In this document: positions 1 to 64,000 of the stretch, in pieces
How positions within the stretch are numbered: the stretch's first letter is position 1
How the letters are laid out: the number at the start of each line of letters is the position of its first letter
Origin: a virus
Lineage: Duplodnaviria > Caudoviricetes
Strand: one strand, 5' to 3'
IMG/VR virus record: IMGVR_UViG_2974666281_000001
Location: 32,001 to 96,000 of that record
Length of the DNA stretch: 64,000 bases
The notes under the pieces: generated by a model
Told to the model about the DNA's origin: nothing
Seen by the model: only the letters and a program-made list of their open reading frames with translations
The model's database searches: none
Translations under genes and position numbers: made by a program

Positions 1-637
1 CACCTTCGAATTTTGATGCAAATTTCTTATCTTGAGCCCATAGCATTACTTTGTAATCAGCTGGAATCATTTTCATATTAGTCATGTTGATAACAAAGTT
101 GAAATTGTTAGTTCCATTATATTCACCAAGAGCTAGTGTATACAGAACATTAGTCAGAGCAGAATCAGCTACCGCATTATAACCACGGATTTCAATATGA
201 CCGTCAACATTAGTGATAGCCAGAGTATCAATTTGCAGACCACGTGATACACGCATCAACTGCTGAAGGTCTTCACCTTTCAGTTCAAAGATAACTTTAG
301 CGACTGGGAATGGAATAGGCTTACTTGGGAAAGCAATTGTACTTGCATCAGCAATTGGCCAATGAATTGTAGAACGCTGGTCTTTAATAACAATAGTTGT
401 TTGGTCTTTAGATACAGAAATTTCTGCATCTTCACCTACAAGACCAAGAATACTTAGAAAACCTGGTAAGTCGTAAATTGCTGCTTCGATATCAATCTCA
501 TCAGAGATTGTAGATTCACCGTAAACAGCACCAATAACAGAACGAGTCATGATGAAATTACCTTTTTTCAACATGATACCTGAGTTAATAGTGGAAAAGT
601 TTTTCAGAATATTCAGTGTGTCTTTGCTCAGTTTCAT
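1..637 (-). CDS. 45: DNA polymerase sliding clamp gp45 (3' end runs off the window)
   Basis: Manual translation MKLSKDTLNILKNFSTINSGIMLKKGNFIMTRSV...AAIYDLPGFLSIL; lies downstream of rpbA as in T4. Confidence 0.97.
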   Translation of the reverse strand, partial: MKLSKDTLNILKNFSTINSGIMLKKGNFIMTRSVIGAVYGESTISDEIDIEAAIYDLPGFLSILGLVGEDAEISVSKDQTTIVIKDQRSTIHWPIADASTIAFPSKPIPFPVAKVIFELKGEDLQQLMRVSRGLQIDTLAITNVDGHIEIRGYNAVADSALTNVLYTLALGEYNGTNNFNFVINMTNMKMIPADYKVMLWAQDKKFASKFEG

Positions 638-664
638 TTCAATACCTTATTAAGAAGAAGTTTA

Positions 665-691
665 ATTATACAATAAAAATTATTAAGCCAT
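665..691 (-). promoter_or_regulatory. MotA-dependent middle promoter for gene 45
   Basis: ATGGCTTAA-N12-TATAAT. Confidence 0.75.
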
Positions 692-1054
692 TTCAGAGAT
701 GACTTCATTCACGACAATAAATGCAGCTTCAATTAAATGTTCGTCTGCATCAACACAGAATTCATCTTCAAGACGATCTGGGCCATAAGGGTCAGCTACT
801 AGTTTAGCACCTGCTGCAATTGAATCTTCGTAATACTTACGCATGATTTCAACCCATTTAGTACTAACAGCTTCATCGATACCGGCATAATAAGCCCAAC
901 GCACTTCAGCAACTTTCAGCTTGTCTTTAATACGTGCTTGAATTTCTTCAGGCATCTGCAGGACCCAGGAACGACGGATTTTGTTATCGTTGTTTGGGTT
1001 AGAATCAGTACGTACGTTTTTAGGCTGAATGTCTTTAACAGTAATAGTCATCAT
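683..1054 (-). CDS. rpbA: RNA polymerase-binding protein RpbA
   Basis: IQPKNVRTDSNPNNDNKIRRSWVL resembles T4 RpbA; synteny. Confidence 0.92.
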   Translation of the reverse strand: MMTITVKDIQPKNVRTDSNPNNDNKIRRSWVLQMPEEIQARIKDKLKVAEVRWAYYAGIDEAVSTKWVEIMRKYYEDSIAAGAKLVADPYGPDRLEDEFCVDADEHLIEAAFIVVNEVISEMA

Positions 1055-1062
1055 AATATCTC

Positions 1063-1254
1063 TTATTCAAATACTTCTTCAAGGAACCAGGCGAGTGAAC
1101 GTCCTGAGTATATTTTTTGTAACTCGGAAGGGTTATCTTTGAATCCTTCCTTTAACATCGAATCAGTAACCATTATCTCTAAGTCAGAAACAAGTGAAAC
1201 TAATTTGTAGCGCCTGATTTCAGGCGCACATATTAAATGTTGATTTTCTATCAT
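1063..1254 (-). CDS. 45.2: conserved hypothetical protein gp45.2
   Basis: 63 aa between rpbA and 46, as in T4. Confidence 0.8.
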   Translation of the reverse strand: MIENQHLICAPEIRRYKLVSLVSDLEIMVTDSMLKEGFKDNPSELQKIYSGRSLAWFLEEVFE

Positions 1255-2936
1255 TATTGCATCACCGTAAAGCGACCTACCTTCATCATCTGGAGGTGTT
1301 GGCCATAAGCTTGTGGGTCATGGTCACGATGACTGATAATAAACACGTTTGTATTCTGCAAACTATTCAAAATAGTAGAGATAGATTTTACACCATCAAC
1401 ATCTGTAGCAGAATCAAAAACCTCATCCAAAATCAAGGTAGATATATTAACACCTGAAACACGAGAAGCAATATCACGCCAAGTAAACAGAAGAGCGATA
1501 TCGATACGTGCTTTTTCGCCTTGACTAAATGAAGCATAACTAAAGTCTTCACGACCACGAGATTTAATCGTTTCGTTGAACTCTTCATCAAGAGTAAAGA
1601 CGTAATCGGCTTCCATAATTTTCAAGTACATATTAATCTGTTTATTGAACAGCGGAATATACTTTTTAATTATTGCACCTTTAATACCAGAATCTTTCAG
1701 CATCTCAGTAATGATACCACGATGATATTTTTCCATTACTAAAGATGTTTTAGCTTTGACAATTTTATCAAGTTCTTTTTGAAGCTTAGCAATTTCATCA
1801 GCATGGTCAATAAACTCAGCCGAAGCCTGTTCAATAGCAGCTTTAACTTTCTTTGCTTTCTCTACGGTAGAAACCATAGCGGCTTTAGATGAACGAATAT
1901 CTTGAGCTAACTTCTGCTGAGTTGAAACATTAGCCTTATGTTCATCAACTAAGAGCCTGAGGTTGTCTCTATGGGCGATTAAATTCTCGGAGGTACGATT
2001 ACATTCATGGATTTGGTCATTTATCTTAGTGATAATAGGACCACTAGAATGTAAGTCTTGCATACAAGTAGGACAATGCCCACCTTTCTCGTAAAGACCA
2101 AGAACTCTGTTATACCCACTGATTTTAGAATCAATGAGAACTACTTCTTGACTTATCTTATTAAATGCTTCAGAAGGGTCTTCGTCTAATACGATAGAAG
2201 TCAAACGCTCTGTTGCTGCTTCAATTTCGACCTTATACCCTCTAGCTTCTTTAGCTAGTTCGTCATACATCGTCTGAAGACGAGCAACATTATCTCCAGA
2301 CAATTTCTTTTGACGCTCTACGTTATCTTGATAGATTTTTACTTGTTGCACTAGACCGTCATGTCGAGTGTCAAGAACAGAGACTTGACTGTTCACTTCT
2401 CTGATAGCAGATTTATTCAGTTTGTCCATTTCAGCCAGCATAGACACTTCGAGCAAATCTTCAACGAGCTTGCGCCTGGCAGGTGTTGATAAGCCCATGA
2501 ACGGAGTATATCCTGCTGTTCCAAGTACGACAATTTGTTTAAATGATGAATATGACATTCCGATGAGCTTTTCGAATTGCTCTTGGAAATCTCTTGCACT
2601 CGCGGACTCGTCAAGCTTTGCACCATCTCGTTCAATTTCAAAGACATTAGGCTTTTGTCCACGTTTGATGTAGAACTGATGACCGTCGAATTCCATCCAC
2701 AGTTCTACCAATAATTCTTTTTTATTAGAGCTGTTTACTAATTGCCCTTTCTTAATATCACGGAAAGGTTTACCAAATAAAGCAAACGTGATTGCTTCAA
2801 GCATCGTACTCTTACCACCACCGTTCTTACCTGTGATAAGAGTCTTTTGTACTTTATCAAGTTCAATTTCGATAGGTTGTTGGCCCACCGACATAATATT
2901 CTTGTACTTGACTTTTTTGAGTTTAAAAGTCTTCAC
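1254..2936 (-). CDS. 46: recombination endonuclease ATPase subunit gp46 (Rad50/SbcC-like)
   Basis: Walker A GKNGGGKST, zinc hook CPTC, signature FSQGE, Walker B LILDE. Confidence 0.98.
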   Translation of the reverse strand: MKTFKLKKVKYKNIMSVGQQPIEIELDKVQKTLITGKNGGGKSTMLEAITFALFGKPFRDIKKGQLVNSSNKKELLVELWMEFDGHQFYIKRGQKPNVFEIERDGAKLDESASARDFQEQFEKLIGMSYSSFKQIVVLGTAGYTPFMGLSTPARRKLVEDLLEVSMLAEMDKLNKSAIREVNSQVSVLDTRHDGLVQQVKIYQDNVERQKKLSGDNVARLQTMYDELAKEARGYKVEIEAATERLTSIVLDEDPSEAFNKISQEVVLIDSKISGYNRVLGLYEKGGHCPTCMQDLHSSGPIITKINDQIHECNRTSENLIAHRDNLRLLVDEHKANVSTQQKLAQDIRSSKAAMVSTVEKAKKVKAAIEQASAEFIDHADEIAKLQKELDKIVKAKTSLVMEKYHRGIITEMLKDSGIKGAIIKKYIPLFNKQINMYLKIMEADYVFTLDEEFNETIKSRGREDFSYASFSQGEKARIDIALLFTWRDIASRVSGVNISTLILDEVFDSATDVDGVKSISTILNSLQNTNVFIISHRDHDPQAYGQHLQMMKVGRFTVMQ

Positions 2937-3952
2937 TGATTCTGTACCTCAACATAAAGTTGCTTAGATAATGCTTTCAAAGATTTAATATCTTCTTTAG
3001 ATGCATCAGGCAGAGCTTCAATATACTCTTCCATTAGTTCAAGCAAACTTTTAACTTCGATTTCTTCTTCACCGTCTGATTCTACAGTGTTATCCACCTT
3101 AGACACAACACGAAGAGAATGAACTACCTTTTCAAGTTCAGACTCAAACTTTGTAAGGTCTTTGTCAACCTTTTCAACAATAACACGGACTGCTAAGTTT
3201 TTGAAATCATCAACTTGAATAGTATCATTAGGATAAAACACTTTACGGTGCCAAGTTACAGCATTAGGAATAAAATCAAAACTTCCTTTCTTAGTGTCTT
3301 GTACCCAGAAACCACGTGGATCGTTTTCATCGCCAGCAGTTAGTGTCCATGGAGTACCGATGTACTTCACGTTAGCGGCTTCACTGATAGTATGGAAATG
3401 CCCAGACCAAACTTGCTTATACTTCTTCAAGAAATCAGGTTCAAGGCCATGAGATTTCATACCTTTATAAAAATAAAAGCCATTGAGTTCCCAGTGTCCA
3501 ACACAATATTCAGCCGATGATGTTCTAATATGCTCTAAAATTTCGGTTGTGTTTTCATCACACATCCATGGAATCAAGTCAATCAAAGTCCCGTCGAAAT
3601 CCATTGTAACAGGTTTTTCTATTACAGTAATATTTTTGTACTTACCAAGAACTTCTGTTGCCGCATTAGGAGTTAGAGTGTTCTTGTAGTGCATATCGTG
3701 ATTTCCCACGATAGTAACTAGATGAATACCAGCTTCTTCTAATTCTGTTGCAATCAGACGAGCAAACTCCATACATTTATGGGTGATTGCTTTACGAACG
3801 TCGAAGATGTCGCCATATTGAATAATATTTTTAATGTCATGCTTTTTAGCATAAGCAATATGGTCTCTGATACCTTTCAATTGGATTTCTTGGACCCAAG
3901 GGTCATCTGCTTTTACACCTAAGTGCCAATCCCCAGAGTGGATAATTTTCAT
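2933..3952 (-). CDS. 47: recombination endonuclease nuclease subunit gp47 (Mre11/SbcD-like)
   Basis: Metallophosphoesterase motifs GDWHLG, GDIFD, GNHD, GHFH. Confidence 0.98.
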   Translation of the reverse strand: MKIIHSGDWHLGVKADDPWVQEIQLKGIRDHIAYAKKHDIKNIIQYGDIFDVRKAITHKCMEFARLIATELEEAGIHLVTIVGNHDMHYKNTLTPNAATEVLGKYKNITVIEKPVTMDFDGTLIDLIPWMCDENTTEILEHIRTSSAEYCVGHWELNGFYFYKGMKSHGLEPDFLKKYKQVWSGHFHTISEAANVKYIGTPWTLTAGDENDPRGFWVQDTKKGSFDFIPNAVTWHRKVFYPNDTIQVDDFKNLAVRVIVEKVDKDLTKFESELEKVVHSLRVVSKVDNTVESDGEEEIEVKSLLELMEEYIEALPDASKEDIKSLKALSKQLYVEVQNQ

Positions 3953-4092
3953 ATATCAAGCGCCGTCATCGCAATACAAAATAAGATTAATGAGATGAAC
4001 CCGTCAGGAGTAGAAAAGAACCCTATCCAACAAGCTCGTGTGAATGTATAGAAGGCCATGAATAATACGACCCATCCTAAAAACAATATCAT
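3949..4092 (-). CDS. 47.1: small membrane protein gp47.1-like (47 aa, not in ORF track)
   Basis: MILFLGWVVLFMAFYTFTRACWIGFFSTPDGFISLILFCIAMTALDI; RBS GAGGAG; stop overlaps gene 47 start. Confidence 0.8.
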   Translation of the reverse strand: MILFLGWVVLFMAFYTFTRACWIGFFSTPDGFISLILFCIAMTALDI

Positions 4093-4113
4093 AATGTTCT
4101 CCTCAATAGGTTC

Positions 4114-4140
4114 ATTATATTCTCCTGTATAGATAGCAAA
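4114..4140 (-). promoter_or_regulatory. middle promoter upstream of 47.1/47
   Basis: TTTGCTATC-N12-TATAAT. Confidence 0.75.
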
Positions 4141-4157
4141 AAAGGGCCGAAGCCCTT
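4138..4157 (-). terminator. intrinsic terminator
   Basis: AAGGGC-TTCG-GCCCTT followed by a T run. Confidence 0.9.
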
Positions 4158-4411
4158 TAGATTTTTTTAACTAAGATATATCCATTTGCTTCAGCTACTT
4201 TACGAGCTTCTTCAAATTTCTTCATCATTGTTCTTTTTGTTTTACGAATGGCTTCAAAGTCAGATGGAGACTCTTTAACTTGAGTCTCACACTTATAACA
4301 TCGAATAGAACGTTTCGGACCTGTATAAGATTTAGAGCAAGTGCAACACTTACCGTAATAGAATCCTTCAGGCCAATCATTCACATTACGCCATTGGTTA
4401 GAAACCGTCAT
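4157..4411 (-). CDS. hypothetical protein with CxxC...CxxC zinc ribbon
   Basis: KCCTCSK...RCYKCE; start trimmed to MTVSNQW. Confidence 0.7.
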   Translation of the reverse strand: MTVSNQWRNVNDWPEGFYYGKCCTCSKSYTGPKRSIRCYKCETQVKESPSDFEAIRKTKRTMMKKFEEARKVAEANGYILVKKI

Positions 4412-4583
4412 ATTCATCAAAAACATCCACATCTTCGGCTGATTTGACAATGATTTCAGTAATCACACGTTTTCCTTTTTCTGTACGATGATAATTCTCA
4501 GCGGCCTTTTCCAAGGCCTCTTTAGAATAGACAACACCATCACGATTAACAAAATCTGATTTAGCAATTACCACTTGTACCAT
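4398..4583 (-). CDS. hypothetical protein
   Basis: 61-aa ORF coupled to neighbours. Confidence 0.6.
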   Translation of the reverse strand: MVQVVIAKSDFVNRDGVVYSKEALEKAAENYHRTEKGKRVITEIIVKSAEDVDVFDEYDGF

Positions 4584-4765
4584 GGTTTCACCTGTGCACT
4601 ATCTACCCACATCAGTTCTTTACGGTTGGCTTTAACCGGAGCGACAGTTGTGCCTAGAACACGATAGTGGGTCTCAGAGACCTTAACAGCCATAACACCA
4701 TCAGCCACAGATAAAGTGAACCCTGCGTTCACTTTAATACGTTTAAACGCCTTTTGAATGATCAT
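4568..4765 (-). CDS. a-gt.3: a-gt.3-like protein
   Basis: KRIKVNAGFTLSVADGVMAVK...VKPWYKW; start trimmed to MIIQKAF. Confidence 0.75.
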   Translation of the reverse strand: MIIQKAFKRIKVNAGFTLSVADGVMAVKVSETHYRVLGTTVAPVKANRKELMWVDSAQVKPWYKW

Positions 4766-5093
4766 TAATGATTTCCCAAATCTGACGACGAGTGGTGTTC
4801 CAACCAGTAAGAATAATCTCGTCTGTAAACGGTTGACGTAAAATAGTACGAGATTTTTCAATCGCGTATTTGTACGCCTCGAAATTATTTTCCAGAACAG
4901 CAGTCTGAGCATGGTGGTTCAGACGGTCAAGTTCACGTTTGTTCTTACGATAAATCTTTTGCGCTTTAGCAATAGCTTCTACACGAGCTGCTTCTTGCAT
5001 GCGTGCAATTTCTTCTTGATATTCGTCATCTTGTTCAAGTTCTTGACGAAATGCTTCACCTGGCGCCAGGCCATTCTGATATTCTGGAGTCAT
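4743..5093 (-). CDS. a-gt.4: a-gt.4-like protein
   Basis: KNKRELDRLNHHAQTAVLENNFEAYKYAI; synteny. Confidence 0.85.
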   Translation of the reverse strand: MTPEYQNGLAPGEAFRQELEQDDEYQEEIARMQEAARVEAIAKAQKIYRKNKRELDRLNHHAQTAVLENNFEAYKYAIEKSRTILRQPFTDEIILTGWNTTRRQIWEIINDHSKGV

Positions 5094-5095
5094 AA

Positions 5096-5323
5096 TTATT
5101 CCGGTTTGTAATTTAATTCAACGAAGAAACCTTCGTCCGTAACCTGGTATTCGTAAGAAAGAACTCCCGATTCGGTTGTTATCTCTTCAAAACCAGGATT
5201 CTTGGGGTCAATAATAATAGGCAACTTCTCGATATCCCGTAAATACATTTTAAGCAAATAAGGAATAGCGTTTTGGTCGCCTACTTCTTCTAGGAACCCA
5301 TTGAGGTTAAGTTTGAGCCTCAT
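5096..5323 (-). CDS. a-gt.5: a-gt.5-like protein
   Basis: [12 protein letters not shown]; directly downstream of gene 55. Confidence 0.8.
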
Positions 5324-5843
5324 ACAAAAAATCCAATGCATTATCATCTTCTAGATTTAAGACCTTTGTATCAGACCCTGGTACTTTAACTAGAGATGAT
5401 TCGTACTGCGTCATTTTATCATAGATGTCCTGAATAAAGGTTTCATCTGCTAACGCAACCATATCATCGTCACGACTGTCGTAAACATTGTGAACGAAAT
5501 AGCTGTATTTCTTTGCAACTTCTCTGCGTTCTTTTTTGATACGCTGAACGAATGCATTAAAACAAGCCTGGGTTATGTACGCATGTGGGTTGTTATACTT
5601 ATTTTCATCGAAGTTTTTAAGACCTTTAATTGCGGCCTCAATACCGTCCTCAATCATTTCTTGCTTCCAGGATTGGGTATATCCAGAGAAGTTAAAACGT
5701 TTTGAAAGCCCTTCTGAAATAAGCATGATAGCTAAACCAATTTCATTAGTCATTGGAATAAGTTTGTCTGGGTTTTCAGCACATTTCTTTTTCCATCGAC
5801 AAATTTCTTGATAAAGCTCTTTATTATTTACATAGTTTGCCAT
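5307..5843 (-). CDS. 55: late-transcription sigma factor gp55
   Basis: YVNNKEL...[20 protein letters not shown]...[21 protein letters not shown]. Confidence 0.98.
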
Positions 5844-5874
5844 TTATTTCTTCCGTCACTCAATATTAATATCT

Positions 5875-5901
5875 ATTATATCATTCAAAGGCGGAAGCAA
5901 T
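5875..5901 (-). promoter_or_regulatory. middle promoter for gene 55
   Basis: ATTGCTTCC-N12-TATAAT. Confidence 0.85.
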
Positions 5902-5909
5902 TTAAAGCA

Positions 5910-6173
5910 TTAACCTTTAATAACTTGATACATCTGAAACACTTTTTCAAGAATCTTACAGAACTCTTTAAAAGAAAGATTGTATTCGGTACCTTCTTCT
6001 TTAGCGATTTCTTTAAAATTATCGTAAAGACTCGGATATTGTTTGATGTTCAACATTGAAGCATGGGTTTCCCAGTACACACCTTCTTCATCATCGAACC
6101 AAACACCCATATAGTTATCTACTGTAAATGTGCCAACACCAGTGACAACCATAGAAATTTGATTAATTTCCAT
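5910..6173 (-). CDS. 55.1: gp55.1-like protein
   Basis: WFDDEEGVYWETHASML resembles T4 55.1; synteny. Confidence 0.7.
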   Translation of the reverse strand: MEINQISMVVTGVGTFTVDNYMGVWFDDEEGVYWETHASMLNIKQYPSLYDNFKEIAKEEGTEYNLSFKEFCKILEKVFQMYQVIKG

Positions 6174-6403
6174 TACGAAAGCTTCTTAGCGCATTCATAC
6201 GCATCATCAAAAAGACCGAAGGCATCAACTGAAGTATAGTCACCATTTGCAGTTGCTTCATATACCCACCAGATTCCGAAATCTTCTTCGAGAAGATAAT
6301 CAAGCCCAGCAGGAGAAGTTCCTTCGACTAGAACTCGTCCGTCTTCAAGTTCTTTAACTAACAGACCGGCTAATTGCAAGTCTGCGATTTCTTGTTTAGT
6401 CAT
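6173..6403 (-). CDS. hypothetical protein
   Basis: 76-aa acidic ORF, RBS TAAGGT. Confidence 0.75.
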   Translation of the reverse strand: MTKQEIADLQLAGLLVKELEDGRVLVEGTSPAGLDYLLEEDFGIWWVYEATANGDYTSVDAFGLFDDAYECAKKLS

Positions 6404-6411
6404 GAGATACC

Positions 6412-6753
6412 TTATTTTGCATTCTTAACAATTTTGAGATCGCAGAAACCTTTCTTACGCTGGTTCTTCATGCGACGGATAGTCTTATCAGAAATTTCGC
6501 CTTTAGTAGGATTATATTCGCCAACACCAAAGGCAGGAGTACCAAACTCAGACAGAATATAACCTACAACAAGTTCACGAATACGAGCCTTACCAATTTT
6601 CTGGTCGTTCTCTTTCATGGTACCGTGTAGTTCGATTTCCCAAGCATCAAGGAGTTTAGGAGTAACAGTGTCTTTCTTAAACAGGTCTGCAGCCATAACG
6701 TCCACTTTAGGGAATACGAAAGAGTTCAGAACGTTTTTAATAGCTTGGGACAT
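6412..6753 (-). CDS. 55.2: gp55.2 (inhibitor of host topoisomerase I in T4)
   Basis: WEIELHGTMKENDQKIG...YILSEF...EISDKTIRRMKNQRKK; RBS GAGGAAAATACTATG. Confidence 0.9.
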   Translation of the reverse strand: MSQAIKNVLNSFVFPKVDVMAADLFKKDTVTPKLLDAWEIELHGTMKENDQKIGKARIRELVVGYILSEFGTPAFGVGEYNPTKGEISDKTIRRMKNQRKKGFCDLKIVKNAK

Positions 6754-6787
6754 AGTATTTTCCTCATTGATTGTTTTTGACATAGAC

Positions 6788-6813
6788 ATCTTATCATAGA
6801 TGCCTATAGCAAA
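6788..6813 (-). promoter_or_regulatory. probable middle promoter with palindrome across the -10 box
   Basis: TTTGCTATA-N11-TAAGAT; imperfect inverted repeat ATAGGCATCT/AGATGTCTAT. Confidence 0.55.
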
Positions 6814-7074
6814 TTACATCAAATGTTTAAGAATTTCACGAACCAAAATATCTAGCTCAGAAGAGAAAACATCTGGAATCAGAGCTTTACACGCGTTTGC
6901 TACACGTTGTGGATACATGTGAGCTTGTACAGCACAAACTCCAGTCATACAAGAACGAGCTCTTAAAACAATTTCAGTGTCGTCGATTTCAATACGTAAT
7001 TGTTCTTGTCCACGAGATTCAGAGCGAATCAAGATAGATAATTCAGTTTTCTTGGTTTTAGATACGATTACCAT
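6814..7074 (-). CDS. hypothetical early protein
   Basis: Start MVIVSK with RBS AGGAG just behind an early promoter. Confidence 0.75.
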   Translation of the reverse strand: MVIVSKTKKTELSILIRSESRGQEQLRIEIDDTEIVLRARSCMTGVCAVQAHMYPQRVANACKALIPDVFSSELDILVREILKHLM

Positions 7075-7102
7075 GTTTGTTCTCCTGTAGTTGGTAGGAG
7101 CC

Positions 7103-7132
7103 ATAGTATCATGGAATAGGGTGCTTGTAAAC
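7103..7132 (-). promoter_or_regulatory. T4-type early promoter
   Basis: GTTTACA-N17-TACTAT. Confidence 0.9.
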
Positions 7133-7144
7133 ACCCTTTTAAGA

Positions 7145-7456
7145 TTAGTCTTCGATGATGTCTCGGTCATAGCCGAGTTCAATGAGTTTGTCTTTGAAGT
7201 ACTTGATGTTATACATCTTTTGGTCATTGACAAATATGACAGGATAGCGTATAGAGAGCGTAGGGAACCCTGCTCTGCGGGCTAATGTAACAATAAGAGG
7301 TCTATCATGAACTATCCCTTCCTCCGTCTCACACACAACAGGATAAAAGGTGAAAGGGATATCAAGTTCTTTTAAGAGCTTAGTAGCAGTGATACAGCCT
7401 GGACAACGCCAGACTGTTTCAGGGATGCCGTAGATTTCAACTTTCAATTCGGCCAA
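7145..7456 (-). CDS. nrdH: glutaredoxin NrdH
   Basis: VEIYGIPE..RCPGC, IRYPVIF; synteny with nrdG/nrdD. Confidence 0.92.
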   Translation of the reverse strand: MAELKVEIYGIPETVWRCPGCITATKLLKELDIPFTFYPVVCETEEGIVHDRPLIVTLARRAGFPTLSIRYPVIFVNDQKMYNIKYFKDKLIELGYDRDIIED

Positions 7457-7709
7457 GGTTCACCAACCCATACTGGAAATCCCAGTATTGTTCGCCAATA
7501 TAAACACCAATAACAGAACCAGATTCAGCCCATTGAATAGAGACAGTGATGTCATTAGTATCTTCGGCTTCCAAAGCTTCTTCAAATTCTTGCATCTGTT
7601 CTGGAGTAAAGAAATCTGGATTCAGCTTGCAATTTTCGAACTGCATACCGTCATCCAGTTCGTCCCAGCCAGCCCATTTCAAGATTACATATTCTTCTAT
7701 GCGTTTCAT
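7437..7709 (-). CDS. hypothetical protein
   Basis: Acidic ORF, start trimmed to MKRIEEY. Confidence 0.7.
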   Translation of the reverse strand: MKRIEEYVILKWAGWDELDDGMQFENCKLNPDFFTPEQMQEFEEALEAEDTNDITVSIQWAESGSVIGVYIGEQYWDFQYGLVNLGRIES

Positions 7710-7710
7710 A

Positions 7711-7953
7711 TTAACCTTCGATTTTGATTTCAAATTTACCAGTTTTGTCAAAGTTTTTTGTAGCATCTTCAATCTTTTTAGTCAGAGCTTCGACTCTTTC
7801 TTTAGATATTGTTTTGCTTTCAGATGGACTAATCAAGCCAGCCAGCATAATAACAAGACCAATAGGAATAAGACAAATAACCCCTGACAGAAGAGCAATA
7901 GCCAAGAGGGTCAAAGAGATACCAGTACGAATTTTATCAAAGAACTTTTTCAT
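7711..7953 (-). CDS. 55.8: membrane protein, gp55.8-like
   Basis: Long hydrophobic segment; position next to nrdG. Confidence 0.7.
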   Translation of the reverse strand: MKKFFDKIRTGISLTLLAIALLSGVICLIPIGLVIMLAGLISPSESKTISKERVEALTKKIEDATKNFDKTGKFEIKIEG

Positions 7954-7961
7954 TATTTACC

Positions 7962-8078
7962 TTAGTAAGCCAAGAAGAAAACAAAAGTGTACATCACAGG
8001 GAACTCTTCACCAAGAGACACAACTAAGTCGTGTTGGATTTCAGAGATGGATTCAATTAATTCGTGGATAAAGCGCAT
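7962..8078 (-). CDS. small hypothetical protein (38 aa, not in ORF track)
   Basis: MRFIHELIESISEIQHDLVVSLGEEFPVMYTFVFFLAY fills the gap exactly. Confidence 0.65.
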   Translation of the reverse strand: MRFIHELIESISEIQHDLVVSLGEEFPVMYTFVFFLAY

Positions 8079-8552
8079 TTAAATTTCCTCAGTCCAGTTA
8101 CCTTTGTGGTTTACCCACAAACGTTGATTATCACTACCACGCCAAGCCTTTTGAGTTGACAGTGATTGTTCGTATTTTCCGTCAATAATAACATCTACAT
8201 TTTGAAGCAATTCAAGATGTTTTATGTCTTCAAATTTATAGCCAGTCCACATCCAAACATCTTTATGAGGATGACTGGTATGTAAGCATTTTAGAAGTGA
8301 TTCTATAGTCTCTCTATTATCTGGATAGAGTGGGTCTCCACCGGTAAGAGTGATTCCTTGAATATAATCTTTGCTTAAAAGCTCTCTGATTTCTTCAATA
8401 GTTTCTCCGGTGAACTCTGTCCCGTTGCGTGGATTCCATGTACTTTTATTATAACATCCTTCGCATTTATGCGAACATCCAGTAACGAAAAGAACGACCC
8501 TGCAACCAGGACCATTTATAAAATCGCAAGGATAGATTCTATCGTAGTTCAT
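8079..8552 (-). CDS. nrdG: anaerobic ribonucleotide reductase activase (radical SAM)
   Basis: NGPGCRVVLFVTGCSHKCEGCYN (CxxxCxxC), WRGSDNQRL. Confidence 0.98.
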   Translation of the reverse strand: MNYDRIYPCDFINGPGCRVVLFVTGCSHKCEGCYNKSTWNPRNGTEFTGETIEEIRELLSKDYIQGITLTGGDPLYPDNRETIESLLKCLHTSHPHKDVWMWTGYKFEDIKHLELLQNVDVIIDGKYEQSLSTQKAWRGSDNQRLWVNHKGNWTEEI

Positions 8553-10362
8553 GTTTTGTACGGTTCACCATTTCTTTGTTCTTACCTACGTTGAAGCCTC
8601 GAACTGATGGATTGCCTAGATAACCACATGTGCGTCTGACAGTATTCATTTTAGAAGGGTCTTTCTCCCCACAGTATCGACAGACGAATCCTTCTTCAGT
8701 GGGTTTCATCTCGTCATGACTACCGCATGTGAAGCATTTATCAACAGGCATATTGACACCAAAATAATCTAGCTTCTCAATAGCATAATCCCAAACAGCT
8801 TCTAAGCCCTTAAGATTATCTTTCATATTAGGCAGTTCGACATAACTAATATGACCACCTTTAGCAATATAATGATATTTTGCTTCACGGTCAATCTTCT
8901 CGAAAGGAGAAATCTTTTCTTCTACTGAAACGTGGAAACTATTAGTGTACCATCCTTTGTCAGTGACGCCTGGTACGAGCCCATGAATTTTTGTATCAAT
9001 CTTACAGAATCGATAACAAAGATTCTCTGCGGGTGTAGAATAAAGGCTAAATGCGTATCCTGTTTCTTTAGACCAAAGATTCAGGTAGTCATTTATTACA
9101 TCAAGAGTTGTTTTACCAAAGCCTTCATAAGTCAAAAGTTCTAGTTCATGAATACCGATATACCCTAATGAAATAGATGATCGGCCATTTTTAAAGATAT
9201 CAATGATTTTATCAGTAGGTTTTAAACGAACACCAAAAGCGCCTTCTTGATATAAGATTGGAGCTACTGATGCGGTGGTTTCTTCTAATGATTTAATACG
9301 CGAAATCAAAGCATCATGACAGATTTTAAGCATATCATCTAAACGATACATGAATTTAACTGAATCCATATGCCCTTCTTCTTTGATTACATCAAGAGCA
9401 ATACGTGGTAAATTCAACGTTACTACACCTAGATTATTACGCCCATCAAGGATTTCTTTGCCTTCTTCTTTATGGACTGAAAGAAAACTGCGACAACCCA
9501 TGGGAGAAACTGGAACAGATGAACCAGTGATTTTCTTATTATTCTTTACTGAGATGATGTCTGGGTACATACGTTTTGCACTACATTCTAGCGCAAGTTG
9601 CTTAATTTCATAGTTAGGGTCTTCAGGCTTAAGATTAACCCCATCTTCAATAAACATAACAAGTTTAGGGAAAACTGGAGTAATTCCGTCTCGTCCTAAT
9701 CCACGGATTCTATTTTTAAGAATAGCTTTTTGGATTAACACTTCAGGCCAAGATGTACCTGTACCAAATGTAACTGTAACAAAAGGAGTCTGACCATTTG
9801 AACTAAACAATGTGTTTACTTCATATTCGTATGCTTGAAAAGCATCGAACACATCTTTTTCGGTTTTATCGAATGCATATGGAACACATCCATAGATGTC
9901 GTATTTACGAGCATCACTGAGGTGTTTTTTATACGTGGCTTCGACATAAGGAGCAAGAACTTTATCTACATTAGCGAAAGTAGTCCCACCATATTGATGA
10001 GATGCAACTTGAGCTGTAATTTGAGCCATAATAGCAGTTGCTACACCAATTGATTTAGGTTTTTCAATTTGGGCATTACCAAGTTTGAATCCATTCTCTA
10101 ACATGCCTTTTAAATCAACAAGACAACAGTTAGTAAACGGAAGAGCAGGGCTATAATCCATATCATGAAAATGAATTAAGCCCTGCTCATGTGCAGATAA
10201 AACGTTTTTAGGCAGAACACTTTTAGCAATATGCTTTGAAGCAATACCAGCCATTAAATCTCGTTGCGTAGGAAAAACGTTGCCGTCTTTATTCGCATTT
10301 TCATTAAGAAGGTCTTTATTAGACTTATTAATGACCGAGAGAATATCTTTTTCAATTGTCAT
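8539..10362 (-). CDS. nrdD: class III anaerobic ribonucleoside-triphosphate reductase, intron-less
   Basis: NENANKD, TNCCL, PMGCRSFL, glycyl-radical motif RTCGYL. Confidence 0.98.
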   Translation of the reverse strand: MTIEKDILSVINKSNKDLLNENANKDGNVFPTQRDLMAGIASKHIAKSVLPKNVLSAHEQGLIHFHDMDYSPALPFTNCCLVDLKGMLENGFKLGNAQIEKPKSIGVATAIMAQITAQVASHQYGGTTFANVDKVLAPYVEATYKKHLSDARKYDIYGCVPYAFDKTEKDVFDAFQAYEYEVNTLFSSNGQTPFVTVTFGTGTSWPEVLIQKAILKNRIRGLGRDGITPVFPKLVMFIEDGVNLKPEDPNYEIKQLALECSAKRMYPDIISVKNNKKITGSSVPVSPMGCRSFLSVHKEEGKEILDGRNNLGVVTLNLPRIALDVIKEEGHMDSVKFMYRLDDMLKICHDALISRIKSLEETTASVAPILYQEGAFGVRLKPTDKIIDIFKNGRSSISLGYIGIHELELLTYEGFGKTTLDVINDYLNLWSKETGYAFSLYSTPAENLCYRFCKIDTKIHGLVPGVTDKGWYTNSFHVSVEEKISPFEKIDREAKYHYIAKGGHISYVELPNMKDNLKGLEAVWDYAIEKLDYFGVNMPVDKCFTCGSHDEMKPTEEGFVCRYCGEKDPSKMNTVRRTCGYLGNPSVRGFNVGKNKEMVNRTKHELR

Positions 10363-10832
10363 TTAATGCTTTTCCTAAATTGTTTCTTGTATTCTTTTAC
10401 CAAGGTAGCCTTAGAATCAGACTCTTTGAAGATGAAGCCTTGGGCTTTCATTTCAGCAATCATTTCATCTTTGCCTAATCTTGAAAACCATTTGGTTTTA
10501 TCAGTAACATAATTTGGATGGATATTATTTTTAGAATAATCGGCTTTCAGATAGGTCAGCAAACTCTCAAGCCACTCGAGGTAGTCAACATCTTGACCTT
10601 TCAAACCAGAGCGGTTGAACTTATGCTTCATTTGACCTTCTGCAGCGTTACACAGATTACACAACAACCCACGAACCTTACCGGCTTTTGGTCCATTTAA
10701 ATCGTGGTCGTGGTCAAGATGATTAGATTGAACATCTGAAGAAAGTTCTCTTTTGCAGAGAAGACATCTACCATGTTGTGCATCATAAAAGTTTTGTTTT
10801 TGTTCTTTGTACAGTTTGCCAGTTAATAACAT
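10359..10832 (-). CDS. 49: recombination endonuclease VII
   Basis: CLLC...HLDHDH...VRGLLCNLCN. Confidence 0.98.
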   Translation of the reverse strand: MLLTGKLYKEQKQNFYDAQHGRCLLCKRELSSDVQSNHLDHDHDLNGPKAGKVRGLLCNLCNAAEGQMKHKFNRSGLKGQDVDYLEWLESLLTYLKADYSKNNIHPNYVTDKTKWFSRLGKDEMIAEMKAQGFIFKESDSKATLVKEYKKQFRKSIK

Positions 10833-10866
10833 AAGTTCACCTCAATATAAGATGAACTTATTTATG
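10831..10866 (-). promoter_or_regulatory. late promoter plus RBS-sequestering hairpin of gene 49
   Basis: CATAAATA overlapping stem ATAAGTTCATCT/AGGTGAACTTAT, which covers the RBS; same arrangement as T4 gene 49. Confidence 0.85.
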
Positions 10867-11169
10867 TTACTTAATCAAAAGAAAGATTGGGTCTTCACAT
10901 TTAGAACAGCCATCAATATGAGAATCAGTGAACAGCGCCCAACGTTCTTCTACGTCTTTGACGTCAATAATGATATTGAGCTTATCAATTAGAACACGCT
11001 GTGCACCAAAATAAGCCCCACCAGGCACGTCTTCAAAACGTCCAGCAATAATAGTTAGTTCATCACCAGGCTCGATATACTTGTTTAACAAGTTATATGA
11101 GGCTTCAAGTCTTTTACGAGCAGTATATGTATTGAAGACTGGTGTTACAAGAATTTTACTTCCGTTCAT
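10867..11169 (-). CDS. hypothetical protein
   Basis: 100-aa ORF coupled to pin. Confidence 0.7.
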   Translation of the reverse strand: MNGSKILVTPVFNTYTARKRLEASYNLLNKYIEPGDELTIIAGRFEDVPGGAYFGAQRVLIDKLNIIIDVKDVEERWALFTDSHIDGCSKCEDPIFLLIK

Positions 11170-11608
11170 TTACGATACCTTCTAAGTAAGTGATGTATTC
11201 TGCAGCTTTCTGCATAGTATCATACTCTTCAGAGTCACAATTCTCTTGTGCTGCAAAAGAACTTAGAGCAAGAGTAAGAGGAACGATTCTACCACCGAAA
11301 TGATTCAGCTTAATTTCATTACGTGCTGCAATAGGATCGCCCGAACCGATTTCTTCAAGTTCTGTATCAATTGATTCATTGAACCAAAAGCACCAGAACC
11401 AACTGTTAGGATTATCTTTGATTGTGATAAATTTACCAGTCTTTAAGCAAATGACACCTGTGATAGCATCAGAACATCCACGATTTTCTTTGTCATCGCT
11501 GATAACTTGAAATTTGAATCCCTTAACAAGTTCAGGGAACTGAGTGATAAGTTCCGGGTCTTCTTTTACTACTTTAAATTGTTTGCCAATCAAAGTGCGG
11601 AGTTCCAT
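11156..11608 (-). CDS. pin: Pin, inhibitor of host Lon protease
   Basis: FPEL..GFKF...FWCFW..ES...FAAQEN.D..E...MQKAAEYI..LE resembles T4 Pin; synteny. Confidence 0.85.
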   Translation of the reverse strand: MELRTLIGKQFKVVKEDPELITQFPELVKGFKFQVISDDKENRGCSDAITGVICLKTGKFITIKDNPNSWFWCFWFNESIDTELEEIGSGDPIAARNEIKLNHFGGRIVPLTLALSSFAAQENCDSEEYDTMQKAAEYITYLEGIVNERK

Positions 11609-11738
11609 AGCGATCCTCATAATCTAAAAGTTCATTTTCACTAGGGTCATCATATACTGGGTTTTCTTCAGCAAAGTTCTCCTCTGGCTCGACAGTTTCC
11701 CACCGCGCCGCATACCATGGTTTTAAAGCGTAATCCAT
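11574..11738 (-). CDS. 49.1: gp49.1-like protein (54 aa, not in ORF track)
   Basis: MDYALKPWYAARWETVEPEE... Confidence 0.8.
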   Translation of the reverse strand: MDYALKPWYAARWETVEPEENFAEENPVYDDPSENELLDYEDRYGTPHFDWQTI

Positions 11739-12025
11739 TCTGTTATGGTCTTTGTCACTTCTCGCTGGCGTTTTTCGACCAAGCTTACTTCTGGTTCACT
11801 GTAGTACCAATCGCTATGATATGAACCAGATCGGGTCTCATTTACGGCTACATGCACATTATGCTTTGTAGACCAATAAACAACTTGTCTGTATTGGTAC
11901 TTGTGGTTCTGAGTCCACTCTTCTGCTTCGTCTACGTCCAAATAATCAGAATCTTCAAAATCGTAATACTCAGAACGCCCATTATGGTCATCTAAGATTT
12001 CGTTCAGAATTTCTACATTAGTCAT
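11723..12025 (-). CDS. 49.2: gp49.2-like protein
   Basis: WTQNHKYQYRQVVY...RSGSYHSDWYY. Confidence 0.85.
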   Translation of the reverse strand: MTNVEILNEILDDHNGRSEYYDFEDSDYLDVDEAEEWTQNHKYQYRQVVYWSTKHNVHVAVNETRSGSYHSDWYYSEPEVSLVEKRQREVTKTITEWITL

Positions 12026-12212
12026 TTAGTTTTACCATACAATGGCCGTATTTCCACTTACTCATGACCTTATGTCCGTTAGTATAAGTGACTTCGACAA
12101 TTGCTTTATGATTTTTAATTTTCATGATTACGCCTGTTTCAAGCGAACCATACCCATAATAAATGGCGACTGTGTCACCAACATTTAAAAGAGAACCACG
12201 ATAGTCGTTCAT
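12018..12212 (-). CDS. hypothetical protein (SH3/KOW-like)
   Basis: DYRGSLLNVGDTVAI pattern. Confidence 0.7.
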   Translation of the reverse strand: MNDYRGSLLNVGDTVAIYYGYGSLETGVIMKIKNHKAIVEVTYTNGHKVMSKWKYGHCMVKLND

Positions 12213-12365
12213 TTAACCTCGAAGCTTTTGAAGCTCTTCGTCATCAATCCATGACTCAAGACCTGATGGTAAAGCACATTCCACTTCCCACAGCAGTTCT
12301 TCAATCTTTTGAAGGCGTTCTAGTTCGTCAAGTTTAATGAGTACTTCTTTATCTGTAACAATCAT
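12213..12365 (-). CDS. hypothetical protein (50 aa, not in ORF track)
   Basis: MIVTDKEVLIKLDELERLQKIEELLWEVECALPSGLESWIDDEELQKLRG fills the gap exactly. Confidence 0.7.
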   Translation of the reverse strand: MIVTDKEVLIKLDELERLQKIEELLWEVECALPSGLESWIDDEELQKLRG

Positions 12366-12662
12366 TTATTCACCTTGATAGTTTTTATCATCACACCAAC
12401 TACAGTCTACCTGGAAATCAGGTTCACCATATTCCCAACGATGTCCTACAACATTATCGTTTACATCATATTCTTCTTCAATCCCTACATAAGACCATTG
12501 GATTGTATGAAGTTCTTTACCTTGAAGGATTTTAGATTCGCCCCATTGATTATTAAAAGCAAAAGAAGGATTATCTTTTGCTCGTTGAATCATGTGGTCA
12601 GTGAAGGTAGATTCTAAATCTACCTGGTCACCAGCGACTATAACTAAATCGATTTTAATCAT
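12366..12662 (-). CDS. gp49.3-like hypothetical protein
   Basis: WSYVG..EEYDV...WEYGEPDF. Confidence 0.7.
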   Translation of the reverse strand: MIKIDLVIVAGDQVDLESTFTDHMIQRAKDNPSFAFNNQWGESKILQGKELHTIQWSYVGIEEEYDVNDNVVGHRWEYGEPDFQVDCSWCDDKNYQGE

Positions 12663-12822
12663 CTTTAAAGTTCCAGAATGAAGCTACTACAAGCCATAAA
12701 GGCCAGAAGACTAACGACAAAACACACATACCGAAATCATTCTCTTTAATAAGAGATGTCAACGTTTTAGTATAGCCAATACCCATAATAATATAAGCAG
12801 CTAAACAAACACCTTCAACCAT
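12655..12822 (-). CDS. small two-TM membrane protein (55 aa, not in ORF track)
   Basis: MVEGVCLAAYIIMGIGY...LSLVFWPLWLVVASFW; RBS GAGG. Confidence 0.7.
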   Translation of the reverse strand: MVEGVCLAAYIIMGIGYTKTLTSLIKENDFGMCVLSLVFWPLWLVVASFWNFKDD

Positions 12823-12944
12823 GAATCTTTCCTCGCATCACATCGTTAACTTTAGCTGCATGATTGATAAACTCACGAAGCTGTTGATGAGTCATTTTAC
12901 TCTCGATACGTTTTAAGCGAACGCCGTCACGAGGACGGCGTCTT

Positions 12945-13220
12945 TTATTTGAGGTATTCTCTGAGTTCTGTGAATCCACCAATTGCTGCACCTTTTGGGT
13001 CGAAGATTTGTGGCATTGACAGACCAGACTGTGAAGGGCGATTCAGTCGCACCAACAGTTCAGAAATAACTTCAGGGTCAAACAGAGGACCGTCAGGGCC
13101 TTTACCACTCACAACTGAGATAAACTTATATGGAATTTTCTTTGCGGCCAGGAGACGTTTAGCATTGATACATGGGACGCATTTATGGATGCTTTCGTCG
13201 TAACCAAAAATCGTGTACAT
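12945..13220 (-). CDS. nrdC: phage glutaredoxin/thioredoxin NrdC
   Basis: GYDESIHKCVPCINAKRLL...LSMPQIF...IGGF. Confidence 0.95.
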   Translation of the reverse strand: MYTIFGYDESIHKCVPCINAKRLLAAKKIPYKFISVVSGKGPDGPLFDPEVISELLVRLNRPSQSGLSMPQIFDPKGAAIGGFTELREYLK

Positions 13221-13485
13221 CTTGTTCTAATTCCTTAATAGTATCAGCCAATCCGGCTTTAAAATCTTGATGGTTCTGGATATCCCAGAGACCTTTAGGC
13301 GATTGAACTCGTCTATGGACATCACTCATAATCATTTCATAAGCAGCGTTTCTAGCCATAGTACAAGTACGCTTAATTTGAGAGGAGTTTGGGAATTCCC
13401 CAGATTCTTTATAATAACTTACTAGTAGCTCAAGCATCAAACGCTCGGCTACGTTTAGATATTCTTTACGCTTCGCTTTTGCCAC
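13183..13485 (-). CDS. hypothetical protein
   Basis: 100-aa ORF in a coupled run. Confidence 0.75.
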   Translation of the reverse strand: MAKAKRKEYLNVAERLMLELLVSYYKESGEFPNSSQIKRTCTMARNAAYEMIMSDVHRRVQSPKGLWDIQNHQDFKAGLADTIKELEQDVHDFWLRRKHP

Positions 13486-13795
13486 GGAATTTCTCCAGAC
13501 GAGCTAAAGTTTCTTTATAGACTTCGTGAGCAGCTACGGCAACCATCTCAGATTCAGGTAAATTGATGTCTTTAGACTTCATTACATTCACACGGTGGAA
13601 TACGCCTGCGGCCATCATCACACGATTCATTTCCATAATAGAACCCATATAATCTTTAACATGAGTTGTATCGACACCATCTTCATAAGCAGCCATTAAG
13701 AGGTCTAATGAAGCCTTTTCAAAAGCAATAGCTTTTTCAGACATCCACTTAATGAATTCAGGTGTGTTATTTCCTGCTAAAGTTTTAGTTTGCAT
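13466..13795 (-). CDS. hypothetical protein
   Basis: 109-aa ORF in a coupled run. Confidence 0.75.
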   Translation of the reverse strand: MQTKTLAGNNTPEFIKWMSEKAIAFEKASLDLLMAAYEDGVDTTHVKDYMGSIMEMNRVMMAAGVFHRVNVMKSKDINLPESEMVAVAAHEVYKETLARLEKFRGKSEA

Positions 13796-14300
13796 CTTTT
13801 ACCTCAGGAAAAACCTGATTGATACGAGCCTTAATAGCTTCGTCAAGAATAGAAGTCCATGCATTATTGATACGAGCACGAATCAGTTCGTCGATTTTAT
13901 GCTCATTCATTTTGATAACACGGTCGATTTGTGCTTCAAGCTTTTTATTAGCTCGTTGAGTTTGGTCATGAAGGAAGTTCTGAATGGCATTAGATGCAAC
14001 TTTCTCTGCTTCTTCACGAATTTTTTCACGAACTAATTGAGTTGACTCAATACCAGACCAACCTTTATCTTTCAGCAATTTGTCCATCTGGTTTTTAACT
14101 TCTTCTTTAACAGAAGGCAAATCAACAGGATGATTCTGGATTTCTTCTTGAATCAAAGTAGACACACGATTCCGAGTATCTTTCAGAATCAGGTCTTTAG
14201 TGATGTTTTGAATAACTGAACGACGAAGTTGAGCGTGAGCTTCAGTACCTTCAGGGAACAGTTGGCGCACAGCGTGTGTATCTAAAGACATGCTAATCAT
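13785..14300 (-). CDS. hypothetical coiled-coil protein
   Basis: 171 aa, helical; RBS GAGG. Confidence 0.8.
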   Translation of the reverse strand: MISMSLDTHAVRQLFPEGTEAHAQLRRSVIQNITKDLILKDTRNRVSTLIQEEIQNHPVDLPSVKEEVKNQMDKLLKDKGWSGIESTQLVREKIREEAEKVASNAIQNFLHDQTQRANKKLEAQIDRVIKMNEHKIDELIRARINNAWTSILDEAIKARINQVFPEVKDAN

Positions 14301-14302
14301 TT

Positions 14303-14527
14303 TTAATCCTCGAAATTAATATGAATATCAGTACGACCTACTTTACTCATAATAAAGTTAAGCAAATCGCCTTCGTTAAAGCTATCACTATTACAGCATG
14401 AAGCATATGGGCGCAGGTCATCGTATTCTACGCCGTCAATAGTAACTAGATAGCCATCGGCTGAGTTCCAACAACCTAAATCACAATCGCCTGATTCAGC
14501 GTAAATCTTTTTAACTTCAATATTCAT
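14303..14527 (-). CDS. hypothetical Cys-containing protein
   Basis: DCDLGCW...ASCC. Confidence 0.75.
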   Translation of the reverse strand: MNIEVKKIYAESGDCDLGCWNSADGYLVTIDGVEYDDLRPYASCCNSDSFNEGDLLNFIMSKVGRTDIHINFED

Positions 14528-14760
14528 TTTAATTCCTTCTCAAATTTATGCTTACAATGACGACATTTCATTTTTAATACATCAGTTCGCCAATCAACCA
14601 ATTGTACTTGCATACTATCACATTCTGGGCATGGAGACACTTGCTTACAGGCGTTTTCGCGCCTGTCTACCATTTCCATACAAGCTTTCCAGTCGATTTC
14701 AAATACTTCTTCATCACCAGAAGATTCGAGATTATCAATGAGTTGTTGTGTTCTAGCCAA
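14524..14760 (-). CDS. zinc-ribbon protein
   Basis: CPECDSMQVQL...KCRHCKHKF. Confidence 0.8.
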   Translation of the reverse strand: MARTQQLIDNLESSGDEEVFEIDWKACMEMVDRRENACKQVSPCPECDSMQVQLVDWRTDVLKMKCRHCKHKFEKELK

Positions 14761-15793
14761 TTAACACCTCGATAGCTTTCTTAAGCACATCACGTTGAGT
14801 CATAAGATTAACATCTTGCTTCGCAAGAGCTTGCAGACGTTTTTCAATTTCAATACGTTCTGCCCCATTTGCTTCTAATTGAGCATCAATCACATGAATT
14901 GAATCACGAAGCTGGTTAGCATGATGAATCTCAATTTTGGTTTCTAACGGTTCAAATGTCTGCATTTTTGTCAATGGCACCAAATAGCTAGTTTTAGGGA
15001 GATTCTCGTAAACACTTTCTTTAACATGAAGACCTTTGGCCTTATGATTCGGACGCAGAATAAACTCAGCTTGTGAAGAAGAGATAGTTTTCATTTCAAC
15101 GTCAGCAATGAAATCCATCTGATTAAATGCTGCATTCAGTTGTTCTTTAAAACGGTCACGAATACGAGTCAAATTAAAATCAGTCTCTAGTACTGGCGAA
15201 CGAGCTTGAATATGAACACGGATCACTTCATTATCTACTGTTGTTAAAGTAACTGAAGTGATTTTGCTTCCAGGTCGATTCCCATTTTGAGAATAATGGT
15301 ACTTCTGACGAAGGTCACCAGGAAGAAGTTTAGCGCCTTGAGTTAGAACCCAATCAAGCTTCAGTGCTAAATTAGTTCGAACCTTAGCAGCAAAACTCAT
15401 CGAATGATCAACTGTGCCAGTGTTTCGAACATAATAACCACTACTGGTAATATCTTCTAAAGGCATTTCTTTTAATTTCGCTTGAGCTTTAATAGCGCCA
15501 GCAGCACGTGAACGACGTAATGCAATGTAAAAATCTTCTGCATTAAGGCTCATAGAATGGAACTTGATTTTTGCTTTAAACGGATGGATAACAGGGAAAT
15601 CTTCAGCCACTTTATTGACAAATGAAGCTCCAATAAATGTCATAGCTGTAGGAGTCACAGGACGGAATACCGTATCCATATTAGCATCAAATGGATATTC
15701 AATTTTAATGTATTTCGCCATGTCACCACGGAGAATATCACGGAGGGTGTTCAATACGTATTTGCGCAGTTCTTTATCAGTCTTAATAATCAT
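14753..15793 (-). CDS. NrdC.3-NrdC.6 family hypothetical protein with C-terminal coiled coil
   Basis: FKEQLNAAFNQMD and HANQLRDSI..ID...QRDVLKKAIEVL resemble this T4 paralog family. Confidence 0.7.
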   Translation of the reverse strand: MIIKTDKELRKYVLNTLRDILRGDMAKYIKIEYPFDANMDTVFRPVTPTAMTFIGASFVNKVAEDFPVIHPFKAKIKFHSMSLNAEDFYIALRRSRAAGAIKAQAKLKEMPLEDITSSGYYVRNTGTVDHSMSFAAKVRTNLALKLDWVLTQGAKLLPGDLRQKYHYSQNGNRPGSKITSVTLTTVDNEVIRVHIQARSPVLETDFNLTRIRDRFKEQLNAAFNQMDFIADVEMKTISSSQAEFILRPNHKAKGLHVKESVYENLPKTSYLVPLTKMQTFEPLETKIEIHHANQLRDSIHVIDAQLEANGAERIEIEKRLQALAKQDVNLMTQRDVLKKAIEVLIG

Positions 15794-15866
15794 TTTCTCA
15801 CCTTCTGGCAGAGCCAGGTTCTTTTATCGCCGGATTAAATAGGATGTTTTGGAAAGTCCTTGATTC

Positions 15867-15894
15867 ATTATACCAACGACTTTCCTAAAGCAAT
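15867..15894 (-). promoter_or_regulatory. middle promoter
   Basis: ATTGCTTTA-N13-TATAAT. Confidence 0.88.
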
Positions 15895-16667
15895 TATTCT
15901 TCAATAGTTACTGAAGAAGGGCGTTTGAAGAAAGAATGAGTTGAATCATCTTTAGCATGTTCAAACGTAGCTTTGAATTCGATTTCACCACGATAATCAG
16001 CAGGAACTGCCTTTGGCAGAGAACCATAAACCGTGGAACCATTTTCTAAACGAACTGTCATTTTAAAGACAGGGCCGTAATCACCCATCCAATCTTTAAC
16101 AGAGACAACGCGTCCTTTAACTGTCAATTTACCCATAGGGGCTTCACCTTTGTCGGCATTTAGTGTGGTATAATAATCATCAAACCACTTCTGAGAAAAC
16201 TCCTGAATAGCTTTCAGGATGGTTTTGTGTGCACGAACTTCGACCATACCAACTCGAGTTTTACCAAGGTCCCAAAGTTTATAAGGCTTTTTCATTTCGA
16301 TATACTCAAAAGCTTTAAGCTCTAAGTACATATCAAAAGTCAAACGAAGCTTCCACCAGCCATGGTCTCCTGTGTACTCAGGCTTGTCCATTTGCTCAAG
16401 TTCAGTGGTATATGGAAGATAACTACCAGCGTGATATGCTTCTACTTCACCTAATTCATTTTCCCACAAGTACCCATCGAAAGGAGCATGTGGACGATCA
16501 TCTTTACCCCAGGTAGGAGCAACAACTTTATCAAATCCTTCACGACCGTAGCGGGTCTTGACCCATCCAGCATTCAACTCACATGCGCGTTCTTCAACTT
16601 TCGCACGGTGCGCTCGGTAAGCGTTACGATTTTCTTCAATAATGTTTGTGATGATTTCGTTTAACAT
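15894..16667 (-). CDS. early hypothetical protein with C-terminal OB-fold-like domain
   Basis: LTVKGRVVSVK...FKMTVRLENGSTVYGSLP...IEFKATF; RBS GGAG. Confidence 0.75.
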   Translation of the reverse strand: MLNEIITNIIEENRNAYRAHRAKVEERACELNAGWVKTRYGREGFDKVVAPTWGKDDRPHAPFDGYLWENELGEVEAYHAGSYLPYTTELEQMDKPEYTGDHGWWKLRLTFDMYLELKAFEYIEMKKPYKLWDLGKTRVGMVEVRAHKTILKAIQEFSQKWFDDYYTTLNADKGEAPMGKLTVKGRVVSVKDWMGDYGPVFKMTVRLENGSTVYGSLPKAVPADYRGEIEFKATFEHAKDDSTHSFFKRPSSVTIEE

Positions 16668-16695
16668 TTTGATTCTCCGTTGTTGGTGTAGGAGC

Positions 16696-16725
16696 ATAAT
16701 ACCACGTTCCTACACCGTTGTAAAC
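16696..16725 (-). promoter_or_regulatory. early promoter with stem-loop
   Basis: GTTTACA-N17-TATTAT; inverted repeat GGTGTAGGA/TCCTACACC. Confidence 0.9.
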
Positions 16726-16913
16726 TACTTCGTGTTAATGATGTATACTATCCACACAGGCCAAAACAAGATAATCAAAATGTTCTTAGGCAGCCGCTCT
16801 ATTGCGCTCTTGCCTTTGACCCATCCTGAAGTTACAGCAGCTACCAGAAGCCCACTTATCATCCATGAGAGTGGAAACACAACATAAAGTAAAGCCATAG
16901 CTAAAGGAGTCAT
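16725..16913 (-). CDS. small membrane protein
   Basis: Two hydrophobic segments, ILFWPVWI. Confidence 0.75.
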   Translation of the reverse strand: MTPLAMALLYVVFPLSWMISGLLVAAVTSGWVKGKSAIERLPKNILIILFWPVWIVYIINTK

Positions 16914-17281
16914 TAGTAAAAAGTCCTGTTAGAAGGTTCGCCTGTAAACCAGGCTGAAGTTGAAATAGCTCGGGCCTGTTCAGCTAAGTCAAAAGATACA
17001 TTGATACCAATCTTTTCAAGCTTCCAGTCTGTAGCAGCTTCAATCTGAGCCTTATCCATCTCTATAAGGTCTTGCGCTTTACATTTAAGCTTAAAGCGTT
17101 TTAGCTCAGGAGTCAGTTCGCCTGATTCGGTTTGAAGACGTTCTTCATCCATGATAACATCAGTAATCAATCTTTCATTATCATATTTCACAATAGCTTT
17201 GTTCATTGCCAGACAGAATTTTTGTTTAGCTCCCTTGAGAGCTTCAACTTTTTCTTTAATGAGGATATCAGCAATGTTCAT
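16913..17281 (-). CDS. hypothetical protein
   Basis: 122 aa, TAATG-coupled. Confidence 0.75.
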   Translation of the reverse strand: MNIADILIKEKVEALKGAKQKFCLAMNKAIVKYDNERLITDVIMDEERLQTESGELTPELKRFKLKCKAQDLIEMDKAQIEAATDWKLEKIGINVSFDLAEQARAISTSAWFTGEPSNRTFY

Positions 17282-17451
17282 TACCAGTCCTTTTGTGGAA
17301 GTGGGATGTCATCAGCCCAGATAGATGCCGTAGTTATTTCTTCACCTTCAAGCCAGAGTTCAATACGTAAAGTTGAATCTTTATAGCTTGGTGGCACGAC
17401 GTTTAAGCTTAAATTTTCTTTTAGATAATCTTTCAATTCTTCTTTAGTCAT
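17281..17451 (-). CDS. hypothetical protein (56 aa, not in ORF track)
   Basis: MTKEELKDYLKENLSLNV...LRIELWLEGEEIT. Confidence 0.7.
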   Translation of the reverse strand: MTKEELKDYLKENLSLNVVPPSYKDSTLRIELWLEGEEITTASIWADDIPLPQKDW

Positions 17452-17926
17452 CTGAAACCTCTTTAGGTTGATACTTTAATTGTAATATATCATGGACTTT
17501 AATAGCTTCTACGTAAATCGTTGGAATAGTGAAGTCATAAACCCATTGAACAATTTCTTTATCTTTCAAAGCCCAAGGTTTATAATAAGCCCAGACATCT
17601 TGGTGTTGTTTAAAGACTGAGTCCATTTCACGACGTGCTTCACGAGCCCAATAAAGAAATGTACCAATAACTTGAGCCCAATATTCAGGACAAATAGACA
17701 TATGAGATGGACCAGATTGTTCCATTTTCTCAGTGATAATAAGTTCTCGCCAGGCGCTCCTGAGCTCACCCAGGGTGTTTGGTTTTGTACCGTGATTAAA
17801 CTTATACAGCTCTTCACAAATACGTACAGCCGCTTTCTCTTGCTTTCCTTGTGGCTTTCCTGCATAGATATGAGCCGGAGGATAGATGCTAGTGTTTTGA
17901 ACCCAGTTGTTCATTAAGATAGACAT
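17444..17926 (-). CDS. conserved T-even hypothetical protein
   Basis: YPPAHIYAGKP...ICEELYKFN...HMSICP. Confidence 0.75.
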   Translation of the reverse strand: MSILMNNWVQNTSIYPPAHIYAGKPQGKQEKAAVRICEELYKFNHGTKPNTLGELRSAWRELIITEKMEQSGPSHMSICPEYWAQVIGTFLYWAREARREMDSVFKQHQDVWAYYKPWALKDKEIVQWVYDFTIPTIYVEAIKVHDILQLKYQPKEVSDD

Positions 17927-18408
17927 GTTTTCACCGTTTCTTTAGATGGAACGCCATTACCATTATCAGAATACTTACGTTGCATAATAAAATCATATGG
18001 GTCATCAATATCATAACGCATCCAGAATACACCCATATTGATATTATGAGGAGCATTACCAGAAGAACCAGTAGCACGTCCTACATCGCGGCGAGAATAA
18101 CGATGATGCCCATGTTGGTCATACGCTGTTTCATATGAAGTGCCAGCTCCAGTGATACCTTCAATAATGATTTCTTCGCCGCCATTAGTAATGAATTTAG
18201 AGCCTTTAGTGAAGTACGACGGGTTACCATTTTTAGAAGAAACCATTACAATAACATCTTCGATATTCTGGTCATCGTTATACGTTCCAAGATGCCATAC
18301 TGCTTGGAACTCATTTTCAGCTTCAACCGTTGATACACGAAACTTTTCGTCCCAAATACCATTTACAAATCTTTTGAATTTGATTTCGTATTTCACTAAA
18401 GCACTCAT
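17914..18408 (-). CDS. hypothetical protein
   Basis: 164 aa, GHHRYSRRDVGRATGS. Confidence 0.75.
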   Translation of the reverse strand: MSALVKYEIKFKRFVNGIWDEKFRVSTVEAENEFQAVWHLGTYNDDQNIEDVIVMVSSKNGNPSYFTKGSKFITNGGEEIIIEGITGAGTSYETAYDQHGHHRYSRRDVGRATGSSGNAPHNINMGVFWMRYDIDDPYDFIMQRKYSDNGNGVPSKETVKTCLS

Positions 18409-18635
18409 GCTTTCACCTCTTTATTTCCAGTTACCAGACCATGTACCAGAACAACAATTGCAGCTACAACGCCGAATGTCATAACCATTAACAGCGGGTC
18501 AGTAAAGAAACCGTTTAGAGCTTGGTACCAATCAAGCCATTCCATACGCATACGGAAGAAAGCCACAAACTTCTCACCTTCACGGTCGATGAACAAGTTA
18601 ACAACCCACCAAAAAGCAAATACGATAGTTTCCAT
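18405..18635 (-). CDS. early membrane protein
   Basis: Start METIVF with RBS GAGG; hydrophobic termini. Confidence 0.7.
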   Translation of the reverse strand: METIVFAFWWVVNLFIDREGEKFVAFFRMRMEWLDWYQALNGFFTDPLLMVMTFGVVAAIVVLVHGLVTGNKEVKA

Positions 18636-18666
18636 TATAATTTCCTCATTTCGTTTCAGTAAAGCC

Positions 18667-18696
18667 ATCATAACATGTATGATGGCTGTTGTAAAT
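18667..18696 (-). promoter_or_regulatory. early promoter with stem-loop
   Basis: ATTTACA-N17-TATGAT; inverted repeat AGCCATCATA/TATGATGGCT. Confidence 0.85.
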
Positions 18697-18698
18697 AC

Positions 18699-19679
18699 TT
18701 ACTTAAGCAAAGTTACTTCAGCAATTTCTTCCCAACCATTTTCGTCTGTAGCTACGAAGTCAGCAAGATAAAGCGCAGTACGTAACGATACATTACGAAG
18801 CTTAGCAACATTAGCTTTCATCCAAGCCAGAGCTTCATAAGTCTGAGCATCTGTAAGACCACGTTTCTGCATCATGTCAGTAGAGAGAATTACATCTTCA
18901 ACACGAACCATGATTTCTTCGTTTGAGTGAACACCAAGGTCCAGATAAACAGAACGTGATACTAGAGCTTGAAGGTGTGGAGAAAGTTTAGAACCACGCT
19001 CTAATTCACGGTCGATATCGACGTTAGTGATGAACACGATAGTTCCAGCAAACTCAAACTCTTTATCAATGCCTTTGTCATCAAGATAAGCTGAAGCAGT
19101 GCTCCAACAAACTTTACGAGTTTCACCAGTATCGAGTGCAGCTTTCAGAAGGTTCAGGATATCCATGTCACTGAACACATCAACATCATCCAGAAGCAGA
19201 ACTGAACCTTCTTCTTTATTTTTCCAGAGCTGTTCGTAGAGGCCAATACCTGAGATTTTACCGTTGATGCTTTTGAAAACGATTTCACCACGTTCGTCAG
19301 CAGCTTTCAGATTTTTCTCTAAAGTGTATGTCTTACCAATACCTGCAGCACCAGAGATAATTAATGAACGGATATTACCAGAAATGATGCCTTTAGTCAT
19401 CATATTCATCACTGTGAAGCGTTTGTTGATACGTTGTTTCATTTCCTCTTCTGATTCAACTGAAGTCAGAGGAGAAACCTCCATTCCTTCCATTTCGATA
19501 TCACATTTGAACACCCATACTCCACGTTCTTTACCATCAACCTGGATGAACACTTTACCGTCACCAAGGTGTGCTTCGTGAACTGGAACAACCTCTGGGA
19601 ACCAGGTCTTAGTTGCAACAAACTTACCATTGATGTCATTGCCGCGGTAAGTACCTTTGTTGATTTGAACGTTGAACAT
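18699..19679 (-). CDS. nrdC.10: AAA+ family ATPase NrdC.10
   Basis: Walker A GAAGIGKT, Walker B LLLDDVD, FITN, ALVSRS. Confidence 0.88.
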   Translation of the reverse strand: MFNVQINKGTYRGNDINGKFVATKTWFPEVVPVHEAHLGDGKVFIQVDGKERGVWVFKCDIEMEGMEVSPLTSVESEEEMKQRINKRFTVMNMMTKGIISGNIRSLIISGAAGIGKTYTLEKNLKAADERGEIVFKSINGKISGIGLYEQLWKNKEEGSVLLLDDVDVFSDMDILNLLKAALDTGETRKVCWSTASAYLDDKGIDKEFEFAGTIVFITNVDIDRELERGSKLSPHLQALVSRSVYLDLGVHSNEEIMVRVEDVILSTDMMQKRGLTDAQTYEALAWMKANVAKLRNVSLRTALYLADFVATDENGWEEIAEVTLLK

Positions 19680-19717
19680 TTTATTTCTCCATTTACTTGT
19701 TTTGTTTCGATGCAGCT

Positions 19718-19746
19718 ATAATAACATGTTTGAAGCAGATGTACAT
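19718..19746 (-). promoter_or_regulatory. probable early promoter (variant -35)
   Basis: ATGTACA-N16-TATTAT. Confidence 0.6.
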
Positions 19747-19774
19747 ACCTTTTTGAAAAAGATTTAAATGCCCG

Positions 19775-19795
19775 AAAGGGACCCGAAGGTCCCTT
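19775..19795 (-). terminator. terminator-like hairpin
   Basis: AAGGGACC-TTCG-GGTCCCTTT. Confidence 0.75.
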
Positions 19796-19797
19796 CA

Positions 19798-20034
19798 TTA
19801 TGAGTGCTTGTCTATCTGATGGTCTGCCAATCGTTTAGGCAGTGACCAAATGGCTTTCAAGAGACCCATGACGCAGACACAGACACCAATCCAGAGCCAT
19901 AGAGTTAAGAAGAACCAGAAATCAACTGCAGTATCAACTGCACCACGTTTAATCATGTAGCGAGTAATAATGTAGCCCACTGTGAAGTAGACCACAAGGA
20001 TAAAAGCAAATAGCACCATAAAAGTTATACTCAT
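19798..20034 (-). CDS. membrane protein
   Basis: Two TM segments; start trimmed to MSITFMV. Confidence 0.75.
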   Translation of the reverse strand: MSITFMVLFAFILVVYFTVGYIITRYMIKRGAVDTAVDFWFFLTLWLWIGVCVCVMGLLKAIWSLPKRLADHQIDKHS

Positions 20035-20225
20035 ATTGCGTCCCAATATAGCTTGAACTCTATCTGATGACGAGCCCACCGTTTAAATTTCCGAAGTTGT
20101 TTCTTGGTAGGTTTACAAGCAAACTTACCGTTCACCCTGAATCCTGTTTCTCGACAAACTGCTTCAAGATACCAACGTCTGCCTGTTCGTGGATGGGGTC
20201 TCCCGTAAGAGACCCATGTTTTCAT
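20031..20225 (-). CDS. basic hypothetical protein
   Basis: MKTWVSYGRPHPRTGRRW...KPTKKQLRKFKRWAR. Confidence 0.7.
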   Translation of the reverse strand: MKTWVSYGRPHPRTGRRWYLEAVCRETGFRVNGKFACKPTKKQLRKFKRWARHQIEFKLYWDAI

Positions 20226-20229
20226 TATA

Positions 20230-21243
20230 CTATCGGTTGTAATAAGCGTTGTGGTTGTCAAGATAGACCTTCTCTATGAAGTTGTCCCAAAAGGTCATAT
20301 CGACCTTTTTACGCATACCATTTCGTTCAGCGTTGATAGCTAGGGTTTCAACCAAATCGACTGTATCTTCTAGAAGTTCTTGAACTTCTTTGAAAGCCAC
20401 TTCACCAGCCTTAATCAGTTTTATGATTCCAGCTTCACGTAATGGGAATACTAAATCACCAGTTGTATAGATTTCTTTCAATTGAACGCCAGCTCGATAA
20501 GCATGGCTCAATGCTTTCCAATCTATACCTTCGTTAGCTTCTGCTTTACGAGCACGTTCACCGTATTCGTCCCACAGTTTCATCAGAGAATGCTTCATTT
20601 CTTTGATAGTGATAGTTGTCTGGAACTTACGGCCTAGCACGTTATAAAACTTCTGAACACCTGACTTATGGTCAACAAAATCAGTCCATTCTAAGAATTC
20701 GCCAAGAGGAAGCTTTTCAGCGATATCTTGAACTTTCCAACGCTCGTTAATACCTTTCTGCTGAGGACGATCATCATACTTCCATTCTGGAATATCTTTG
20801 ATAACATCTATTACTTTACGCAGGTCAGCCAGACGAGAGCCTTTGACACCATATTTTGCCGCTTGCTTACGAACATAACCTAGATAGGATTTCATGTCAG
20901 TAGTGTAGAAACGAGAGCGGTTTTCTTGAATAAACTTCCAGACATCAGGTAAATCAGAAGCCACTACAAGATTAGCAGGAGTATGAAGCATATCAAGAGC
21001 AACAGTTTCTCCTGTTGAAGCGAGCTCAAAGAAATATTTGAGACTGTACAACTCATGGTCAACGTCGTCCTTACTATTTTTCGAAGCAGTGTTGTTAGTG
21101 TTCAGATTAGTATGGTTCATTGCACGACCCATTAGGATATCTCGAGGGTGTGGAACAAAGATTTCTTTAAAGTCTACATCAGACTCAGGAGTAGATGTCC
21201 CATAAAGATGACTACCAAAATAGCCTTTCATTACTGTTTTCAT
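20230..21243 (-). CDS. nrdC.11: nucleotidyltransferase-family protein NrdC.11
   Basis: GSHLYGTSTPESDVDFKEIF (GS...DxD), DWKALSHAYR. Confidence 0.9.
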   Translation of the reverse strand: MKTVMKGYFGSHLYGTSTPESDVDFKEIFVPHPRDILMGRAMNHTNLNTNNTASKNSKDDVDHELYSLKYFFELASTGETVALDMLHTPANLVVASDLPDVWKFIQENRSRFYTTDMKSYLGYVRKQAAKYGVKGSRLADLRKVIDVIKDIPEWKYDDRPQQKGINERWKVQDIAEKLPLGEFLEWTDFVDHKSGVQKFYNVLGRKFQTTITIKEMKHSLMKLWDEYGERARKAEANEGIDWKALSHAYRAGVQLKEIYTTGDLVFPLREAGIIKLIKAGEVAFKEVQELLEDTVDLVETLAINAERNGMRKKVDMTFWDNFIEKVYLDNHNAYYNR

Positions 21244-21683
21244 AAGTAAATATGTCTTCCTTTAGCAAATTTGACTAAATCGTTTGCAGCTTTAACTTTA
21301 GCCTCGATAGCTTCTTTATCTGCAAGCTTTTTAGAAGTCAATTGGGATTGTCCAATTTTCTTGTACGTGTAAAAATATTGAACATCATGCGTATGATACA
21401 TTTCACCATCAGGATGTTGTTCACGTTCTACTGTGCTTCTTATTGAAGTTTCAATCATTGGCCAAATAGCCCAATCAGAAGGTGTTCTGATAATAGCTAC
21501 TGATATTTTGGTTTTACCATAACTATAGTCATTAATATAACCTAAAATACGAGAAGCACGGTCCATTAATGCGAACGTAATATCAGAATAAGAAGCCATA
21601 GGCATTTGCTTTACAATACTCATTGTAAGCTTCTTTTTAGTTGTTATGATTTCAATATCCACGGATAAATTCCCATTGACCAT
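21240..21683 (-). CDS. hypothetical protein
   Basis: 147-aa ORF, coupled. Confidence 0.75.
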   Translation of the reverse strand: MVNGNLSVDIEIITTKKKLTMSIVKQMPMASYSDITFALMDRASRILGYINDYSYGKTKISVAIIRTPSDWAIWPMIETSIRSTVEREQHPDGEMYHTHDVQYFYTYKKIGQSQLTSKKLADKEAIEAKVKAANDLVKFAKGRHIYL

Positions 21684-21903
21684 TACGATAACGAACCATC
21701 GATTGAAGATCTAAACGACCTTCAAATACAGATGTATTACCAGAGATAAGGTTATGTCTAACTTTAATCTGTTCGCCATTTTCGAAAGTAAAAATAGCTA
21801 TAGGCTGTAGTGACATTAAAGATTTCTCGATTGAGGAATTAAAAACGGCCTTTCGGCCGTTTATTGTATATTCACCGTAGTCTTTAAGCATTTTCAAGTC
21901 CAA
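21652..21903 (-). CDS. hypothetical protein
   Basis: 83-aa ORF, coupled; start uncertain. Confidence 0.65.
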   Translation of the reverse strand: MDLKMLKDYGEYTINGRKAVFNSSIEKSLMSLQPIAIFTFENGEQIKVRHNLISGNTSVFEGRLDLQSMVRYRNGQWEFIRGY

Positions 21904-22402
21904 ACGCAGTGAGAGCCGATTTATCTCGTGGGTTCAACATAGAAGCTTTACCCTCTGGGTCTGTTAAGAACAGAGTACCATCGCCAGCAACGCCTACAAC
22001 AGTATATCCTTTTCCACATTTCCACAATATATCGTTAGTCGCAACAGGACTAAAGACAGTTGAATTTACACGTTTATGTCGACATGGAATCTTTTTATCA
22101 TTGAAAATAACTTCGGTATGACCAGCATCAGAATAAACTTCACAAAGGTTCCATGAGGTGATGTCAGTTTCGCCAACAATGCTGTAAGTTTTACCTAATA
22201 AGTCAATGATAAGCAGATGATTATTACTGGTGGAAATATGCTGAGCGTAAATAAGAGTTTTCTTATCTGATTTGTGAACCATACGGATGATGTATTTGAA
22301 AACTTCTTTAGTGACGCTTCCACCACGATTAATAAAAATATCATCACCTACAGTTAATTCAACTAGTTTAGTTTGAGCTACTTGCTTTTTAGTACCAATC
22401 AT
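21884..22402 (-). CDS. hypothetical protein
   Basis: 172 aa; RBS GAGG. Confidence 0.75.
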   Translation of the reverse strand: MIGTKKQVAQTKLVELTVGDDIFINRGGSVTKEVFKYIIRMVHKSDKKTLIYAQHISTSNNHLLIIDLLGKTYSIVGETDITSWNLCEVYSDAGHTEVIFNDKKIPCRHKRVNSTVFSPVATNDILWKCGKGYTVVGVAGDGTLFLTDPEGKASMLNPRDKSALTAFGLENA

Positions 22403-22414
22403 TTCTTTTTCCTC

Positions 22415-22436
22415 AAAACAGGGCCTTTCGGCCCTT
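22415..22436 (-). terminator. intrinsic terminator
   Basis: AGGGCC-GAAA-GGCCCT-GTTTT. Confidence 0.75.
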
Positions 22437-22440
22437 TTAG

Positions 22441-22926
22441 TTATTCAGACTTTTCTGCGTCAACGAATTCAATAGAAGGGCAGAATTTAGACTTTTTAGC
22501 TTTAATAAAAGACATCATCAATGATGGTTCTTTAGGCGGTATACCTGATTCACGTCGTTCTTTTTCTTTTTGATACTTACGTTCTTCTAAATAATCTTTA
22601 ACCCATTCAGTAAGCCAGTGTACACCAAATGCAATACCAAAACAAACTGCACCTATAGCTGCAATTAGAATCAAACCAACAAACACAGAAGAAATAGCAG
22701 TAACTACAGAGCCAGTTGTGATACCGACTACACTAAGAAGCCATACGGTCAAACCATTACCTAACATCCAGGCTAAAGAAGCTACACCCACCGCTTTAAT
22801 AAATGCAAACAAAGTAAAGAAAGCCGTTTTCCAGAAGTACGGACATAACGACGTAGGAATTTTCCATTCATTACCAGAATAGAATTTGTTCAACTTAAAG
22901 TGCCAAGAGTTACGATAGATTTGCAT
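22441..22926 (-). CDS. membrane protein
   Basis: NSWHFKL...SLCPYFW, multiple TM segments, KSKFCP tail. Confidence 0.8.
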   Translation of the reverse strand: MQIYRNSWHFKLNKFYSGNEWKIPTSLCPYFWKTAFFTLFAFIKAVGVASLAWMLGNGLTVWLLSVVGITTGSVVTAISSVFVGLILIAAIGAVCFGIAFGVHWLTEWVKDYLEERKYQKEKERRESGIPPKEPSLMMSFIKAKKSKFCPSIEFVDAEKSE

Positions 22927-22927
22927 A

Positions 22928-23191
22928 TTATAGACCTTTCAAAGATAGGATAACAGAGTTTAAGTAACGGACTAAAGCTTCAGCTTCAGCTTTTGTTAGT
23001 GCGAGTTCATCGATATCGCTTAAGTCGCGTTGGATAATTGTCACAAAATCACAGCAAACACCTTTTTCGATATTAACATCACGACGAACAGATAGTTCAG
23101 TGTCGTAGTTAACACCGTGGTCTGGAGTAATATCAGACACGAGTAAAGCTTTACATTCTTTACCAGGTTCGAGCCATTGTAAATTTGTCAT
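22928..23191 (-). CDS. early hypothetical protein
   Basis: 87 aa behind an early promoter. Confidence 0.75.
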   Translation of the reverse strand: MTNLQWLEPGKECKALLVSDITPDHGVNYDTELSVRRDVNIEKGVCCDFVTIIQRDLSDIDELALTKAEAEALVRYLNSVILSLKGL

Positions 23192-23220
23192 TTTATACCT
23201 TGTTTGTTTAACGTAGAGCC

Positions 23221-23249
23221 ATTATAACATGATTCTAGAGGATGTAAAC
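23221..23249 (-). promoter_or_regulatory. early promoter
   Basis: GTTTACA-N16-TATAAT. Confidence 0.85.
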
Positions 23250-23476
23250 TACTTGATGTAGTTGCTATACTGTTCAGAACCTTTTCGAATGATTCGAGAG
23301 CAATAAGGCAGAGATTCAGTGGTTTTGATGAACCGTTCTAGCTCATAAGTAGTGCATGTGGTCATAGTGTACATCAAAGCACCAGTTGCGCCTTTGTATT
23401 GGCAAATCTCTACGCGTTCAGACTTGTCGTACTGACGGGTGACAACAAGATCGCCCACTTCAAGTTTAGTTGACAT
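23249..23476 (-). CDS. hypothetical protein
   Basis: MSTKLEVGDLVV...RVEICQ. Confidence 0.7.
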   Translation of the reverse strand: MSTKLEVGDLVVTRQYDKSERVEICQYKGATGALMYTMTTCTTYELERFIKTTESLPYCSRIIRKGSEQYSNYIK

Positions 23477-23477
23477 A

Positions 23478-24164
23478 CTACCACCCAAATTGGTCAGAAG
23501 TTACAAACACTTGTTGTTGCTTACGAAAGATTTCATTCAAATCTTTCTGCGGTTCGAGATAATCAGATTCAGTGACACGAATCAAATAACGCCAACCTGC
23601 AGAACGTGCCGCTTGAGCTGTGTGAAGTTCCCACCAATCCCACTCGTAAATAATGCCTGGAATCACTTCATAGGTTTCGAGATGTCGACGAGTTCGAGCC
23701 ATTTGTTCAGAAACACGTTTGTACAAAGAACCGTCAGGCTGACAGGGAACGTTGAGTTCAATATTACGATTCTTTACAAACATTGTAGGACAATCACAGC
23801 CAAGAACCATCAAATGATAACGTGGCGAGCGTCCTTCTTCTTGTTTGAAGATATTTGGAGTTCCACGAGCAGGACTCATTGAACCACCACGTGGTACACC
23901 ATCAGTGTGCCAGCCTGGAATAGCAGGGAACATCCCTGGTTGGAGCAGGTGTGTCTTTACGTCAACCGTAATATGATTATAGTCCATACCTAAGTTCATT
24001 GATGCTAGCGCCGCCTGAGTGATTGCTCCACCAAAGTTCATAGCCACATCTACTGAAGCATTCCACAACCCAGGTGCATTTTTAATATCGTTCTGGGTAA
24101 AGCCTTGAACTAATTGGCCTGTCTTGACTTCACCACGATTAAACATCATAGGAACAGTCTGCAT
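23478..24164 (-). CDS. putative 2-oxoglutarate/Fe(II) dioxygenase-like protein
   Basis: IPGWHTDGVP (HxD), distal ELHTA (H) and RYLIRV (R). Confidence 0.6.
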   Translation of the reverse strand: MQTVPMMFNRGEVKTGQLVQGFTQNDIKNAPGLWNASVDVAMNFGGAITQAALASMNLGMDYNHITVDVKTHLLQPGMFPAIPGWHTDGVPRGGSMSPARGTPNIFKQEEGRSPRYHLMVLGCDCPTMFVKNRNIELNVPCQPDGSLYKRVSEQMARTRRHLETYEVIPGIIYEWDWWELHTAQAARSAGWRYLIRVTESDYLEPQKDLNEIFRKQQQVFVTSDQFGW

Positions 24165-24174
24165 TATATTTTCC

Positions 24175-24441
24175 TCATCTTAATTGTGAATCTTTTGAAC
24201 CACGACGGTTGTAGTAGCTTTTAACCACGTTATCAGCCTTACTTTGACATTCAACACAAAGTAAACAACCAGGAACAGCCTTACGGCGAGCCAAAGGAAT
24301 AGGTTCATCACACTTCTCACAGAATTCAGCACTTTCACGTTTTGAAGCTAACTCAAGCTCTAGGCGAGCCCAGTCAACTGCATCATTTACTACGGCTTCA
24401 CGGGTAGCGAAACCTTCATCACTTGGACCCCAACCGTTCAT
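24175..24441 (-). CDS. DksA/TraR-family C4 zinc finger, YbiI-like
   Basis: CEKCDEPIPLARRKAVPGCLLCVECQ and C-terminal YNRRGSKDSQLR. Confidence 0.92.
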   Translation of the reverse strand: MNGWGPSDEGFATREAVVNDAVDWARLELELASKRESAEFCEKCDEPIPLARRKAVPGCLLCVECQSKADNVVKSYYNRRGSKDSQLR

Positions 24442-24548
24442 CAGATGCTCTTCTGTACCAAGTCAATAAGATTATTCACTAAGTTGTAAGTGAACAGTGG
24501 ATTATGATATTGGACAAAAAGATATCCAGCAATAAGTAAATATTTCAT
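24441..24548 (-). CDS. small hydrophobic protein (35 aa, not in ORF track)
   Basis: MKYLLIAGYLFVQYHNPLFTYNLVNNLIDLVQKSI; RBS AGGAG. Confidence 0.7.
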   Translation of the reverse strand: MKYLLIAGYLFVQYHNPLFTYNLVNNLIDLVQKSI

Positions 24549-24604
24549 AAGTTCTCCTGATTGAGAGGGCATCTTTTATCATGCCCTCTCTGTGTTGTAA
24601 ACTA

Positions 24605-25051
24605 TTAGTAATCGTAGTACATTTCCATTTCACGCCATTCCTGACGTTCACGTTCTTGATCTTCAGGCGTAAAACCTTTAGCATAAGCTTGGTCAACCGG
24701 GTCACTGAATTCATCAGCTTTCAGTTCAGCCAAGAACTTCATGGCGGCTTCTTTAGAAGTATAAGCACGGTTCAGGTTATACACACCACGGTTAGTACCT
24801 GTGTCAACACCCATGTCATTCAAAGAGCTTTCAGTTTTGTAAGAACTTTCTTTGCCAGAACAATCAATGTAACAGTTAATCAGTTTGACAAACAGATACT
24901 TTTGGCTTCCACAGAGCTCAACTTCATACGGATGTGAAGTGATGATGAGCTTGTTGATTTCACTTTCATCTACGACAGTGTTTTTACGATTGACACCATA
25001 TACATGATACAACACACGGCCTGGAACGAAATCACTAAGTTGAGCTTTCAT
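24605..25051 (-). CDS. early hypothetical protein
   Basis: 148 aa; RBS GAGG; first gene behind an early promoter. Confidence 0.8.
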   Translation of the reverse strand: MKAQLSDFVPGRVLYHVYGVNRKNTVVDESEINKLIITSHPYEVELCGSQKYLFVKLINCYIDCSGKESSYKTESSLNDMGVDTGTNRGVYNLNRAYTSKEAAMKFLAELKADEFSDPVDQAYAKGFTPEDQERERQEWREMEMYYDY

Positions 25052-25079
25052 AATATTTTCCTCATGTTTGTGTAGGAGT

Positions 25080-25109
25080 ATAGTAACACGATCTTTTTAT
25101 GATGTAAAC
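25080..25109 (-). promoter_or_regulatory. early promoter
   Basis: GTTTACA-N17-TACTAT. Confidence 0.9.
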
Positions 25110-25117
25110 ACTTTACG

Positions 25118-25150
25118 AAAAAAGGCACCCCTCAAATGAGAAGTGCCTTT
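25118..25150 (-). terminator. intrinsic terminator after rI.-1
   Basis: AAAGGCACTTCTCA-TT-TGAGGGGTGCCTTT followed by TTT. Confidence 0.85.
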
Positions 25151-25153
25151 AAA

Positions 25154-25540
25154 TTATTCGAGAGAAAGCAAATATTTTGTTTGATAACATACACCTACGA
25201 TTTCATCAATCGTGCTTTGAATAGCCGGTGGCATGCTTTTATAGATTTTGTCAGCTTCTTCTATGAGAATGTCTAACATTTTTACAGTGTCTGTAGGTAG
25301 CTCAGATTGGGAGACTTGGTACGGGGTATACTTACGACCGCTGAAGCCAAGCCACTGTTCACCAAACTTGTCAGTTAAATCAGAAATAGCATCAAAGAAC
25401 TTATTGTAAGCTTTATGACGTGAGTAGTTCTTCGTTTCGAAGTGAGTTGAATGGAAATAAGATGCTGATACCAGAAGTAAACCTGTAAAACGGTCTGCTG
25501 GCTCTACCTTACCATCTTTTATAAATTCATTGAATTTCAT
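25154..25540 (-). CDS. rI.-1: rI.-1, ferritin/Dps-like four-helix protein
   Basis: YFHSTHFETKNYSRHKAY...DKFGEQWLG...QTKYLLSLE; synteny. Confidence 0.88.
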   Translation of the reverse strand: MKFNEFIKDGKVEPADRFTGLLLVSASYFHSTHFETKNYSRHKAYNKFFDAISDLTDKFGEQWLGFSGRKYTPYQVSQSELPTDTVKMLDILIEEADKIYKSMPPAIQSTIDEIVGVCYQTKYLLSLE

Positions 25541-25820
25541 TATCTAATGGAACCTTCATACTATAAGCATATTCTATGCCTGCATGTTTTCCATCAACCG
25601 AACAATCTCGGTCGCATACACCATCCTTTTCTTGCCATTTGGCTTGAATAAAAGCAAAGAACTTTTCAGATTGTTGTTTACTAGGTTCTTTAAACTTTGA
25701 GTAAACAGTTAGTGCGCCTTCGACATATTGGTTGAAGCTAGCGTCTTCCGCTGATGAAACTGATGGGGCCAAACAAGCCCCTATTAATATAGTTGTTGAT
25801 AAAACACGAATAAGGCCCAT
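25527..25820 (-). CDS. rI: antiholin RI (lysis inhibition)
   Basis: 97 aa, N-terminal signal/SAR, YSKFKEPSKQQSEKF, two Cys. Confidence 0.9.
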   Translation of the reverse strand: MGLIRVLSTTILIGACLAPSVSSAEDASFNQYVEGALTVYSKFKEPSKQQSEKFFAFIQAKWQEKDGVCDRDCSVDGKHAGIEYAYSMKVPLDNEIQ

Positions 25821-25829
25821 AAGGACTCC

Positions 25830-26048
25830 TTATTTCTGCCCTGTATTTTTCTTATGCTGCAAAACAGCCTTAACCGTAGCGAGGTATTTGTCGAGCGAGC
25901 GTTTACGTGTATAATCTGCTTTAGAACCTAACAAACGAATTTCTTCTTGAAGACGTGCAATAGCATGTCCGGTTTCATGACGAATTTCGTCTAATTGAAC
26001 CACAGTGAGATTACGAAGTTTCTTTTCGCTTAAATGCTGCATATACAC
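25830..26048 (-). CDS. rI.1: rI.1 protein
   Basis: [18 protein letters not shown]...[14 protein letters not shown]. Confidence 0.88.
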
Positions 26049-26069
26049 CTCTTAGGTTAGTTACACAAG

Positions 26070-26077
26070 TATTTATT
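26070..26077 (-). promoter_or_regulatory. late promoter for rI.1-rI-rI.-1
   Basis: AATAAATA (variant of TATAAATA) in the intergenic gap. Confidence 0.65.
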
Positions 26078-26104
26078 CATTTACAAATTGTAGAAAAATT
26101 TAAC

Positions 26105-26488
26105 TTAATCCCACAACATCTGGGTTAGGCCTTTTTCATATTTACGAGCAGCTTTCTCGTCCCAATTATAATCAGTGTCGTTTCTCAACGAGTTTTTGAT
26201 TTCCATCTTGTGAAATACACGAGGAATCGGTGAAGCATATCGCATCCAGCGCAGAGTCTTCCAAAATGAATCACGATGACGCTCTTTCATCATAGAAGCA
26301 AGCTCTAAAGGTCTTTCCATGTTTTCTGCAATTTGTTTATCAACATATTTCTGTTGATATTCTTTGTCTTTCTTAGTTTTAACGTATTCGGTATAACGTT
26401 TGATATAAGCGAATTCGTTATTCTTCTGGTCGTGCCATTTAGATGAAGTGGTCACGTGCCAGCCTTTACGACGGATAGTTCTTGACAT
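26105..26488 (-). CDS. basic hypothetical protein
   Basis: MSRTIRRKG...; RBS GAGGT. Confidence 0.8.
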   Translation of the reverse strand: MSRTIRRKGWHVTTSSKWHDQKNNEFAYIKRYTEYVKTKKDKEYQQKYVDKQIAENMERPLELASMMKERHRDSFWKTLRWMRYASPIPRVFHKMEIKNSLRNDTDYNWDEKAARKYEKGLTQMLWD

Positions 26489-26549
26489 AATTACCTCTTG
26501 AGTTTACATTAAAGTACCTCAATGGTAATAAAACCCTGATTTAAACATA

Positions 26550-26720
26550 TTAACCTCTGTCAATAATTTCATAGATTTTGTTTAGATAATCATCGCCTAA
26601 ACGAGCTCGAATCAGTTCTTCAAAAGTAATAGGTTTTTCAGCCCAGCCTAATACTACGGATTGGGTTTGAAGAACATGTTGAAGCTCTTCAAGGGCTTCT
26701 TGTTTAGTACTAATTGTCAT
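26550..26720 (-). CDS. hypothetical protein (56 aa, not in ORF track)
   Basis: MTISTKQEALEELQHVLQTQSVVLGWAEKPITFEELIRARLG... Confidence 0.65.
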   Translation of the reverse strand: MTISTKQEALEELQHVLQTQSVVLGWAEKPITFEELIRARLGDDYLNKIYEIIDRG

Positions 26721-27297
26721 AAACACCTAACATCTCGCACCAATGTTTGCGACAAAGTGAGACGTATTTGTCTTCTCCACCAAGTTCAACTTGGTCCCCA
26801 TCTTTGACTGCATTACCTTCAGAGTCAATACGTGCTACCATAGTTGCTTTACGTCCACAATGGCATACACCTTTAAGCTCAACCAGTTTATCCGCTGTCG
26901 CCAACAAAGCTTTAGAACCTTCAAACAATTCACCACGGAAATCCGTACGTAGCCCATAAGCCATCACAGGCACATGGTAGATATCTACTATTTGACACAG
27001 CTGAAGAACTTGATTAGGCTCAAGAAATTGGGCTTCATCAACCAGCACACAGTGAATATCACGTTGTGTTTGGGCCCATTTAAAGAACTCAAGAATATTC
27101 ATTCCTTTATGAATAACATTGGCTTCTTGTCTAAGACCTATACGAGATACAACTTCTGTTGCAGAATCTCGATCATCCACAGCAGGCTTCATTACTAGTG
27201 TACCCATACCGCGTTCTTTATAGTTGTGAGCTACTGAAAGAAGTGCGGTACTTTTACCTGCATTCATTGAAGCAAAATTAAAATAAAGTTGAGCCAT
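26710..27297 (-). CDS. tk: thymidine kinase
   Basis: ASMNAGKST, VLVDEAQF, YGLRTDF, CHCG...YVSLCRKHW. Confidence 0.98.
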   Translation of the reverse strand: MAQLYFNFASMNAGKSTALLSVAHNYKERGMGTLVMKPAVDDRDSATEVVSRIGLRQEANVIHKGMNILEFFKWAQTQRDIHCVLVDEAQFLEPNQVLQLCQIVDIYHVPVMAYGLRTDFRGELFEGSKALLATADKLVELKGVCHCGRKATMVARIDSEGNAVKDGDQVELGGEDKYVSLCRKHWCEMLGVYDN

Positions 27298-27298
27298 A

Positions 27299-27481
27299 TT
27301 ATTTGCCTTGTAATAAACAGCTAATATTACCTACTAAGTCAACTAAAATTTGTCGTTGAACATCTGCTTCGGCTTCACGAGTACGCCATTCATCCATTGA
27401 AATCTCGCAATCACAATTAGCTTCTTCGGCTGCTCTTACTGAGTCTTCAAACTTTTTTAATATATCTAAGAATTCATTCAT
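27299..27481 (-). CDS. hypothetical protein
   Basis: Short coupled ORF between tk and tk.4. Confidence 0.65.
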   Translation of the reverse strand: MNEFLDILKKFEDSVRAAEEANCDCEISMDEWRTREAEADVQRQILVDLVGNISCLLQGK

Positions 27482-27948
27482 AATGCTTCCCAATCAACAA
27501 TAATTATATCAATATTAGGTGTGAACATATTAATCAGAGCTTCGACTTTAGTCCAATCACCACCAGCAATACCACATCCAATACGAGGCATATAAATTTG
27601 AGGAATACAAATCTGATTCTCAGCCCATTTATTCAATTCTATCAAAGAATCGACTAAAGCACCATAACGAAGATCAGGGCCAGGATAAAATTGTGTATAT
27701 AGATTAAAGCAAATATTTTCTTGTTTATTGAATTTAGTGCTCAATGTAGCTCGAGTGAATGTGCCTAATTTATTAGGGTCACCAAGATAAGTGTCAGTTT
27801 TATCGATATCAGCAATAGGTGGGTAGGCCTTAGCCAATTGACCAGCTACTCCGCCACCCATTGTATGGTGACAATTACATCCATGAGCTACGTTTTTACC
27901 TGAAAGAAATAAGGCGACCAAGTCGCCTTTAATATATTTTGTAATCAT
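27478..27948 (-). CDS. tk.4: macrodomain (ADP-ribose binding/hydrolase) protein
   Basis: KGDL...AHGCNCHHTMGGGVA...MPRIGCGIAGGDW. Confidence 0.93.
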   Translation of the reverse strand: MITKYIKGDLVALFLSGKNVAHGCNCHHTMGGGVAGQLAKAYPPIADIDKTDTYLGDPNKLGTFTRATLSTKFNKQENICFNLYTQFYPGPDLRYGALVDSLIELNKWAENQICIPQIYMPRIGCGIAGGDWTKVEALINMFTPNIDIIIVDWEAL

Positions 27949-28304
27949 CTTTTGCTCAATCCACGGTTATAAGCATCTACTAATCTATCGACCATAGAAG
28001 TACATAAGTCTTTATAATTAGCTTGTGCCGGTATACATTCTAAAGTCATCAATCGGTTTTCATAACGACGAATAAGAGTATCATTTTTAAAACGAGATTT
28101 AGAATCTTTTTCACCGTCTTTGTATGAAGCCATCATTTGTAAAGAAAACGTATTAATGCAGTCGATATTAGTAGGAGAACAATAGTCTTTAGCTGTTCTG
28201 GTAACATATTCTAATACCTCAGTCTGTTCTGTCGACTGTTCTGCTGCATGAACTCCCAAACCTAAAATTAACCCAAGAATTAGAACTGTCTGTTTTAGCA
28301 TCAT
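27945..28304 (-). CDS. vs: valyl-tRNA synthetase modifier Vs
   Basis: EYVTRTAKDYCSP..IDC; synteny. Confidence 0.85.
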   Translation of the reverse strand: MMLKQTVLILGLILGLGVHAAEQSTEQTEVLEYVTRTAKDYCSPTNIDCINTFSLQMMASYKDGEKDSKSRFKNDTLIRRYENRLMTLECIPAQANYKDLCTSMVDRLVDAYNRGLSKR

Positions 28305-28849
28305 TCCACCGTTTGATGTAACATCTTATTTGATTTAAGATAGTTAGCTTTGGATAGAACATCTGAAGCATACTTGTTACCAGCTTTTACAGCCCAGCCT
28401 GCATTGTAACTAGATAATGCTTTTCTCATATCGCCTTTATGAATATTAAGCCAATAACTCAATTCAATATAAGCCCATGTCGCAGAATTTTCTCTCTTTT
28501 TAAGCATACGAATTATTTCTTGATCAGACATTTTCCAACCAAGTTGTTTAACCCTATTGCGTAATGTAGGAAGATAATTCTGAAACATTCCATACGCATG
28601 ATGTTCCTTCGACTTACCCATAAGAGTTCCAGCCGAAGATTCTTGCCAAGCCAATCCAGCCATAATATATCCAAGGCCGTTATTATCGTATCGAGCGTTG
28701 TGCTCTTTGAACTTACCCGACTTCTGGAATTGTTCACCAAAAGCATACGCATATTGTAAATTATCGAGTTGTTCATTACTGAAGTTAGGCTCTGACCCAA
28801 TAGCCATAGAACTAAAGACTAATAGGGCTGCTGCTATCACTTTTTTCAT
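28301..28849 (-). CDS. vs.1: Vs.1, secreted lytic transglycosylase-like protein
   Basis: Signal peptide, LAWQESSAG, AYGMFQ, SYNAG. Confidence 0.9.
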   Translation of the reverse strand: MKKVIAAALLVFSSMAIGSEPNFSNEQLDNLQYAYAFGEQFQKSGKFKEHNARYDNNGLGYIMAGLAWQESSAGTLMGKSKEHHAYGMFQNYLPTLRNRVKQLGWKMSDQEIIRMLKKRENSATWAYIELSYWLNIHKGDMRKALSSYNAGWAVKAGNKYASDVLSKANYLKSNKMLHQTVE

Positions 28850-28860
28850 GATTACCTCTG

Positions 28861-29316
28861 TTATAAGTCTATAACTTTTGTGCTAATCTTTCCTTCAAGA
28901 CGTTTATTGTTAACGAATGCCATACGACACATTAACCCGTAGGCTGAGCCGTTACGGTTCTTGTCTACTGTCATACCAAGCCACAAGTTGCGGTCGGTAA
29001 TTTCGAGACGGAGTGGACGATATTCTACTCCTGGAAGAATTTCATCTTCTACATCTGGAAGCGGAGTCAATTTTAAGAACTCGACAACTTCTTCCACATG
29101 TTGATGTAGTTTATGGAACAGGCGGAACACGTAAGTTTCATCGATTTCACGTTGGATAGCACGGTCCAAAAGATGAGACGAATACTTAATGTGGAAAGCC
29201 TGTACATCTGCCGCTTTACAAGCTGCTTTGATTTCAGCATTGATTTTATTGAACTCTGTCTCAAAGATACGACGGAGTTTGTTTCTGCGAATGTAAACAT
29301 CTGCGTTAATAGTCAT
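28861..29316 (-). CDS. regB: site-specific endoribonuclease RegB
   Basis: MTINADVYIRRNKLRRIFETEF...YSSHLLDRAIQREIDE. Confidence 0.95.
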   Translation of the reverse strand: MTINADVYIRRNKLRRIFETEFNKINAEIKAACKAADVQAFHIKYSSHLLDRAIQREIDETYVFRLFHKLHQHVEEVVEFLKLTPLPDVEDEILPGVEYRPLRLEITDRNLWLGMTVDKNRNGSAYGLMCRMAFVNNKRLEGKISTKVIDL

Positions 29317-29346
29317 TATTTAATCCTCATTTGTTTGTGTAGGAGT

Positions 29347-29376
29347 ACTATACCACAATCAAATGAGGATGTAAAC
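29347..29376 (-). promoter_or_regulatory. early promoter of regB
   Basis: GTTTACA-N17-TATAGT. Confidence 0.9.
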
Positions 29377-29666
29377 TAGTAAAATTCTTCTGGGCGGAAA
29401 ACAGCTCGACAAGCCCACATGCTTGCTTCTTTCAGACGTTCTTTTGCTGTAGCAACCTGACGATGTCTTTCAGAGTTGTCATCAAAAGCGGCATCGGCTT
29501 CTAGGCTTTCGTCCATTGCATGGATAATAGACCATTCGTTGACGAGATTAGTTTCAAGTTCAGTGAACAGTTTACCAAGCTCGGCTTCAAGAGATTTGAT
29601 GCGATTTACAGTTTCGATCTTGTCATCTGTATGTGGGCGATAGCCTTTGATATCTTCAATCGGCAT
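29376..29666 (-). CDS. acb2: anti-CBASS cyclic-oligonucleotide sponge Acb2 (T4 Vs.4)
   Basis: IEDIKGYRPHT...NRIK..E...AKERLKEASMWACRAVFRPEE. Confidence 0.93.
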   Translation of the reverse strand: MPIEDIKGYRPHTDDKIETVNRIKSLEAELGKLFTELETNLVNEWSIIHAMDESLEADAAFDDNSERHRQVATAKERLKEASMWACRAVFRPEEFY

Positions 29667-29898
29667 AAGGGATTTCCTCGTCAGTTTCACTATTGTATTC
29701 GACTAATCGAATAGGTTCTGTGATGCCGTAACCTTCAGTACCGAGATAGCTTTTAACAGGACCATAAGTCATTTTGACAGGGTCCCAAGACGATACGTCA
29801 GCCCAACATTCCATTAGGCCTTGTTCACCTGAATTGCTGAACCAATCGCAAAATGCTTGAATAGCTTTTTCACTACCTTTGATTATAACTTGAGCCAT
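29656..29898 (-). CDS. vs.3: Vs.3-like protein
   Basis: FCDWFSNSGEQ...SYLGTEGYGITEPIRLVEY. Confidence 0.75.
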   Translation of the reverse strand: MAQVIIKGSEKAIQAFCDWFSNSGEQGLMECWADVSSWDPVKMTYGPVKSYLGTEGYGITEPIRLVEYNSETDEEIPYAD

Positions 29899-30139
29899 AA
29901 TAGCCACCTTTATGTACATAACGAATAGAAATATCTAGCTTAATAGGGTCTTTAAACATCTGAACAGCACGTACTAGTTTACGATCGTAACAAATCAAGC
30001 TACGAGATACCAGGCCGTAAAAAGGCCCAGCAACAAAAGTAATTTGGATGTCAGGTTTTGAATTAAGCTCTTCTAGAGTTGCTTCAGTTTCAATAACAGA
30101 CTTTTGGAATGGGCCGTTCATAATCATATATCTCATCAT
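29873..30139 (-). CDS. Vs.7-like protein
   Basis: FVAGPFYGLVSRSLICYD; directly downstream of vs.8. Confidence 0.65.
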   Translation of the reverse strand: MMRYMIMNGPFQKSVIETEATLEELNSKPDIQITFVAGPFYGLVSRSLICYDRKLVRAVQMFKDPIKLDISIRYVHKGGYYGSSYNQR

Positions 30140-30669
30140 TGTAATCCTATCACGAAGAAAAGTGGAAGCTCGTTAGTTGTACGCAACACAGCAGTGCTAA
30201 CTTCTTTTTGGTAAGTGGAGTAGAACTTGTGCATCTCTGGCAGACGAATAGGTTCATCTATAATAAAGAGAACACGAGACAATGAGATTCCACGGAAACT
30301 ATTGCAATTTCCACTTAAGAAGTTACGTATCGAGACTGTAATAATATCACGTTTTAATTCATGAGCAGAATAGCGATGACGTTTTTGATTCAGGTGTTCT
30401 TCAATGATTCGCTTCTTAGTGATTTCAGCAAAACTAGATGTATCTGAAATGACTACAACAGAGTTACCACGTTCCAGCCATTCTGAAGTGAATTGAGCTA
30501 CAGCCTCAGTTTTACCTGATTGACGTCCACCATCGATACGAAGAGTACAATATTCTTGCATCAGCGAGATAGGATAAAGCTTTTGGTCTTTAAGTTCTTC
30601 TAAACGATTGTCTGCACGGGTTGAGAACGCATGCATCAAGGTTAGATAGATGGGAGTTAGATATTTCAT
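30136..30669 (-). CDS. vs.8: Vs.8, small P-loop NTPase (terminase-ATPase-like motifs)
   Basis: YCTLRIDGGRQSGKT (Walker A), LFIIDEP (Walker B), FFVIGLQ. Confidence 0.88.
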   Translation of the reverse strand: MKYLTPIYLTLMHAFSTRADNRLEELKDQKLYPISLMQEYCTLRIDGGRQSGKTEAVAQFTSEWLERGNSVVVISDTSSFAEITKKRIIEEHLNQKRHRYSAHELKRDIITVSIRNFLSGNCNSFRGISLSRVLFIIDEPIRLPEMHKFYSTYQKEVSTAVLRTTNELPLFFVIGLQ

Positions 30670-30671
30670 TT

Positions 30672-30884
30672 TGTTTACTCAGTCTAAGAATGGCAGCATC
30701 CTTGCTGTCTAGTGGCATCCTGCGATATGCCTCAGAGGGCTACAGCCACCACTGTTGGTGGGACCCTGATTGTAACTGGCTTTACCGCGCTTGGGCTTGA
30801 CCTTTTTACAGGTACCAGAAGCCACTTCACACAGAGGACACGACGTTCATGAGGAGAGGTTCAGGTTAGCTTTTTGTTTGAAGA
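30672..30884 (-). ncRNA. candidate structured leader RNA upstream of vs.8
   Basis: ~210-nt GC-richer gap with at least five helices and a possible pseudoknot; see findings. Confidence 0.6.
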
Positions 30885-31301
30885 TTAGTTGTAAATAGCC
30901 TTACCGTAATGTTTGTACCATAAAGGCTTTTGAGCAATTTTTTCATCAAGACGTGCCTGAGATAACATGATGTCATCTAAAGACGGACAGTAATGATTAC
31001 GAAATTCCTTAGGAATGTCACTGATATCCTGAACAGTAACATCCTTGATATTGAACCCACGTTTCAGACATTCAGCAATCAACTGAGTTTGACGATCAAC
31101 TAAGTAGTCAAGTTTGTCATAGAAGAACGTGACATGGCCAGTGCCTAACAAGAACTTAGAAGCAATTTTAAAATCCTTGAGACGTTTGCCATTTTGAACA
31201 TGCTTACGAACAGCACCAAATACACGAGGGAGTTCACGATACTCAGCCATGAGATGTTGGTCAGCAAGTTCAGAAACGAGAGTTAAGTTAATACGTGTCA
31301 T
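30885..31301 (-). CDS. denV: endonuclease V, pyrimidine-dimer DNA glycosylase
   Basis: [28 protein letters not shown]...[10 protein letters not shown]. Confidence 0.98.
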
Positions 31302-31326
31302 GATGTCCTCCAAAGTTTAGGAAGAC

Positions 31327-31356
31327 ATCATACCACAGTACTATCTTGTTGTAAAC
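31327..31356 (-). promoter_or_regulatory. early promoter of denV
   Basis: GTTTACA-N17-TATGAT. Confidence 0.88.
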
Positions 31357-31643
31357 TACTTTTTAGAGTAGTCAGCCATTAGTTTGACTACGTCACCTAA
31401 TTTCTTACCAAACAGATAATCTACTTCTTTACCTGCTTTGTTAACAATCTGCCATTGACCATCGCCTTTGTTGCCAAAAGTATAGTCACCAACTTTAAAC
31501 GAGTAGCCACCTACTTTTTTAACAGGAGTCACTTCAAAACCAAGTTTTTTAGCTTGGAAAGTTACACGACGCAGGGTGTCGTCCATTTCGCTTTCAGTCA
31601 AAGGCTGAGTATAAGTTTGAAGATAAGATTCAAGTAAAGTCAT
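31356..31643 (-). CDS. putative internal head protein (ipII/ipIII map position)
   Basis: Between denV and e; N-terminal LLE/LTE protease-type sites; Lys-rich. Confidence 0.55.
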   Translation of the reverse strand: MTLLESYLQTYTQPLTESEMDDTLRRVTFQAKKLGFEVTPVKKVGGYSFKVGDYTFGNKGDGQWQIVNKAGKEVDYLFGKKLGDVVKLMADYSKK

Positions 31644-32128
31644 TAGTATGCACCCCAAGTGCCAGTTTTAAAAGTAGAAATAACGCGCTTTGCACGGTTC
31701 GTAGTCTGATTATACCATCGGGATTTAGCTAAGTTAACTGCTGCTTCGTCCCAACGTTTTTCTTTAAGCATACGCATTGAATTAGTGAATCCTGCGACGC
31801 CTGCTACACCCATCTGGAACACCATATTAATCAGTGCTGCTCGACGGATTTCGTCAAGAGAATCGTACACAGGCTTCAGAACGCTGTTGCCTTGAATACC
31901 TTTAACAGCTTTCTCAACATCTTTAGCAAAGATACTTTCAGCTTCATCTTGAGTAATCTGTCCATTACAAGAACGACCAACAAGTTTGTCGAGTTCTGCT
32001 TTAGCTACTGACAGAGAAGGGTTTTTGGTCAAAAGATGACCGATTCCGATAGTCCAATAACCTTCGGTATCTTTATAAATTTTAGAATCGTATCCTTCGT
32101 CGATACGAAGCATTCCAAATATATCCAT
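31643..32128 (-). CDS. e: T4-type lysozyme (endolysin)
   Basis: MLRIDEG...[16 protein letters not shown]...[10 protein letters not shown]. Confidence 0.99.
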
Positions 32129-32132
32129 AGAA

Positions 32133-32163
32133 ACTCCTATACGTTAATATAGGAGTATTTATT
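32133..32163 (-). promoter_or_regulatory. late promoter and RBS-sequestering hairpin of gene e
   Basis: AATAAATA then ACTCCTATA/TATAGGAGT stem covering the SD, as in T4 gene e. Confidence 0.88.
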
Positions 32164-32635
32164 ATTCGGGATATACCATAACAGAAGGCTTGCGAGTCAC
32201 TTTTTGTATTACACTGAACAAAGATGGACCCATTACGTATACCCATTGTGTTTGTTTGATTAAAGCAAATGCATCAATCTCAGGGAAACTAGTTCCGTCT
32301 TCGTCAGTATGGTATGCAGTACAAACGCAATCCTTGAACTGCTCGTGGCGCACTGGGAACGGATAATAGAACAGATGTATGTCTTTGTTGCTAGAGTAGT
32401 CGTGTCTTCCTAGGTCTACCAGGGACGCAGGATTATAATCGGTGAAACCTGTTTCTTCAGTACATTCACGGACAGCAGCTTGAAGAGGGGTTTCGCCTTC
32501 TTCTATATGGCCTTTAGGAATGTCCCAACGATAAGGGAAGCCTGGTTTTCCTGAACCTGTTACACGTCCCATAAATAGTTCTTGGTCTTCAGTGAAGAAC
32601 AGAATACCTGCACTTAGTTCTTTTGTCTTACTCAT
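32162..32635 (-). CDS. nudE: Nudix hydrolase NudE
   Basis: WDIPKGHIEEGETPLQAAVRECTEETGF Nudix box; start trimmed to MSKTKELSAG. Confidence 0.95.
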   Translation of the reverse strand: MSKTKELSAGILFFTEDQELFMGRVTGSGKPGFPYRWDIPKGHIEEGETPLQAAVRECTEETGFTDYNPASLVDLGRHDYSSNKDIHLFYYPFPVRHEQFKDCVCTAYHTDEDGTSFPEIDAFALIKQTQWVYVMGPSLFSVIQKVTRKPSVMVYPE

Positions 32636-32864
32636 CTCTAGATTCCCAAGACTCTGAATGAAGGTCTTCCATGATATCATCAATTTGAGATTCACGATCT
32701 TCTTCTGCATTAGCAGAACCTTCAACTTTCCAATCACAGATAGGACCGTTGTACATCACGGTATCAACAATATCTTTACGCACTTCTTCTAAAGACCAAG
32801 AATCTTCAAAGCACATCAGATAACTATCAGAGTTTTCCATTTTAACATGAACTGCTACAGCCAT
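32628..32864 (-). CDS. acidic hypothetical protein
   Basis: MAVAVHVKMENSDSYL; RBS GAGGT. Confidence 0.75.
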   Translation of the reverse strand: MAVAVHVKMENSDSYLMCFEDSWSLEEVRKDIVDTVMYNGPICDWKVEGSANAEEDRESQIDDIMEDLHSESWESRDE

Positions 32865-32874
32865 TTATTACCTC

Positions 32875-33204
32875 TTACGAGCGAATACCTCGAATAAAAT
32901 CTAGAGCTTCATCTTTTTTAGAGATGACTTTTTCCTTTACTGGTTCTTTATCAAACGTTCCACGTTGATACTGGCTAACAAACATAAGCCATCTTGATAT
33001 AATAAACACTGGGCTTGTTATTGCGGCAGAGATAGCTAAGAACATCAGAGCTCCGCCATAAATTGGACTAAAGAAGAACAAAGTGAAATAAGTGCCAAAT
33101 CCTAAAATTGCTGAGCTCGCTGCAATAACACCGATCAGCAAGAAAATCCAGCCTTCTTCATTGTAAGAAGACTTCTTATACCCACGGTAAATAGTCTTAA
33201 TCAT
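32875..33204 (-). CDS. two-TM membrane protein, e.2-e.4 family
   Basis: Two TM segments; tail DFIRGIRS. Confidence 0.8.
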   Translation of the reverse strand: MIKTIYRGYKKSSYNEEGWIFLLIGVIAASSAILGFGTYFTLFFFSPIYGGALMFLAISAAITSPVFIISRWLMFVSQYQRGTFDKEPVKEKVISKKDEALDFIRGIRS

Positions 33205-33740
33205 TTTCTACATCCTTTAATGAAGTCTGAGATGCTTTTCTGATGTTGATATTTCTTTTCTTTATGCTTCACAAAAGGAGCTTTGACGGCGTACCAAAGA
33301 CAGCCATCCAACCAAGTCGTAAAAATAGAAGCTATCAGACAAGTAAAGTTAATTAAAAGACCACCAAAAATAACTTCAAAAAGATTGCCTTTATCAGAAG
33401 CCAAATACAACCAATAGTTAGCTTGGAAAACCATACCTAAAGTGATAAAACCTACTACTCTATCAATTTTATTTTCTTTAGGCTTTTCAGTTCTTGGCTG
33501 ATAGCCGTTCACAATATAACCCATAGTATTTTCCTCATAAATGAACCCGTGTTCTTCAGCCAATTCCATTTCAGCCTGTTTTCTGCGAAGTTTAGCTTCT
33601 ATTTCAGCTTCAGTCGCAGAACGAACACTAACAAAGCCATATTTTTCTTCGAAGTGTCGAGTTTTTTCACAGCTTGTACAATCACAGTCGTCACTATAAC
33701 CAGGGCGACTTGGGTAGATGTCATGATACTGGACAACCAT
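33201..33740 (-). CDS. two-TM membrane protein, e.2-e.4 family, with fused N-terminal Cys domain (second start at 33524)
   Basis: CDCTSC near N-terminus; internal RBS GAGGAAAATACTATG; tail DFIKGCRK. Confidence 0.75.
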   Translation of the reverse strand: MVVQYHDIYPSRPGYSDDCDCTSCEKTRHFEEKYGFVSVRSATEAEIEAKLRRKQAEMELAEEHGFIYEENTMGYIVNGYQPRTEKPKENKIDRVVGFITLGMVFQANYWLYLASDKGNLFEVIFGGLLINFTCLIASIFTTWLDGCLWYAVKAPFVKHKEKKYQHQKSISDFIKGCRK

Positions 33741-34672
33741 TATTCACCTCGTACAAAAGGCTTAACTAGGTGTTGGTTCTTTTTAAAGCGGTTAATATAA
33801 TCGTTTACGCCAAGCTTTTTATACATCGCTACAACGGTGTGATAGTTTTCCCAGGCATATTCACGGAACCAACCTGAAGTGATTGATGTACACACTTTTT
33901 CAAGTGCAATCATGAAACTATGTTCGGAAGAAACGTTTTTAAAGTCGTTAGGAATCTGAGAACGTTCCAGAGCAAGTACACATGTTTCTTCGTATACACC
34001 AGCGAGCTTAATTTCTTCAGGTAAAGCAAAGAACTTCTCTTTAGAAGTCATTACTTGGCTACCGTCTTTCATGTAGAAAGTATAAGCAGGGCGACCAGTC
34101 AGAGCTACAGCTTCATGAATAGTATCATGGTCATATGTATAGATGTCGTCTTTAAAGAACTTGTCTTTAGACGTATCTAACACAGGATGAGAATAGCTCA
34201 ATGTCTCTTTTTCGCGTTGTTTCATAATCAACTCAAGACGTGAGTCCAGAGTTGCGCCCTTGTTGCGCAGGAAGCGGATGTGTTGCATTGTTTTACGGAA
34301 GAATAGATTATTCTTCTTGAAACGATGTGACATCTTAATCGCCAGACAGATGGCAGGTGAAGCCCAATAGAACCCGGTAAGATTGTCTTTCTTCAAAGAG
34401 TACTCAGCATAATTCAAAAGCATTGCATTCGAATTAGTATTATATCCTTCAGGCACAAGGTATGCTTCAAAATAAGTCTCGCGACCATTATGCATACATT
34501 TGAAAGCACTCACATCAGGAGTTTTGACTTCAACTTCTAAGCCACCCATACGGGACTTGAACTCATCCCAAGAACATTCATCAGCAATGAAGTCCCAGTC
34601 CGAATTTTTAATGTCACGTGATTCGATTAACCCAGCATTGTGGAGGGCTCGTGAACCAATAACTAACATCAT
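33740..34672 (-). CDS. putative nucleotidyltransferase (Pol-beta-like motif)
   Basis: LVIGSRAL...SDWDFI (GS...DxD), IKMSH, YDHDTIHE, EETCVLALER, CTSITSGWFR. Confidence 0.7.
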   Translation of the reverse strand: MMLVIGSRALHNAGLIESRDIKNSDWDFIADECSWDEFKSRMGGLEVEVKTPDVSAFKCMHNGRETYFEAYLVPEGYNTNSNAMLLNYAEYSLKKDNLTGFYWASPAICLAIKMSHRFKKNNLFFRKTMQHIRFLRNKGATLDSRLELIMKQREKETLSYSHPVLDTSKDKFFKDDIYTYDHDTIHEAVALTGRPAYTFYMKDGSQVMTSKEKFFALPEEIKLAGVYEETCVLALERSQIPNDFKNVSSEHSFMIALEKVCTSITSGWFREYAWENYHTVVAMYKKLGVNDYINRFKKNQHLVKPFVRGE

Positions 34673-34706
34673 AATATTTTCCTCATTAGGTTATCCCATT
34701 AGGGTC

Positions 34707-34736
34707 ACTATAACATGACCCTAGGTAGTTGTAAAC
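34707..34736 (-). promoter_or_regulatory. early promoter with stem-loop
   Basis: GTTTACA-N17-TATAGT; inverted repeat TAGGGTCA/TGACCCTA. Confidence 0.9.
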
Positions 34737-34738
34737 AC

Positions 34739-34963
34739 TTAGCAGGAAGATGGTTGCCAAATACTTCCATCGGCTTCTACATTGAATTCACGCCCAGCTT
34801 CTTCGCCGTAGCAAGAACTGTTCAGCCAGTCATCGAAACGCATAGAGCCGTCTGACGTATCGAATTCAAAACCAAAATTATCTTCAGAAGCCAGCTTACT
34901 TACTTTGTTGAACAGAAGAGCGAGTTCTTTAGCAGCCTGTTCTAGTTCGTTATGTTGAGACAT
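34739..34963 (-). CDS. small acidic protein with two WxxSSC motifs
   Basis: Start MSQHNELE with RBS AAGGA; WLNSSC and terminal WQPSSC. Confidence 0.8.
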   Translation of the reverse strand: MSQHNELEQAAKELALLFNKVSKLASEDNFGFEFDTSDGSMRFDDWLNSSCYGEEAGREFNVEADGSIWQPSSC

Positions 34964-35004
34964 TGTATTTCCTTCAGTTACAGTGTTGTTATGTGGGTAA
35001 GCCA

Positions 35005-35298
35005 TTAGCAAGTTTCGCTTGAAGAGACCCAATGGCCACTCAGTGATTTGCCTTCTTCGTCAAATCCATCATTGTAGCTGTAAATGTAGCTAAGCTCATT
35101 TTTTGGAGTACCTTTAGGGTTATATGTACGACCACTACCATAATCGCCCACGCTGAATTCTACACCAAATGCATCAGCAATACTAGTTGCTTCAACATCA
35201 ATAAGACGTTCACCTTCAGAAATCAGAGCTTGAATTGCAGCCGAAGCTTCTTTAGCATTAGTAATTTTGGTATTAGTTACTGGATTTACAAGTTTCAT
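35005..35298 (-). CDS. small acidic protein ending WVSSSETC
   Basis: 97 aa, TAATG-coupled. Confidence 0.8.
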   Translation of the reverse strand: MKLVNPVTNTKITNAKEASAAIQALISEGERLIDVEATSIADAFGVEFSVGDYGSGRTYNPKGTPKNELSYIYSYNDGFDEEGKSLSGHWVSSSETC

Positions 35299-35672
35299 TA
35301 TCTACACTCTTTAATAAAATATTCAATTTCAAGACGAGTCTTTTTATTGATTTCGGCTTGTTCGTTGTCTTTTATAGCCTGACGTTTGGCTTTGTTTCTT
35401 CTTCGTGCTGGCATGAAATATACCAATCCAACTAAATGAGGACCAATATAAGTCAAAAGCATGCCTGCAGGCATAGCGCCAAAAACAATAGGAAGAACAG
35501 TTTTATCAGATAGTTGACCACCAAAAAACATAACATCTATAATGACCATGATGAGCGCAAAGCTCATCATCAAACCTAATCCAATCATCATAGAAAGAAT
35601 AAATTTTAAACCACCATCTTGTTCTGTGTTGAATTTAGTTTTCTCAAAGTCCCAAGAGCGATATCTAGCCAT
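35298..35672 (-). CDS. two-TM membrane protein, e.2-e.4 family
   Basis: Two TM segments; tail EYFIKECR. Confidence 0.8.
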   Translation of the reverse strand: MARYRSWDFEKTKFNTEQDGGLKFILSMMIGLGLMMSFALIMVIIDVMFFGGQLSDKTVLPIVFGAMPAGMLLTYIGPHLVGLVYFMPARRRNKAKRQAIKDNEQAEINKKTRLEIEYFIKECR

Positions 35673-36486
35673 TGTTCACCTCGGTATGCTTAGTACGACA
35701 CATTTTAACAAACTCGTCGATAGCAAGAATGTTTACACCTTTGTCATGGTCACGAAAACTTTTCATTTTAGCACTTAAGTCGTCTATAAACCATACACGG
35801 TTTTTATCGCTGTAACTTCCACGGGCTGATTCGAAATCAAAGATGTTTACGCACATCGCAAAACGGAAAACTTTGTTGTCCATGCGGGCTTCAAACCATG
35901 CACCATACAGAGATTCAGAACTAAAGCTAGAAGCATCTTCTTTGATGAAATCTCTTGATGAATCGTTATATGCCATCAAAGAGTAATTATACGCTCTAAG
36001 ACCAAGGAATCGAATTCCTTCGGACATACTTGAAATTTCTTTAATAACCTTATAAAAAGTTTTAGTATTTTTTACAAATACAGGTGCAGGTATTTTATTT
36101 TCTTTTGCCCAAGGATGCATACGAACTTTATCTACACTCTGACTAGACAAATGTCCAGAAATATAATCTAAAAATGAATCAGGAGCACCGCATTCAATTA
36201 ACTGCTGCAACTGAAGAGTTTGTCCTGAACTCATGCGAGATGGAATCTTAAATTTATCCGTGCCAGACTCATCGTTCCAAACACCATCACCTTCATAAAA
36301 CATATTATCTCTCTCACTCAAAGGTAATTGATTTAATGTAACAAGTGCTTTCACTACTTCAGGACTTAAGGTGTCCAACTGTTGTTTATCATTCAACATG
36401 CTATCAATAAACCCAACACTTAACATATGGTCTTGGCTTATCTTGTTTGTGAAAAACACACAGTAATTTTTAGTGAAAATATTCAT
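35665..36486 (-). CDS. hypothetical protein (e.5 map position)
   Basis: 273 aa, soluble; DEFVKMCR near the C-terminus. Confidence 0.75.
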   Translation of the reverse strand: MNIFTKNYCVFFTNKISQDHMLSVGFIDSMLNDKQQLDTLSPEVVKALVTLNQLPLSERDNMFYEGDGVWNDESGTDKFKIPSRMSSGQTLQLQQLIECGAPDSFLDYISGHLSSQSVDKVRMHPWAKENKIPAPVFVKNTKTFYKVIKEISSMSEGIRFLGLRAYNYSLMAYNDSSRDFIKEDASSFSSESLYGAWFEARMDNKVFRFAMCVNIFDFESARGSYSDKNRVWFIDDLSAKMKSFRDHDKGVNILAIDEFVKMCRTKHTEVNNG

Positions 36487-36500
36487 TACGTCTCCAAGTA

Positions 36501-36520
36501 AGAGGGCCGAAGCCCTCTTT
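36501..36520 (-). terminator. UUCG hairpin after e.6 (weak U-tail; leaky terminator or stabiliser)
   Basis: AGAGGGC-TTCG-GCCCTCT-TACTT. Confidence 0.6.
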
Positions 36521-36523
36521 ATA

Positions 36524-37129
36524 TTATGCTTTCAGAGATTCGATGTACTCTGCAACATCAGCACTAGTGGTTTCTACACCAGTCGCATTGCTACCATTGA
36601 AGGTATCGATACGAGAGATAATGGTATCAACATCAACTTTAGCCAGTTCAGCGGTTTCTACGATATCTTCAGCAGTAGACAGACCCATAGAGTTAGCTGC
36701 ATTACTTTCACGGATGAACTCAAGCTTAACAGCCAGGTCAGCGCGCTGGTCATCAAGAGCCACTACAGTACGTTCGATTTCTTCCTGCATTGCTACAAGT
36801 TCAGTAGCTTTAACACGAAGAGCACCAGCAGTACGACGATACAGAAGACCCAGTTTAGCATGAGTAGTAACATCAGTAGAAGGTGAAGTAGTCAGAATAT
36901 GACGAATTTCACGTTCTTTAGTCGCTGCGTTCTGGTCTTTTTCTTCAGCCAGTTTGTTCAGACGAATAATTTCCTTCTTAGAAGTTACATGGCGCTTACG
37001 CAGCTGATCGATTTTATCGATGATACGGTTTGCAGCCACAGTGTACTGGTCTTCGATAGAAGTGTTGTGAGAGATGAAAGTACCCAGTTTAGCACGGATG
37101 AACTCAACAATTTTTTTCAGAATAGACAT
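36524..37129 (-). CDS. e.6: E.6, PspA/IM30-like coiled-coil protein
   Basis: N-terminal amphipathic helix MSILKKIVEFIRAKLGTFI, long helical hairpin, short C-terminal helix DVAEYIESLKA. Confidence 0.85.
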   Translation of the reverse strand: MSILKKIVEFIRAKLGTFISHNTSIEDQYTVAANRIIDKIDQLRKRHVTSKKEIIRLNKLAEEKDQNAATKEREIRHILTTSPSTDVTTHAKLGLLYRRTAGALRVKATELVAMQEEIERTVVALDDQRADLAVKLEFIRESNAANSMGLSTAEDIVETAELAKVDVDTIISRIDTFNGSNATGVETTSADVAEYIESLKA

Positions 37130-37183
37130 GATATTTCCTTTTATGTGATTAGGGTTTTAATATAACTCCGTTTCGATGGAAGC

Positions 37184-37213
37184 ATCATAACACGTTGCTT
37201 CCATCTTGTAAAC
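37184..37213 (-). promoter_or_regulatory. early promoter with stem-loop (e.6 operon)
   Basis: GTTTACA-N17-TATGAT; inverted repeat GATGGAAGCA/TGCTTCCATC. Confidence 0.9.
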
Positions 37214-37216
37214 ACT

Positions 37217-37612
37217 TTACTTATTTTTAACTCGGCAGATTCGACGAGCCTCATCTTCTGCTAGATTAATGATAGAACTCATTACCGGTACTTTTTGATA
37301 AAGAGATTCAACCCTAAGAACTACGAATTTCGTTTCACCATCATCATGCCAACCCCATGAAGTGTGACCATGAGAACCTTTAATGACGGCAGACACTTCC
37401 ACAGATCGGTTGTTTTCAGAAAGTTTAGTTTCGACAACCCAATCAGCCTGATCGATTGCTTCTTGTCTACGTCTAGCATCTGCGGCTGAGAGAGCAGCCC
37501 AATCGGTTTCATCAAATGCACCATGGAATGCTTTAATTACTTCGTCTGCTGCGCGTTTTTGCTCTTCAGTAAGTTTAGGACCAGTATATGGTTCAAGTTC
37601 AATTTTTTTCAT
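37217..37612 (-). CDS. early hypothetical protein
   Basis: 131 aa, SHGHTSWGW; RBS GAGGAG. Confidence 0.8.
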   Translation of the reverse strand: MKKIELEPYTGPKLTEEQKRAADEVIKAFHGAFDETDWAALSAADARRRQEAIDQADWVVETKLSENNRSVEVSAVIKGSHGHTSWGWHDDGETKFVVLRVESLYQKVPVMSSIINLAEDEARRICRVKNK

Positions 37613-37639
37613 AACGTTCTCCTCAGTAAGTGTAGGAAC

Positions 37640-37669
37640 ATACTATCATGTCTTTTCGACTGTGTAAAC
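37640..37669 (-). promoter_or_regulatory. early promoter
   Basis: GTTTACA-N17-TAGTAT. Confidence 0.85.
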
Positions 37670-37674
37670 CCCCG

Positions 37675-37696
37675 AAAGGGGACCTAAGTCCCCTCT
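37675..37696 (-). terminator. terminator-like hairpin
   Basis: AGAGGGGAC-TTAG-GTCCCCTTT. Confidence 0.7.
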
Positions 37697-37697
37697 T

Positions 37698-38303
37698 TTA
37701 TTTACGTGATTTTTCGTAACGAGCAGCGTCAGCAGCCAGAGTACCAGCGTTGCGAAGCTTATTGCTGATTTCTTTATGCAGAGGCTGAGTATAACGCAAA
37801 CTTTCAATTGTTAGATACAGATTGTAAAGGTCTGGAGTTTCAAGGTTGTTCATGTGTTGATTATTACGCAGCTTAGCATATTCACGAACCAGAACGTTAG
37901 TTTCACTTTCAATCTCATTAATCAGTGAAGATAACTGCTTATACTTTTTAACTAATGAAGAAGTATCAAAGTTAAACTTAGGTCCTGCAACTGGTTTAGG
38001 AGCTGGCTTCGATGGGGCAGCCTTCGGAGCTACAACTGCTTTAGCAACAGGAGCAGACTTAGGTGCTGGAGTCGCTTTTGGAGCAGATTTAGCAGTACCA
38101 CCACCAGCTATGATAGCTTTAAAAGCTTTAGATGCTTTATAATAGTCTTTTTGATTATCAGTACTAAACCCATACATGTCTTTCACTGCTTTAAAGAACT
38201 CAGTGGTGGTTTTAGTTCCTTTAATCGAATCATAAGCAGCTTGCCACTTGTCTTTAGTCATACGCTCAGTAGCTTCTGAGATGAATTCTTTGAATTTTAA
38301 CAT
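37698..38303 (-). CDS. putative internal head protein with Ala/Pro/Lys linker
   Basis: Capsid-targeting-like N-terminus MLKFKEFISE/A; AKSAPKATPAPKSAP repeats; late-type promoter upstream. Confidence 0.7.
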   Translation of the reverse strand: MLKFKEFISEATERMTKDKWQAAYDSIKGTKTTTEFFKAVKDMYGFSTDNQKDYYKASKAFKAIIAGGGTAKSAPKATPAPKSAPVAKAVVAPKAAPSKPAPKPVAGPKFNFDTSSLVKKYKQLSSLINEIESETNVLVREYAKLRNNQHMNNLETPDLYNLYLTIESLRYTQPLHKEISNKLRNAGTLAADAARYEKSRK

Positions 38304-38339
38304 TTTGGTTCCTTTAAATATGAATTAGGTTTATTTTTA

Positions 38340-38347
38340 TATTTATC
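38340..38347 (-). promoter_or_regulatory. probable late promoter
   Basis: GATAAATA (variant of TATAAATA). Confidence 0.55.
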
Positions 38348-38349
38348 AT

Positions 38350-38495
38350 ATTCGCCCAGTGCTCGCCGCTTGCTCAGATACCCTAAAGGGTCCTACCGAA
38401 GTAGAATCCTTTAAGATTTCGGCTCTGATGACGTAGTTACACCCAGAGGTCATTCGCCAGCCTTGCACCTTCATGTGTAATATCCGGTGCCATTC
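38350..38495 (-). ncRNA. candidate structured RNA at the 3' end of the tRNA cluster
   Basis: Hairpins GCACC/GGTGC and CTCTG/CAGAG with complementary loops, plus a long C-UUCG-G hairpin. Confidence 0.6.
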
Positions 38496-38496
38496 T

Positions 38497-38859
38497 TTAT
38501 TCTTCGTACCATGGAGTTCTTAAGTGGTCGTCACTTTTTCGTGCTCGTATCCACCCATTGATGACTTCCTGAGCATGTTCGGAATTAATGATACGTTTAC
38601 ATTTATTAAGCATACTGCGTTTGTAGTACATTGAGTTCAACGGGATATCGTCAAGCAAATCTTTAAGCTCAAAGTACTCATCAGTTGTATTTACATCAGG
38701 ATGTCGTGATTTAATGAACTGCCAGTGACCGTAGTCATTTTTAGTCCAGATGAAATCACACATACGAGATAATTCGGAGACGTTCATAACATAGTTGTTT
38801 GCGTCAATATAGTAAGTGCGACCTAAAGTGCTAAAGTACATTAATTTTTGAGTGGCCAT
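38497..38859 (-). CDS. hypothetical protein
   Basis: Start MATQKL with RBS GAGG. Confidence 0.75.
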   Translation of the reverse strand: MATQKLMYFSTLGRTYYIDANNYVMNVSELSRMCDFIWTKNDYGHWQFIKSRHPDVNTTDEYFELKDLLDDIPLNSMYYKRSMLNKCKRIINSEHAQEVINGWIRARKSDDHLRTPWYEE

Positions 38860-38877
38860 TATAATTTCCTCAGAATT

Positions 38878-38942
38878 TGGCGAGGACCTTCTGCACCCCA
38901 CCACGCGTTGGAAGCCAAGGGGTGTTGTCAGCCAAGTACCTC
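38878..38942 (-). ncRNA. 65-nt CCA-terminated non-cloverleaf RNA
   Basis: 5' GAGGTAC pairs with 3' GTCCTC followed by G-CCA; no T-loop or D-loop. Confidence 0.6.
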
Positions 38943-38948
38943 ATAATT

Positions 38949-39033
38949 TGGTGCACCGAGAGGGATTCGAACCCTCAATCCTTGCGGCGGGAGATTTTAA
39001 GTCTCCTGTGTATACCAGTTCCACCATCGATGC
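38949..39033 (-). tRNA. tRNA-Leu(TAA)
   Basis: GGAGA-CT-TAA-AA-TCTCC, long variable arm, encoded CCA. Confidence 0.96.
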
Positions 39034-39038
39034 AAATT

Positions 39039-39115
39039 TGGTCGAGACAGAAAGATTCGAACTTTCGACCGGTGGATTAGAAGTCCACTGCTCTATCCAA
39101 CTGAGCTATGCCTCG
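39039..39115 (-). tRNA. tRNA-Arg(TCT)
   Basis: GTGGA-CT-TCT-AA-TCCAC, CCA. Confidence 0.96.
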
Positions 39116-39119
39116 AAAA

Positions 39120-39246
39120 TGTTCAGGGAGGACTCGAACCTCCAAGATTGCAGCCTCTCGTCGGGTTACCTCTTACTCAGCTGGGTGCTTAAACCAGCGT
39201 TTCAAATAGAGTTCGCCAATATGTCTACCGATTTCATCACTGAACA
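39120..39246 (-). ncRNA. tRNA-like RNA with 72-nt domain replacing the anticodon/variable arms
   Basis: Acceptor TGTTCAG/CTGAACA, Leu-type D arm, T arm GGAGG-TTCGAGT-CCTCC, no encoded CCA. Confidence 0.8.
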
Positions 39247-39258
39247 ATTAATTTTATA

Positions 39259-39711
39259 TCATTGAGCTTGAAGCATTTCACGTACGCGATAAAGATTAGA
39301 ACAGAACTCTTGTTCTGTTAGAACAGTTTCATTCTTCTTATTTTTACCCATACTATGAGTTAGTGTTGAGTTACGCGTAGCCAGGATAGCTCTCTTGAAA
39401 CCTTCATTCAAAGCCATAGCATGATATGCACGAGATATTAAAGTTGCATAGGCTGGACTCTGGCGCTGCATAGGAACACCTTTCCAATACAATGTTTGAG
39501 TTCGCCGCCAGTTCTTTTTCTTACCTTTGAACTTAGCTTTCTTACCAACTAATGTACAAACATGTTCTTGCATTTCTATAGAAGAAAACTTCAAAGACTG
39601 AAGAAAACCTTCCATTGATGCACATTGTACACCATCAATTTCGAAAGCATGAGGAGCAAAGTTGCTTAATGCACAACTTGGGTACATCGAACCTGAGCCG
39701 ATATCCATCAA
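39259..39711 (-). CDS. NADAR-family protein (T4 gp30.3-like)
   Basis: PSCALSNFAPHAFEIDG...SMEGFLQSLK...TLYWKG...LTHSM...TVLTEQEF. Confidence 0.85.
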   Translation of the reverse strand: MMDIGSGSMYPSCALSNFAPHAFEIDGVQCASMEGFLQSLKFSSIEMQEHVCTLVGKKAKFKGKKKNWRRTQTLYWKGVPMQRQSPAYATLISRAYHAMALNEGFKRAILATRNSTLTHSMGKNKKNETVLTEQEFCSNLYRVREMLQAQ

Positions 39712-39932
39712 TAGTCTCCATTAGCAAGAAACATGTGAATATCATCAATATCTGTGATAATGTTTTCGATTTGGTCTTCAAAATTACAAAGCCAATTCAT
39801 TTCATTTGGAGATGAAATCCAATTAGCACATTGAATGCACTGATTACCAATTGAGTCTTGGTAAATCACTGCTTCAGAGTGTCCACCAGTTTTCCATTTG
39901 ATAATAGCAAAGCCTAAAGGATATTTTTTCAT
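39708..39932 (-). CDS. hypothetical protein
   Basis: 74 aa, coupled. Confidence 0.7.
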   Translation of the reverse strand: MKKYPLGFAIIKWKTGGHSEAVIYQDSIGNQCIQCANWISSPNEMNWLCNFEDQIENIITDIDDIHMFLANGDY

Positions 39933-40180
39933 ATGTCCTCTACTTGAGCCATAACAGTGCGTTTACGAACGACACATCCATCGAACCTTGGGTCTTTCTT
40001 ACGAACTACAAAACCCGAAGGGAGAACGAATCCATTAACAGTTCGTAAGGCTTCTTCTAAATCATTAAAGCCTGTGGCCTCAATGAGTTCGTCAAAGGCC
40101 CAACCTGGGAATTCAGTACAATCAACGTACTGCGCATAGGCTTTTTTAACTGGACAATAGATAACAAAATCTTGTTGCAT
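39929..40180 (-). CDS. hypothetical protein
   Basis: Start MQQDFV with RBS GAGG right after a tRNA. Confidence 0.75.
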   Translation of the reverse strand: MQQDFVIYCPVKKAYAQYVDCTEFPGWAFDELIEATGFNDLEEALRTVNGFVLPSGFVVRKKDPRFDGCVVRKRTVMAQVEDI

Positions 40181-40199
40181 TATATTTTCCTCATGTATT

Positions 40200-40275
40200 T
40201 GGTGACCCTGACTGAGATTCGAACCAGTGACCAATCCCTTATGAGGGGAGCGCTCTACCGCTGAGCTACAGGGCC
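40200..40275 (-). tRNA. tRNA with CAT anticodon (probably Ile2, or elongator Met)
   Basis: GGCCCTG acceptor, CT-CAT-AA loop, CCA; one extra base in the T stem. Confidence 0.88.
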
Positions 40276-40298
40276 ATTGTCAAAACATTGTTGCTTTG

Positions 40299-40325
40299 AA
40301 AATAGCCCTCTCCGAAGAGAGGACA
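40299..40325 (-). terminator. intrinsic terminator
   Basis: GTCCTCTC-TTCG-GAGAGGGC-TATTTT. Confidence 0.75.
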
Positions 40326-40332
40326 GAGGGTA

Positions 40333-40560
40333 TTAGCTACACATAAATTCTGCAACTTCATCGAAGCTATTCAGAATGTAATATAACTTAGGCTCACTCG
40401 TAGGAGTTGCCTTAATAGTGATACGTACACGACCGAACAGGTCTTCAGTCAGACCAACGATTGCACTTGAACGAACCACTGCTCGTCCGATTGGCAGGAT
40501 TTCGCCGGTAGCCAGAGCTTGCAGTTCAGTGTTGATTTCGATTACGATACGTTCAGACAT
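40333..40560 (-). CDS. early hypothetical protein
   Basis: Start MSERIV behind an early promoter. Confidence 0.75.
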   Translation of the reverse strand: MSERIVIEINTELQALATGEILPIGRAVVRSSAIVGLTEDLFGRVRITIKATPTSEPKLYYILNSFDEVAEFMCS

Positions 40561-40591
40561 TTTGATTTCCATTTGTTGTTTCGATGTAGTA

Positions 40592-40621
40592 ATAATAACA
40601 CGATTATTTTGAAGCGTAAAC
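40592..40621 (-). promoter_or_regulatory. early promoter
   Basis: GTTTACG-N17-TATTAT. Confidence 0.85.
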
Positions 40622-40633
40622 CGTTCAGAGACT

Positions 40634-40655
40634 AAAAAGCCATCCGAAGATGGCT
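40634..40655 (-). terminator. intrinsic terminator after tRNA-Gly
   Basis: AGCCATC-TTCG-GATGGCT-TTTT. Confidence 0.9.
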
Positions 40656-40661
40656 GAAATT

Positions 40662-40736
40662 TGGAGCATCCAGAGAGAATCGAACTCTCATCTACTGGGT
40701 GGAAGCCAGTCATAATAGCCGCTATACGATGGATGC
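40662..40736 (-). tRNA. tRNA-Gly(TCC)
   Basis: ACTGG-CT-TCC-AC-CCAGT, CCA. Confidence 0.95.
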
Positions 40737-40737
40737 T

Positions 40738-40811
40738 TGGCAGGCCCCGTAGGAATTGAACCCACGTCACTGAGGTTGGAGCTCAGGGTAATACCACTAT
40801 ACGAGAGACCT
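40738..40811 (-). tRNA. tRNA-Trp(CCA)
   Basis: CTGAG-CT-CCA-AC-CTCAG, CCA. Confidence 0.95.
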
Positions 40812-40817
40812 ATTGTT

Positions 40818-40892
40818 TGGTGGGAGCTGTTGGTAACGATCCAACCTCTCGAGCTCTTCAGGCAAGCGCTAATCCATCTCAGCTAAACTCCC
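40818..40892 (-). tRNA. tRNA-Phe(GAA), non-canonical
   Basis: CTTGC-CT-GAA-GA-GCTCG; T-loop ATCGTTA; CCA. Confidence 0.85.
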
Positions 40893-40894
40893 AG

Positions 40895-40972
40895 ATCCAC
40901 GAGAACTTTACTGGCATCGCGCCAAACCATTGCTGGAAGTTAGGGTACTATTTCTAGTCCGTGGTTGTCCCT
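40895..40972 (-). ncRNA. candidate structured spacer RNA between tRNA-Ile and tRNA-Phe
   Basis: Closing stem CCACG/CGTGG, internal AACTT/AAGTT and TGGC/GCCA. Confidence 0.5.
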
Positions 40973-40979
40973 ATTTTTT

Positions 40980-41055
40980 TGGTGCGAATACCTGGGCTCG
41001 AACCAGGGACCTACCGCTTATCGGGCGGTTGCTCTACCAACTGAGCTATATTCGC
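40980..41055 (-). tRNA. tRNA-Ile(GAT) with C33
   Basis: ACCGC-CC-GAT-AA-GCGGT, CCA. Confidence 0.93.
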
Positions 41056-41059
41056 GAAT

Positions 41060-41137
41060 TGGTCTCCATGCAAGGATTTGAACCTTGGACCTCCTGGTCC
41101 CAAACCAGGCGCTGCTACCAAACTGAGCTACACGGAG
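41060..41137 (-). tRNA. tRNA-Pro(TGG)
   Basis: CCTGG-TT-TGG-GA-CCAGG, CCA. Confidence 0.95.
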
Positions 41138-41138
41138 A

Positions 41139-41384
41139 TTAATTTATATCAAATATGGTGTTGTCTTTCCACATTTTAGCAAAAAGAGGAGAAACTTTTG
41201 TTAAACGATGAGCAACTTTAACACGATTATAATTGCCTTCAATTAAAGCACCATAGCCATTAATATCAGTTACCTTGGAAACAAGGACTTCGCCTACATC
41301 ACCCATGCTATTACATTTTAAGCCAATCATTACGAAATCGCCTACTGTAATAACTTTACCGTATTTGTCTAACAATGTCTTCAT
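41139..41384 (-). CDS. hypothetical protein (KOW/SH3-like)
   Basis: DKYGKVITVGDFV pattern. Confidence 0.7.
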   Translation of the reverse strand: MKTLLDKYGKVITVGDFVMIGLKCNSMGDVGEVLVSKVTDINGYGALIEGNYNRVKVAHRLTKVSPLFAKMWKDNTIFDIN

Positions 41385-41409
41385 AATTATTTATTCACCA
41401 TATTTTAAT

Positions 41410-41503
41410 TGGAGGAAGATGTGAGATTCGAACTCACGGGACCTGTCACCAGGACCTCCGCATTTCAAGTGTGGTGCAATTAGCCAGACTCTGCCAATCT
41501 TCC
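41410..41503 (-). tRNA. tRNA-Ser(TGA)
   Basis: CCACA-CT-TGA-AA-TGCGG, long variable arm, CCA. Confidence 0.93.
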
Positions 41504-41507
41504 GAAT

Positions 41508-41583
41508 TGGGGTGACCGGTGGAACTCGAATCCACGACATCCTGAATCACAATTAGGGGTTCTACCAACTGAACTACGGCCAC
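41508..41583 (-). tRNA. tRNA-His(GTG)
   Basis: CCTAA-TT-GTG-AT-TCAGG, C73, CCA. Confidence 0.93.
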
Positions 41584-41679
41584 ATCAATATTCTCTCTTG
41601 CAATCAAGATGCGTTGTCAGAATGTATTAGAATGAATCGCGTATTCAAACCATTTACACACTCAGAGAAAATATTAATT
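41584..41679 (-). ncRNA. candidate structured spacer RNA between tRNA-Gln and tRNA-His
   Basis: Closing stem AATATTTTCTCT/AGAGAGAATATT with internal hairpins. Confidence 0.5.
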
Positions 41680-41755
41680 TGGCTAGGGTATCTGGACTCG
41701 AACCAGAGCATGGGAGAATCAAAATCTCCTGCCTTACCAACTTGGCTATACCCTA
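41680..41755 (-). tRNA. tRNA-Gln(TTG)
   Basis: GGAGA-TT-TTG-AT-TCTCC, CCA. Confidence 0.95.
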
Positions 41756-41761
41756 ATTATT

Positions 41762-42139
41762 TTAGAAACCGAAGCCCACACCTACACCGAATACAGCTTC
41801 TTCAGAAGTTGCTGCAACAGAAGCTTTAAAAGCAGCAGGAGCATCGTTTGGAACAAAATTAATACCAGCAGCTAATGCTTGTTCACTGTCAAAACCACCA
41901 AAGGCTACACCACCAGATAGTTGATGACCTGGAACTACTGGAATATTAGTCATGGCTGCTACACCAGCTACACCAGCAGCGGCATATTCGCGGGCTTTAG
42001 TTACTTGTGCATTTGTATTTAAAGCACCAGCTCGATAAGAGTTATCTTTTGAAGCTGCGTCGAAATCAATTGGAGGCAGAGCTGCAAAAGAAGAAGCACT
42101 CATTACCAGGGTCATAACTGCGATAGTATGTTTCATCAT
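41762..42139 (-). CDS. YadA-like trimeric autotransporter membrane-anchor protein
   Basis: Signal peptide (..SSFA), AAAGVAGVAAM helix, four predicted beta strands, terminal FGVGVGFGF. Confidence 0.85.
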   Translation of the reverse strand: MMKHTIAVMTLVMSASSFAALPPIDFDAASKDNSYRAGALNTNAQVTKAREYAAAGVAGVAAMTNIPVVPGHQLSGGVAFGGFDSEQALAAGINFVPNDAPAAFKASVAATSEEAVFGVGVGFGF

Positions 42140-42168
42140 TTTTCATTTCTCTTGTTGTTGGAGTTTAC

Positions 42169-42194
42169 ATAATAACATATTATTTTAAAGCAAT
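42169..42194 (-). promoter_or_regulatory. middle promoter for the YadA-like gene and downstream tRNAs
   Basis: ATTGCTTTA-N11-TATTAT. Confidence 0.8.
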
Positions 42195-42195
42195 T

Positions 42196-42272
42196 TGGAG
42201 GCGGGTGATGGACTCGAACCATCGCGTAACGGGATATGAACCCGTCATTCTACCAACTGAAGTTAACCCGCA
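42196..42272 (-). tRNA. tRNA-Met(CAT), initiator type
   Basis: ACGGG-TT-CAT-AT-CCCGT (three G-C pairs), 1:72 mismatch, CCA. Confidence 0.9.
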
Positions 42273-42397
42273 TCTATCCGGATTCCTGAAGTACAAACAA
42301 GTAGCTCGATGTAGAACACATAAAGTGGGAACAACTTACTTCGTCCTCGGCATTTACTTACAGGACTCTAACTCATCTTCAAGAACTGCCTCGTATT
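42273..42397 (-). ncRNA. candidate structured spacer RNA between tRNA-Asn and tRNA-fMet
   Basis: Long-range stem TCCTG(T)AAGTA/TACTTCAGGA enclosing AAGTA/TACTT and ATGTG/TACAT. Confidence 0.55.
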
Positions 42398-42481
42398 TGG
42401 CGGGTAGTGTAGGATTCGAACCTACGTTGTCTTTCGACACGGATTAACAGTCCGCCGCTTAAACCGCTCAGCCAACTACCC
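42398..42481 (-). tRNA. tRNA-Asn(GTT) with long variable arm
   Basis: GCGGA-CT-GTT-AA-TCCGT, arm GTC-GAAA-GAC, CCA. Confidence 0.93.
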
Positions 42482-42488
42482 ATTTATT

Positions 42489-42565
42489 TGGTGGGACATC
42501 ATGGACTCGAACCATGGACACCCGGATTAAAAGTCCGGTGCTCTAACCAACTGAGCTAATATCCC
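42489..42565 (-). tRNA. tRNA-Lys(TTT)
   Basis: CCGGA-CT-TTT-AA-TCCGG, CCA. Confidence 0.96.
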
Positions 42566-42570
42566 GAATT

Positions 42571-42645
42571 TGGTACTCTGTAGGAGAATTGAACTCCTCT
42601 TTCCTGCGTGAAAGGCAGGCGTCCTAACCGATAGACGAACAGAGC
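42571..42645 (-). tRNA. tRNA-Glu(TTC)
   Basis: CCTGC-CT-TTC-AC-GCAGG, CCA. Confidence 0.95.
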
Positions 42646-42649
42646 AATT

Positions 42650-42725
42650 TGGCGGACCTAACGAGATTCGAACTCGTGACGCTCCCGTGACAGGGGAGTA
42701 TTTTAACCGCTGAAACTATAGGTCC
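42650..42725 (-). tRNA. tRNA-Asp(GTC)
   Basis: CTCCC-CT-GTC-AC-GGGAG, CCA. Confidence 0.95.
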
Positions 42726-42731
42726 TGAATT

Positions 42732-42820
42732 TGGTGCGCCGAGAAGGACTCGAACCTACGAAGCTCATTACAAGCAGAAGATTTACAGTCTCCACCCTTT
42801 GCCACTCGGGTCATCAACGC
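42732..42820 (-). tRNA. tRNA-Tyr(GTA)
   Basis: GGAGA-CT-GTA-AA-TCTTC, long variable arm, CCA. Confidence 0.93.
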
Positions 42821-42834
42821 AAAGAAGACGTTAA

Positions 42835-42842
42835 TATTTATA
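42835..42842 (-). promoter_or_regulatory. late promoter of the tRNA cluster
   Basis: Perfect TATAAATA just upstream of tRNA-Tyr. Confidence 0.8.
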
Positions 42843-42896
42843 TCGATATTCTCGACATCGTCTTCGGCATGACTTGTTAAGCAAGTCCATGTATTA

Positions 42897-42923
42897 ATAA
42901 TAACACTTAAAACTTAAAGCAAA
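42897..42923 (-). promoter_or_regulatory. middle promoter of the tRNA cluster
   Basis: TTTGCTTTA-N12-TATTAT. Confidence 0.88.
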
Positions 42924-43112
42924 TTACCAATAGCCTTTTTGAATAATTTTGAATGAAGAATCAACAATTTGATACCCACCGCCGCATCCATAGCGCTCAT
43001 TTTGTTTAGCTTCAACAGGTTTCATAGCTTCTTCAATAGAATCGTATTCACCTTCAAGATCGTTTAACCCACCTGCTGGATAATAGGAATCCCACAAAAA
43101 TAATTTATACAT
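42924..43112 (-). CDS. hypothetical protein
   Basis: MYKLFLWDSYYPAGGLNDL. Confidence 0.75.
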   Translation of the reverse strand: MYKLFLWDSYYPAGGLNDLEGEYDSIEEAMKPVEAKQNERYGCGGGYQIVDSSFKIIQKGYW

Positions 43113-43308
43113 CTTTTCGTTCCCATGCTTTATGAAGCATAAACAGTCCAACCAGCACAGATAAGATAAAGCTATTGATAACCAATAAAACAGAACCTGT
43201 AGCCATACCTAAAATAGCGTAGTCCCACTTACCAAGTTCATCTGGGATTTCATAGTTTTTGTTGAACCAGGTTTTGGCTTTCAGGAACAGTTCATTAATT
43301 TTTTGCAT
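43105..43308 (-). CDS. membrane protein
   Basis: Start MQKINEL; hydrophobic C-terminal half. Confidence 0.7.
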   Translation of the reverse strand: MQKINELFLKAKTWFNKNYEIPDELGKWDYAILGMATGSVLLVINSFILSVLVGLFMLHKAWERKDV

Positions 43309-43480
43309 TTGCGATTTTATCCATAATGAATGATACAACACCAGATGTAAATGCTACACCTAGAACGAGGATTGTTTCTTTAGTATCGATAACTCCAAGG
43401 CTTCCAGCGAAGATTGCAGTACCGACAGCTCCCAATGTTACTGCACTTGCAATGTTACGAATCAGTTCACAGCGTTTCAT
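43295..43480 (-). CDS. trna.4: Trna.4-like membrane protein
   Basis: MKRCELIRN...MDKI. Confidence 0.85.
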   Translation of the reverse strand: MKRCELIRNIASAVTLGAVGTAIFAGSLGVIDTKETILVLGVAFTSGVVSFIMDKIANAKN

Positions 43481-43509
43481 TTTACATCTCCATTTGTTGG
43501 TGTAGGAGT

Positions 43510-43539
43510 ACTATACCATGTTCAAATGGAGATGTAAAC
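43510..43539 (-). promoter_or_regulatory. early promoter
   Basis: GTTTACA-N17-TATAGT. Confidence 0.9.
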
Positions 43540-43542
43540 ACT

Positions 43543-44595
<1,053 letters not shown>

Positions 44596-44596
<1 letters not shown>

Positions 44597-45288
44597 TATA
44601 TTACCTTTTTAATTTGTTCAAATAGTTGTTCTAAAGTACCAGTGTTCATTATAACACTGTCACCAGGAGAAATTGGAAGACCTGCTTCAGTTATGTGCGA
44701 GTCTTTGTTAGATTGATCGGTTTCAGGACGAACCACATGAACTATCGTAGCACCCATCGCCCTGAGCGTATCAATTTCGTGCACTTGACGAACATCTGGA
44801 ATGATATAGTAATCGTACCCAGAATAGAAATTGTCAAGATAATTTTCTGCAAATAATTTAACCCAATACATACAGTCGAGTTTATTGACAACCACATCTG
44901 TCCCAAGGGTCTGCATGAGACGTCGGATTGACCATTCCTCTACATTATTATTTAATACAGAAGAAATGGCGTCTTGGACTTTACTGTCATATTTGCTATG
45001 TCTGAAGTTGAAAACTTCGTGAAGAACTTCAATTGATTCACAAAGAATATCAAAGACATCTTCATTATTTACAGGGAGAATCATTTCTCGATCTATACCT
45101 TGACCTTCCCAATCTTCACCACGCAATTCATAGAGTTCATTCATATGAGTACGTTGCCAAGCAATATAGAGGGCATACTTAATAGGCATAGCGAGTTGCC
45201 ATTTTAAAGTTTTGTAATGTTCATTGATGTAATCAGCAGTAGTATCTTTACCACTACGCTTTTTACCTACAATCACTAAGAGTTTCAT
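44596..45288 (-). CDS. 1: deoxynucleoside monophosphate kinase
   Basis: GKKRSGKDT, RRLMQTLGTD, DVRQ.HE, HITEAGL. Confidence 0.96.
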
Positions 45289-45289
45289 A

Positions 45290-45877
45290 TTACCTCATTG
45301 ATGGATGCATAGACATTTTAGAAGCGATGTTCGCTTGAGCCGCAGAGTCAATCTGTGGCCGGCCTTGTACTATTTTACCATCAATTTCAACTTCGAAATA
45401 TTTGTACTGGAATGTTGCTGTTGAAGTTATAGCTGGGTCGCCATCTTCAGCATAGTTAAACTCTATTTCTGTTAAATCTGAAGGCCAAGCACCGTAATAA
45501 TGAATAGACATCATTATGTCAGTTTTCTTGTTGTTCAAGATATGAAGGGTTACCGCTTCTGGCTGTCCCTTTGGATGCCAGGCTTTGCTCTCGTGTGTAG
45601 AATAGTTGTTTAATGATAACATCCATTTGTAGATGTCGAGCCAACTGGTGAGCTCCCTGTCCACTAGGAATCGAACTACTAAAGGGTCAAATTCTAAAGT
45701 GGAACCGGGAAGATTTGCTCTACCTATGCCTTGAGTCCCAGATGGAAGATTGCTTGGTGGAATATGAATACCAGGGATTATTGCCATCTGGACGTTCATT
45801 TTAAACGTCTCTGTTAAGCCAGAATCGGCTATCTCGAGAATGAAGTTAGTAGTGTTAGTTTGGTTATGTAATGACAT
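45290..45877 (-). CDS. 3: tail tube terminator gp3
   Basis: NQTNTTNF...PGSTLEFDPLVVRFLVD...YGAWPSDL. Confidence 0.95.
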   Translation of the reverse strand: MSLHNQTNTTNFILEIADSGLTETFKMNVQMAIIPGIHIPPSNLPSGTQGIGRANLPGSTLEFDPLVVRFLVDRELTSWLDIYKWMLSLNNYSTHESKAWHPKGQPEAVTLHILNNKKTDIMMSIHYYGAWPSDLTEIEFNYAEDGDPAITSTATFQYKYFEVEIDGKIVQGRPQIDSAAQANIASKMSMHPSMR

Positions 45878-45903
45878 GAGTCCTCCAGGGCCTTACGACC
45901 CTG

Positions 45904-45931
45904 TTTGCTAAAATTGAAAGTCTGGTATAAT
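45904..45931 (+). promoter_or_regulatory. middle-promoter-like element oriented antisense to gene 2
   Basis: TTTGCTAAA-N13-TATAAT in the gene 3/gene 2 spacer. Confidence 0.6.
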
Positions 45932-45966
45932 GGTTTCAGGTCCTTTAGTTCAGGGTAATGATTAAG

Positions 45967-46797
45967 TTAAGAACTATAGACTTTGGTAGCAGAATAACGC
46001 TTACCTTTAGACATAAATTGTTGCAGAGGTAACATAACCACATTAGCCCAATCAGATGGCTTAATCTCTACAATCTTTCCTTTTATATTGCCTGGAATAT
46101 AGGCTTTAATCATCTTGTCCGCGCCAGCGAATCCTTTTACCTTAGACCAATCAATTTTTAACCTGGTTTTGTTAGTTATAGTCGGAGTGTTAGCGTATTG
46201 CTTAAGTAATTCTTCTAAAAATTGCTGTCTTGCTTTAGGTGGAATATAGTGCAAGTTTAAGCCATACATTAAATGACTTGTGTTACCAGAACCTCGTCCT
46301 AGATAAATGATTAACGGATACTTATCCCAGAAAGGAAGAGTGTCTTTATGTTTGGCATCATAGATGTAAGCATATAACTTACCAGGGGTAGGTTTGGTTA
46401 CTTGATGACCACGTACATTTTTCTTAATTGTTTCAGCGAACCATCGTGCTGATTTATTATTGACTGCTGCCCCTTCATTCCTAAGTTTTTCTCGAATTGA
46501 AGTTCGGAAACTGTTAATCAGTATCAATTGACGTTCTTGTTTGGTTAATTTAGATGCAGATTTCTTTTCTAAATCAGAAACCTGCAATGCAACTTTTATT
46601 CGCGAAGCGTATCGAGACATCGATTTGGTGAATGTAGCATAATTGATACCACGTTCATCAGCAAACTGTTTAGCTGTTTTGCCTTTACGTTTTTCTTTAT
46701 GATATTCTACACCTATCTTAACCCATTGCTGCTCTGATTTAGTAGCAGGTCTCATAGGTTTGGCTACAGATTCATTTACTAATTGAAATATGCCCAT
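45967..46797 (-). CDS. 2: DNA end protector gp2
   Basis: [18 protein letters not shown]...GLNLHYIPP; start trimmed to MGIFQ. Confidence 0.96.
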
Positions 46798-47246
46798 TAT
46801 CCTCTCCAACCTAATTTCTTCAATCCATCTTCAGTTAGAACTCTGAAAATGATACCCATTTTATTTGCTGTGGCTTGTGCAGCTTTCCATTTATCCTGAT
46901 TCACACTCCAGGTGTAAACTTCATTAATGTACCGTTTTTTAGCTGCAGTAGTAAGCTTACTCGGTTTAGGTGGAGCCATAGTTTCTTTTTTAGGCTTAAC
47001 CTCGATAAAGAACTGTTTACCGTCTTGTGTTTTAAACCAAAAATCCATAAAGTACCGACGCTTTTTACCTTCGGCATTGCAAAAATACGGGATGACAACT
47101 TCTTCACTGTTCCATTGAACTACTTCATTATTGTTATCTAACCATTTCATAAAAAAGTGTTCCCAAGAAGATCGATAAGTGATTTTGCGAGGGTCACCTT
47201 TGTATTTTTCTAATTTATTTGGCATGAAGCGACCACTATACGCCAT
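46797..47246 (-). CDS. 4: head completion nuclease gp4
   Basis: MAYSGRF...KYKGD...YRSSWE...RRYFMDF...IEVKP. Confidence 0.97.
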
Positions 47247-47256
47247 ATGTCCTCCT

Positions 47257-47281
47257 TATAAATATTCATATACTATTTATA
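47257..47281. promoter_or_regulatory. divergent late promoters for genes 4 and 53
   Basis: TATAAATA at 47257-47264 (+) and 47274-47281 (-). Confidence 0.92.
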
Positions 47282-47293
47282 AATGGAGGCCTT

Positions 47294-47869
47294 ATGCTCT
47301 TTTCATTTTACGAGCCGGTCAAATACCAGGCAAAAACGATTGATAAGAATGCATCGTCAGTCCAATTGACAGACATTTTCAAAAATTACAAAGAATACTT
47401 TGATAGAGTTGCAGCTAAATACAAGCTCAAAACATATTATATCAGTGGGGCCCCAAGACCTGAAGAATTAGCATATATTTTATACGACAATACACAGCTT
47501 TATTGGATTCTTCTGATGTGTAATAATAATTATGACCCTTTCCATGGTTGGATTAAATCACAAGAAGCTTCATACCAATCAGCAATCCAAAGATATAAGG
47601 ATGTTGGTGGTGAACAAGTTTTATACCATATAGACAAAGACGGTGAAATCTGGTATAATTTAGTTGAGGACCCTAATAATCCTGGAAGTTGGTACGATAA
47701 AGGCGACAAGCTTATGAAGCATAAACAATATGAAGGGGCTTTAGCGGCAGTAGATACTTATGAAGATGCTATTCGTAAGAATGAAGTTGCTCGTGAGATT
47801 AAAATCATTGACCCAAGAGATATTGAGTCTTTTCTTTCAGCATTAATTAGAGAAATGGAAAAAGCATAA
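47294..47869 (+). CDS. 53: baseplate wedge protein gp53
   Basis: PRPEELAY.LY.NTQLYWILLMCN..YDPF. Confidence 0.96.
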   Translation: MLFSFYEPVKYQAKTIDKNASSVQLTDIFKNYKEYFDRVAAKYKLKTYYISGAPRPEELAYILYDNTQLYWILLMCNNNYDPFHGWIKSQEASYQSAIQRYKDVGGEQVLYHIDKDGEIWYNLVEDPNNPGSWYDKGDKLMKHKQYEGALAAVDTYEDAIRKNEVAREIKIIDPRDIESFLSALIREMEKA

Positions 47870-49596
47870 TGATAAACATGAACACTAATGTCGATTGGTT
47901 TGTTGGCGTAGTAGAAGACAGAATGGACCCACTTGAACAAGGTCGTGTTAGAGTTCGAGTTTACGGACTCCACCCATACCAAAAAACTCAAGGAAGTGTA
48001 TCTGGTATTCCTACTAATGAATTGCCGTGGATGTCTATATTACAACCAACTTCATCAGCAGCCGTTTCAGGTGTAAGCCAAGCCGTAACTGGAATGGTAG
48101 AAGGAACTCATGTATATGGACACTGGCTTGATTCTTATCGTTTGAATGGTCTTGTTATAGGGACTTATTCAGCTAATACTAAAGTTCGTCCTAACCCTAA
48201 TGAAGGTTTTTGTGACCCAACAGGTCAATATCCTCGTTATCTTGGAAATGATACAAACCCATTAAACCGTGGCGGAGAATCAGGTTCTGATTCAACAGCA
48301 AACGTTATTCAGGATTCTAATTTAGATACAGGTATTAATCCTGATGATACTGATTTATCTGATATCCCAGAAGATGATAATCCAAATTACACTATTGAAG
48401 CAATGCTTCGACGTGATGAAGGGCTTCGATTAAAAGTTTATTGGGATTCTGAAGGCTTCCCTACAATAGGTATAGGGCATTTGATTATTGCGTCTAAAAC
48501 GCGTAATATGGATGAAATCAATAAAGCATTGAGTAATCAAATCAAGCGTGAAGTCCGTGGTAATCCTGGTTCTATTACAATGGATGAAGCTGCTGCATTA
48601 TTCCAACAAGATTTGAAGAAAATGCAGGAAGACATTAAGAAAAATAGTACAGTTGGACCAGTTTACAATAAGATGAATACATCTCGTAAAATGGCTCTTG
48701 AAAATATGAGCTTCCAAATGGGTGTAGGAGGCGTAGCTAAATTCGGTAAGATGCTGTCAGCTATGTTTATTGGTGATTGGCAGACTGCATATAAAGAAGC
48801 AAGGGATTCTACTTGGTTTAATCAAACTAAAGGTAGGGCATCAAGAGTTTCAATGATTATTCTTACCGGTAATATGGAATCTTACGGTATTCCTGTTTCT
48901 ACATCTAAGCCTAAATCATTGTCTGCGGCTGCCACCCAAAGAGCTGGAACAGACCCTAGTGACCCTTGGACCCCAGAAGATTCTCGCATTTTATTTAAAG
49001 AACCTACAAGTTCATATAAAGGACAATATCCTTATGTCCAAAGTATGGAAACTGAAGGTGGACATATCCAAGAATTTGATAATACCCCAGGACAAGAAAG
49101 ATATCGTTTAAGTCATCCTACAGGAAGTTATGAAGAAGTAGCCCCTGATGGCAGAAGAACAATTAAAACTGTTTCTGATGGCTATTTCATTACAAATGGT
49201 GATGGGAATACTCTTGTTTCTGGCGACAATAAGGTTAACGTTGGCGGAGATGAAGTTTATTATAATATGGCCAATAGACGTCAACAAATTGACGGAAACC
49301 AAGAAATCTTTATTAGAGGAAATGATACTTGTACAGTCGAAGGTGATGGAACCCTTTTAGTTAAGGGTAACGTTAAAATTGTTGTTGAAGGAAATGCTGA
49401 AATAGAAGTTCAAGGTGATGCAACCACTCATGTAGTAGGAAACCAAGACCTCACAGTTGATGGAAACCTTTCATGGAAAGTTGCTGGTACTGTGAATATG
49501 GAAGTTGGCGGTGATTGGACCCAAACAATGGCTTCTATGTCTTCTAAAGCATCAGGTCAATATACAATCGATGGTTCACGTATCGATATCGGCTAA
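47869..49596 (+). CDS. 5: baseplate hub and tail lysozyme gp5
   Basis: OB domain WFVGVVEDRMDP, lysozyme domain LRRDEG, VxG beta-helix repeats. Confidence 0.98.
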   Translation: MINMNTNVDWFVGVVEDRMDPLEQGRVRVRVYGLHPYQKTQGSVSGIPTNELPWMSILQPTSSAAVSGVSQAVTGMVEGTHVYGHWLDSYRLNGLVIGTYSANTKVRPNPNEGFCDPTGQYPRYLGNDTNPLNRGGESGSDSTANVIQDSNLDTGINPDDTDLSDIPEDDNPNYTIEAMLRRDEGLRLKVYWDSEGFPTIGIGHLIIASKTRNMDEINKALSNQIKREVRGNPGSITMDEAAALFQQDLKKMQEDIKKNSTVGPVYNKMNTSRKMALENMSFQMGVGGVAKFGKMLSAMFIGDWQTAYKEARDSTWFNQTKGRASRVSMIILTGNMESYGIPVSTSKPKSLSAAATQRAGTDPSDPWTPEDSRILFKEPTSSYKGQYPYVQSMETEGGHIQEFDNTPGQERYRLSHPTGSYEEVAPDGRRTIKTVSDGYFITNGDGNTLVSGDNKVNVGGDEVYYNMANRRQQIDGNQEIFIRGNDTCTVEGDGTLLVKGNVKIVVEGNAEIEVQGDATTHVVGNQDLTVDGNLSWKVAGTVNMEVGGDWTQTMASMSSKASGQYTIDGSRIDIG

Positions 49597-50102
49597 TGGC
49601 TCAAATACTCCCAACAAATACTACCCTTGAAGAAGATATCGAGGGTAGTACAATAGACGTGACATTTTCTGCACAGTTTGAGACCGGAGAAACTTTAGTC
49701 TCAATAAATATAGTAGACTATCAACCTACTCTAGGAATAATTGTAGATGGAGCCAGAGTTCATGGAACATATCAAAGTGTATTTTCTTTCTCTGGTGATG
49801 CCTTAAAATATCGCGAAGGAGATGAAATAAAATCTGCTTCTGCTTGGGAACAACTTCCTAACCCTAATCAAGCCGATTTATTTCTTTGGAAAGCCCCCTC
49901 TTCACTCGAGAGGACTTTTACTTATACGGTTGAGTTAATCTATATGTATCAGGCTCCTAGTGAACCAGGCGGAGCAGAGGGTGGAACTACCACGCCTCCT
50001 GCAGTTGAAAAGAGACTAACAAAGGTTTATTCAAAGCGTATTGTTGGTAATTGGTCTAAATGGGCTGAACAACTTAGGGCTTATGTCAAGGCAGGTAATT
50101 AA
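49596..50102 (+). CDS. 5.1: gp5.1
   Basis: MAQILP...[14 protein letters not shown]; synteny. Confidence 0.88.
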
Positions 50103-50395
50103 TGGCTGGATTAAGTTTTGATAAATGTGTGACTGCTGGGCATAGTGCTTATCCTCCTACAGCAGTTAATGCATCGCAAAGTAAAGTATTTACAGGCGGT
50201 ATTCCCGTCTTAGTAGATGGTGACCAAATTACACCTCATACTAAAACAGTTAAGCCATATGACACACATGGTGGTTCTGTTCAACCAAGTACGTCTAAAG
50301 TGTATGTGACAGGGAAAAAGGCAGTTCAAATGGCTGACCCTATTTCTTGTGGTGACACTGTAGCTCAATCATCAAGTAAGGTTTTTATAAAATAA
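50102..50395 (+). CDS. 5.4: PAAR-like spike tip gp5.4
   Basis: [10 protein letters not shown]...THGG...MADPISCGD. Confidence 0.95.
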
Positions 50396-52347
50396 TGGCT
50401 AATCAACCAGTAAACTACCAACTGACACGTACAGTGAACGCTATCCCAGAAGCATTTGTGGGTGCAACGTTCGATGAAATTAAAAAGAATTTAACAGACT
50501 GGCTACGTGGTCAGAAAGAATTCCAGGACTATGATTTCCAAGGAGCCAGAATTAACGTTCTTTTAGACCTTCTGGCTTATAACACTCTTTACATGCAGCA
50601 ATTTGCTAACACTGCGATTTATGAAAGTTTTATCGGAACTGCAAACCAACGGTCTTCAGTAGTTCAAGCTGCTCAGGATAATGGATATCTTCCTAGTTCT
50701 CGTTCGTCAGCTCAAACTAGCTTGTTACTGACTTGTTCGCATGCAACTAATCCATCAAATATTAAAATCCCTCGAGGGACTAGATTCTTAGCTTATGCAC
50801 GTGATACGTCGGCTGATCCATATTCATTTGTTGTTTTAGAAGATGTTATCGCAATCAAAGATTCAAAAAATCAATATAAGCCTATTGTTAAATTGGCTCA
50901 GGGTAGATTAATTCGTACTGAATTGCTTTATGACCCAACTCAGCCTATTTTAATTCGAGATGCTAATATTGATCGTAAACAGGTTAAGTTGTCTGTTAAC
51001 GGCGCTGAATGGACCGATTGGACTAATAAATCAATGGTTCACGCTGGTTCTACTTCTACAATTTTTTATATGCGAGAAACCGTGGATGGACACACCGAAT
51101 TCTTCTTTGGTGAAGGTGTTCAATCTAAAGCTGTTGCCGGTGGTGTTTTAGAAGCCAATTATGTTGGAGGTTTAAAACCAACTACTAACTCAAGCATTGT
51201 TATTGAATATCTTCGTACTGACGGCGCTAAAGCTAATGGTGCAACCGAATTCAGTTATGCCGATACATTGCAATACGTCACAGTTGATAAAATTACTGAA
51301 AACTACGATGAGAATCCTGATTACGTCGGAGCCGATGGCGGTGGTGACCCTGAAGATATCGAACGTATTCGAGAATTAGCAGTAGTTAAGCGTGAAGCGC
51401 AGATGCGATGTGTAACTGCAAGTGACTATGATACCTTCGTTTCAGAACGTTTTGGTTCTATTGTTCAGGCGGTTCAAACATTTACAGATATTGAAAAACC
51501 AGGTTATGCATTTATTGCAATTAAACCTAAGTCCGGACTATATCTTACGGCTGTTCAGCGTGAAGACATTCAGAACTATTTGAATGATTACAACCTTGCT
51601 CCTATTACTCCTTCTGTAATTTCACCAAATTATTTGTTCTTGAAACATAATATCAAAGTGTCGTATGCTTTGAATAAACTCCAAGAATCTGAACAGTGGT
51701 TGAGAAGTCAAGTTATTAATCAAATAGACAGATATTACACCGAAGAAGTAGAAATCTTTAATCATGGGTTTGCAAAATCTAAAATGCTTACTTATGTTGA
51801 TGATTCAGACCATAGTATCTTAGGTTCTACAGCGTCAATTAGCATGGTTCGTGAAGTTATGAACTTTGCAGCCACGCCAGATGCAGGTATTAAATACTAT
51901 AATCAATATAAACCTAGAACTGTGGTTTCTAGTCAATTCGAATTTGTTCCTACTACCGGCGATTCATATATGGTTCGCATTGCTTCTACTGATAAAGATG
52001 AACGCGGTGCAGGTCTAATGATTATTGGACCGTTTAAAGATGGTGATGTTAAAGAAAATGCTAATATCAAACCATATGTTGGAACCGATTTTGACAAAAT
52101 GCCTGGCGCACTTCCTGCTCAGACAAAATATTATGTCATTGGCGAATTGAACTATTTCTCTGACTATATCTATTGGAACATCGGTAAAATCGATTTGACT
52201 TCTGCTCAATTTGAAGTCCAGACGATTGATTTAGCTGCTGACCCTACAGAAGATAATATCTTTACAAAAGATGGTTCACTTATCGTATTTGAAGATGATC
52301 TTCGTCCTCAATACACATCTATCACTATGGAGCCAATTGCTCAATGA
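50395..52347 (+). CDS. 6: baseplate wedge protein gp6
   Basis: LLDLLAYNTLY, GGGDPEDIERIRE, RCVTASDY. Confidence 0.97.
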   Translation: MANQPVNYQLTRTVNAIPEAFVGATFDEIKKNLTDWLRGQKEFQDYDFQGARINVLLDLLAYNTLYMQQFANTAIYESFIGTANQRSSVVQAAQDNGYLPSSRSSAQTSLLLTCSHATNPSNIKIPRGTRFLAYARDTSADPYSFVVLEDVIAIKDSKNQYKPIVKLAQGRLIRTELLYDPTQPILIRDANIDRKQVKLSVNGAEWTDWTNKSMVHAGSTSTIFYMRETVDGHTEFFFGEGVQSKAVAGGVLEANYVGGLKPTTNSSIVIEYLRTDGAKANGATEFSYADTLQYVTVDKITENYDENPDYVGADGGGDPEDIERIRELAVVKREAQMRCVTASDYDTFVSERFGSIVQAVQTFTDIEKPGYAFIAIKPKSGLYLTAVQREDIQNYLNDYNLAPITPSVISPNYLFLKHNIKVSYALNKLQESEQWLRSQVINQIDRYYTEEVEIFNHGFAKSKMLTYVDDSDHSILGSTASISMVREVMNFAATPDAGIKYYNQYKPRTVVSSQFEFVPTTGDSYMVRIASTDKDERGAGLMIIGPFKDGDVKENANIKPYVGTDFDKMPGALPAQTKYYVIGELNYFSDYIYWNIGKIDLTSAQFEVQTIDLAADPTEDNIFTKDGSLIVFEDDLRPQYTSITMEPIAQ

Positions 52348-55300
52348 CTGTAAAAGCACCTATCGTTACCAGTTTACGAATTGATAAACTGTCTGCGAAC
52401 CAGGTTCACATTCGTTGGGATGACGTTGGTGCTAATTTCTACTATTTTGTAGAACTCGCTGAAACACATGACGTGAATGGGGTCCCTATGGACCCTTCTC
52501 GTTATCAGTGGAGAGCACTGGGTTATACCTCGGATAATGACTGGTTTGAAGATACGTATATTCGTCCTCTTTCATTCTATAAAATGCGCGTAGGCGTAGC
52601 TGCCAAAGGGTTCGAACAATCTGATTGGGTTTATACAGAAGAATTCCAATCATTCGAAAATAACGCATATACTTTTGAACATATGCGTGAATTTACTTTA
52701 GTCAATAAATTCATTAATGAAAAGTTTGTTAAAAACAATACTTACATAGACTTTAACCGTGATTCTATAGAAGCTTCGTTAATGAGCGAAGACTTCCAAT
52801 TTAGCCCTTCGTTTGAAGATCTTTCATCAGTTAAAAACTTTATTCTTAATGAAGACCAATATCACGAAATCCAAGGGCCTATAGTAAACGTTTGTAACCC
52901 TGATTTAGAACGTATTATGTTAGCCGAAATAGATGGAGTTCTTTATCTGTTTGAAAGATTCCAGCCTATGGTTAAAGTGTCTAATGATAAAGGACAGAAC
53001 TGGAAATATGTTCAACTGTTTAATGATCGTGTAGGTAATCCTGTTTCAAGAATTCCTCATTATCAATCTAAAAACACGACTTATGTTTTAGGTTATGACA
53101 GAATTTTTTATGGTCGTCGTTCTACCGACCTTCGTTGGTCTGCTGACGATGTTAAATTCAGTACTCAAGATTATACTTTCGCTAAAATTGGCGACCAGTT
53201 GAAATTAGGATTTGACGTAGAAATCTTTGGTACTTACGCCAGACTGCCAGGGGACGTCTCTCGTATCGCAGAAGCGATTACATGTAATGACGAATATGTT
53301 TATGTGGTAGCTAGAGATAAAGTCCGCTACGCGAAGCTTAAGGATGCTCCTATTGATTTAGACCCGGCTTCTCCAACCTTCGGCGAAAAATTGTTTGAAA
53401 AAGAAGTTCAGACAATCACAGGTAATCCTAAAGCTGTTTGTTTTAAAATGGATTCAGTTGGTGGACGTGTATTTGCTTTAATTACAGGCGAAGTGAAAGA
53501 AGAAAAACAAGACCCTACAGACCCTAATAATGTCATTGATTCAGAATCTAAAGGTATATACGTTTTAGAAGAAGATACTTGGCGTAGAGTGTTTGGTAAT
53601 ACTGAAGAAGAAAGACGTCGTATTGAACACACTTACACAAGTATGTCTACTGATGGAATTGAATTATTCTTTAGTTCAAGTAATTTCAAATATCTGGAAT
53701 TCGAAAAAGATACTGCTCTTTTAGACCAACATCCTACTTTAAATGATGCATTAAAATATATCCCACAAAATGAGTTCCATCATGATAAACACTATCACAT
53801 GATGAGTTTCCGTTCGGATGAATTGAGTAATTGGGAATCATTTAAACCTAGACGTATGCGGTATTATGCCGAACCTTGGTTTGCTTGGATGCGCCGTTCT
53901 GGGAACAGAAACTGGATTACAACAGAAAATAAATGCATGGTTGTTTATGCAGATAAGTTGTACACTCAAGTGGTAGACCGCTTTGGTTCTGGGTCTCCTG
54001 AACGTATTATGCATGAATTTTGGAACAAAGGTGAATGTACTGTTACTTCCCCTAATATAGAATTCTCTGGGTTCAAAAAATATGCTGGCGGTGTATTAGT
54101 ACACAAAAATACAGGTGAGCTTGTTGGATATTTTGAATTCGACTATAGAGTTCGAGATGAAGCCCGTATTATTTGGAAACCAAAAGAGATTATGCTCAAA
54201 GCATATCTCCAAAATCAGACACGTGAAGTCCCTTGGTCTCCAGAAGAGAATAACAAAGAACGCGACCCTGATTTACGGCCATTAATCACACGTATGGTTC
54301 CTGACACATATTTGCTTCAAGATTCTAATTTTGAAAAGTTTGGTGAATATTACCTCCAATTCATCTCTGATGGATATGGCACCCATTATAACAATCTGTT
54401 GAATCTTATTCGTAACAAATATCCTCGTGAAGAACATGCTTGGGAATATTTGTGGTCCGAAATCTTTAAGCGTAACATTTATCTTGATAAAGAAAAACGA
54501 GATGAAGTGACTCGATTCTTTGAAGCTCGTAAATCAGACTTCTTCAAAACAAAAGGTATCGAAGAATCTTATAAGTTCTTGTTTAAAGTTCTTTATAACG
54601 AAGATGTTGAAATAGATATCGAATCTAAAAATACTACTGAGTATGGTGTTATTGTTGAATCTGAAAACATCAGTGAAGATTTAGCTGGACGAACAGTTTA
54701 CACTCCTACAGGTCGTAGTAATGTCACTTATATAGAACGCGTTTACTCTGAAGGTAAATTGCAGTGGCGTCTGATGATTCATAACCTTTTAGGCAGATTT
54801 ATTGTAGGCCAAGAAATCAAGTCAGAAATGACAGGATTTAAAGGTATGATTGTCCAAGGTGTCAGAGGTAAAGAATTGCTCTCTAACAACATAGATTATA
54901 TTAATCGTAGTCGTTCTTACTACGTGATGAAGATTAAGTCTAACTTACCTACTTCACGTTATCGTAATGATGTTTTACGATTCGTCCACCCAGTCGGATT
55001 TGGATTTGTTGGTATAACTTTGTTGACAATGTTCATTAACGTGGGTCTTACGTTGAAGCATTCTGAAACCATTATTAATACATTAAAGACTTATCGTTGG
55101 TCTGATGGATTACCTAATGTTTGGCCTGACCGAGTTGCAGTTTTAGATTCGAATGAAAATATTGAATTCGATTCAGTGACGGGTGAAGCTAAATATGCAG
55201 ACCATCCTAATGCAGGACAGGAATTCCCATTACCTCCTGAATACAACGATGAGAATGATAATAGTATTTTCGGTGGCCAATCTCCAGATGAAAGACGTAA

Positions 55301-55430
55301 AGCATTGAGTCCTACGATGGACCAATCTGCAGTTACTTTCTCTAAATTTAGAGCCTTGGTAGATAAGCGCCTTAAAGACGATATCGGCCATCCTCGAGAC
55401 CCTAAAAACCCGACACAGGCAAAAGTATAA
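52344..55430 (+). CDS. 7: baseplate wedge initiator gp7
   Basis: MTVKAP.VTSLRI.KLSANQV; KGIEESYKFLFK; FVHPVGF. Confidence 0.97.
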   Translation: MTVKAPIVTSLRIDKLSANQVHIRWDDVGANFYYFVELAETHDVNGVPMDPSRYQWRALGYTSDNDWFEDTYIRPLSFYKMRVGVAAKGFEQSDWVYTEEFQSFENNAYTFEHMREFTLVNKFINEKFVKNNTYIDFNRDSIEASLMSEDFQFSPSFEDLSSVKNFILNEDQYHEIQGPIVNVCNPDLERIMLAEIDGVLYLFERFQPMVKVSNDKGQNWKYVQLFNDRVGNPVSRIPHYQSKNTTYVLGYDRIFYGRRSTDLRWSADDVKFSTQDYTFAKIGDQLKLGFDVEIFGTYARLPGDVSRIAEAITCNDEYVYVVARDKVRYAKLKDAPIDLDPASPTFGEKLFEKEVQTITGNPKAVCFKMDSVGGRVFALITGEVKEEKQDPTDPNNVIDSESKGIYVLEEDTWRRVFGNTEEERRRIEHTYTSMSTDGIELFFSSSNFKYLEFEKDTALLDQHPTLNDALKYIPQNEFHHDKHYHMMSFRSDELSNWESFKPRRMRYYAEPWFAWMRRSGNRNWITTENKCMVVYADKLYTQVVDRFGSGSPERIMHEFWNKGECTVTSPNIEFSGFKKYAGGVLVHKNTGELVGYFEFDYRVRDEARIIWKPKEIMLKAYLQNQTREVPWSPEENNKERDPDLRPLITRMVPDTYLLQDSNFEKFGEYYLQFISDGYGTHYNNLLNLIRNKYPREEHAWEYLWSEIFKRNIYLDKEKRDEVTRFFEARKSDFFKTKGIEESYKFLFKVLYNEDVEIDIESKNTTEYGVIVESENISEDLAGRTVYTPTGRSNVTYIERVYSEGKLQWRLMIHNLLGRFIVGQEIKSEMTGFKGMIVQGVRGKELLSNNIDYINRSRSYYVMKIKSNLPTSRYRNDVLRFVHPVGFGFVGITLLTMFINVGLTLKHSETIINTLKTYRWSDGLPNVWPDRVAVLDSNENIEFDSVTGEAKYADHPNAGQEFPLPPEYNDENDNSIFGGQSPDERRKALSPTMDQSAVTFSKFRALVDKRLKDDIGHPRDPKNPTQAKV

Positions 55431-56434
55431 TGTTAAACTCAAGTGTAATTTATCGTGCTATTGTGACATCTAAATTCCGTACAGAAAAGATGCACAACTT
55501 TTATCAAACCATTGGTGATGATAAAAACCAAAACACACTGTTTATTACATTTGGACGTTCCGAGCCATGGTCGGAAAACGAAACAGAGCCGGGGTTCGCC
55601 CCGCCTTATCCTAATGACAGCGTAGAAGGTGTAGTTGATATGTGGACCCATATGATGGGTTCTGTTAAAGTTATGCCTTCTATGCTTGATGCTGTTACTC
55701 CACGTAAAGATTGGGGTGATATTCGTTTTCCAAATCCTCGTAATTTCCAAATTGATGAAATAGTTGTTTCTAACACAGCCCCTTATAATAGAACCGATGT
55801 TGGTTCTGGATGGATGGTTTACCGTTGTGTAGATATCCCAGAAATTGGTACATGTTCTATTGCTTCAATAGACAATAAAGAAGAATGTATTAAATTAGGT
55901 GGGGTTTGGACCGCTACGGCTGAATCAGTTTACCCTCCTCGTGGTCGTGGTGACACAGAGGGAATGATAGATTTAGGTGATGGATATCTATGGGAATATC
56001 TTTATGAAATCCCTGCCGACGTTTCTATCAACAGATGTACTAATGAATATATTGTTGTTCCATGGCCAGACGAAGTTGAAGAAGACCCAGAACGTTGGGG
56101 ATATCAAAACAACCTATCATGGCAGCACAATGATTTCGGAATCATTTATCGAGTAAAAGCATATACTATTCGATTTAAAGCTTATTTGGATTCTGTTTAT
56201 TTCCCAGAAGCTTCTCTTCCAGGTAATAAAGGTTTCCGTCAAATTTCGTTAATCATTAACCCGTTAGAAAAGAAAGTGCATCCTAGCGACCCTAATGTCA
56301 AAGCCGTTAAAGAATACTACAATGTAGTAGATATGGAAAGACATTCAGGTGAAATGGTGTATATGGAAAACCGTCCACCGATTATTCGTTCTATGGACCA
56401 AACAGAAGAAATCAACTTAATCTTCGAATTCTAA
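55430..56434 (+). CDS. 8: baseplate wedge protein gp8
   Basis: SSVIYRAIVTSKFRTEKM...YMENRPPI.RS.DQTEE. Confidence 0.97.
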   Translation: MLNSSVIYRAIVTSKFRTEKMHNFYQTIGDDKNQNTLFITFGRSEPWSENETEPGFAPPYPNDSVEGVVDMWTHMMGSVKVMPSMLDAVTPRKDWGDIRFPNPRNFQIDEIVVSNTAPYNRTDVGSGWMVYRCVDIPEIGTCSIASIDNKEECIKLGGVWTATAESVYPPRGRGDTEGMIDLGDGYLWEYLYEIPADVSINRCTNEYIVVPWPDEVEEDPERWGYQNNLSWQHNDFGIIYRVKAYTIRFKAYLDSVYFPEASLPGNKGFRQISLIINPLEKKVHPSDPNVKAVKEYYNVVDMERHSGEMVYMENRPPIIRSMDQTEEINLIFEF

Positions 56435-56436
56435 TT

Positions 56437-56456
56437 AAAGGGCCGAAAGGCCCTTT
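56437..56456 (+). terminator. terminator-like hairpin after gene 8
   Basis: AAAGGGCC-GAAA-GGCCCTTT. Confidence 0.8.
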
Positions 56457-56462
56457 CGGGGG

Positions 56463-56470
56463 TATAAATA
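56463..56470 (+). promoter_or_regulatory. late promoter for gene 9
   Basis: TATAAATA. Confidence 0.92.
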
Positions 56471-56498
56471 TAACTATAAACTAATATGAGGCTAAATT

Positions 56499-57371
56499 AT
56501 GCTCGTTCAAAACACAAAGACCGTAATCGATACTGGTGAAATTGGTAACGCCTCAACCGGCGATATCATTTTCGACGGTGGTAACAAAATCAACTCTAAC
56601 TTTAATTCCATTTATAATGCTTTCGGAGACCAACGCCTTTTTAGTACTAATGAAGGTGAAGAAAGACAGACTATTCATGCTACTGGATATTACCAAAAAG
56701 TAACAGAACAAAGTCAATTTGGTGCTGAAGTTCCTATGGGTTCTTTAGTTGACGTTGATTCAAATTCAGGCCCTATGCTAGCCCGTTTACCAAGAGGTAA
56801 AATGGGTGAAGGTATGGTATTCATTAACTCTAATGGGTCGTTTAACCAAACAAATCCATTAATCATTCAGCCAACTGGTTCATTTGTTAACGTCGGCGGT
56901 GATGGTACTCTGAGAGTCACAGACCCATATACTAGAGTTTTGGTTTGGTGTATTAGTGATACTGATGGGATTTATCGTTGGGACCATTCAATTGAAAATC
57001 TTTTTGGTCATAAAGTTACTCCAATTGATAAAACATACTCATTAAATAGTACAGTACAAGAAATTCGTATTGCTTTTCGTGATGAATTTAATACAGTTAA
57101 ACTTCTTTTAACAGCTGCAAGTACAGATGATTCTAAAGTCAAAGTTTCAGAAACAATGATTTCTGCTGATTGGAAAAATAAAAAAGTCTATAGCACAGAA
57201 TATGCTGTCATCCGTCGTGGAAATGTTAGTGAAGAAGATGAAATTTATGACATTGAGTTTAAATACGACTCTGAAGATTATCTGATTGCTGCGGTTAAAT
57301 CAGACACTAGCAACTTGCGGTTTGCAATCAAAGCAATCGCAACTCAAAAGTTTGGGGTAGGCTCTAGATGA
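56499..57371 (+). CDS. 9: baseplate tail-fibre connector gp9
   Basis: IDTGEIGNASTGDIIFDGGNKIN, IHATGYYQK. Confidence 0.96.
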   Translation: MLVQNTKTVIDTGEIGNASTGDIIFDGGNKINSNFNSIYNAFGDQRLFSTNEGEERQTIHATGYYQKVTEQSQFGAEVPMGSLVDVDSNSGPMLARLPRGKMGEGMVFINSNGSFNQTNPLIIQPTGSFVNVGGDGTLRVTDPYTRVLVWCISDTDGIYRWDHSIENLFGHKVTPIDKTYSLNSTVQEIRIAFRDEFNTVKLLLTAASTDDSKVKVSETMISADWKNKKVYSTEYAVIRRGNVSEEDEIYDIEFKYDSEDYLIAAVKSDTSNLRFAIKAIATQKFGVGSR

Positions 57372-59197
57372 AACAGAATTTAAAAATTGGACAAATGGTC
57401 GATGATGGTACAGGCGACTATCTTCGCGCTGGTGGTAAAAAAATCAATGATAACTTTGATGAACTTTACTACCAATTAGGTGATGGTGATATCCCTCATT
57501 CTGCTGGTGCCTGGAAGACTCATAAAACTTCTGATGGTAATACAGTAGATGCTGTATTCGGTAAGTCATACACTCTTGACACCACAGATGGAAGAATTAA
57601 CTTCAAACTACCAAAAGGTTCTATTGAAGATTATAACAAAGTTATTCGTATTCGCGATGTTTTTAGTACATGGCAACGTCAACCTGTTACTTTAATTCCT
57701 GCTACCGGTGATACAATTAAAGGCTCTGGTGCTGCAGTAGAAATCAATCGTAATTTTGCAGACCTTGAATTAGTTTATTGCTCTCCTGGGCGTTGGGAAT
57801 ATATCGATAACAAACAAATTGATAAAATTTCTAATAACGACCTAGCTACAGTAGTTCGTCAAGATTTTATTGCTACTGAAGGCCAAATCGATTTTATGGA
57901 TGTGTTTTCAGGGTATGACTATAATACTGTAAGCCTTCAGGTCTATCATCGTGGTAACTTGCTGTTTTATACGGCAAAGGGTAAAGATTTCGATAAAACT
58001 ACTGCTGAATTTGGCTCTCCTGTTCAGGGTGACCCAACTGATATCAAAGCTTTAGATGGAAGAAATATTCGTTTAAAAATGTCTTGTAAAGCTGGTGATA
58101 CTGTTTCTGTCGTGTCCTTTATGGACGGCATCAGTCAATGGCGTAGTTCATATAATCGTCGTGAAATCCGCCTCCTGGATTCGTCTCTGACTACAAGAAA
58201 GACTATTAACGGGTCTATTGTTGTTGATGATCTTTCTATTCGTGAAGGTGTATCAATGACTGAACTTGGCATTGATGCTTCTTCACCAGTTAACCCACAG
58301 TCTCTTCAAGTTTTCTTAAATAGCACTTTGCTTTACGAAGCGGGCACTGCAGGTTTGCCTACTTTCCGTTGTGAAGGTTTTGATGAAGTAGAATCAGCAG
58401 AAATTTGTAGTGAAATTGGTGGTGCGTGGACAGAATCTGCAACCGATTATTTGTTTACTACTATAGATGAAGAGGGCGATATACCAGGAATTAAATTTGA
58501 TCGTAAATTCGAACATAATGATGTGTTATCTATTGTTTGGTACAACAACGACATAGGAACAACTCTTGAATTAGATGAGATTCTTGATGCAACTGACGAA
58601 CGATATGTTGCTACTGGTGCGGCTCTAAACATCACTGGCCGCGTAAACATCACAGATTACGATAATCCAGGTTGGCCTAATGTTGAACCTGCACAAGCTT
58701 CAGAAATCAAACCTTCTGCTGTTGCTTCTATTTTTGATTTAGTTTATCCAATAGGAACAATTTACGAAAACGCAGTGAATCCTAATAACCCGGTTACTTA
58801 TATGGGATTTGGTACATGGAAACGTTGGGGTGAAGGTAAATTTTTAGCAGGTTGGTCATCTGATGCAGGTGATTCCAAGTTCGGCTTAAATAATAATGAT
58901 ATTGACATTTCTGGAAACCCATCTCATACTGCCGGCGGCACCGGTGGTCATGATAGCGTTTATATCAGAGAAAATAATATCCCTAAAATTAAAACCGACG
59001 AAAAGGTTCTAATAACAGATGATAATGGTCCAATTGTAATTGGTGGGTGCCAATTTGACCCTGATGACGAAGGTCCGGCTTATACAAAATATCGTGAAGA
59101 CTATGCAACGATTAATAAGCAAAACGACCCTAATGCCGTTCCTCTTGATACTCTTCCACCTTATATAACCGTTTATCGTTGGTTAAGGATTTCATAA
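57368..59197 (+). CDS. 10: baseplate wedge/tail pin gp10
   Basis: VDDGTGDYLR.GG.KIN.NF; YPIGTIY; PYITVYRWLRI. Confidence 0.97.
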   Translation: MKQNLKIGQMVDDGTGDYLRAGGKKINDNFDELYYQLGDGDIPHSAGAWKTHKTSDGNTVDAVFGKSYTLDTTDGRINFKLPKGSIEDYNKVIRIRDVFSTWQRQPVTLIPATGDTIKGSGAAVEINRNFADLELVYCSPGRWEYIDNKQIDKISNNDLATVVRQDFIATEGQIDFMDVFSGYDYNTVSLQVYHRGNLLFYTAKGKDFDKTTAEFGSPVQGDPTDIKALDGRNIRLKMSCKAGDTVSVVSFMDGISQWRSSYNRREIRLLDSSLTTRKTINGSIVVDDLSIREGVSMTELGIDASSPVNPQSLQVFLNSTLLYEAGTAGLPTFRCEGFDEVESAEICSEIGGAWTESATDYLFTTIDEEGDIPGIKFDRKFEHNDVLSIVWYNNDIGTTLELDEILDATDERYVATGAALNITGRVNITDYDNPGWPNVEPAQASEIKPSAVASIFDLVYPIGTIYENAVNPNNPVTYMGFGTWKRWGEGKFLAGWSSDAGDSKFGLNNNDIDISGNPSHTAGGTGGHDSVYIRENNIPKIKTDEKVLITDDNGPIVIGGCQFDPDDEGPAYTKYREDYATINKQNDPNAVPLDTLPPYITVYRWLRIS

Positions 59198-59880
59198 TGA
59201 TTAAAAGTAAAACTATTTCAAAAGCGGGTGTAACATCCCGCTTAGCCGATACCCTTGAATTCAGACAAGATGGGTCTAAAGGAGATGTAGTCGCAGGGAA
59301 CGGTGGTTTTGGTGGTGTAACAGTTTCGCAATTAGCTCGTGGTGTTAATTATCCAACAGTTCAAAGTGTTCTGAACGATTTAGAGTTCAGATGCGAAGTC
59401 CCTGTAGATGGGGTTGTAATGAATACCTCAGGTAATATTCCTGGATTCATTAGACAAAATGACCAGTGGAAAATTGAAGGTGAAATTAAAACTACTGGGG
59501 ATTCGGTTAATATTGGTGACCCAGTAATGATTTATTTCCTTGGATTCCCAGTAATGGTTAAGGTTGGCGACCAACCAACGCAAATTGCTTCTGATATTTT
59601 TGCCGTGTTAAATGAAGCTTCTATTAACCAGATAGCTATAGATACAGTAAGTATAGATGCTGCGGATGAAACCATCCTAAATGTTCAATATAAAGATTAT
59701 CAACATCACGTTTTTCAGCCTATTTCTTTAAATGGGGCTACTGCCACACAAACTACGGTTGTTGAGCCTCGCGCAGGATATGGTACTTGGGAATATCTTG
59801 GGTCGCAAGAAATAACTCTTGCAGGTGGTACTACAGATGGTACCCCATTCACCATGTCGTACTTTAAGAGAACAGCATAA
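59197..59880 (+). CDS. 11: baseplate wedge/tail pin gp11
   Basis: KAGVTSRLAD...GYGTWEYLG...YFKRTA; start trimmed to TAATG overlap. Confidence 0.93.
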   Translation: MIKSKTISKAGVTSRLADTLEFRQDGSKGDVVAGNGGFGGVTVSQLARGVNYPTVQSVLNDLEFRCEVPVDGVVMNTSGNIPGFIRQNDQWKIEGEIKTTGDSVNIGDPVMIYFLGFPVMVKVGDQPTQIASDIFAVLNEASINQIAIDTVSIDAADETILNVQYKDYQHHVFQPISLNGATATQTTVVEPRAGYGTWEYLGSQEITLAGGTTDGTPFTMSYFKRTA

Positions 59881-61424
59881 TGGCAACAAATACTATTGCT
59901 CACATTAGTGACGATTCAAAATATAAAACGTTTGACCCAACAGGAACAAGTTTTCCTGCTAATATCAAAGACGTTCAGGCCGCATTAGCGGCCATTAAAC
60001 CTATTGCCGTTGACGGTATCCCAGATGCGACAGCAACAGTTAAAGGCATTATCAGATTAGCAACACAACAAGAAGTTGATGATGGAATTAATAGCAATAC
60101 AGCAATAACTCCTGCTACTTTAGCTATTCGTTTAGCTAAACCTGCTGCTACTGAAACTGTCGCTGGGATTACTCGATATGCTACTTTAGCCGAAGCTAAA
60201 ACAGGTACAATTAATAATGCCGCTATTGTTCCAACTACTTTAAAAGGAACTTTAGATGAAGCTTTTACTGTAAGAACTTCTACAGAAAGTAGATTAGGTG
60301 TTATTAAAATTTCTACTCAAGCAGCAGCTTTAGCCGGAACAGATGATACCACGGCTATGACCCCTAAAAAGGTTTTAGCCGCTATTAACGCAGCAACTGC
60401 TAAAATACCTACTCCTCAAACTTCTACCGAAACTGTTTCAGGTATCTCAAGACTTGCTACGGCAGCTGAAACCGCTGCAGGAACTTCTCGTTCTGGGTTA
60501 GCTGTTTCGCCATTTGGCTTAGCTTCTATGCGTTCAAGCCCTTCAGCATTCGGTATCGTTAAAGGCACTACAAATGCCGAAGTATTAGCTGGGACTATTA
60601 ATAACCAGTATGTTTCTCCTGCTTCTTTGTTAGGCCGCACTGGTGCTGTTAACCGTCTTGGTCTTGTTAAATTAACTACTACAGCTGGTTCTGGCGACGG
60701 AAATACAGCTTTAGCGTATAATGCTGATGTTGTCCATCTTCGTGGTGGACAGACAATTAATGGAGCTTTATCTATTTCTGGTAATTTTAGAGCGGCTAGA
60801 ATTGATATGTCTTCAGGCTTTATCAATAACCAACAAATAGTAACAGCTAACATGTTAGTTGATGATGTTCCTGTCGGATGCATTATGATGTGGCCTACAG
60901 ATTCACTCCCTAACAATAAATGGCGCTTCTGTCATGGCGGTTCATTACCAAAGGCCTCATATCCGACTTATCATGCTACCGTAGGTACTCGTTTTGGTGG
61001 AGATGCCAATAATGCAGGTGTTCCTGATATGCGTGGGCTATTTGTTAGAGGTTCTGGTCGTTCTAGTCATATGTCTGCTAGAGACGGTAAGGATTCTAAA
61101 GGTAAAGAAGGCCTTGGGTACGGGTGTGCTGGTGCAGGAACTGGACAAGTACAAACTCAACAAAATAGATTCCATAAACACGAATCTGGGTGGGGCGAAC
61201 GGCGCGAACGTAATTGGGCAAGAAATGGGGCTACAGTAGGTGTAGGACATTTTGGTTCGCACTCTGCAGACTGGGACAACTATAAGTACTTTACAAATGA
61301 TGGCCGTGAAGTAGAAGCTGTTAACGCACGAGATTCTTTCGCAACAATGAATACTGAAGGACTTATGGGTTGGGAAAACCGTCCTTGGAATATGTCATTA
61401 AACTATATTATTAAAGTAGCATAA
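59880..61424 (+). CDS. 12: short tail fibre gp12
   Basis: AT/STE..GI.RLAT repeats, collar PVGCIMMW, PDMRGLFVRG, HKH, ENRPWNMSLNYIIKV. Confidence 0.96.
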   Translation: MATNTIAHISDDSKYKTFDPTGTSFPANIKDVQAALAAIKPIAVDGIPDATATVKGIIRLATQQEVDDGINSNTAITPATLAIRLAKPAATETVAGITRYATLAEAKTGTINNAAIVPTTLKGTLDEAFTVRTSTESRLGVIKISTQAAALAGTDDTTAMTPKKVLAAINAATAKIPTPQTSTETVSGISRLATAAETAAGTSRSGLAVSPFGLASMRSSPSAFGIVKGTTNAEVLAGTINNQYVSPASLLGRTGAVNRLGLVKLTTTAGSGDGNTALAYNADVVHLRGGQTINGALSISGNFRAARIDMSSGFINNQQIVTANMLVDDVPVGCIMMWPTDSLPNNKWRFCHGGSLPKASYPTYHATVGTRFGGDANNAGVPDMRGLFVRGSGRSSHMSARDGKDSKGKEGLGYGCAGAGTGQVQTQQNRFHKHESGWGERRERNWARNGATVGVGHFGSHSADWDNYKYFTNDGREVEAVNARDSFATMNTEGLMGWENRPWNMSLNYIIKVA

Positions 61425-61433
61425 GGAAACTAA

Positions 61434-63188
61434 ATGATTAACGACCTGGAATTAAAAGACATTCCTTTCGTTGACGGACTTCCTGATGATGGTCAGCAGC
61501 GCATCCGTTGGGTGCGCACTGGCGATTGTTTGAGCGCCGCGGAAACGAAAAATGGTAATGAAGGATTCCTCAACGTAGTGGGTGTTCAACTCCAGAAGAA
61601 CATTGTTCTTTTAGACGAGAATGCAAAAACTACAGAGAAATCTGTCAACGAATTAGTTGCCAATGTTAATAACATCAATGAAGCTCTCTCTATGGGTTCT
61701 GATACTGAAGTTATTAAACAAGTTGGCATTAACAAAGAAAATATAGAAGTTCTCCAGGTTCACACTCAGAATGCTGAAGACGATATTGGAGAGCTTCAGA
61801 CAAATTTAGATTCTTTAACTGAAGATGTAGGAGTATTTGATCCAGCAGCGGATTCTCTTTACAGAACTGTTCGAGATAATCTGGTTTGGATTAAAAAGGA
61901 AATGGGCCAATATCCTGGTCAAGATTTCAACGGACAATCTGTTGTAGGTAATCTTGCTTCAGGTATGAAACGTCGTATTATGGATAATACCGGCGAAATC
62001 ACTAAACAAGAAGTTAGAATCAAGACTCTTGAAGACAATTATCAGAATTCCGATATAGGTTCTTTAACTCTTGAAGTAAATAAACTTCGTAAAGAAGTAG
62101 GGCCATCTTCTAGTGCTAAAGTTGATAATATCTACAAACGTACAGATTCATTAGAACTTAGAACCTCTAGTATGGATCGTTCTATTGATGACATTGAAGT
62201 TGCTATTGGCTTGGGTGGAATTCCTATTATTGAAAAAGTTAATTCAAACACTCAAAGTATTTCTAATTTATCAGCTCAAATTAATACTCCTGTTACTGGT
62301 ATTTCTCCAAGATTAATTTCTTTAGAAAATGTTATTGGTAATGAGAATAAACCTACATCTGTTTCAGGTAAAGTGTTTATTTTACGTCGTGATTTAGATG
62401 TGTTGACTTCTGTAGTTGGTAATGATACTTCTTCTGGATTACGTGGGGATGTTGCTTGGTTGAATAAACGTGTTGGTATTGTTCCTGTTGGCGAACAGCC
62501 TGCAGAAGATACTGCATTTGGCCAAATTATTACCTTAAATGCTATTATGAATGAGAATGCTTCAGCTATTCAAGACCTTCAGGTAGAAATTGGTAACAAT
62601 AACGAAGGTATTAAAGGCCAGGTTATTAGACTTACTACTTTAGTTAATGGAACTAACCCTAATGGTAGTACCGTTGAAGAACGTGGTCTGCTGAATACCG
62701 CTAAGCAACATGATACTGCAATTAAAAATTCTGTTCAAGAAGCGCCTAAAAATAACCAAATTTACGGAAGAAAAAATGGTGAATGGGCTGTAGTTGAAGG
62801 AACAGATGTTAGCAGATTTATCGTGGATGCTCCGGATGATGGCGCAGAATATGTCCGTAAAAACAAAGAATGGGTAGAACCTACTCCTATTGATTTGACT
62901 GGTTATTTAAAAGACGCTCCTGCTGATACTAAATTATATGGACGTTCTGATAATAGTTGGGAAGAAGTAGTTATTCCAACTATTCCTGACGTTTCTGAAT
63001 TTATTACTGATGCTCCTTCTGATACTAAGCTGTATGGTCGTAAAGACGAATCTTGGGAAGAGGTAATAATTCCAGATGTACCGGATATTAGTGATTTGAT
63101 TCCTGAAGCACCTAAAGACGGTAAAGCTTATGTTCGTAAGGATGGGGTTTGGGTTGATTTAGACACAATTCTGAATCCAGTCGCATAA
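61434..63188 (+). CDS. wac: fibritin (whiskers/collar) with multiple foldon repeats
   Basis: [20 protein letters not shown], segmented coiled coil, [18 protein letters not shown]. Confidence 0.96.
62736..63180 (+). repeat. five tandem foldon-like repeats in wac
   Basis: (E/D)AP.(D/N)...Y.R....W occurs five times. Confidence 0.9.
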
Positions 63189-63190
63189 TT

Positions 63191-63212
63191 AAAGGGAGCT
63201 TCGGCTCCCTTT
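63191..63212 (+). terminator. terminator-like hairpin after wac
   Basis: AAAGGGAGC-TTCG-GCTCCCTTT. Confidence 0.8.
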
Positions 63213-63216
63213 CGGG

Positions 63217-63224
63217 CATAAATA
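63217..63224 (+). promoter_or_regulatory. late promoter for gene 13
   Basis: CATAAATA. Confidence 0.75.
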
Positions 63225-63247
63225 CGATTATTAATAGAGGACAAATT

Positions 63248-64000
63248 ATGGCCGGATATAACGCATATAACCCTAAGGAGCTCAAGGACGTAATCTTACG
63301 ACGCCTAGGGGCTCCTATAGTAAATGTTGAAGTAACTACAGAACAAATATACGATTGCATCCAGCGCGCCCTGGAGCTATTTGGTGAGTATCATTTTGAT
63401 GGTCTTAACAAAGGATATCAAGTATTCACAATTGGTAAAGATGATGAAGAACTTTATCGTACCGGCGTGTTCAATCTTTCAGGTAAAAATATTTTTGCAA
63501 TAACTCAAATCGTTAGAACTAATGTTGGCTCGATTACATCTATGGATGGTAATGCCACTTACCCATGGTTCACTGACTTTATGTTAGGAATGGCTGGTAT
63601 TAATGGTGGGATGGGTTCAAGTTGTAATAAATTTTATGGACCTAATGCATTTGGTGCAGATCTTGGTTATTTCACTCAATTAATGCAATACCGCACTATG
63701 ATGCAAGATATGCTTTCTCCTTTACCTGATTATTGGTATAACGATGCAACAGGTCAATTGAAAGTAATGGGCAACTTCACTAAAGGCGACATTATTATTT
63801 GTGAAGTATTTGTCAAATCTTATGTAGACGTAGAAAAGGCTGTTGGCAATACGGCTGGATATGGCTTTGCTAGTTCGTGTTCTACTAATCCATATTCTCC
63901 TGGCGAAATTTATGATAACCCAGACAGAGCTTTAAGTGGTATGAGAGCTGGTCAAGATGACCCTATTAAACAAGGTTCATATAATAACCGTTGGGTTAAA
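63248..64000 (+). CDS. 13: neck protein gp13 (runs off the window)
   Basis: [52 protein letters not shown]. Confidence 0.97.

Follow-up and report, generated by a model that had tools for sequence, protein, structure and literature searches.

The window analyzed here (the whole stretch of DNA, 64,000 nucleotides) comes from a T4-type phage of Erwinia, a Winklervirus. On its minus strand, the lysozyme gene e is followed by a small internal-protein-like gene, denV, a gap, vs.8, and the remaining vs cluster. The features that border the gap are the following:

31355-31327, minus strand: early-type promoter-like site (TTTACA, 17 nt, TG-TATGAT), just upstream of denV
30885..31301, minus strand: denV, pyrimidine-dimer glycosylase, the upstream neighbour (Pyr_excise, E 3e-15)
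30136..30669, minus strand: vs.8, 177 aa, the downstream neighbour (weak P-loop and terminase-N-like matches)

The gap runs from the stop codon of denV (30885-30887) to the start codon of vs.8 (30667-30669). Its GC content is 49.3%, compared to 38.8% for the window, which places it at the 99th percentile among 215-nt windows. This agrees with an earlier note on this DNA, in which the gap had been described as unusually long and GC-richer. The 351 bases around the gap are 100% identical in Erwinia phage Gravdalen and about 84% identical in Virsaitis27, LC53, and Vettismorki. The Pfam matches of Vs.8 were to AAA_14 (E 1.8e-4) and Terminase_6N (E 3.7e-4), and both fell below the cut-off.

The promoter-like site upstream of denV probably drives denV, the RNA described below, and vs.8. 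No promoter-like or terminator-like site was found within the gap of the window and, thus, the RNA would be at least initially part of an mRNA there. Most likely, the gap is transcribed within the denV-vs.8 early RNA in the window phage.

Architecture and covariation of the element

The gap contains a conserved element, of which 59 distinct instances were gathered from annotated phage records, IMG/VR, and metagenomes. Its parts, as far as the variable hairpin, are given here:

30690..30873, minus strand: whole conserved non-coding element, consisting of a 5' lead-in, the core domain closed by P0, a variable hairpin, and a 3' GGA module (three alignments)
30865-30765, minus strand: core domain, ~100 nt, closed by P0
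30861..30865, minus strand: P0 5' strand CCUGA, partner 30765-30769 (covariation)
30830..30853, minus strand: P1 domain, CUCA (30853-30850) with UGUG (30833-30830), one U.U mismatch in the window phage
30848-30836, minus strand: P1a hairpin GAACG-UCG-UGUCC, inside P1
30815..30818, minus strand: P2 5' strand CUGG, which closes the three-way junction, partner 30776-30779 (covariation)
30800..30813, minus strand: P3 hairpin ACCU-GUAAAA-AGGU, with the pseudoknot-forming loop at 30809-30806 (100% paired)
30780..30799, minus strand: invariant 20-nt junction segment C-AAGCCCAAGCGCGGUAAAG, consensus CnAGCCmAAGnGCGGUAAnG (near-invariant columns across all phage classes)
30780..30799, minus strand: possible mini-helix P4, 2-3 bp (CC/GG), within the junction segment
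30776..30779, minus strand: P2 3' strand CCAG (covariation)
30771..30775, minus strand: pseudoknot 3' strand UUACA, partner the P3 loop (U)GUAA (covariation)
30765..30769, minus strand: P0 3' strand UCAGG (covariation)
30745..30762, minus strand: variable hairpin Hx, CCCACCA-ACAG-UGGUGG(C), without a U-tail (compensatory stem changes)

The core consists of P2, P3, and the 20-nt junction and has a common layout: P2 (3-4 bp), one unpaired A or U, P3 (RCCU-GUAAnA-AGGY), the junction segment, and the P2 3' strand. P2, P3, and the mini-helix P4 together make up a three-way junction. Three parts of this structure had been proposed in the earlier note, namely the hairpin ACCU-GUAAAA-AGGU at 30813-30800, a pseudoknot of its GUAA loop with UUAC(A) at 30775-30771, and the hairpin CCACCA/UGGUGG at 30762-30745. 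All of these are present and backed by covariation, which for the first of them supports P3. Two other pairings did not hold. The proposed closing stem, TGGCTT/AAGCCA, is disrupted in relatives of the Melville, JD18, and JS10 types; the stem that covaries is CUGG/CCAG. UCAG/CUGA and AGGG/CCCU are private to the window phage and Gravdalen and compete with the conserved P0. The 5' domain (30865-30825) and P0 were absent from the earlier description.

Covariation was assessed in two alignments. A gapless alignment of 33 sequences from all phage classes was used for P2, and the pair types CG, GC, UA, and GU were observed, with 37 cells altered on both sides. In this alignment, 88.6% of the P2 cells were paired compared to 73% in shuffles; none of 500 shuffles matched the score and slid controls did not exceed 46%. 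The second alignment contained the 20 T4-like sequences with the long 5' domain. Here, P0, P2, P3, and the pseudoknot covary, G.U intermediates included, and the helices were 87.4% paired compared to 77.7% in shuffles (0/500 reached this value; slid controls were at most 40%). P0 pair 11/107 occurs as UA, AU, CG, UG, and GC, pair 12/106 as GC and CG, and pair 9/109 as CG, AU, and GU. The tails of Melville and TG1 were aligned by manual reading and, therefore, the P0 counts are conservative. P2 swaps between GC and CG within this set, and P3 shows an AU to GC swap in the Melville type and in the second copy of PEi20. At pseudoknot pair 67/100, 15 sequences have AU, 4 have GU, and 1 (L100) has GC. 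The combinations found were UGUAA/UUACA, UGUGA/UUACA, and UGUGA/UCACA, the last of these in L100.

The remaining stems varied in how much they revealed. P1 is invariant in most relatives and is uninformative on covariation there, while TG1 and EcS1 lack one C and one G, both at paired positions. The A.C mismatch in P1a becomes A-U in TG1, EcS1, and L030. Hx was found in Winkler-, Karam-, and PEi20-type phages only. Its stem changes in a compensatory manner between genera (CCACC/GGUGG, CUAGC/GCUAG, and CCAUC/GAUGG) and its loop varies freely; no terminator was called at Hx.

The junction columns show little or no variation when T4-like, N4-like, rV5-like, and Ivi-type phages are compared. Divergent second copies, which stand in tandem in PEi20-type phages, keep AG...CGGUAA and have the P4 loop replaced. 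Since these copies retain the junction letters and swap the P4 loop, the invariant part is best described as the junction of a three-way junction. In the N4-like class, 98.6% of the cells were paired, with two compensatory pairs, and the tail pairs with the P1 loop instead of the P3 loop. A pairing of P1 loop and tail was also read by eye in the rV5-like and Ivi-type phages with other letters (CCAG/CUGG, GAGGG/CCCUU, and CUCCGG/CCGGAG). The minimum free energy fold of the single sequence was no more stable than those of shuffles (z = -0.1). Fold energy is therefore uninformative, and the structural support comes from comparison.

The element is 90.6% identical between the window and CC31, compared to 54.6% for the vs.8 DNA and 76.9% for the 3' end of denV. 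Identity of the Vs.8 protein outside the genus is at most 49%. The alignments show an element that, as judged from its substitutions, is selected at the RNA level in a strand-specific and structure-preserving manner. Part of the near-identity of the core between unrelated phages could stem from recent horizontal transfer instead of constraint.

The same alignments bear on whether the gap acts as DNA or protein, either as a linker that anchors recombination of internal-protein cassettes or as a small protein gene (a 38-aa ORF on the minus strand or a 46-aa ORF on the plus strand). In close relatives of the window phage, insertions or deletions of an internal-protein gene of 300 or 570 nt fall precisely between denV and the element, which itself is nearly unchanged, and this would suit a recombination anchor. 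Three Winklervirus substitutions are synonymous in the plus-strand frame by our own reading of the alignment, and the Gravdalen record annotates a 38-aa CDS at the element. However, compensatory changes with G.U intermediates in four helices are signatures of a strand-specific RNA, and some phages that carry the element lack internal-protein cassettes. No conserved ORF was found in the gap between the denV stop and the vs.8 start; all six frames are closed to 6-20 codons in some carrier among the 59 instances, and 1-nt indels occur within the element among relatives. Neither the 38-aa nor the 46-aa ORF matches Pfam. The small ORFs on both strands were rejected because no frame is conserved and there is no Pfam match. 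By these reading frames the element is shown to be non-coding, and a DNA linker or protein gene is extremely improbable.

Relation to known RNAs and distribution among phages

No Rfam 15 family matched the element when the window was scanned at E up to 10. The nearest hits were two chance snoRNA matches, far below threshold, that touch the gap ends (30630-30707 and 30883-30951) and leave the core uncovered. On 5-6 other carrier loci, a search at E up to 1 gave no match to the element; all hits were tRNAs or were weak and had no relation to it. ARAGORN called 16 tRNAs in the window; no tRNA or tmRNA was called at 30.7-30.9 kb or at the element in other carriers. With a covariance model built from the core (R1), a single copy was found in the window, with 68.9 bits and a rough E-value of 2.5e-20, and the next best match had 10 bits with filters off. 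The 171-kb genome likewise contains one copy by this model. No description of the element was found in the full-text literature; a catalogue of 10,006 candidate viral RNAs (PMC10690425) may contain it. The earlier note's view of a conserved, pseudoknotted, undescribed RNA agrees with the covariation and the lack of an Rfam match. The element is very probably a real, functional structured RNA of a new family.

Short likenesses to several known RNAs, each of only 6-9 nt, were treated as chance. These were to the 530-loop of 16S rRNA (GCGGUAAU), the anticodon loop CUGUAAA of tRNA-Tyr, the PK region of tmRNA, P12 of RNase P, and ToxI.

Among the known RNAs of phages, rnaC and rnaD of T4 (species 1 and 2 RNAs) are also small structured non-coding RNAs of T4-type phages. 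We take both to lie beside the tRNA cluster in T4, a neighbourhood that resembles the one of the new element in other phage families. They are, however, not homologous to it. R1 finds one copy in the window even though the tRNA region (38.9-42.8 kb) is included, so the element is unrelated to the stable RNAs there. In T4-likes, the element is located ~8 kb from the tRNAs and inside mRNA. GOLLD and ROOL are orphan structured RNAs of phages and prophages that often adjoin tRNA genes; they are 500-800 nt in length and are in Rfam. The new element resembles them as an orphan structured phage RNA and differs in its core of ~100 nt and its unrelated sequence.

Another possible comparison is with the small self-cleaving ribozymes (twister, pistol, hatchet, hammerhead, and HDV-like). 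The earlier note had also suspected a ribozyme, and a new one of this kind would cut the polycistronic early RNA upstream of vs.8, at a site behind denV or behind the internal-protein genes. The element shares with these ribozymes its size, nested helices with a compact pseudoknot, a conserved unpaired core, and the association with phages, and it has an intergenic, sense-strand place in phage operons. However, its helix order and junction lengths are different, and no Rfam ribozyme model matches even at E up to 10. The junction strands (1, 4, and 5 nt) and their sequences do not fit the hammerhead core. The earlier note had found no clean fit to twister, pistol, hammerhead, or HDV, and the element fits none of them. 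In the divergent second copies, moreover, the P4 loop is free to vary. A ribozyme is very unlikely.

The core was detected by blastn in ~400-690 phage records, including T4, where the annotated vs.8 ORF runs across the element. A stretch of 45 bases at its centre hardly differs in a single letter between hundreds of T4-likes and three unrelated groups of enterobacterial phages. Carriers outside the T4-likes were N4-like Schitoviridae, rV5-like Vequintavirus, and small phages of 45 kb (Ivi and L028). The element is therefore shown to be common to four unrelated lineages of virulent enterobacterial phages. All named hosts of isolates belong to the Enterobacterales, except in one Pseudomonas-labelled record, the copy of which is essentially identical to the T4 type, and one Aeromonas-labelled record, which is Karam-like.

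Bacterial genomes were also searched. A search of 185,579 prokaryote genomes with a degenerate 29-nt pattern of the core returned 0 hits, and the 115 scattered hits of a 16-mer taken from the invariant segment were judged to be chance. A host copy or complement of the junction was considered and rejected; the two enterobacterial 16-mer hits were without the P3 hairpin and by eye appeared to be in coding sequence. The L028 version had no blastn match in 5,426 E. coli genomes. A looser pattern, applied to metagenomes for wider relatives, returned mostly coding false positives.

The genomic context of the element varied. In T4-likes it is always in sense orientation and directly upstream of an ORF, 25-60 nt before the start. 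This ORF is mostly vs.8, and in the JD18 type it is an internal-protein gene. The N4-like copy lies within a 1-kb stretch without an annotated CDS and has no gene for ~700 nt; each N4-like unit is flanked by inverted repeat arms, which pair to form a stem of ~20 bp. In N4-like and rV5-like loci, the element is 230-700 nt from a tRNA cluster and on the same strand. In Ivi, it comes after the endolysin gene, and a terminator and a promoter-like site precede it. An intrinsic terminator is found ~100 nt past the core in L028, with no real ORF between. A consensus promoter separates the element from the next gene in isim, and a separate promoter is present at this place in Ivi too. These contexts show that the element forms free-standing or stem-bracketed units in the other phage families.

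The earlier note had suggested that the RNA may be a partner of the Vs.8 ATPase and had proposed a check for conservation and covariation upstream of vs.8 homologues. Both conservation and covariation were found. Vs.8 occurs in about 1010 phage records, all of them enterobacterial T4-likes. Four carriers of the RNA (Ivi, isim, KpCHEMY26, and G001) gave no vs.8 hit by tblastn, although very distant homologues could escape such a search. Since vs.8 is absent from the carriers outside the T4-likes, the reading of an RNA plus NTPase module fails, and the JD18 type has another gene downstream. The element is shown to depend neither on Vs.8 nor on a fixed gene downstream.

This variety of contexts also bears on a possible cis-acting riboswitch or leader, the reading that the earlier note names first. 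Here, a small molecule or a protein would bind to the core as its aptamer, and translation of vs.8 would be set by an expression platform made up of the 3' GGA hairpins. A three-way junction with invariant unpaired nucleotides and a loop-tail pseudoknot is the typical architecture of an aptamer, and the sense position directly upstream of an ORF in T4-likes fits this reading. The P0 3' strand of the window has an alternative downstream pairing (CAGGG with CCCU). The tandem copies in PEi20-type phages recall some tandem riboswitches. However, the single class of downstream gene that a riboswitch calls for was not found, as what comes after the element may be vs.8, an internal-protein gene, a terminator, or no gene at all. 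In N4-like phages no gene follows for ~700 nt, in L028 a terminator is reached before any real ORF, and in isim and Ivi a separate promoter precedes the next gene. Across relatives, no conserved alternative pairing of P0 or P2 with the Shine-Dalgarno sequence was found. The element also differs from known riboswitches of this architecture in having no Rfam riboswitch match and no shared, recognisable expression platform. Ligand pockets and ribozyme cores just as typically have an invariant junction, and the lack of a constant downstream gene makes both readings less likely. We consider a riboswitch to be quite unlikely.

A cis-acting element that needs no ligand is another explanation. Such an element might be a put-like antitermination RNA or a structure that blocks nucleases or directs processing, serving the early RNA and untranslated tRNA operons. 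It would account for the sense orientation within transcription units in all cases, the position upstream of tRNA clusters in two families, and the order of promoter-like site, element, intrinsic terminator, and further genes in Ivi and L028. The pseudoknotted fold is compact, and a host machine conserved in the Enterobacterales would explain the invariance of the sequence. On the other side, the N4-like copies are near one genome end, which we take to be the early region and to be read by a phage-encoded rather than a host polymerase. A mere exonuclease block does not need 20 invariant unpaired bases, and T4-likes have no consistent downstream terminator. This explanation is unlikely.

The 3' GGA module

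The 3' part of the element contains two further hairpins in the window:

30714..30731, minus strand: H1 hairpin GGCAU-AUCGCAGG-AUGCC, with the first GGA (30720-30718) in GCAGGAUGC (sequence and fold)
30694..30707, minus strand: H2 hairpin CAGC-AAGGAU-GCUG, with the second GGA (30701-30699) in the loop (sequence and fold)

Both had been recognised in the earlier note, as GGCAU/AUGCC and CAGCA/UGCUG, and they are present at 30731-30714 and 30707-30694. Two GGA motifs, 17-19 nt apart, were found after P0 (and after Hx where present) in 35/35 distinct T4-like sequences. They are usually A-N-GGA, and the second is in the loop of GCC(A)...(U)GGC; the relatives have GCC(A)-nGGAA(n)-GGC at the place of H2. 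In several T4-like sequences, the Shine-Dalgarno position of the next gene is occupied by a third GGA. The first GGA has no consistent hairpin in relatives. H1 (AUG...CAU) was rejected as a conserved hairpin because its 5' strand becomes AAG, AGG, or ACG in relatives without compensation.

The 3' domain of the window (30744-30672) has no blastn relative besides Gravdalen. It still contains GCAGGAUGC and GCAAGGAUGC 19 nt apart (CA(A)GGAUG sites), and the second GGA is in the loop AAGGAU of the 4-bp hairpin H2. In shuffled controls, a GGA pair at this spacing was found in 4%, and the stricter pair of longer words was found in 0/20,000.

CsrA recognizes GGA in a hairpin loop with the consensus A(N)GGA, and a spacing of ~18 nt is optimal for the dimer. 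The module has the features of such a target, with at least two GGA motifs, one of them in a hairpin loop, at a spacing that one dimer could bridge. In this respect the 3' module alone, with its two A(N)GGA motifs 17-19 nt apart and the second in a short hairpin loop, resembles CsrB/RsmB-type sponges and CsrA-controlled leaders; the CsrB-type words in the window are CAGGAUG and CAAGGAUG. However, the sponges have many sites and the element has two, there is no homology, the core domain has no GGA logic, and the likeness is of motifs alone. From motif and spacing, it is conceivable that the 3' module binds a dimer of host CsrA/RsmA, and we regard this as tentative. Alternatively, the role of the GGA motifs could lie in intramolecular pairing or in 30S binding. 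Base pairing between these motifs and UCC tracts in the 5' domain was considered and rejected, as the registers are inconsistent between types.

Possible function of the RNA

The element is far better conserved than the surrounding proteins and is present in at least three further phage families with the same hosts. This conservation and spread point to a function tied to something constant in enterobacterial cells. The reading that we favour is that the core is a compact, nuclease-resistant domain that would act as an RNA in its own right. In this structure, the pseudoknot would lock the P3 loop to the 3' tail and P0 would close the domain. The core would be released from the early denV-vs.8 mRNA, or outlive it, as a stable small RNA; for T4-likes, this release or stability is pure conjecture. 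The surface of the invariant junction would bind one macromolecule conserved in the Enterobacterales, and no metabolite would be sensed for vs.8. The 3' module would recruit CsrA, which might tune translation of the next gene or be tethered or titrated. The proximity of tRNA clusters in N4-like and rV5-like loci provides a stable-RNA context and was counted in favour of this mechanism. Based on sequence and context, a trans-acting or stable-RNA mechanism is a serious possibility that still falls short of an even chance.

More broadly, the four lineages might share an RNA effector or decoy of a new class that, bound through its invariant junction, disables or redirects a conserved host machine or defence, or T4 might carry a new class of ribozyme or riboswitch. 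As a proposal drawn from sequence comparison, this is rather doubtful. The partner, once identified, could reveal a new RNA-based phage takeover of the host or protection from it. The element would also represent a new class of structured RNA, possibly an aptamer or a ribozyme.

The P0 outer helix, the corrected closing stem, and the absence of vs.8 from carriers outside the T4-likes are new in this analysis. The twin-GGA module, which is replaced by unrelated sequence in the window phage, is new as well. The genome of T4 is among the most thoroughly studied, yet the element is unannotated there and is buried in an over-extended vs.8 ORF. Annotation of the element would stop spurious small ORFs and N-terminal extensions at this place in about a thousand phage records.

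Coding annotations on the RNA core

Two annotated reading frames overlap the core of the structured RNA, one in Gravdalen, an Erwinia phage whose record is near-identical to the window, and one in phage T4 (L numbers denote comparison loci from other phages).

Window 30709-30825, minus strand: counterpart of Gravdalen CDS0125, a 38-aa "hypothetical protein"
L009:584-700, phage T4 record OL964735: annotated vs.8 CDS and RNA core

CDS0125 was placed directly over the core, and its reading frame showed no conservation among the other phages that carry the RNA. In the T4 record, vs.8 is annotated as starting at L009:584, which puts the core (590-646) inside the CDS, while the start common to other phages lies at L009:695 (ATGAGAAC...). 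The resulting N-terminal extension of 37 codons looks like an annotation artefact.

Gene content around denV

L002:1611-2180 and L003:1611-1910: internal-head-protein gene cassette in relatives; counterpart, window junction 30884/30885
Window 38949-42820, minus strand: cluster of 16 tRNA genes

The cassette between denV and the RNA measures 570 nt in Virsaitis27 and LC53 and 300 nt in Vettismorki, and is absent from the window phage. Its junction reads TAA/TCTTCAA (slash, break point), and the site is thus a hypervariable cassette position bordered by the denV terminus on one side and the RNA on the other. Gravdalen has an additional internal-virion-protein gene of 474 nt adjoining denV (L001:622-1095). 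This gene is missing from the window (31302-31660) and, therefore, the window phage is closely related to Gravdalen but distinct from it. The tRNA cluster and the RNA share a strand, with the cluster approximately 8 kb upstream in the direction of transcription.

Repeated elements in other carriers

L022:5087-5141, L093:473-527 and L107:9131-9185: second, divergent tandem core copy in PEi20-type phages
L035:1005-2007, Klebsiella phage KpCHEMY26: 1-kb stretch without annotated CDS

The second copies scored 22-32 bits with R1, the covariance model of the core; CGA or CGG replaces the loop of P4, the possible mini-helix, and the junction letters are unchanged. The box TAGAGGGCTTGAwAGTGC directly precedes the RNA in all five rV5-like loci (L034, L048, L067, L077 and L109), recurs after it in L067 and L109, and is a possible promoter or processing signal specific to these phages. 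The KpCHEMY26 stretch contains a weak, sub-threshold tmRNA_permuted match (L035:1635-1722; 33.7 bits, cut-off 47). It is built of units bounded by AGTGCTCTTTyCGTTGTG, which we take to resemble rrn boxA, and a partial complement of this sequence, and possibly represents a series of small RNAs that are released by processing.

Follow-up and report, generated by a model that had tools for sequence, protein, structure and literature searches.

A conserved phage module of a predicted nucleotidyltransferase and small acidic proteins with a W-x-x-S-S-(x-x)-C tail

Nucleotidylylation of proteins by enzymes of the Pol-beta fold is known from MntA-HepT (type VII TA), GlnD-PII and GlnE-glutamine synthetase, and CitX/MdcG attach a nucleotide-derived prosthetic group to a serine of a small acidic carrier protein. 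These four systems are a precedent for enzymes of this fold acting on side-chain hydroxyls of partner proteins dedicated to them. Carboxy-terminal Ser and Cys residues also react in AviCys rings, which are formed at S-x-x-C-COOH, the Ser lying three residues before the terminal Cys. ANT(2'')-Ia (PDB 4xje) and LnuA (4wh5) are small-molecule O-nucleotidylyltransferases of about 175 aa that act on antibiotics and have no protein partner. MenT/AbiEii toxins (DUF1814, PF08843) inhibit growth by extending tRNA 3' ends, an effect neutralised by the product of the upstream gene, and their C-terminal motifs III and IV contribute a conserved Lys and Asp to the site formed with motifs I and II. The toxin-antitoxin pair MenAT1 of Mycobacterium tuberculosis joins a bi-lobed enzyme, MenT1 (DUF1814/AbiEii, PDB 8an4/8an5), to MenA1, a protein of 68 aa with a long central helix, whose gene lies directly before that of MenT1 and which obstructs the MenT1 active site (PMC10435456; PMC11375011). 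The C-terminus of MenA1 is dispensable (PMC10435456). MenT enzymes carry a phospho-acceptor Ser or Thr two residues before the first catalytic Asp, T39 in MenT1 and S78 in MenT3 (PMC11375011).

The window, that is the whole stretch of 64,000 nucleotides analyzed here, belongs to a T4-like phage in which two small genes, A and B, lie upstream of an enzyme gene, all on the minus strand (Table 1). The sequence-only reading had described two acidic ORFs with W-x-x-S-S-(x-x)-C tails, and both are present. Protein A ends in ...GHWVSSSETC-stop. Protein B carries an internal W-L-N-S-S-C and ends in ...DDWLNSSCYGEE...IWQPSSC-stop, so the duplicated motif (terminal copy W-Q-P-S-S-C) noticed at the outset is real. 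The true start of B is most likely ATG 34963, since a GAAGGA ribosome-binding site precedes it, the homologue in Erwinia phage Virsaitis27 is annotated with the equivalent form, and homologue lengths agree. A start at ATG 35005 would overlap the stop of A, and the 97-aa TTG form of the ORF list is an over-extension. Against two Winklervirus relatives the enzyme, A and B are under purifying selection, with dN/dS of 0.04-0.08 for the enzyme and 0.11-0.15 for A, and 0 nonsynonymous to 3-6 synonymous changes in B. Change is faster in the small proteins than in the enzyme: A is about 44% identical in a comparison of Winklervirus with E. coli phages, the enzyme about 70%.

Table 1. Features of the module; positions are those of the window
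Feature	Coordinates	Strand	Remarks
Enzyme gene, predicted 310-aa nucleotidyltransferase	33740..34672	-	DUF7277 (residues 2-89) and DUF7275 (108-294); phrog_2141
Early-promoter-like site and 9-bp stem-loop	34700..34735	-	66-nt spacer between gene B and enzyme gene
Small partner B, 74 aa	34739..34963	-	'Type B'; 88 aa if the start is ATG 35005
Small partner A, 97 aa, pI 4.6	35005..35298	-	Long helix, GDYGSGRTY loop, 'type A'

The enzyme shows the sequence motifs of the Pol-beta superfamily and structural similarity to its solved members, and comparison of the AlphaFold (AF2) model makes the nucleotidyltransferase fold confident. The GS...DxD and HDxxH/EE residues that had drawn attention to the protein do not vary among 40 homologues, the most distant at 47% identity (G6-S7, D25-x-D27, E69, H182-D183, H186 and E228-E229), and the catalytic residues lie on strands 2-5, 25-31 and 64-73 of the model. 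The closest solved structure is the MenT1 toxin, with an alignment spanning residues 1-277. Fold matches mostly cover model residues 1-159, the C-terminal half being barely sampled. An HD domain in DUF7275, suggested by H182-D183, was provisionally set aside, as Pfam gave no HD match. From motifs and model, the enzyme is a Pol-beta-superfamily nucleotidyltransferase of the MenT/AbiEii/ANT(2'') structural group, predicted to be active. Look-alikes found with a protein language model include AbiEii, DUF6036 and ANT clusters, and are leads only.

By profile comparison, the enzyme is a predicted sequence family of its own (DUF7277 plus DUF7275). These two were its only Pfam matches when all three proteins were scanned against Pfam, NCBIfam and PADLOC; it had no match in the latter two databases, and A and B had none in any of the three. 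Neither PF08843 (AbiEii, at E <= 5) nor PF10127 (RlaP) matched any of 40 family members, and nothing was found in a PDB profile search with the enzyme alignment. Other residues conserved in the family alignment include K113, K127, D131 and K259, and the median pI is 6.2, which is not basic. Seven positions (C261, S266, R270, H162, Y160, R153 and R117) are invariant in partner-associated enzymes and replaced in partner-less actinophage and Vibrio relatives, a correlation that, for Cys261, is essentially one phylogenetic contrast.

A (E 1e-17) and B (E 7e-9) both match the C-terminal part of phrog_899, and both have the features of this family: a helix, an A-D-E-x-G-h-x-F strand and a carboxy-terminal G-W-x-x-S-S-(x-x)-C. 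The helix followed by A-D-E-x-G-h-x-F is the family consensus, and the N-terminal element that the sequence-only reading had seen in both proteins corresponds to it. The family comprises 1283 clusters at 50% identity and is strongly acidic (median pI 4.4). Type B, with an internal and a terminal 6-residue motif, recurs in T4-likes and phAPEC8-likes. The AlphaFold model of A is a compact helix plus three-stranded sheet (pLDDT 86), in which the Trp lies within the last strand and S-S-x-x-C forms the terminal turn; the modelled tail is therefore probably not free. The proposal that these ORFs are leader-plus-core precursor peptides is not supported, given this compact fold and the lack of any conserved protease, exporter or second tailoring enzyme in the neighbourhoods of the enzyme in IMG/VR loci. 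The HEPN motif R-x4-6-H is absent from the family alignment, and the ESM Atlas gave no usable match for A. A word-based homologue search with A returned only 3 matches and was too insensitive. T4 tk.1 was rejected as a family member: its profile match is weak and partial (E 0.0014) and the tail is missing.

The tail is the most constant part of these proteins. Of 149 representative clusters, 144 keep W(-8), S(-5) and C(-1) without exception, 143 have Ser at -4, and 90 have no other Cys; the family consensus is [ED][ED]-G-G-W-x-[SAP]-S-S-x-x-C-COOH. The Trp, both Ser and the terminal Cys are thus essentially invariant, and the rest of the protein diverges freely. The motif is also modular, with internal duplicates in type B and other subtypes. 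The pattern W..[SAT][SAT].{0,2}C-stop matches 197 of the 5757 ORFs that 80 loci contain, and each of these matches lies upstream of the enzyme and on its strand. In the window it matches A and B only, and in a 165-kb control phage it has no match. Chance falls far short of explaining the motif.

In unrelated phages the enzyme family and the small-protein family are tightly linked in both directions. Among 80 IMG/VR loci fetched via the enzyme, 75 have 1-6 tail-motif ORFs upstream on the same strand. In the reverse direction, loci were fetched with the small-protein pattern YGMGG[TYS]Y[DYT], taken from a 12-sequence sub-alignment, and 36 of 37 encode the enzyme downstream within about 1.6 kb, the 37th being a cut contig. 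The co-occurrence in other phages that had been suggested as a check is thus strong, and the view of enzyme and tail-motif proteins as a conserved module is upheld. Every one of the 281 motif ORFs lies on the strand of the enzyme gene. They accompany 44 of 47 enzyme clusters (70% identity); the three exceptions are a 2-kb contig, a locus where N replaces the second S of the tail, and a lineage whose motif ORFs lie at a distance of 5-6 kb. Tail-motif proteins are the only gene family common to enzyme neighbourhoods across lineages. Absence of motif ORFs was called with the tail pattern on all reading frames; a genome search with the small-protein profile missed diverged members (L040 and L066), and its blanks were not counted. 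The frameshift-ridden contigs L119 and L120 were left out of the interpretation. We consider it highly probable that the enzyme and the small proteins are a functionally coupled module.

The enzyme was found by tblastn in 727 of 50,697 deposited phage genomes. The module occurs in T4-likes, Otagovirus, phAPEC8-like phages, Myxococcus Mx1, Acinetobacter Lazarusvirus and jumbo phages, and the arrangement recurs in phiPsa267, WPEC6, Mx1 and Berthold, on metagenome contigs and on five MAG contigs. T4 has neither family. One phage (G003, 97% complete) has an intact enzyme and no motif ORF anywhere in its genome, and no partners lie within 5 kb of the distant enzyme relatives in Streptomyces and Gordonia phages; another substrate, present or past, is therefore probable for the enzyme. 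Only about 20 of 126 loci have Pnkp or Rnl homologues in their flanks; genes for Pnkp, Rnl1 or RNA ligase are near the module in several lineages, and tRNA genes in T4-likes and Yvonnetastic. The RNA-repair genes are a hint of an RNA substrate.

The module resembles MenAT1 in the bi-lobed architecture of nucleotidyltransferase plus helical lobe and in the small helix-rich partner encoded immediately upstream. However, the enzyme has no PF08843 match, its GS-to-DxD spacer is 17 residues instead of the 9-13 usual in the Pol-beta superfamily, and the MenT phospho-acceptor is not conserved, 40 members having N, C, D, V or P at position 23. The partners are unrelated to MenA1, combine helix and sheet, occur in multiple copies and are defined by a W-x-x-S-S-x-x-C-COOH tail that MenA1 lacks, and the module is found in virulent phages, not in chromosomal TA loci. 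ANT(2'')-Ia and LnuA lack an extension like DUF7275. No sequence or profile similarity to the module was detected for MntA-HepT, GlnD-PII, GlnE or CitX/MdcG, and HEPN, PII and ACP features are absent from the partners. RlaP (PF10127) comprises Pol-beta nucleotidyltransferases associated with RNA ligases in the RNA-repair cassettes of phages. Our enzyme is likewise a Pol-beta nucleotidyltransferase that in some loci lies near Pnkp and RNA ligase genes, but its RNA-repair linkage is occasional while the tail-motif linkage is near-universal. Lanthipeptide/AviCys RiPPs share the S-x-x-C-COOH spacing, and Ser activation, elimination and Cys addition would use the invariant residues. However, no dehydratase, cyclase, flavoprotein decarboxylase, protease or exporter is nearby, the small proteins look folded in the model, and the 6-residue W-x-x-S-S-C form misfits the ring spacing.

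Our best guess, with a probability of about 40%, is that the small proteins are substrates of the enzyme. The enzyme would bind the proteins encoded just upstream, with the conserved helix end and first strand (A-D-E-x-G-h-x-F) as docking element and the tail as acceptor, and would place NMP, or another group derived from a nucleotide, on the hydroxyl of one of the two invariant Ser that adjoin the terminal Cys. This modification would activate the set of fast-evolving small proteins early in infection. Having 1-6 highly diverged paralogues per phage fits multiple clients of one enzyme better than antitoxins, and the internal duplication of the tail motif is more readily expected of a recognised site than of an element with a structural role alone. 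Against substrates stand the position of the Trp and the tail inside the compact AF2 fold of A, the resemblance of the enzyme to toxins that act on tRNA and have small antitoxins encoded upstream, the partner-less enzymes of G003 and of the Streptomyces and Gordonia phages, and the nearby RNA-repair genes. A possible, if doubtful, alternative is that the enzyme nucleotidylates RNA as in MenAT1, most likely the 3' ends of host or phage tRNA, in host shutoff or RNA repair, and that the small proteins bind it to inhibit or time it, their tail plugging or remodelling the active site as MenA1 does to MenT1. The gene order is that of MenA1-MenT1, the acidity of the partners is expected of a nucleic-acid competitor, and both the tRNA, Pnkp, Rnl1 and RNA ligase genes nearby and the partner-less enzymes of G003 and actinophages agree with it. 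However, very diverged paralogues in such numbers are unusual for antitoxins, the enzyme family is not basic, neither an AbiEii match nor the MenT phospho-acceptor was found, and an invariant terminal Cys with two Ser is needless for helix-mediated inhibition. It is also not obvious why a lytic phage should need to neutralise a toxin directed at its host.

A tight linkage in which copy number varies, and bodies that diverge fast around constant docking elements, would also suit small proteins that are interchangeable targeting subunits or obligate structural partners, steering one catalytic subunit to different host targets, or that share a pathway with the enzyme without contact. Subtypes A and B are both kept between T4-likes and phAPEC8-likes, as if they had separate jobs. 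We find these roles unlikely; they leave the Ser-Ser and carboxy-terminal Cys, the most conserved feature, unexplained, and a weak search for longer or enzyme-fused small proteins found none. It is extremely improbable that the adjacency is no more than synteny inherited within a variable region of T4-type genomes, with a tail that is shared by chance or through composition. The locus does lie in a T4-type hyperplastic accessory region with promoter/stem-loop cassettes, but the linkage persists in phages without other common neighbours, holds in both directions with all motif ORFs co-oriented, and involves three genes under purifying selection, and the tail pattern has no other match in the window or in the 165-kb control phage.

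Modification of the partners by the enzyme, if it occurs, would add a new class to the protein modifications encoded by phages, one whose acceptor motif is very clear. A narrower form of the substrate reading, which we rate as decidedly improbable, is O-nucleotidylylation of the tail Ser as a new phage modification pathway that yields a stable conjugate or, after elimination, a dehydroalanine-thioether. The stable protein-nucleotide conjugate could, for instance, serve as a mimic or trap against host immunity that senses nucleotides or tRNA. Alternatively, dehydroalanine would be attacked by the carboxy-terminal Cys to give a lanthionine/AviCys-like thioether ring, closure possibly being aided by the conserved His/Asp/Cys261 cluster of DUF7275. 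Well over a thousand phage lineages would then possess a nucleotide-dependent way of making modified small proteins. If instead the partners regulate a tRNA-directed enzyme, this would be the first phage-borne counterpart of the MenAT/AbiE toxin-antitoxin/abortive-infection family, adapted to serve the phage.

Existing annotation calls the members of both families nothing more than hypothetical proteins or DUFs, and our literature search found no paper describing the module, the enzyme family or the small-protein family, in line with the original suggestion of an undescribed system. The module is present in well-studied groups (RB69-type, RB49-type, phAPEC8, Otagovirus, Mx1 and jumbo phages). 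Judging from annotation and conservation, it is an apparently undescribed, phage-specific, conserved two-part system.

The spacer between B and the enzyme gene has a putative promoter, TTTACA-17-TATAGT with TG upstream (34735-34707), which is sigma-70/T4-early-like with 10/12 matches in the promoter scan. The stem-loop overlaps it, with a fold z of only -1.26. Together they resemble the PeSL cassettes of T4-type hyperplastic regions, as defined by Arbiol et al. 2010 (PMC2839356). The earlier caveat that an early promoter splits the enzyme from the small genes is correct as to the site, but it is a weak one, for in many other phages the gap between the last small gene and the enzyme is 2-100 nt.

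The small proteins ending in the tail motif W-x-x-S-S-(x-x)-C are linked to the putative nucleotidyltransferase in other phages. This co-occurrence, set by the sequence-only reading as its decisive test, was borne out by both forward and reverse linkage. In Pseudomonas phage phiPsa267, E. coli phage WPEC6, Myxococcus phage Mx1 and Acinetobacter phage Berthold, which otherwise have little in common, phrog_899 members lie directly upstream of an enzyme homologue. Of 80 IMG/VR loci obtained with the enzyme alignment, 72 were matched by a profile built from 11 small proteins, and adding BLAST clustering and the tail pattern raised the loci with small proteins to 75. The pattern W..[SAT][SAT].{0,2}C-stop selected 197 of 5757 ORFs in these loci, all upstream of the enzyme and on its strand. 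The small proteins were the sole family common across lineages around the enzyme, the next commonest being T4-specific neighbours. In reverse, 37 loci were obtained solely with the peptide pattern YGMGG[TYS]Y[DYT]; the enzyme lies within about 1.6 kb downstream of the small protein in 36, and in the other the contig stops 350 nt past the small gene. In the pooled loci, motif ORFs occur in 44/47 enzyme clusters (70% identity), all co-oriented with the enzyme (281/281). The strict pattern counts 1-5 copies at each locus, and the profile as many as 6. The same gene order recurs in contigs from metagenomes and in five from MAGs.

The window comes from a T4-like phage (genus Winklervirus), and over the module region its DNA is 96% identical to Erwinia phage Vettismorki and 93-94% to Serratia phage LC53 and Erwinia phage Virsaitis27. 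The module occupies a variable region between lysozyme/nudE and tRNA genes, all of whose genes are on the minus strand. Comparison with two relatives indicated purifying selection on the genes of the enzyme and of the two small proteins, ORF A and ORF B. The start of ORF B is most likely the ATG at 34963, giving 74 aa, because a GAAGGA ribosome-binding site precedes it and the same form is annotated in Virsaitis27. The promoter-like site and stem-loop upstream of the enzyme resemble the PeSL cassettes of T4-type hyperplastic regions, promoter/stem-loop units that mediate module shuffling in these phages (PMC2839356). The module is flanked by three small membrane proteins that have a common tail (...ALDFIRGIRS, ...ISDFIKGCRK, ...IEYFIKECR), also found in a CC31-like phage (L032), and two of them match phrog_2203. 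When neighbour families were compared across lineages, they were not part of the module outside T4-likes.

Coordinates of the module and of features in other phage loci (L-numbers)
Sequence	Positions	Strand	Feature
Window	33740-34672	minus	Enzyme, 310 aa; Pfam DUF7277 + DUF7275, phrog_2141
Window	34700-34735	minus	Early-promoter-like site TTTACA-17-TATAGT, upstream TG, overlapping 9-bp stem-loop; 66-nt spacer, gene B to enzyme
Window	35005-35298	minus	ORF A, 97 aa, C-terminus G-H-W-V-S-S-S-E-T-C
Window	32875-33204; 33201-33740; 35298-35672	minus	Small membrane proteins
L002	3250-3666		Internal-motif subtype (phiPsa267 gp083)
L059	1936-2277		Internal-motif subtype
L078	3289-3693		Internal-motif subtype
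L081	1673-2143		Internal-motif subtype
L089	2679-2939		Internal-motif subtype
L143	1465-1653		T4 tk.1, 62 aa
L162	4881-5636		Distant shorter enzyme relative (Streptomyces phage Limpid gp203)
L163	4077-4859		Distant shorter enzyme relative (Gordonia phage Yvonnetastic gp16)
L164	4800-5414		Distant shorter enzyme relative (Vibrio phage phi-ST2_0282), transferase domain absent
L134	2542-5399		RNA-repair neighbours
L135	2204-5240		RNA-repair neighbours
L136	79-1256		RNA-repair neighbours
L162	3067-5636		RNA-repair neighbours
L050, L056, L058, L079, L100, L101, L105, L106, L121, L123, L126, L129, L131			RNA-repair neighbours

ORFs A and B are acidic (pI 4.2-4.6), and each aligns with the final 85 positions of phrog_899. 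ORF B ends in I-W-Q-P-S-S-C and has a second, internal copy, D-D-W-L-N-S-S-C. At E <= 0.001, searching 1.84 billion representatives with the small-protein profile gave 1283 clusters; lengths in the best 150 are all 67-144 aa, and the match extends to the final residue. The motif forms the C-terminus in 145/149 representatives; the median pI is 4.4, and 90/149 have the tail Cys as their sole Cys. The logo of 144 motif-ending representatives is [ED][ED]-G-G-W-x-[SAP]-S-S-x-x-C, in which W, C and the first S never vary; the second S is kept in 143. Type A (long, with G-D-Y-G-x-G-x-T-Y) and type B (a 6-residue motif twice, internal and terminal) are kept between T4-likes and phAPEC8-likes. Neither the profile search of representatives nor a search for longer forms found fused or long versions. 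A related subtype has an internal W-[EQ]-[AS]-S-G-[GS]-C-E-W and often ends in ...Y-D-Y-G-W-[ND]-[IVL] in place of the terminal Cys; its genes are interleaved among canonical members upstream of the enzyme. T4 tk.1 was rejected as a member, having no W-S-S-C tail and matching the profile middle weakly and partially (E 0.0014).

In the enzyme, the GS...DxD, HDxxH and EE residues pointed out from the sequence are real and conserved, since 40 homologues, the least similar at 47% identity, all keep G6, S7, D25, D27, E69, H182, D183, H186, E228 and E229. No sequence-level Pfam link to AbiEii, RlaP, HD or any other family was found in 40 members, nor any sequence match in the PDB. The enzyme is essentially viral; with patterns reaching fairly close relatives only, a scan of one genome for each of 185,579 prokaryotic species gave only five matches, all MAG contigs with the phage-type arrangement.

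The most economical reading, with a probability of roughly 0.4, is an enzyme-client relation in which the enzyme would nucleotidylate a tail serine of the small proteins, because the linkage comes with a constant tail on otherwise free-running proteins, each phage carries multiple diverged copies, and enzymes of this class transfer NMP to hydroxyls. The picture of leader-plus-core precursor peptides is not supported: in the compact AlphaFold model of ORF A (pLDDT 86), a helix of 30 residues packs against a three-stranded sheet whose last strand holds the Trp, and S-S-E-T-C makes a terminal turn; besides the small proteins, the enzyme's neighbourhood has no family in common across lineages. The strongest rival, which we consider somewhat less probable, is an arrangement like MenAT1 (toxin MenT1, antitoxin MenA1), where small helical proteins would restrain an RNA-directed enzyme. 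In its favour, MenT1 is the nearest solved structure in the fold ranking of the confident enzyme model (pLDDT 91.7), in which matches barely reach the C-terminal half; MenA1, whose gene also lies upstream, is a helical protein of 68 aa (PMC10435456), enzymes without partners exist, and Pnkp, Rnl1 or RNA ligase genes lie near the module in several lineages. However, the enzyme family does not conserve the phospho-acceptor position of MenT. On the enzyme-client reading and the MenAT1-like one alike, the tail would be expected to dock in the active site or close to it. Literature searches turned up no paper about the enzyme family or the small-protein family.

Neither family was found in T4, and in one lineage (L071, L073, L074, L084) the motif ORFs lie 5-6 kb away on the opposite strand. 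The CC31/PG7-like T4-type phage of locus L032 encodes an intact 305-aa enzyme, and no frame of its nearly complete 165.5-kb record contains a tail-motif ORF; the close relatives L033, L034 and L043 carry two. It is a natural enzyme-only genome that could serve experiments. The Limpid, Yvonnetastic and phi-ST2_0282 relatives have no tail-motif partner within 5 kb; they retain K113, H116, H182-D183, H186, E228-E229 and E236-R237 and are without C261, S266, R270 and H162. Partner-associated enzymes, very distant lineages included, have C261, S266, R270, H162, Y160, R153 and R117 in common, and partner-less relatives differ at these positions (e.g. Ile at 261). That these differences track partner presence is suggestive and amounts effectively to one phylogenetic contrast.

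In several unrelated phages the module lies within a few kb of genes for RNA repair (T4-type Rnl1, Pnkp or an Rnl2-like ligase), a proximity that may reflect early-region clustering only or hint at an RNA substrate. In two such loci (L135 and L136) the Pnkp stop and the start of a tail-motif gene overlap.

Follow-up and report, generated by a model that had tools for sequence, protein, structure and literature searches.

Sequence comparison confirmed that six structured elements in the tRNA array of a T4-like phage, designated A to F, are real and belong to RNA families that other phages also maintain among their tRNA genes. The locus is probably a mixed RNA operon, in which 17 tRNAs are accompanied by six structured non-tRNA RNAs under selection for their folds, with host tRNA-processing enzymes most likely excising the latter. 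The window, that is, the whole 64-kb stretch of DNA analysed, belongs to the 171-kb genome of a Winklervirus approximately 96% identical to Erwinia phage Vettismorki.

Conservation of six non-tRNA elements in the array

The tRNAs of the 171-kb genome are confined to a single array on the minus strand, whose features are as follows.

42835-42842, minus strand: T4-type late promoter motif, exact TATAAATA
42820-38949, minus strand: array of 17 tRNAs (ARAGORN and Rfam)
42397-42273 (125 nt), minus strand: A, four-way-junction RNA with a pseudoknot
41679-41584 (96 nt), minus strand: B, Y-shaped RNA
40979-40893 (87 nt), minus strand: C, compact pseudoknotted RNA
40892-40821, minus strand: tRNA-Phe(GAA) with a non-canonical T-loop (Rfam, 36 bits)
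40638-40655, minus strand: terminator-like hairpin and U tract after tRNA-Gly, ending the first transcription unit (A, B and C)
40305-40324, minus strand: second terminator-like hairpin, after a 79-aa ORF and just before the tRNA-Met at 40275
39259-39708, minus strand: gp30.3-family ORF (Pfam PF08010, E 6e-59)
39246-39120 (127 nt), minus strand: D, tRNA-like RNA derived from tRNA-Leu
38948-38878 (71 nt), minus strand: E, 17-bp interrupted rod
38495-38377, minus strand: F, two hairpins plus a closing hairpin
Order of the array: Tyr, Asp, Glu, Lys, Asn, A, fMet-like, ORF, Gln, B, His, Ser, ORF, Pro, Ile, C, Phe, Trp, Gly, ORF, Met, three ORFs, D, Arg, Leu

The first-pass annotation had described closely packed tRNAs interrupted by five folded slots, and indeed neighbouring tRNAs are separated by 1-9 nt and elements A to E lie where it had placed them; the sixth structured element that it saw closing the cluster is F. 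The gap to the following tRNA is 0-4 nt for A, B and C and 4 nt for D. The 17 tRNAs all encode CCA, which is mostly followed by AAU. The 17th of them, tRNA-Phe(GAA), was recognized by Rfam only, having been missed by ARAGORN, and is annotated as tRNA-Phe in relatives. The late promoter motif, one of only two exact copies on the minus strand of the window, precedes tRNA-Tyr by 14 nt (22 nt when counted from the motif's first base), and the two internal terminator-like hairpins show that the array is not a single transcript. The gp30.3-family ORF is immediately upstream of D, as it also is in LC53, KPV15 and PM2 among the relatives checked.

A search of the complete 171-kb genome found one copy of each family, all within the array. 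Across many genera, the families turn up in tRNA arrays in mosaic order, and C and E are present also in unrelated phage groups. The claim of non-tRNA RNAs inside a tRNA operon was upheld, at the level of sequence, for six elements that lie on the transcribed strand, abut tRNA ends and are conserved across genera, two of them across phage families.

Covariation across relatives had been named as a check, and compensatory changes were found in all six families in alignments of 7-15 distinct sequences each (A, 13 of 29 pairs; B, 6 of 18; C, 12 of 25; D, 19 of 24; E, 8 of 17; F, 9 of 18). The observed covariation score was reached in 0 of 500 shuffles for every family. Cells of the alignments were paired at 96% in A and B, 92% in C, 93% in D, 100% in E and 99% in F, or 92-100% per family versus 20-64% when the partners were slid, a control biased somewhat in the folds' favour because these had been derived from the very sequences under test. 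Pseudoknots or kissing loops in A, C and F are backed by covariation. Single-sequence folding beat shuffles for B alone (z -4.7), the folding energies of A, C, D, E and F being unremarkable (z +0.4 to -0.9); with z near 0 for five of the six elements, thermodynamics alone is insufficient for the claim, and covariation carries the support.

When the array region was searched against Rfam at a permissive threshold, no match overlapped A, B, C, E or F, which is weak evidence of novelty by itself because Rfam has no family for T4 rnaC or rnaD either. The tRNA model had no match at 39120-39246, and D drew only a sub-threshold YrlA hit of 25 bits spanning its T-arm and tRNA-Arg; apart from tRNAs, the other matches were to a thermometer and to plastid motifs on the strand opposite tRNAs, all below threshold and attributed to chance. 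No slot yielded a tRNA in ARAGORN, whether introns were allowed or the threshold was lowered, and literature searches returned no description of families A to F. Most copies in GenBank carry no annotation, some records call them hypothetical proteins, and the Potts1 record labels D as a 131-nt tRNA-Ser.

Folds of the individual elements

The first-pass annotation had further stated that the ends of the folded slots pair with each other. This is so for B, D and E; the terminal strands of C instead enter two crossing helices, and the 5' tail of A pairs into an internal loop.

Element A lies directly upstream of the initiator-like tRNA-Met and matched 223 phage records by BLAST. Its P1 helix pairs 42386-42377 with 42291-42282, and the pseudoknot joins GGCA at 42390-42387 to UGCC at 42352-42349. 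A hammerhead ribozyme (GAUGAG...GUCC...GGAC-GAAG) was considered for A and rejected, the CUGA core being absent and no hammerhead model matching. In B, a basal stem of 15 bp (41678-41664 with 41598-41584) begins two bases past the CCA of tRNA-Gln and finishes on the base before G-1 of tRNA-His. The interior of B is highly variable, and in PEi26, Kosakonia 305 and Q7622 the element is a bare hairpin of 31-33 nt, a reduction that argues for a role in cis over a released RNA; as judged from sequence, B resembles a leader clamp acting in cis on tRNA-His more than an RNA working in trans. The first two hairpins of F are linked by a covarying loop-loop pairing (38479-38476 with 38441-38438), and a strong, covarying third hairpin at 38420-38377 closes the unit. 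In the window this 3' hairpin is followed by no U tract and was not listed by the terminator scan; the PM2 copy is followed by UUU, and in relatives a late-promoter-like motif comes next.

Element D retains a 7-bp acceptor stem (39246-39240 with 39126-39120) in which six of seven pairs show compensatory change, a T-arm at 39143-39127 with three of five such pairs in its stem, and the D-loop AAUCGGUAGAC, in which GGUAGAC is invariant. A branched domain of approximately 75 nt stands in place of the anticodon and variable arms, with an apical loop of 6-9 nt among homologues, versus the 7-nt anticodon loop of tRNA. Unlike the tRNAs of the array, D encodes no CCA in any of 14 sequences. The acceptor stem, T-arm and T-loop are shared with the tRNA-like domain of tmRNA, from which D differs in lacking CCA and the G3:U70 alanine identity pair. 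Neither D nor E has sequence similarity to pre-4.5S/SRP RNA or pre-tmRNA, and neither has a tag-peptide frame or SRP domain.

The 17-bp rod of E carries the invariant loop GGCUUCCAACGC. Its predicted mature form spans 38942-38878 (65 nt), from the G of U(-1)/G(+1) (38943/38942) to the end of the 3' GCCA (38881-38878). No cloverleaf was found for E, ARAGORN being negative at a lowered threshold and covariation backing a single rod. A decayed tRNA-Thr was rejected as its source, LC53 carrying tRNA-Thr and E side by side. Homologues of E occur in jumbo phages and in Ro1, a member of the Vequintavirinae; looser pattern scans of IMG/VR for C and E added only random matches or near-identical phages.

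In element C, found also in Stephanstirmvirinae and Ackermannviridae phages, P1 (40972-40969/40945-40942) crosses P2 (40964-40960/40901-40897), with compensatory change in two of four and four of five pairs, respectively. GNRA tetraloops cap P3 and P4a, a GNRA-like pentaloop caps P4b, and GUAAAGUUC at 40911-40903 is invariant. Theta ribozymes, which are HDV-like and lie beside phage tRNAs, have been reported from gut phages of Bacteroidota and Bacillota (PMC10879173). Element C is likewise directly 3' of a tRNA in T4-like phages, Tr1 and Hena1, and has the strand order of HDV-like ribozymes (P1, P2, P3, P1', P4, P2') with crossing helices. The catalytic cytosine of those ribozymes is the first position after P4; column 79 of C (window 40903), just after the proposed 3' strand of P4, is a cytosine in 15 of 15 sequences, a J4/2 position that rests on the proposed P4, which is itself invariant and so unconfirmed by covariation. 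In contrast to HDV-like ribozymes, C has a GNRA tetraloop on a covarying 4-bp P3 and no nucleotides for P1.1, its P1 is only 4-5 bp versus 7 bp, and 0-1 nt separates P1' from P4. Rfam HDV-type models gave no match to C at E up to 10.

Proposed production and competing explanations

We infer co-transcription, excision, stability and any action in trans of A to F as follows. The elements would be transcribed inside polycistronic tRNA precursors, with the late promoter motif 14 nt before the first tRNA, and excised from them by the host machinery of tRNA maturation. The 3' ends of A, B, C and D would arise where RNase P frees the 5' end of the tRNA that follows. For A, B, C and E, the 5' ends would come from cutting or trimming past the CCA of the preceding tRNA, in an A/U-rich sequence that is mostly AAU; the elements preceded by ORFs rather than tRNAs are D and F. 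Recognition features for RNase P are also present in D, as its acceptor stem, T-arm and D-loop, and in E, as U(-1)/G(+1), a terminal stem rich in G-C and the 3' GCCA. RNase P prefers U(-1), uses a 3' RCCA, accepts in pre-SRP RNA a continuous helix replacing the T-loop, and is slowed approximately 10-fold by a stable leader stem-loop (PMC10731613). These rules fit both E and B, and E resembles pre-SRP RNA in its U(-1)/G(+1), G-C-rich terminal helix, 3' RCCA and continuous helix in place of the T-loop.

The six RNAs probably do not share one common job. Element B is most readily understood as a leader clamp that would delay or order RNase P processing of tRNA-His, and F is probably the terminal stable RNA with an end hairpin. 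D as a mimic of the tRNA body and E as a mimic of the acceptor end should engage tRNA-binding proteins. A and C are compact pseudoknotted RNAs, of a type that includes protein binders, ligand binders and ribozymes. A bolder proposal, distinctly unlikely on the sequence comparisons made here, is a toolkit of trans-acting RNAs with at least one new functional class: C would be a self-cleaving ribozyme of HDV topology, with the invariant C after P4 but without P1.1, and would remove the 3' trailer from the tRNA before it, and/or D and E would be decoys disarming host enzymes that attack tRNA bodies or CCA ends.

An unlikely alternative to the mixed operon is that the folds act in cis only, organizing the maturation of neighbouring tRNAs and mRNAs through cleavage order, exonuclease blocking or ORF insulation, and are then degraded without function as free RNAs. 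Such a role would suit B, in which the conserved part is just the stem abutting tRNA-His and the interior is dispensable, D, which often separates an mRNA from the tRNA block that follows it, and F, which ends its unit with a hairpin; leader stem-loops are also known to slow RNase P and impose an order of processing (PMC10731613). However, A, C, E and F keep long invariant single strands (including GUAAAGUUC in C and GGCUUCCAACGC in E) and pseudoknots beyond the needs of a spacer or brake, and the folds of C and E are kept beside different tRNAs and, in Ackermannviridae phages, beside no tRNA. Moreover, LC53 carries rnaC and a further family, G, between tRNAs that in the window are only 7-9 nt apart, so these tRNAs are encoded without those families.

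The first-pass annotation had suggested decoys or antitoxin mimics, and the elements, above all D and E, might instead titrate or inhibit host defences that cleave tRNA, modify tRNA ends or sense RNA, which we consider very unlikely. D keeps the elbow and acceptor stem of a tRNA without an anticodon loop, E shows a tRNA-like acceptor end, and the families are swapped cassette-wise among unrelated virulent phages, as is often seen for counter-defence genes. One viral tRNA is reported to neutralise the PARIS defence system (PMC11464382), but known cases involve functional tRNAs rather than mimics, no element was linked by sequence to any defence system, and the strong conservation of A over its 223 records is more suggestive of a core function than of an arms race. 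That the elements are decayed tRNA genes, neutral spacers or miscalled small ORFs is hardly credible. The derivation of D from tRNA-Leu is clear, E starts with a conserved AUG that opens a 24-codon frame in several phages, and the hypothetical-protein calls and tRNA-Ser label noted above point the same way. Against this, every helix is maintained by compensatory changes, ARAGORN was negative in the slots, and E was rejected as a small ORF since it lacks a ribosome-binding site and its frame is broken in Ro1 by a deletion of 1 nt that leaves all 17 pairs intact. Overall, the observation made in the first-pass annotation is confirmed and its interpretation partly supported.

Relation to the T4 RNAs

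T4 produces RNAC (species 1, 139 nt) and RNAD (species 2, 119 nt) from the end of its tRNA cluster, and their function is unknown (PMC3014915; PMC9697503). The parallel drawn earlier with these RNAs stands as an analogy: A to F are also small structured RNAs on the tRNA strand that abut tRNAs, and T4 RNAC has, as D does, an acceptor-type stem and T-arm and no CCA. It fails as homology, neither family being present anywhere in the genome. The T4 rnaC nhmmer profile found nothing in the window locus or the 171-kb genome (best E 0.28) and matched 15 relatives, rnaC being present in LC53, EcS1 and 12 others; T4 rnaD and the rnaD-like elements of KPV15, CkP1 and myPSH1140 likewise had no match in window or genome. 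A link from T4 rnaD to the rnaD-like elements was tried and failed in nhmmer, the shared motifs being visible by eye only. Elements A to F are families separate from and non-homologous to the T4 RNAs, and their folds differ too, with pseudoknots among them and a rod ending in CCA. Between tRNA-Phe and tRNA-Trp the window has 9 nt, versus 156 nt with rnaC in the sister phage LC53, and the Lys-Asn spacer in the window is 7 nt; LC53 and the window differ in rnaC, G and tRNA-Thr.

Phage T5 encodes stable non-tRNA RNAs among its tRNA genes, according to literature of the 1980s. Elements A to F are likened to them by description only, being likewise non-tRNA RNAs placed among tRNA genes.

The database annotation of these stretches, hitherto absent or given as hypothetical proteins or an oversized tRNA-Ser, is corrected here. 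What T4 RNAC and RNAD do has been a puzzle since the 1970s, and it now extends to new RNA families in culturable phages. In T4-like phages of Enterobacterales the same niche holds at least nine RNA families (A to F, plus G, rnaC and rnaD-like elements in relatives), all of them in phages cultured on E. coli, Klebsiella, Serratia or Erwinia. Natural presence and absence variants, such as the window and LC53, make the question of RNAC and RNAD testable by comparison, deletion and end-mapping.

Layout of the tRNA array and its six non-tRNA elements

The genome was recovered as a single contig of 171,175 bp, and every tRNA of the genome lies inside one array. This 4.6-kb region is 96% identical to that of Erwinia phage Vettismorki and 94% to that of Serratia phage LC53, both Straboviridae, Tevenvirinae, Winklervirus. 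CCA is encoded in 17/17 tRNAs of the array, usually with AAU next, and directly adjacent tRNAs are spaced 1-9 nt apart. The following features were located, with A to F denoting the non-tRNA RNA elements.

Array features (coordinates in the window, all on the minus strand)
42820-38949: tRNA array, 17 tRNAs (ARAGORN and Rfam)
First base 22 nt and last base 14 nt upstream of tRNA-Tyr: late promoter motif TATAAATA, exact T4-type match
42397-42273: element A
41679-41584: element B, stem before tRNA-His, 15 bp in the window
40979-40893: element C
40892-40821: tRNA-Phe(GAA), the 17th tRNA (Rfam only; Phe in the annotation of relatives)
40655-40638 and 40324-40305: two terminator-like hairpins (terminator scan)
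39246-39120: element D, tRNA-Leu-derived body, 14 homologues
38948-38878: element E
38495-38377: element F

Only two exact T4-type late promoter motifs occur on the minus strand of the 64-kb window, one of them that upstream of tRNA-Tyr. The two terminator-like hairpins, together with a promoter-like site, divide the array into three or more units. The small ORFs of the array include those for a gp30.3-family protein and a YadA-anchor-domain protein; the latter (41762-42139, minus, 125 aa) starts with what resembles a signal peptide and matches a YadA-like membrane anchor domain (Pfam E 1e-8). Two tRNAs are unusual: tRNA-Phe(GAA) has the T-loop AUCGUUA without the usual UUC, was missed by ARAGORN and scored only 36 bits with Rfam, and tRNA-Asn(GUU) (42398-42481, minus, 84 nt) has the kind of long variable arm that is normally confined to Leu, Ser, and Tyr tRNAs.

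Conserved folds in families A to F

When single sequences were folded and compared with shuffles, B was the sole element to fold better (z -4.7), the other five giving z of +0.4 to -0.9. The argument for the folds is consequently a comparative one, drawn from other phages. Family alignments were built from the tRNA regions of approximately 25 phages. The first-pass annotation had flagged the six elements as structured RNAs, which the alignments bore out, with 92-100% paired cells and compensatory changes across relatives in each family.

Support for the folds (paired cells, share of alignment cells able to pair; slid, control with pairing partners shifted)
A, 15 distinct sequences: 96% paired cells (slid 30-47%); compensatory changes in 13/29 pairs
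B, stem and small 3' hairpin: 96%; 6/18 pairs
C, 15 sequences, six helices supported: 92% (slid 25-45%); 12/25 pairs
D: 93%; 19/24 pairs
E, 7 sequences: 100%; 8/17 pairs
F, 9 sequences: 99%; 9/18 pairs

Family A was matched by BLAST in 223 phage records, including Karamvirus, Jiaodavirus, Marfavirus, Kanagawavirus, and Moonvirus. Covariation is heavy in its 10-bp P1 stem (UUCUUGAAG... to UUCAGAGAG..., among others) and in the P2 hairpin, and a 4-bp pseudoknot changes from GGCA/UGCC to AGCA/UGCU in EcS1 and PM2. An apical insertion varies in length, while long single-stranded stretches are invariant. The usual place of A is directly before an initiator-like tRNA-Met. The tRNA-Met that follows it here (42196-42272, minus) resembles an initiator in that positions 1 and 72 are mismatched and the anticodon stem has three G:C pairs at its base, and such a tRNA is preceded by family A in most phages examined.

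Apart from Winklervirus and EcS1, homologues of C were found in Taipeivirus phages (Ackermannviridae) and in phages of the Stephanstirmvirinae type, Citrobacter phage Tr1 and Erwinia phage Hena1, whose copies lie within their tRNA arrays. Since its covarying P1 and P2 cross, C is a pseudoknot; P3 and P4a are capped by GNRA tetraloops, P4b ends in a GNRA-like pentaloop, and no sequence departs from GUAAAGUUC. Its strands follow each other as in HDV-like ribozymes, and an invariant cytosine (40903) immediately after P4 occupies the position of the catalytic cytosine of theta ribozymes, which are also located 3' of phage tRNAs (PMC10879173). We nevertheless did not assign C to the HDV-like/theta family, since it has a short P1 and is unable to form P1.1.

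Element D is a body derived from tRNA-Leu. Its acceptor stem is 7 bp long, U8-G9 and the Leu-type D-loop AAUCGGUAGAC are present, the T-arm is canonical, and a branched domain of ~75 nt stands in for the anticodon and variable arms. CCA is encoded in 0/14 homologues. Element D is rejected by tRNA finders, and one GenBank record lists it as a 131-nt tRNA-Ser.

The tRNA arrays of Roskildevirus (Cronus), Vequintavirinae phage Ro1, and the jumbo phages Kaldavass, RCIP0023, and fHe-Yen9-04 contain homologues of E. In all 7 sequences AU stands ahead of the first G, the terminal stem is G-C-rich, and the 3' end reads GCCA, features that match the RNase P consensus of substrates with a helix for the T-loop (PMC10731613); the 12-nt core of the loop, GGCUUCCAACGC, does not vary. 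A decayed tRNA-Thr was ruled out because LC53 carries tRNA-Thr and E next to each other. In Kaldavass and fHe-Yen9-04 (~1330-1570 of each locus), a predicted amber-suppressor tRNA (anticodon CTA) precedes E at a distance of 90-200 nt.

Element F comprises two hairpins with mutually pairing loops, UACAC:GUGUA being replaced by UGCAC:GUGCA or UCGCA:UGCGA. Downstream are a strong covarying hairpin and then, in relatives, a late-promoter motif, so F closes the unit, as first proposed for the structured element at the cluster's end. Kosakonia phage 305 and Q7622 conserve the stretch past this hairpin (38304-38376, minus; GGGUAUCUGAGCAAGCGG...), and EcS1 matches part of it at 91% identity; the stretch may be the promoter or leader of the next gene.

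Probable release from the tRNA transcript and possible action in cis

For A to F, location and strand, presence in one copy each, conservation of the folds, and features matching RNase P recognition are established from the sequences. Overall, we regard them as probably released small RNAs; for B and part of F, action in cis is the likelier. They would be transcribed jointly with the tRNAs and cut out by RNase P plus 3' processing behind each CCA; the products would be stable and may act in trans. The predicted product of E is 38942-38878, and the predicted 3' ends of A, B, C, and D fall at position +1 of the following tRNA or immediately ahead of it (G-1 in the case of His).

That the elements act only in cis is unlikely for the set. 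A B-type stem precedes 18/19 T4-like tRNA-His genes examined, beginning two bases past the CCA of the upstream tRNA and ending at the base before G-1 of tRNA-His. It is a bare 31-33 nt hairpin filling the whole spacer in PEi26, Kosakonia 305, and Q7622, and elsewhere has a variable interior (60-260 nt, mostly two hairpins). Stable leader stem-loops in pre-tRNA slow RNase P ~10-fold and can impose a processing order (PMC10731613), and our preferred reading is that B would act likewise at tRNA-His. In Merlin, a second B-type copy (3953-4062 of its locus) follows tRNA-Asn and adjoins an ORF in place of tRNA-His; the stem is therefore not strictly bound to that tRNA. The decoy role against RNA-sensing or tRNA-cleaving defences raised in the first-pass annotation we consider more doubtful still. 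Junk or coding sequence is very improbable: a 24-codon ORF from a conserved AUG in E was discounted because it has no RBS and a frameshift in Ro1 leaves the fold whole.

Relation to the T4 stable RNAs

No Rfam family matches A to F, their positions are mostly without annotation in GenBank, and our literature search found no description of these families; RNAs of this kind were already known from T4. In T4, tRNA-Arg is followed by rnaD and rnaC, and the functions of these two RNAs are still unknown (PMC3014915; PMC9697503). The whole 171,175-bp genome contains no homologue of rnaC, rnaD, or rnaD-like elements, and rnaC homologues occur in LC53, EcS1, and 12 other relatives. Ordered array maps revealed nine or more RNA families arranged as a mosaic between tRNAs. 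The 100-nt Leu-Thr spacer of KPV15 (5310-5409 of its locus) has ends that pair and contains a T-arm-like hairpin of its own (UAAGGUUCGAAUCCUUA); it probably represents one more tRNA-like family, absent from the window.

LC53 carries rnaC and the long-hairpin family G (3096-3251 and 1190-1430 of its locus), as well as tRNA-Thr. Between the same flanking tRNAs, the window has only 7-9 nt in the slots of rnaC or G, and the counterparts of all three are such spacers (40812-40820, 42482-42488) or nothing. The window and LC53 constitute clean natural presence/absence variants for rnaC, G, and tRNA-Thr.
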